The notes: generated by a model not told the origin, from the letters alone. A DNA stretch of 17,285 nucleotides from Candidatus Sumerlaeales bacterium (GCA_038243585.1 JBBSQY010000061.1:1-17285); one strand, 5' to 3'. Positions 1 through 17,285 are shown, counted from the stretch's first letter. Translations and numbers: made by a program.

Positions 1-351
1 GTTAACAAGCATATAGAGGTCAATAAATCGCTCCATGGCGAAGTTCGGGACCAGCAAAGCGAAGAGCAGATTTATTGGGTAAAGTAAAGCGAATTGGTTG
101 TCCTGCCAGATGGGGAATCCGCCAAATATGGCGTTCGTGCGAAATGGGAGGTCGCCCGCGTGGAGTTGCAGAGAGGAGTAAATGCGGTAAGGCGCATAAA
201 ATATCGCAAAGTCGCCTTCACGCACGTTGCCCATTCCGGGCAATATGAGCGGGTAATTAAAAAGGATGGTCAGCAGAGAAATGACAAGGTAGGGCAGGAG
301 CCGCCTAAATAGACTTTCCCTTTGATGGGCAAGGTCTGGCAGGGCAGACAT
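1..351 (-). CDS. YfhO-like / GT-C superfamily membrane protein, N-terminal part (runs off the left edge)
   Basis: Not in the ORF track; translated by hand from ATG at 351: MSALPDLAHQRESLFRRLLPYLVISLLTILFNYPLILPGMGNVREGDFAIFYAPYRIYSSLQLHAGDLPFRTNAIFGGFPIWQDNQFALLYPINLLFALLVPNFAMERFIDLYMLVN, with no stop in 117 codons. One TM helix followed by the pattern GD-x4-Y-x-P ... G-x-LP ... GG-x-P ... Q ... YP-x-NLL typical of YfhO-like N-termini. Confidence 0.75.
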   Translation of the reverse strand, partial: MSALPDLAHQRESLFRRLLPYLVISLLTILFNYPLILPGMGNVREGDFAIFYAPYRIYSSLQLHAGDLPFRTNAIFGGFPIWQDNQFALLYPINLLFALLVPNFAMERFIDLYMLVN

Positions 352-805
352 GCGATTTATTTCGTGATCAGTTTTAGACATGGACATGAGCATGGAAGTG
401 ACGCCGAGAGCCTGTCGATGCAAGGAGAAATTAAAAGGACTAAGGCCGCTGGCCAAGGATGCCTTATCTTCTTAATCTCACAAAAAGAAATAGTTATAAA
501 CGCCATGAGCCGTCCATCCAACGATCATCAGAAACAAAGCGGGAATGGAGGATACCTTTGCGTACTGAGTGCTCATTATATCCCCAATTCGCGGGCAGTC
601 AACATGGCCTTCAACCGACCCAAATCGCCGAGTAAGGTTTGAACAATGCGCGGCCCACTCAAAATCGTTTCTTTAGGACCGGCATTCCTGTGCACGATGT
701 TGTCTTTTTTTGTTGCTCAGGCCGGTTTATGTGAACTGAATACTGCCTCTTGTATGATGAACCGCATTCGAAAAATATTAGCCATCCAAGGCGTGGTTAA
801 AGCCT

Positions 806-1777
806 GTGCTTAAGCTGATACTTCGCCGTGTGCTCCAGGCGATTCCCTTACTGCTGGCAGTGTCCTTTATTACATTTTTCCTCCTGTTCCACAGTCCCGG
901 GGATTACTTGTCGCACCTCCGTCTTGATCCGAAAATCAGCACGGAACTCATCGAAAGAGAGGCTGCGCGCCTTGGGCTTGATCGACCATTTCACGTCGTT
1001 TGGGCCAAATGGTTGTGGGGCATCGTGCGCCATGGGGATTTCGGGCAGTCTTTCACTTACAAGGTTCCAGTAGGCTCGCTCGTTGCAACCCGGCTTTACG
1101 CCACCTTCCTTCTGGCGTTTACTTCCACAATTTTCGCATGGTGCATTGGGGTGCCGTTGGGTATTCTTGCGGCGGTGAAGCATAACGGTTGGACCGACAG
1201 ACTCACGTCGGCAATTGCGTTTATAGGCCTTTCCATTCCCAGCGTGCTGCTTGCGCTGCTTGCGGTTTATTTTGCCGCTATAACGAATTGGTTTCCAACC
1301 ACGGGTATGCGCAGCGACTATGCCTGGCAAATGACGTCGTCGTGGGATCGAACTAAAGATATCCTTTGGCATCTGATTTTGCCGACTATTGTCTTGGGGA
1401 CGGGCGGTTTGGCCATCTATACCCGGCAGATGCGCAGCAACCTGCTGGAAACGCTGAACATGGACTACATGCGAACGGCCCGCGCAAAGGGCGTCAGCTA
1501 TCCCAAAGCGGTAATGAAGCACGCCCTGCGCAACGCCGTTAATCCCCTGATCACGCTATTTGGATTTGCATTCGCCGATTTGCTTTCCGGCGCGGTGTTG
1601 GTGGAAAACGTGATGGTCTGGCCGGGACTGGGCAGGTTGATTATTGAGGCGTATTTTAGTAAAGATATGTTTGTAGTGGCAGCCTCTGTGCTGATGGGAA
1701 CTACGATGTTGATCGTCGGAAATCTTGTGGCAGACGTGCTCCTGGCGCTGGCCGATCCGAGGATCAGGTATGACTGA
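806..1777 (+). CDS. oppB: Peptide/nickel ABC transporter permease (OppB/DppB family)
   Basis: 323 aa; N-terminal ILRRVLQAIPLLL..SFITF, PGD, LGLDRP, GDFGQSF; EAA-type loop RSNLLETLNMDYMRTARAKG; C-terminal NLVADVLLALADPRIRY. GTG start. Substrate cannot be assigned. Confidence 0.93.
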   Translation: MLKLILRRVLQAIPLLLAVSFITFFLLFHSPGDYLSHLRLDPKISTELIEREAARLGLDRPFHVVWAKWLWGIVRHGDFGQSFTYKVPVGSLVATRLYATFLLAFTSTIFAWCIGVPLGILAAVKHNGWTDRLTSAIAFIGLSIPSVLLALLAVYFAAITNWFPTTGMRSDYAWQMTSSWDRTKDILWHLILPTIVLGTGGLAIYTRQMRSNLLETLNMDYMRTARAKGVSYPKAVMKHALRNAVNPLITLFGFAFADLLSGAVLVENVMVWPGLGRLIIEAYFSKDMFVVAASVLMGTTMLIVGNLVADVLLALADPRIRYD

Positions 1778-2939
1778 CGCAGCGAACAAACCGGCAATGG
1801 AATCCCCCGATACTCCCGGCCAGATTGCCGTCAGCGACCGAATTCCAGCCTCGCCGTCGCGCCTGGCGTGGAGGCGCCTTCGGAAGAACCGCACCGCGTT
1901 AATCGGCGGTATTGTCCTGTTGTTGTTATATACCCTAGCGATTTTTGGATCTTTTTTCGCGATCCGCGATCCGTCGAAGCTGGATTATGAAATCGTTAGT
2001 CATCCCCCCACCATGCCCCGCTTCGTAGACGAGACTGGCAGATTCCATTTCAGGCCTTTCGTTTACAAAATGCAAATGACTGACGTAGAACGCCAGGTGT
2101 GGGAGTTTACGACGGAGAAGTATCCGATCCGGTTTTTTGTCCGGGGCGACCCCTACAAGCTCTGGTGGACATTTGATAGCGACATCCATTTAATGGGTGT
2201 GGACGACGGCGGACTCCTGGCACCCGTTGGGACGGATAACATAGGCCGCGACGTATTTTCGCGTACGCTTGAGGGTGGCAAGGTGTCGCTATCCATCGGC
2301 ATTCTGGCGTTGTCGGTCTCCATGATTATCGGCATGGCCCTGGGGGCTATGGCTGGATATTTTGGCGGGATCTGGGATTCCGCGACGATGCGCCTTGTGG
2401 AATTCCTGATGTCTGTGCCCAGCCTTTACATGATCATAGCGCTACGGGCGTATTTCCAGTCAGAAGGGTTCTTCGGCATTGGCGGCGCGTCGATCGGGTC
2501 GGGTCAGATGTACCTGATTATCATCATTATCCTAAGCTTCATCGGCTGGGCGGGGCTGGCCCGGGTAATTCGCGGAATGGTGCTTTCCATCAAGGAACAG
2601 GACTTTGTGATGGCCGAGCGGGCCATGGGAGCCAGTACCTTACGCATTCTGGCGATACACATTCTTCCGAATACCATGAGCTACGTTATCATCAGCGCGA
2701 CCATTGCGATTCCGGGTTATATCCTGGGCGAGGTGGCTCTCAGCTTTCTGGGCGTTGGCATCCAGGAACCGGCGGTAAGCTGGGGCAACATGCTGGACCA
2801 AGCCCGCAGCCTGTCGATACTTCAAAACAATCCCTGGCTGATGCTGGCGCCCGGCGTCGCTATATTTCTGACGGTGATGGCATTTAACTTCCTGGGCGAT
2901 GGTCTTCGCGACGCACTGGATCCGAAACATATCAGATAG
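1770..2939 (+). CDS. oppC: Peptide/nickel ABC transporter permease (OppC/DppC family)
   Basis: AWRRLRKNRTALIG, GTDNIGRDVFSR, EAA loop EQDFVMAERAMGAS, FNFLGDGLRDALDP. Start moved from 1725 to ATG 1770, which overlaps the oppB stop (ATGACTGA). Confidence 0.93.
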   Translation: MTDAANKPAMESPDTPGQIAVSDRIPASPSRLAWRRLRKNRTALIGGIVLLLLYTLAIFGSFFAIRDPSKLDYEIVSHPPTMPRFVDETGRFHFRPFVYKMQMTDVERQVWEFTTEKYPIRFFVRGDPYKLWWTFDSDIHLMGVDDGGLLAPVGTDNIGRDVFSRTLEGGKVSLSIGILALSVSMIIGMALGAMAGYFGGIWDSATMRLVEFLMSVPSLYMIIALRAYFQSEGFFGIGGASIGSGQMYLIIIIILSFIGWAGLARVIRGMVLSIKEQDFVMAERAMGASTLRILAIHILPNTMSYVIISATIAIPGYILGEVALSFLGVGIQEPAVSWGNMLDQARSLSILQNNPWLMLAPGVAIFLTVMAFNFLGDGLRDALDPKHIR

Positions 2940-2977
2940 TACGCACCGGCATTATATAGACAGGTGGCAATGACCCG

Positions 2978-5411
2978 ATGATTTCCCTTCGTTTAATTTC
3001 GCGTTTCATTGTTTTGCTTATTGGAGGGGCTGCTATGGCTCGCGCCGAGCCCGTTAATGTATCCGGCATCTATCCGCACCTGGCGTTTTTCAATGACGAG
3101 GCTGAGTGTGGGACGGGGGCGGTGGTGCCTTGGGCTGATCGGTTGTGGGCTGTGACTTATGCGCCGCATTCGCCCAAGGGATCCAGTGATAAATTGTATG
3201 AAATAACGCCGAGACTTGATCTGATTGTTCGCCCGGAAAGCATTGGGGGGACTCCAGCGAATCGGATGATTCATCGAGAATCGAACCAGCTTTTCATTGG
3301 GCCGTATGCTATCGATGGAGAGCGAAATGTGCGGGCCATTCCCTACGCGAAAATGTTTGGGCGTCCCACGGGGAATGCGCGACATCTGTTTGAGCCTGCC
3401 AAAAAAGTTTATTACTCGACGATGGAAGAAGGGTTGTACGAGGTTGACGTAAACAGCCTGGCGGTGGCGGAACTGTGGCGCGATGAGCAGCAGGCGGATG
3501 GGCGCAAGTCGGATTTACCCGGCTACCATGGCAAAGGCTTGTATTCGGGCCAGGGGGCTTTGGTGTATGCCAACAACGGGGAGCACGGCAAGGAGGCTAT
3601 GCTACGGCCCGATACGGCCAGCGGGGTGCTGGCGCAGTGGGATGGCAAGGCTACTTCGTGGACGGTGGTACGGCGCAATCAGTTTACGGAGGTGACGGGG
3701 CCGGGCGGAATCTATGGCAACGAGGATCCAGCGAATGATCCGTTGTGGACGATTGGCTGGGATCATCGTTCGCTGATCCTGATGTGTCTGGACGATGGCA
3801 AGTGGCACTCGTGGCGGTTGCCCAAGGGGTCTCACTCTTATGATGGAGCCCATGGCTGGAACACCGAATGCCCACGCATCCAGGAGATCGGCGAGGATGA
3901 TCTCCTGATGACCATGCACGGTACGTTCTGGCACTTTCCGAAAACATTTTCTGCGAGTAACTCGGCTGGGATTGCGCCACGATCAAATTACCTGAAGGTG
4001 ATCGGTGACTTTTGCCGCTGGAAGGATCGCGTCGTTTTTGGCTGTGATGATACGGCGAAAAACGAATTCCTAAATAAGCGAAAAGCAAAGGGCAAGATAG
4101 CCGCGCCGCAATCGCAATCGAACCTATGGTTTGTGGAACCGGAGTATCTGGATGAGGTTGGGCCGGCAATTGGGCGCGGGGCTGTGTGGCTTAATGACAA
4201 TCTGAAGGCCGATGAGCCATCAGATGCGTACTTGTTTAATGGATACGCCAGGCGGTGTCTGCACCTGGCGCACGGGGCTGCGGAAACTGTGAATTTTGAG
4301 CTTGGAGGTTGATCAGAAGGGAGACGGAGCCTGGGCGCATCTGGATACGCTTTCTGTGCCAGCTGGGCAGGCGCTTTATCATGAATTTGAAGAGGCCGAG
4401 ACTGGCGTTTGGATTCGGGCGACGGCCTCGCGGGATTGTACCACCGCGAGCCTGGTGTTTTCTTATCGAGCGGAAGATAACCGCACGACGACTGCAGATG
4501 CCATCTTTGACGGGTTGGCGCAACCGGGCGATGGTGATGCACTCGGCGGACTGGTGCGGGCGCTGGCGGGTAACAAACGGACATTGGGCTTTGCAGCCAT
4601 GGGTGTGGACGGTGACGTAGTCGGATATTATGAGCTGAACCAGGAGCTGAAACTGCAGCGGCGAGATGATCCGGCGGCGCAGGCGGACCTGGTTGAGAAT
4701 ACTCAGATCCCACAGAAGGTGTTGGCTGCGGATGAGGCATCTATCCTGTTTGTGGATGATGATGGCCACAGGTGGCGGTTGCCGCCTGGCAATGCGAATT
4801 TTGAGGCGGCGGGCGGCTTTGTCGATTATAGGGTGGCGCGCGAAGTAGCGACGGAGCGGGACCTGTTTAATGCCGGGGGAACCTTTTATGAGTTGCCTGC
4901 GCGCAACGCCGGCGGATTTTCGCGGGTGCGGGCGGTGGCCACGCATAACAGGATGATCCAGGATTTTTGTTCGTACGCGGGGTTGCTGGTCATGAGCGGC
5001 CTGACGCCGGAGGCGCTTGAGACAGGTGTTAACGATTCGCATATTGTGCGTTCTGATGACGGTAAGGCGGCGCTGTGGGTGGGCGCTGTTGATGACATCT
5101 GGAAGCTGGGTAAGCCGCGGGGAACTGGTGGACCATGGAAAGAAAGCGCGGTTAAAGCCGGGGAGGCTTCTGATCCGTTTTTGCTAACGGGATTTGATGA
5201 TAAGCGGCTGACGATGTTGACGGATCGGGCGACAACTATTACAGCGGAAATTGACATTACGGGCGCCGGGGATTGGGTGGAGTACCGGAGCTTTGCCATG
5301 GGGGGTGGGGTGAAACAGGAGTTTCAGTTTCCCAGCGGATTCCAGGCGTATTGGATTCGATTTAAGGCTGGAGCTGACTGTCGGGCGACCGCGATGCTCA
5401 GGTATATGTGA
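2978..5411 (+). pseudogene. Secreted hypothetical protein (~810 aa when joined) split by a 1-nt frameshift at ~4302-4305 into ORFs 2978..4312 and 4296..5411
   Basis: Sec-type signal peptide (MISLRLISRFIVLLIGGAAMARA|EP). Removing one base from CTTGGAGGTTGAT gives ...VNFELEVDQKGDGAW..., which aligns with the second internal repeat ...ITAEIDITGAGDW.... May be a sequencing/assembly error rather than a true pseudogene. Confidence 0.8.
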
Positions 5412-5585
5412 GGCGTGGGTGCATAAGTATCGCTATCTGAAGATGCAGGGTACTTCAGTACACTCAAATGTTATAGGCCTCTGGCGTAAACAATAACTAT
5501 GCGGTAGTAATAACTTCCCGGCCAAATCGGAATCAAATCGGGTAACAGGCGGAACGCCTATTCCACTTTAGGCCGGTATTTTACC

Positions 5586-7058
5586 TCATTTTTTATAAGC
5601 GACCGCATCCAGAAACGCCCGTTGGGCTCGCACCAGGTGCATGATTTCCCCTGACATTCCCAATAGAAATAAAGCGATCACCGTCCACCGGAGAATTCTG
5701 CCGCGCAACGCATCGATCTTAAAACCCCAGGGTATCCGCGCAATCACGGCAAATAAGGCGAACCCGTAGCGCGTTGGGTTAACCAGCTCCAGATACGCCT
5801 CACCGTAACGGGTCATTGCGCAGGCGGCCAAGAGCAGCATCATGGCAACAGCTTTTAAAGACTCCGGGTTCCGCAGTGCTCCGCGAATGCTGGAGCCCCA
5901 TGCCGCGCATAAAAACGGAGCAAAAGGTAAAATGTACTAGCCGAAGACGTCGGCCTGGGCGAAAAACGTGTAGCCGATTACGTAGCCAATGAGTGCAGCA
6001 TAGACAGCACGCTGAGGGCCTCTTGCCGAAGCAATCCCCATAAACGCAAGGAGCCATCCTGATAAGAGCCACGAATTGACGTAATCTTGTTGGATCATTA
6101 ATTGCCGCCGGATCAGGTCAAACAGTCCCCCTAAATCCGCAAACCTCGCTGCCTGTGCCTGCATCGTATCTACGAACTGCAGGAGGCCATAGGTGATCGC
6201 AAAGCTAAATACGATCAATAAGGCAAGAACGGCTCCGGCGCAGGTCCATAGGCAGGGGAACAAGGCCCTTCGCCCGCGGAACAGGGTCGCCGACCAGGCG
6301 AATGCCGCCGGGACCGTAGCCAAGGCGACGATTTTTGCACCGCCGGCTAACCCGACGGCGACAGTAATGATGCCAGCCGCGCGGGAATGCGGCATCCATC
6401 CGCGACGCCACCGTTCCAATACATAAAAAGTGCCTAGGGTCAAAGGAGTGGTCAACGTGTCCGGTACCACCAGACGGTGATGAATGACGAGAACATCAAT
6501 ACACGAAAACATCACCAACGAGACAAGTGCCGCGACAGGTCCGATGGCCAGACGCAGCCAGCCCCACATGAGCCAGAATGACGCCGCAAACAGCAGCACT
6601 GACTGCATTCGCAATCGACCTAGAGGAACATCCCAGAGCGTGGTTACGGATGCCGGGCGCTCCAGGTTTGCGACCATGGCGGTTGCACCGGCCGCCGTTG
6701 CTGACAGCCCCGTGAGCAGGGAAAACACCGGTGGCTGATCAAACGCCGGACGCATTATGGTGTATTCGGCGCTTTTCCATTTGAAGATGCCAAGGATAGG
6801 CGTCTCTGGCTTGTGCAGCATTGTCCAGGCTATTGGAGCTTCGCCTTCTATCATCGACATTCCACTCCAGAGATAAAAGTATTCGTCATTGGTAGCCTGA
6901 GGCGGAGGCACGGTCGCCAGCCACGCCAACCGATGGACCACCGCCAACGCAAATAGCCCCCACAAAAGCCAGCGGCATGATTTGCGGAAAAAAAACAGTT
7001 GGCTGACACGCTGCGTAACTCGCGGTTGCGGGAAATTTTGTTGGGAGAATCTGGTCAT
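5586..7058 (-). pseudogene. GT-C fold (ArnT/PMT-like) membrane glycosyltransferase, 490 codons, interrupted by an in-frame TAG at 5937-5939
   Basis: TM1 followed by NDEYFY acidic motif, later DQPPVF (DHPP-like), many TM helices. The frame continues past the TAG as (ADVFG*)YILPFAPFLCAAWGSSIRGALRNPESLKAVA straight into ORF 5586..5843 (same frame, 93 nt apart). Confidence 0.75.
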
Positions 7059-7221
7059 GGGTACGGGTTCCCCGCTTGGTGTTAATTTACAACGGAATTA
7101 CATGCTCTTACTTATCCCAAAGAGGACTTTTAACTGTTTCTTTAATGGTGCGTACAGGCGGAAGTTAAACTGCACGCAGTTCCCGATGCCGAACACGAAT
7201 AAATAGGAAAATTATCGAATT

Positions 7222-8709
7222 ATGACAAGCTTTGCCGCGACTCACGCCCCGCGTTTCAATTATCCCAAAAATCAATTTCTCTATTGGCTCTTATTGTTTC
7301 CTGTTTTCCTCGCGTTAACGCTCCTGATTCATATTAAGAGTCTTCGAAGCAATCTGATTTTTGATGACGTGGCGGTACCTCTCTATTTTACGAACCCGAA
7401 TTTCGGCTGGGTCGACTGCGTTCTTCCCCTGGGAAACGGCTTTATCAGAGCTATAATGATGCTTCATTTTAAGTTGCTTTACGAAACTGTGAACGTCGCA
7501 CCATTCTGGTACCATCTCAGTGCGGCGGGGCTCCATGCAGCGGTGGCAGCCACGGCGGGGGTTGCATTCTGTATTTTAGTCGGCGTCTCCCGGCCTGTCG
7601 GGGCACTGGTTGGCCTATCAGTAACCTTTGCCTCTGCGGCATTCCCTGTTGTTTTTATGTTAAGTAACGCCGGGGACTCACTCATCGCTCTCGCGGCTCT
7701 TTTGTTAATTTCATGGTGGGCTATGTGGCTGCATACAGGGCAGATTAAGTATCTATGGTTATTGGCATTGTCTGTTCTTGTGGCGTTTGGTGGAAAAGAG
7801 TCAGGAGTCACCATTGGCGGCATCATCGTATTACAAACCTGGATAATGCGTCCGGTTCGCCCAAAGGCTTGGCTCATAACAAGCATTGTTTTTAGTGTTT
7901 GCGTAGTTTACGGCCTTGTGATAACGAAAATACAAGATTCTAATGAAGCTTCGTACGCGAATGCAGGCTGGGTTTCCCATGATCCCATTGAAATCTCGAG
8001 GCGTATAGTTGGATATCTGACTGCTGTCTTTTTCCCTGGCAGTTTCATTATGGATCCCCTGTTCCCATCGACCAAACTTAGCACCGCATTTGTGTTTGCT
8101 TTGCGCTCTCTCTCAGGTTTTTGTCTTTTGGCGTCGGTGTGGGTTGTGGTTCGAAGACGGGCGCGTCCGGTGATTCTGCGCGCGGCCATGTTCTACTGCG
8201 CCGCGGCTGGAATGCTTTTGCCGACGTCTATGCTAAACATGTCTGCCGGGCCATTTTCTCCAACCGGGCGGTTTCTATATTCGGCAATTCCGCTGTCTAT
8301 GCTCGCCCTGGGCTGCCTCGTGGTGGCGTGGTGGCCGGCGCGCCGAGCGATGCAATACCTGATGTTTTCTGTCTGGTTCGTCTGGCTGGTAATGCAAGTT
8401 TGGGTGGTTCGGAAGTCGCCGGGGACTCTAGCTTACTACGAGACGGCGCGAGAATGGAAGAACTTTATTGGGGAAATGGAGCGTCTGTCGCCGGAATGGC
8501 CGCCTATGCAGGCAGTAACCGTGTACACCGGGCCGCCACACGGGAGTCGAACCCTCGACGAAGGCTATGGACTCGCTATATTCCGAGTCTATTTTCCCAC
8601 CCTGCTGGCCAACTATTACAGTAACCGCACAATTCCCGAAACAACCCGGGCTTACGTGTTTGATGGGAAAAAGATGACGCCTGCCCCAATATTACCGCCG
8701 GGGCAGTAG
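7222..8709 (+). CDS. Multi-pass membrane protein, probable GT-C glycosyltransferase (TMTC/PMT-like, no TPR repeats)
   Basis: 495 aa, about 10-11 hydrophobic segments; LIFDD after TM1, WYHL, KE motif (GGKESGV), RFLY motif near the last helices, soluble C-terminal tail. Confidence 0.72.
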   Translation: MTSFAATHAPRFNYPKNQFLYWLLLFPVFLALTLLIHIKSLRSNLIFDDVAVPLYFTNPNFGWVDCVLPLGNGFIRAIMMLHFKLLYETVNVAPFWYHLSAAGLHAAVAATAGVAFCILVGVSRPVGALVGLSVTFASAAFPVVFMLSNAGDSLIALAALLLISWWAMWLHTGQIKYLWLLALSVLVAFGGKESGVTIGGIIVLQTWIMRPVRPKAWLITSIVFSVCVVYGLVITKIQDSNEASYANAGWVSHDPIEISRRIVGYLTAVFFPGSFIMDPLFPSTKLSTAFVFALRSLSGFCLLASVWVVVRRRARPVILRAAMFYCAAAGMLLPTSMLNMSAGPFSPTGRFLYSAIPLSMLALGCLVVAWWPARRAMQYLMFSVWFVWLVMQVWVVRKSPGTLAYYETAREWKNFIGEMERLSPEWPPMQAVTVYTGPPHGSRTLDEGYGLAIFRVYFPTLLANYYSNRTIPETTRAYVFDGKKMTPAPILPPGQ

Positions 8710-8735
8710 CCTTCCTATAATGGGATGCGGGCATT

Positions 8736-8776
8736 AAAAAAACACCCGTCTGGATCTGAGATCCGGACGGGTGTTT
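8736..8776 (-). terminator. Intrinsic terminator of the atp operon, possibly bidirectional
   Basis: Minus strand AAACACCCGTCCGGATC-TCA-GATCCAGACGGGTGTTTTTTT: long near-perfect stem plus T7, ~30 nt after the atpA stop and between convergent genes. Confidence 0.9.
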
Positions 8777-8808
8777 CAATTGAATCTGGGTTTAAGCGTT
8801 TAACGGAG

Positions 8809-10362
8809 TTACTTGACGTTCTTCAGGAAGTCCGCTTTGTAAGCGACAATCGCTTTTTTCATGGTTTCCTGAAGCTCCGGAGATAGATCCTTCTTCGTTT
8901 CTATTGTGTGAGGGATGTCGGCATATTCGGCTTCAATGTAAGGGAAGAGGCCAGCCTCAAAACGCTTGAGGTGTTTAACTTCCATATCATCCAGATAGCC
9001 CTGAGTTGCGGCGAAGATGATGGAGACCTGCTGCCATAGCTGGTATGGGCTGTATTGATCCTGCTTCAGCACTTCAACCAGACGTTCACCACGGGTTAGC
9101 TGCGCTTTGGTTGCGGCATCGAGATCAGAACCGAACTGAGCGAAGGCTGCCAGTTCACGGTATTGCGCGAGTTCGAGGCGTAGCTTGCCGCCGACCTTCT
9201 TCATGGCTTTGGTTTGCGCATTACCACCCACACGACTAACCGAGAGACCTACGTTAACGGCTGGTTTAACGCCTGAGTAGAAAAGGTCAGGTTCGAGGAA
9301 GATCTGACCATCGGTGATGGAAATAACGTTTGTCGGAATATAAGCGGAAACGTCGCCAGCCTGAGTTTCGATGAAGGGGAGCGCCGTTAGAGAACCGCCG
9401 GCAGCTTTCGCTTCAGGGCAGGCGTTCTGCAGGATGCTCATATCTTCGCTCAGTTTGCAGGCGCGCTCAAGCAACCTGCTGTGTAGGTAGAACACGTCTC
9501 CGGGGTAGGCTTCGCGCCCTGGCGGCCGACGTAGCAGGAGCGACAGGGTACGGTAGGCGGCTGCCTGTTTGGAAAGATCGTCGTAGATGCACAGGGCGTG
9601 ACCGCCGTTGTAAAGGAAGTATTCGCCGATGGCGCAGCCGGTGTATGGAGCAATATACTGAAGCGCTGCGGCTTCGTCTGCAGTTGCGCTTACGATAATC
9701 GTGTAATCCATAGCGCCGAACTGGGTCAATGTTTCAAGAATGCCGGCAACAGTAGATGCTTTTTGGCCGATGGCGACGTAAATGCAGATAACGTCTTTGC
9801 CCTTTTGATTGATGATGGCATCCAAAGCAATGGCCGTCTTGCCGATCTGACGATCGCCGATTATCAATTCGCGCTGTCCGCGCCCGACAGGAATCATCGC
9901 GTCGATAGCCTTGATTCCGGTCATCAGCGGTTCATATACGCTCTGGCGAGCAATAACGTTTGGCGCGGTGCTTTCTACCGGGCGAAATTCCGTAGAAGTA
10001 ATCGGACCTTTACCGTCGATAGGTTCACCGAGAGCGTTGACTACCCGGCCAATAAGTTCGGGCCCGACAGGCACGCTGAGAATTTTGCCAGTGCGGCGTA
10101 CGACGTCGCCCTCTTTAATCTGCTGATCGCTGCCAAATAGCGCAACACCTACACTGGCTTCTTCCAGGTTAAGTACCACGCCTTTCATGCCTCCGGTAAA
10201 CTCCAGCAGCTCGCCGGCCATGGCTTCGTTTAAGCCATAAACGGTGGCGATGCTGTCGCCCACCCGAAGGATGGTGCCTACCTTCTCGACGTCGAGAGAC
10301 GAATCGAAACCGGCAAGTTCCTGCTCAATGACGCTCGTGATTTCTTCTGCCCGAATTGCCAT
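8809..10362 (-). CDS. atpA: F0F1 ATP synthase subunit alpha
   Basis: 517 aa; [17 protein letters not shown] (Walker A), [60 protein letters not shown]. Confidence 0.99.
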
Positions 10363-10382
10363 GTTCTGCCCTTTATTCCTTT

Positions 10383-10892
10383 TCAGATGCCTTCGAAAAT
10401 TTGGTTTTCATTAACCGGATCGTACAGCATGGGCGGCGTCTTGCCGGCCACCCGCAGATAAACAGTGAGTTGTCCGCGGTGATGTGCGTCATGGTCAATC
10501 ATCAGGTATGCTACCTGACCGCGCGTCATGCGCCATTCTGGTCCGAACGGCTCAATTTCTTCGAGCCAGAACTCCGGCGTCGCCTTTTGCGCTGCTTCCG
10601 TTACTTCGCTAATCATTAGTTTTATAGAGGCGAGAGCCGCCTTTACGGTAGAAACATCAAATTGGCGTTCAAAAGCGGAGTGTGCGACTTGTTCATCCGA
10701 TAAAACCGACTTTGTAAAGTTGTCGCTGGCGCAAATTTGTTGAATCTGTTCGCTGGCGGTCATGCTGCCTTCGCCAGGTCGAACTTTAAGGTCGTCGTCA
10801 TTAAAACTTTTAACGAGACGAGCAGTCCAGAGGGCCTGGCGCATAAAGTCATCACAAAATCCCGCAGGATTGACCTGTGCCACGCCCCTCAT
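10383..10892 (-). CDS. DinB/YfiT-superfamily protein
   Basis: 169 aa; ...[20 protein letters not shown]... and C-terminal [27 protein letters not shown], the H-x3-H-RGQ-L..YLR..G..PP signature of DinB proteins. ATG overlaps the atpH stop (TAATG). Confidence 0.9.
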
Positions 10893-11443
10893 TACCTTGT
10901 GCTCCGTTGCAACTGAAACCGCATCCGGTCCAGCTTGCCTTTGACCGTGTCGTCGATTAGTAAATCGCCCATGGTAAAGCGAACCCCTGCTATCAACGCG
11001 GGTTCAACTGTGTAACGGAGGCGCAGGCGGGATTTTGTGTAAGTCTCCAGAGCCTGCTGAACCCGGGTCTGATCTTCTTGGGACAAAACAACCGCCGTTG
11101 TTACATGGGCGTGATGCAGGCCCTGGTCGGCTTCCGCCAGCTCGATAAAACGTTCAAAAATGGGACGAGCGTACTCTATGCGGCCTTTATTAATAAGCAT
11201 TACGAGGAGCTGTTCGACGACGGGCTGAACTTTTCCACCAAAGAGTTTATGGACCAGCGCGAGCTTGTTCTCTGTAGGGAACTGGGGACCTTCAAGAAAC
11301 ACGGCCAGTTTTGAATCTCTTTTCAGGAGAATCAAAAGCTGCTGCGCATCATCTATAATGGCGTCAAGATTGCTTTTGCCTTTGCCCACATTAAACAGAG
11401 CTTTGGCATAGCGCTCACTTACGGTTGAATCGTATACGATCAC
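10892..11443 (-). CDS. atpH: F0F1 ATP synthase subunit delta
   Basis: 183 aa; VSERYAKALF, KGRI, VTTAVVLS, VEPALIAG...GDLLIDDTVKGKL; GTG start overlaps the atpF stop (GTGA). Confidence 0.96.
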   Translation of the reverse strand: MIVYDSTVSERYAKALFNVGKGKSNLDAIIDDAQQLLILLKRDSKLAVFLEGPQFPTENKLALVHKLFGGKVQPVVEQLLVMLINKGRIEYARPIFERFIELAEADQGLHHAHVTTAVVLSQEDQTRVQQALETYTKSRLRLRYTVEPALIAGVRFTMGDLLIDDTVKGKLDRMRFQLQRSTR

Positions 11444-11928
11444 CGGCGGCCCAGCTCTTCAACAAAATTGGTAACAAGCGCGTGCTGGCGCGGCTCGTCC
11501 ATGTTCTGACGGATAAGTTTTTCCGTGGCGGAAAGGGTCATTCTCACGACATCCTGTTTCAGCTCCGCACGGGCCTTGTCTAACTCAATTGCAATAGACT
11601 GTTCGGCTTTTAGGCGGGTGGCTTCGCTGTCGCGGCGAGCCTGGTCTGCTACTTGTTCAGCAATCTGCTTTCCCTGAGCCATGGCTTCCTGAAGTTTCAG
11701 GCGAGCCTCGGCCTCTATGTCGCTCATACGTTTGCTGTAGTCAGCTTGAAGCTGGTCCACCTGGCGTTGCATGGCATCAATCTTATCAAATTCGCCCTTG
11801 ATTTTTGCCTGGCGCTGCGCAATGGTATCAAGCATCGGCCCCCAGAACATTTTTTTGGCGATGAAAGCGAAGATGAAAAACGCAAGTAGCGTTGTCAGTA
11901 TCTGCGCAATTGTTGTATTATCCAGCAT
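11440..11928 (-). CDS. atpF: F0F1 ATP synthase subunit b
   Basis: 162 aa; single N-terminal TM helix, KKMFWGPMLDTIAQRQAKI, long coiled-coil; canonical position between atpE and atpH. Confidence 0.96.
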   Translation of the reverse strand: MLDNTTIAQILTTLLAFFIFAFIAKKMFWGPMLDTIAQRQAKIKGEFDKIDAMQRQVDQLQADYSKRMSDIEAEARLKLQEAMAQGKQIAEQVADQARRDSEATRLKAEQSIAIELDKARAELKQDVVRMTLSATEKLIRQNMDEPRQHALVTNFVEELGRR

Positions 11929-12035
11929 GATTAACCCTTAAAGTTTCCATCAGAACGGTTTTTGCCCGTTTCCACTTACAGGGAAATTGGGGCGGCAATA
12001 CAGTTTGCCGGCGAGCGGCATGTTACGAAGAGAAG

Positions 12036-12063
12036 GGTCCGGGCGGTATGGTCTGCCCGGACC
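12036..12063 (-). terminator. GC-rich hairpin after atpE (partial terminator or mRNA-stabilising stem)
   Basis: Minus strand GGTCCGGGCAGACCATACCGCCCGGACC followed by CTTCTCTT; 9-bp perfect stem ~20 nt after the atpE stop. Confidence 0.6.
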
Positions 12064-12082
12064 AGAAACTCTTTGTGACTGT

Positions 12083-12322
12083 TTACTCGGCCATAAATGT
12101 TGCGCCGGCGATAAACGGCGAAATCAGCGCGTAAATTGCAAGAGCCTCAATAAAAGCGCAACCCAGGATCATGCTGATCTGAATTTTGCCTGCGGCTTCC
12201 GGCTGACGGCCGATGGCTTCCATCGCGGAACCCACTGCGTTGCCGAGGCCCAGACCAGCGCCAAGCGCAGCCAAGCCAAGTCCAATTGGGTATCCCATCG
12301 CGATCATAGATGCCTTATCCAT
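12083..12322 (-). CDS. atpE: F0F1 ATP synthase subunit c
   Basis: 79 aa; GAGLGLG glycine motif, RQPE loop, carboxylate in FIEALAIY. Confidence 0.99.
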
Positions 12323-12340
12323 GTTAACCTCCTTGTTTTT
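12323..12340 (-). promoter_or_regulatory. Strong ribosome-binding site of atpE
   Basis: Minus strand AAAAACAAGGAGGTTAAC-ATG: full AAGGAGGT Shine-Dalgarno with an A-rich leader, the strongest RBS seen in the operon. Confidence 0.8.
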
Positions 12341-12408
12341 GCCACGGGTTCAAAGCCGCGGCTAAACTACCTTTCTTGATTTCAAATCACTATCTGAAAC
12401 AGCCTTCA

Positions 12409-13482
12409 TCAGGCGAACGGCACGACGCCGGCGTCTACATGACCACTGTTTTCATTCTTTTCTTCAGCGCCCGGCATTAGCGGGTGCTCATCTTCGCCAT
12501 GCGCGTGACCCTCGTGATCATGGTGTGGCAAGACCATCGAGAGATAAATTGCTGCAAGCAGCGAAAAAACCAACGCCTGGATTGTGCCGCCAAGCAGCAC
12601 GAGGAACAGAAACGGTAAGTGGAGGGGCACCCCAATAATTGGATCAGGAACAACAGCGCCGGCCATCATAATGCCTAGCAGTAGGAAAACGCCCAACAGA
12701 ATATCCTCACCCATGATGTTACCAAAGAGACGTAGCGACAGGGAAAGTGGTTTCGCAAGGGTTCCCACGACTTCAAGCACAAAAAGCACCGGGCTAATCG
12801 CCCACCCCACAGCATCCTTGGGGCTGCCCGCCAAATGCCACAGAAAGTGGCCGAGTCCGCCTTCAAAGATACCATAGAAAATGAAGTAGAAAAACACTAT
12901 GAGAGCAAGAGTAACCGTTGTTTGGAACTTTGCTGTTGCAGGCGCCAGAAAGGGGAAAAGGGCAGTAAGGTTGTTGATCCAGATAAATAGGAACAAGCTG
13001 CACAAAAAGGGCACGTGCTTCTTGTGCTCTTTGCCGACGATCCCTGTGAAAAAGTCTGTCACGCCCTCTACAAGCATTTCAAGCCCAACCTGCAGTTTGC
13101 CAGGACGCAAGGAGACCAGCTTTAAAGAGCCAAAGAACGCCAGGGCACTAATAGTGAGCACAAGCAGCAGGTAAATCGACTTTTCATAACCCGCCAGAAA
13201 CTTACCGAAAGCTGTTTGGCCAACCGTGTGGCCGTCGCCCAGCTGAATCTTATTAATGATATAAATTATCGTGGGAAGTTCCGGCGCGTGGGGTGCATGA
13301 TGCTCCTCAGCGTGAGCATCATTAGGCCCATGGGTTGCCGCTTCAGCCGGCGTATTAATAAGTTCTCCCGTATGAGCAACAGCCGGCGCTGCTTCACGAG
13401 CATTTACGATAGCCGGCGCAGCGAAAACCAGCGCCACCAACAACAACAGACTTGTTAATTTTCCCACTATTACCTGTCCCAT
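12409..13482 (-). CDS. atpB: F0F1 ATP synthase subunit a, with His-rich N- and C-terminal extensions
   Basis: 357 aa; PGKLQ..LE, LFIWINNL, KPLSLSLRLFGNI (essential Arg), IQALVFSLLAAIYL. Alternative GTG start at 13467. Confidence 0.97.
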   Translation of the reverse strand: MGQVIVGKLTSLLLLVALVFAAPAIVNAREAAPAVAHTGELINTPAEAATHGPNDAHAEEHHAPHAPELPTIIYIINKIQLGDGHTVGQTAFGKFLAGYEKSIYLLLVLTISALAFFGSLKLVSLRPGKLQVGLEMLVEGVTDFFTGIVGKEHKKHVPFLCSLFLFIWINNLTALFPFLAPATAKFQTTVTLALIVFFYFIFYGIFEGGLGHFLWHLAGSPKDAVGWAISPVLFVLEVVGTLAKPLSLSLRLFGNIMGEDILLGVFLLLGIMMAGAVVPDPIIGVPLHLPFLFLVLLGGTIQALVFSLLAAIYLSMVLPHHDHEGHAHGEDEHPLMPGAEEKNENSGHVDAGVVPFA

Positions 13483-13486
13483 TATA

Positions 13487-13912
13487 CTAAACTTTAGCCG
13501 CCCGTTTTTTTTCTGTCGGAACCGATGATGAGGTTGCCATGGCTGCTACTTTTGATCCAAGAGCTTTTAAGAAGGCGACTATTAATACAGAACTTACGCC
13601 GGCTATAATGGCGTACAGCTCCTCATGCTGATACGGAGCAAAAATACGAAGGGCAACAACACCGCCGATTAGCAGTAAGAGTTTAACTGAGAGGGCAAGG
13701 AGAAGAACGGCAACGGAGGGTTTTTCGTCTTTCGGGTTCAGGGCCAAACGAATTACAATGGTCCATATAAGCAAATTGGCGATCATCCATGCAGACGTAA
13801 CGGCAAAGGCCAGGCCTGCGGCCCTGCTGTATGCAAAGAAACATAATACGCCCACTGCACATGCGATGGCCGTTGTCTTTGCAATTTGTCGTATCCGCTG
13901 CGGAATCATCAT
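13487..13912 (-). CDS. atpI: ATP synthase protein I (AtpI/UncI-like, 4 TM)
   Basis: 141 aa, four hydrophobic helices, immediately upstream of atpB; ATGA overlap with the preceding gene. Assignment rests mainly on position and topology. Confidence 0.7.
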   Translation of the reverse strand: MMIPQRIRQIAKTTAIACAVGVLCFFAYSRAAGLAFAVTSAWMIANLLIWTIVIRLALNPKDEKPSVAVLLLALSVKLLLLIGGVVALRIFAPYQHEELYAIIAGVSSVLIVAFLKALGSKVAAMATSSSVPTEKKRAAKV

Positions 13913-14154
13913 TTACCGTCTTTTTGCATCTTTTTAAGCAGTTTCATCATTTCACGGATACCCGCTGCAGAGCCAAACAGCAAACCCGCAAGTAGTCCCC
14001 AAGGGGAACTTTGCAGCCATTTATCTATTAATGCGCCCAATACACAACCAACCAGAACGCAAGCCATTAGCATGGTTGGAACCAAAATGCCGGCTCCAAC
14101 TGTTCTCATGGTCCGGTAACGGTCCTCGGAGTCCTTATCGTTTTCACCAGCCAC
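13909..14154 (-). CDS. atpZ: AtpZ/AtpI-family two-helix ATP synthase accessory protein
   Basis: G..LGALIDKWLQSSPWGLLAGLLFGSAAG signature; start reassigned to GTG 14154, preceded by AGGAAGG (81 aa). Confidence 0.88.
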   Translation of the reverse strand: MAGENDKDSEDRYRTMRTVGAGILVPTMLMACVLVGCVLGALIDKWLQSSPWGLLAGLLFGSAAGIREMMKLLKKMQKDGK

Positions 14155-14272
14155 GTAGATCCTTCCTGACAGACGCCAAAAGCAGAAATATTTATCTGGG
14201 TCCTCGAAAGGTTCACTTGTGAAAAAAATCACGGACTCGAACGTTCAATATTGGCTATTGGGTCAAATAATC

Positions 14273-14300
14273 AAAAAAACCATCAGCTTCAGGTTAATGG
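14273..14300 (-). terminator. Possible weak intrinsic terminator overlapping the trxB stop
   Basis: Minus strand CCATTAAC-CTGAA-GCTGATGG-TTTTTTT; imperfect stem (one G-U pair, one mismatch) plus T7. Confidence 0.35.
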
Positions 14301-15467
14301 ACCCTGGGCTTTTTCTCGGCCGCTCTGCTCGGTCATCCGTTCCATCAGCTTTACATAGCTTTGGCTGTCTTCGCTCTCGATGCCATACAGTACTGGGTTG
14401 GAAGTTATAAACCTTTCAGAATCAATGGCGGCCATGCATCCACTTCCGGCTGCTGTTACGGCCTGGCGGTACACGTGATCCTGACAATCGCCGCAGGCAA
14501 ATACTCCTGCGAGCATCTCGCCGTTTGGATTGTTGACGACAGTCGAACGACCGCGAGTGCGGATATAGCCGAGGTCGTCCATATCAAGCTGGCCCTTGAA
14601 AATATCGGTGTTTGGCTTATGGCCAATAGCCATAAAAACTCCGTCGCAAGGCACTTCACGCTGCTCGCCTGTCTTTACGTCTTCGAGACGGACGCCTGTG
14701 ACAGATTTGCGGAAGCCTTCTGTCTGTCCAAGAATTTCCGTAATCTTCGAATTAACGATCCACTTGACCTTATCATTGGCCCGGGCTCGCTCAAGCATAA
14801 TGGCGCTGGCGCGGAATTCGTCGCGCCTATGCACAACGGTAACTGTGCGACAATGGCGCGTAAGATAATTGGCTTCTTCCATGGCGGTATCTCCACCGCC
14901 TACTACTATTACATCTTTATCTTTAAACAAGCTGCCATCGCAGGTGGCGCAGGCGCTTACGCCGTAATTTTTGTACTCTTCTTCGCTAGGCAGTCCCAGC
15001 CAACGGGCGCTGGCGCCAGTGGCGATGATGATCGCTTCTGCAAAATGGCTTTCTCCGTCAACCACAACGCGCAGAGGACGACATTTAAAATCTACCTGTT
15101 CGACGCGCTTAAAACGGCAGTCGGCACCAAAATGCTGAGCCTGGGCCCGCAGGATGGCCATCATTTCCGGACCGGAGAGAAAACTTTCTATTTTTGAAAC
15201 GGAATTACCGACTTCGTCTTTGGAAAGGCTGTGCTGATAAACTCCAGGATAGTTCTCCACATCGCTGGTCATCATCAGCTGACCGCCGGGGGTTGTCTGT
15301 TCGAACCCGTCTCCCTCAAACACCAGCGGCGCCAGGTTGGCGCGGGCGGAATACAGTGCGGCGGTAAGCCCAGCTGGGCCGCTGCCTATCACAATGATGT
15401 TTCTTACCTCAACCCGCTTAAGCCGTGTCGTCGTGAATCGTGTCGTAATCGAACTCGTGTCTGACAT
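14289..15467 (-). CDS. trxB: Thioredoxin-disulfide reductase
   Basis: [11 protein letters not shown] (FAD), [25 protein letters not shown] (redox CxxC), [11 protein letters not shown] and HRRD (NADPH), [19 protein letters not shown]. Likely start ATG 15467 after GAGGT; the ORF track starts at 15485. Confidence 0.97.
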
Positions 15468-15671
15468 GTTACCTCGCTCTTTCAAAAAACCGTATGCAGT
15501 TAATCAGGTGATGCGGTGCGCTACCAGGAACACTCAATAGAAAGTTATGTTTGCAAACTATCGCCAAACATGGAAATTCTTCGAGCGCACGCGAGGCAGG
15601 TGATGCCACCGGCGCTATCACCATGTACGCATTGAAAAGCTAACAAAATCCGGGCCATAAGTGATGGGAAT

Positions 15672-15707
15672 AAAAAAATCGGGTAGCGCACAATTAGCGC
15701 TACCCGA
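15672..15707 (-). terminator. Intrinsic terminator of the lamin-tail-domain gene
   Basis: Minus strand TCGGGTAGCGC-TAATTGT-GCGCTACCCGA-TTTTTTT; perfect 11-bp stem plus T7, 30 nt after the stop. Confidence 0.92.
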
Positions 15708-15737
15708 CATGAATGAAGCCTGGATTCCGACGCTGTT

Positions 15738-17285
15738 TTAGTAAATAGCCCAGTCAGACACGTCAGCCATTGTATTCTGGGCGCCAGGGGTACCAGAGTT
15801 TTTAGGCGTACCTTCAACAACCAGCGCTGGATGACCATGCCAGTTGCTACCGATAGCATTGTCCAGGTCAGGGCTGTTCAGTTCGATACTCTGACCCGTG
15901 GTGTTGCTGGTGGTCACCGGCCATCCGTCTGCAGTAGACGAATACGTCAGGTCATCCACATAAGTGGTCACACCGTTAAAACGGAATCCGTTTGGATGAC
16001 TCACATATATCCGATCCGAACTATTGCCCAGACTGAATGGATATTGATAGACTGGCACCCCAGCCGGAAGAGTAAAATCCGCCGCCATTGCCGTTGGGTT
16101 GAACGATAGAACAACATACCCGTTAGCAGCGATAACCGCATTGTCCGGAAACGTAAAGTATTCGGCGCTTGCGTCACCCACGCGATACTGGGAAAGTGTA
16201 ACGGTTGTGCTACTGGTATTATACAGTTCCAGCCATTCATAGCTATCGGTGCCTATAATATCATACTGGATTTCGTTGATGACGATCGACGTTGCTGGGT
16301 TATTATCGACCACGAAAACTTTATTGTCAGGACGCGCGCCTACGGACGGAAACCTGGTTACACTTGAATCTTCGTCTGTCGCCTCAACGTAGTATTTGAC
16401 GACAGTGCCGTCAACAAAAGGTCCGACAGTTACGGAGTAGCTTGTGCCTACTGCCGTTGCTGCGGTTTCTACGAAACCGGCACCAGAATTCACCAGAAAT
16501 TTTACTCCGGATACAGTGCCGTCGCCGTCGGTGACATTGGCTGTGATCGTAATTTGATCTGCAGATGTCGGAAACTGCTTATCCCGCTCGACAGAGTTTA
16601 CAAAAGGCGGGGTATTAGTGGTTGATAGCGGTAGGGTTGTGGTACCCGGGGTCATCGTGCCTCTATCCAGGCTGGCTGTCCAGTTGGTAGCGGTCACCTC
16701 GGTGGATTCATCATGGCCCGTCAGCCCGCTGCCGCCTGTGCTTACTTCCGCGTCTTCCGCCAGGCTGACGCGCGTCACGACATTTGCCGAAGTTGTTATG
16801 GATAAGTTTCCGTTTGTTCCGGCGTCAGGCTGATACGGAAAGTCTGTTTTAGGGACGAATCCATTGGCCGAATTTGCCGTGGTGGGGGTTCCCCACGATG
16901 CCATGTCAACGTCTGTGACAACGTCTCTGATTCCATTCCAATAGAAGAGAATCGAGAATTCACCATTAGTCGCAGAGGGGTTGGTGAGGTTAAAGTTAAC
17001 TGGCCTTGTGGCGGAATTGTTGAGCGAGATCATGTCAGGCACTTCTGCGTTTGTCGGCCCAACTTCAAAGATTAATGGAGCGCCGGGTAGCACATCATAG
17101 TTACTTTTCAGGCCGCCAAAAAACTCCGTAAAGAAATTTGTTGCTCCACCGGTGACTACTGCGACCTGGCCTGGCAGTAGCTGGAAACCGGCCGGGAAAC
17201 GAACCACGTGATCGGTGGTTGCGCCGCTCACTTTACCACTTGCGGAGGCCGGCAGACCTGAATAGTTGTTCGTGTCGGTCAGGTA
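15738..17285 (-). CDS. Secreted/surface protein with lamin-tail domains (LTD - Ig-like - LTD), 5'-truncated by the window edge
   Basis: The frame stays open to 17285 (YLTDTNNYSGLPASASGKVSGA..., at least 515 aa). LTD hallmarks IVINEIQY...YEWLELYN...VTLSQYRVGD...TPGAQN; an earlier LTD (YLTD...FPAG...LLPGQVAVV...TPG); Ig-like middle (ITITANVTDGDGTV...VKYYVEATD). Thr/Ser/Asn-rich. Confidence 0.88.
   Translation of the reverse strand, partial: YLTDTNNYSGLPASASGKVSGATTDHVVRFPAGFQLLPGQVAVVTGGATNFFTEFFGGLKSNYDVLPGAPLIFEVGPTNAEVPDMISLNNSATRPVNFNLTNPSATNGEFSILFYWNGIRDVVTDVDMASWGTPTTANSANGFVPKTDFPYQPDAGTNGNLSITTSANVVTRVSLAEDAEVSTGGSGLTGHDESTEVTATNWTASLDRGTMTPGTTTLPLSTTNTPPFVNSVERDKQFPTSADQITITANVTDGDGTVSGVKFLVNSGAGFVETAATAVGTSYSVTVGPFVDGTVVKYYVEATDEDSSVTRFPSVGARPDNKVFVVDNNPATSIVINEIQYDIIGTDSYEWLELYNTSSTTVTLSQYRVGDASAEYFTFPDNAVIAANGYVVLSFNPTAMAADFTLPAGVPVYQYPFSLGNSSDRIYVSHPNGFRFNGVTTYVDDLTYSSTADGWPVTTSNTTGQSIELNSPDLDNAIGSNWHGHPALVVEGTPKNSGTPGAQNTMADVSDWAIY

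Follow-up and report, generated by a model that had tools for sequence, protein, structure and literature searches.

A gene for a DinB-family protein lies between atpH and atpA in the ATP synthase operon of a Candidatus Sumerlaeales bacterium, and the order atpF-atpH-DinB-atpA is found in 11 of the 13 sampled genomes of the host family (probably Sumerlaeaceae, candidate phylum Sumerlaeota). We lean, with modest confidence, towards the view that its product is a co-expressed BstD-like enzyme, a stable and long-resident passenger of the operon and not a subunit of F1Fo. The gene was found in a stretch of 17,285 nucleotides, here called the window, from a genome (G000) of 3.43 Mb in 99 contigs that is 89.7% complete.

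The atp operon and the gene between atpH and atpA

Most of an F-type ATP synthase operon lies in the window, with the following features.

13909..14232, minus strand: atpZ-like gene, 107 aa, first in the operon (PF09527 ATPase_gene1, E 9.5e-12)
13487..13912, minus strand: membrane ORF, 141 aa, in an AtpI-like position, without Pfam match
12409..13482, minus strand: atpB (a subunit), 357 aa (PF00119, E 1.1e-47, residues 106-315)
12083..12322, minus strand: atpE (c subunit), 79 aa (PF00137, E 4.5e-14)
11440..11928, minus strand: atpF (b subunit), 162 aa (PF00430, E 4e-20), with a 4-nt overlap with atpH
10892..11443, minus strand: atpH (delta), 183 aa (PF00213, E 1.2e-42; TIGR01145 above cut-off)
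10890..10894, minus strand: TAATG junction of the atpH stop and the DinB start, read directly
10383..10892, minus strand: DinB-family gene, 169 aa, YjoA/BstD-like four-helix bundle (ORF, Pfam PF05163, AlphaFold2 model, Foldseek)
10363..10382, minus strand: DinB-atpA spacer, 20 nt, read directly
8809..10362, minus strand: atpA (alpha), 517 aa (TIGR00962, 798.7 bits; three alpha/beta domains)

The order on the minus strand is thus the atpZ-like gene, the 141-aa membrane ORF, atpB, atpE, atpF, atpH (identified in the Pfam scan of the window by its OSCP domain), the DinB gene and atpA, which is the last gene of the operon in the window and is followed by a convergent plus-strand ORF for a membrane protein (7222..8709). 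In tblastn searches with the window proteins the atpZ-like gene was present in 10 of 11 relatives' loci, and 9 of the 11 had a match to the 141-aa membrane ORF in the corresponding place. The a subunit (12409-13482, minus strand) is extended at its N-terminus by about 100 residues and ends in a tail rich in His (HHDHEGHAHGEDEH); in G019, a genome from another family of the phylum, the a subunit likewise has a His-rich C-terminus. Upstream of the operon and on the same strand lies a thioredoxin-reductase-like gene (Pyr_redox_2, 398 aa, 14289-15485, minus strand), also seen in 5 of 11 relatives' loci, including that of G006, which has no DinB gene at the site. Flanking genes encode a large protein that looks secreted and has a lamin-tail domain (15738-17285, minus strand) and two polytopic membrane proteins (5937-7058, minus strand, and 7222-8709, plus strand), one of them with a weak PMT_2 match.

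An earlier note on this DNA had described an intact 169-aa DinB-like ORF at 10383..10894 and left its strand unstated. The ORF is real: it has a Pfam PF05163 match, its frame is kept open in the relatives, and it lies on the minus strand; its true end is 10892, however, since the span to 10894 takes in the atpH stop. The start ATG occupies 10892-10890 and the stop TGA 10385-10383. As the note had read, the ATG overlaps the atpH stop, the last A of TAA being the A of ATG (TAATG, 1-nt overlap), and the gene ends 20 nt before atpA, counted from the DinB TGA to the atpA ATG. The 20-nt spacer contains AAGGAA and AAGGG, words resembling ribosome-binding sites.

The note had also stated that flanking repeats, a transposase and an internal terminator are lacking, and the repeat, ORF and minus-strand signal scans agree. 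Direct repeats were not found in 10200-11100, where the sole inverted pair (13 nt) has both arms within coding sequence; the window has no transposase-like ORF, and the consensus scan, which for promoters covered the sigma-70 type, gave no promoter-like or terminator-like site on the minus strand in 10362-11443. Over the whole region the totals of such sites were at the level of shuffled sequence, and an Rfam scan of the window returned 0 matches. The GC of the DinB gene (0.51) is similar to that of the adjoining genes. A recent mobile-element insertion was considered and is rejected, given the lack of repeats, transposase and GC anomaly and the conservation of the gene across genera.

Distribution and history of the arrangement

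The family sample comprised 13 genomes including that of the window, and the phylum sample 75 genomes, 62 of them outside the family. By tblastn with the window proteins, the order atpF-atpH-DinB-atpA was found in the window genome, in nine relatives with complete loci and in G001, where the locus is split, with atpF-atpH-DinB (residues 1-100) at one contig end and DinB (residues 80-169)-atpA at another. With an ortholog profile, ten of the 13 family genomes gave matches at E 1e-72 to 1e-80, the gene of G001 being cut by the two contig ends. The insertion is therefore no peculiarity of the window genome, which is what the earlier note had named as evidence against its reading. Its claim of tight coupling to atpH also holds: start and stop overlap in all 10 complete loci, and in the nine relatives the overlap is ATGA (4 nt). 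The spacer to atpA is more variable, 4-134 nt in the eight relatives measured (81 nt in G005, 134 nt in G009). The DinB frame is open in 10 genomes (162-169 aa), and the 10 orthologs have 29 invariant columns and are 35-55% identical to the window protein; two further proteins (P0002 and P0003) are 85% identical to it. That the frame stays open, with conservation in 10 further genomes, makes the ORF more than a chance one. The ortholog group is single copy per genome, and the position of the gene is fixed across at least seven genera.

Two family genomes, G006 (92% complete) and G010 (66%), have no DinB gene at the site, their atpH-atpA gaps being about 90 and 40 nt; elsewhere G006 has only a distant DinB paralog (E 1.1e-18). 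The ortholog is absent from the 62 phylum genomes outside the family (best match E 2.3e-17), and no atp gene lies within 1.5 kb of the weak matches examined (L014-L028, L030 and L031). Co-occurrence of the gene with ATP synthase is thus incomplete: 36 of 48 sampled non-family genomes have atpA, and the ortholog was not found in them. Further afield, the only one of 160 DinB-family loci listed from other lineages that has atp neighbors is a Sumerlaeaceae record, and none of the other 159 has them. A scan of GTDB species genomes gave one orthologous locus among the matches listed (L032, possibly a duplicate of a family genome already counted), and in a metagenome scan with a 28-row alignment the best locus among the matches listed was 32% identical. 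The ortholog profile reaches E 1e-30 with only 9 of 1.84 billion representative proteins, and a set of 5.8 billion clusters yielded 19 proteins at 47-100% identity, all without names; the intermediate relatives P0021-P0027 carry only the cluster name 'DinB'. Literature searches on DinB and ATP synthase operons, on Sumerlaeota and on atpH-atpA junctions gave, among the papers listed, no description of a DinB gene between atpH and atpA.

Comparison of the DinB and AtpA phylogenies, a check that the earlier note had suggested, showed agreement: the clades with support in the RpoB and AtpA trees, (G000, G002) and (G007, (G012, (G003, G011))), recur in the DinB tree, which fits vertical inheritance of the gene. 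The RpoB tree, which is without G009 (no rpoB match was found there), places G010, whose branch is long, as sister to the second clade (99/97) and does not resolve G006; in the AtpA tree neither of the two is resolved. In an AU test, grouping the DinB-bearing genomes as one clade gave p 0.048. These trees would most simply be read as a single gain close to the family's base with one or two losses afterwards, the alternative being a later gain. As regards selection, dS exceeded 1 or was not computable in 31 of 32 gene-pair comparisons (eight pairs for each of four genes), all eight DinB pairs included, so that dN/dS ratios are unreliable. The dN of DinB is near that of atpH (0.116 vs 0.082 for G003-G011 and 0.688 vs 0.633 for G000-G003) and, with synonymous sites saturated and the protein conserved, the gene is by all appearances under purifying selection, its rate of evolution being about that of delta.

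The adjacency of atpH and atpA that the earlier note had taken as normal holds in the Sumerlaeota. Both genes lie on one contig in 33 of the 48 sampled non-family genomes, with 20-222 nt between the matches in 32 of these 33; the corresponding distance in the DinB-bearing genomes is 521-655 nt. In G019 the junction is filled by a gene for a GFO/IDH/MocA oxidoreductase of 483 aa with a twin-arginine-like N-terminus (L171, contig C211, 2884-4335, minus strand); its congener G025 has a 20-nt gap and no insert. In G028 (L173, contig C93) the operon is broken after atpH, where Exo_endo_phos and CBM9 genes come next, and atpA is on another contig. The 3' end of the operon differs as well: in all 13 family genomes it ends at atpA and atpG is never next to atpA, and outside the family atpG directly follows atpA in 17 of the loci examined. 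In the window genome atpG stands alone on contig C22 (L003), between genes for a glycosyltransferase and a UDP-GlcNAc 2-epimerase, and atpD is on contig C1 (L277).

Some other features of these genes were observed. The AtpA of the family has a 12-residue insert (residues ~305-320) with a conserved 'SCP' motif, Cys315 being present in 11 of 13; the insert is missing in most other phylum genomes, and three carry a different one. In several genomes of families f3, f7 and f13 the match to atpA breaks off at residue 313-323, and the frames that hold it stay open for 559-610 aa; this would point to a large insertion in the alpha subunit of these lineages, perhaps an intein. The rpoB of G010 (L193, contig C7) has an open frame of 2031 aa vs about 1390 aa in its relatives and gives profile matches in separate pieces; large insertions are likely there.

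The DinB-like protein and its metal site

In the profile search that the earlier note had proposed, both families were above cut-off: DinB (PF05163) with E 9.6e-16 and a score of 58.6 bits where 23 is required, residues 23-162 covering positions 19-158 of the 165 in the profile, and DinB_2 (PF12867) with E 6.4e-9 and 36.8 bits against 24.8. These were the only Pfam matches, no NCBIfam model matches the protein, and neither the Pfam scan nor the structural neighbors listed show likeness to a known ATP synthase subunit or factor. The AlphaFold2 model built with 28 orthologs (pLDDT 93.8, pTM 0.89) is a four-helix bundle with long helices at 9-28, 46-65, 83-103 and 124-148. Its top Foldseek matches are 6IZ2, 3DKA, 3GOR, 3DI5 and 1RXQ, and its structural neighbors, among the matches listed to rank 48, are DinB-fold or DinB-domain proteins; by sequence profile the best solved relative is YjoA (3DKA, E 9e-17, near full length), followed by 3GOR and 3DI5. 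By HMM and by its modeled four-helix fold the protein thus fits the DinB family, and its conserved motifs are common to YjoA, 3GOR and 3DI5, i.e., they belong to the wider DinB family and mark no new surface. Co-folding of AtpA, AtpH and DinB, the b subunit being left out, gave a score of 0.00 and a mark of 0.32 (10-row alignment each, without controls), figures that weigh neither way on binding.

The metal site departs from the pattern of the family. In the window protein the triad positions are Q52, H134 and H138, so that of the three His ligands of BstA-H (one in helix 2 and the HxxxH of helix 4) the first is replaced. Position 52 is Gln in 20 of the 28 aligned orthologs, including the window protein, and His in 8, with G004 and G008 as examples of the His form, in an alignment biased towards the window clade by its 18 database proteins, which were picked by word-sharing with the window protein. 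H134, H137 and H138 (DHxxHHRGQL) are invariant among the aligned orthologs, and the His at position 52, where present, aligns with a His of 3DKA, 3GOR and 3DI5. The window genome has three other DinB-superfamily proteins, all with His at that position, and one of these is EgtB-like. The EgtB-like protein (L279, contig C9, 230-1399) has DinB_2 and FGE-sulfatase domains, an architecture suggestive of a sulfoxide synthase of the ergothioneine or ovothiol type. With Gln at position 52, the metal site of the window clade would be altered, and perhaps its chemistry too.

According to PMC5815605, all eight DinB/STL proteins of B. subtilis (BstA-H) transfer bacillithiol to monochlorobimane in an EDTA-sensitive manner; YjoA, renamed BstD, is among the two most active of the eight; three His are the only residues fully conserved among them (H67, H160 and H164 at the metal site of BstA); and which substrates these enzymes have in nature is unknown even in B. 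subtilis. Since the three His are fully conserved in that set and Gln replaces the first of them in the window copy, its transferase activity is uncertain and the protein is classed only as BstD-like and not as a proven Bst enzyme.

The window genome (89.7% complete) gave no match to glutathione synthetase (PF02955). BshC (PF10079), whose gene is the signature of bacillithiol synthesis, exceeds its cut-off in 12 of the 13 family genomes, the window copy being cut by the end of contig C88; in the control, BshC matches were confined to the known producers B. subtilis, Thermus and Deinococcus. This distribution of BshC indicates that the family, and with it the candidate phylum, probably makes bacillithiol.

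Passenger or partner of the ATP synthase, and the nearest known systems

The reading that we favor would run as follows. A gene for a soluble protein of about 19 kDa with a DinB fold, of the YjoA/BstD type and the S-transferase-like superfamily, may have entered the operon between delta and alpha in an ancestor common to most of the family, with vertical descent thereafter. As it appears to lack signals of its own, it would most likely be carried on the atp mRNA, and ribosomes terminating on atpH could restart at the overlapping DinB ATG; from the gene layout we infer both co-transcription and coupled translation with the atp genes. The operon position would give the gene steady, housekeeping-level expression. 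By analogy with the Bst enzymes the product is most likely a thiol-dependent, and probably bacillithiol-dependent, transferase or detoxifying enzyme, where 'detoxifying enzyme' is a generic label because the natural substrates of Bst enzymes are unknown. Several observations favor such a passenger: the ATP synthase of close relatives (G006 and G010) does without the gene, the atpH-atpA junction accepts unrelated DNA (the insert of G019 and the break of G028), neither the DinB protein nor AtpA gives a sign of a new interface, and the ortholog is absent from the 62 other phylum genomes. Against it, the constant overlap, the fixed position and the delta-like rate would be equally expected of a dedicated partner of the complex. 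If the gene is a passenger, it offers a clean and datable case of an essential, highly expressed operon that acquired and long held an unrelated enzyme gene, and the second unrelated insert and the split at the same junction in the phylum add to the signs that delta|alpha is a favored slot.

It is possible, and we hold the idea only tentatively, that the protein is a lineage-specific accessory of F1Fo, be it an assembly chaperone for alpha or delta, a regulator, or a bacillithiol-dependent protector or modifier of alpha cysteines. Its gene is encoded exactly between delta and alpha with the stop/start overlap in every complete locus, is single copy, evolves at about the AtpH rate and was retained through a family radiation in which AtpA identities are 77-91%; the atp locus of the family is itself rearranged, with atpG and atpD elsewhere; and the loss of the first metal His in the window clade while the protein stayed conserved would suit a role without the canonical metal site. 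On the other hand, two genera of the family and all other phylum genomes searched have no atp-embedded ortholog, and the RpoB tree puts G010 inside the DinB-bearing group, which implies a loss, although its branch is long and the AU test stands at p 0.048. The accessory reading can also point to the invariant Cys193, Cys243 and Cys258 of the family AtpA and to its inserted loop with Cys315, but the two DinB-less genomes have these cysteines as well, Cys315 among them; no AtpA cysteine tracks the presence of DinB, and the one column that does (F330) is too weak to use. The motifs common to YjoA, 3GOR and 3DI5, the Pfam results, the 159 listed DinB loci of other lineages without atp neighbors, and the unrelated gene that occupies the same junction in G019 likewise speak against an accessory. 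The earlier note had moved from co-expression to a candidate accessory, assembly or regulatory factor of F1F0, and that step is not sustained, given the absence of the ortholog from G006, G010 and the 62 phylum genomes and the variability of the junction. A more specific version, in which DinB is an F1 partner made together with delta and alpha (an assembly chaperone, or a bacillithiol-dependent modifier or protector of alpha cysteines) and the His loss of the window clade marks a shift from catalysis to binding, seems unlikely to us. Were the accessory reading true, the DinB superfamily would gain a defined physiological partner and ATP synthase a new layer of control; were the F1 partner real, no DinB-superfamily protein would have been linked to ATP synthase before it, and bacteria would have in it a counterpart of the thiol-based control of this enzyme.

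Two further explanations concern the gene itself. Separate transcription from a promoter inside atpH, or processing of the mRNA, would leave DinB expression untied from that of the ATP synthase; the long DinB-atpA spacers of G005 and G009 would allow for it, as would the limitation of the promoter scan to the sigma-70-type consensus, but the minus strand around DinB has no promoter-like or terminator-like site and start and stop codons overlap at the atpH-DinB junction of all complete loci, which leaves no room for a separate 5' leader, so that we judge this quite improbable. That the ORF is non-functional, by chance or as a decaying remnant, is scarcely credible: the replaced triad His of the window protein could be read as a sign of decay, but open frames of 162-169 aa in 10 genomes, 29 invariant columns, the Pfam E value of 9.6e-16 and the model pLDDT of 93.8 contradict it.

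Among known systems, the co-expressed BstD-like passenger that we favor comes nearest to YjoA/BstD (3DKA). Besides being the best profile match, YjoA is a single-domain four-helix bundle like the window protein (Foldseek TM 0.71/0.83), the two have motifs around 'P..GSM' and 'EHEIHH+GQL.VY.R' in common, and the host lineage of the window protein has the bacillithiol synthesis gene BshC. The differences are an identity of 24% and the Gln that the window protein has for the first triad His; in addition, the available text of PMC5815605 describes no link of YjoA to ATP synthase. DR0053 of Deinococcus radiodurans (6IZ2, DinB/YfiT family) is the top Foldseek match (E 7.6e-06, TM 0.74/0.86) but is only 19% identical; its transcript levels are highly induced, according to the available part of PMC4338110. 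YfiT/BstA (1RXQ) and the mycothiol S-transferase MST (8F5V) have the same fold class but are more distant (TM 0.64, 13-15% identity) and belong to the DinB_2/MST Pfam families and not to PF05163. On the side of the ATP synthase, the known soluble regulators and chaperones (epsilon, zeta, IF1, AtpTheta and Atp11/Atp12) include none known to have a DinB fold. The closest parallel there is offered by atpI and atpZ, extra small genes that are co-transcribed with the F1Fo genes, an atpZ-like gene heading the operon of the window; these lie at the operon's 5' end and encode membrane proteins, whereas the DinB gene encodes a soluble enzyme fold and sits between delta and alpha.
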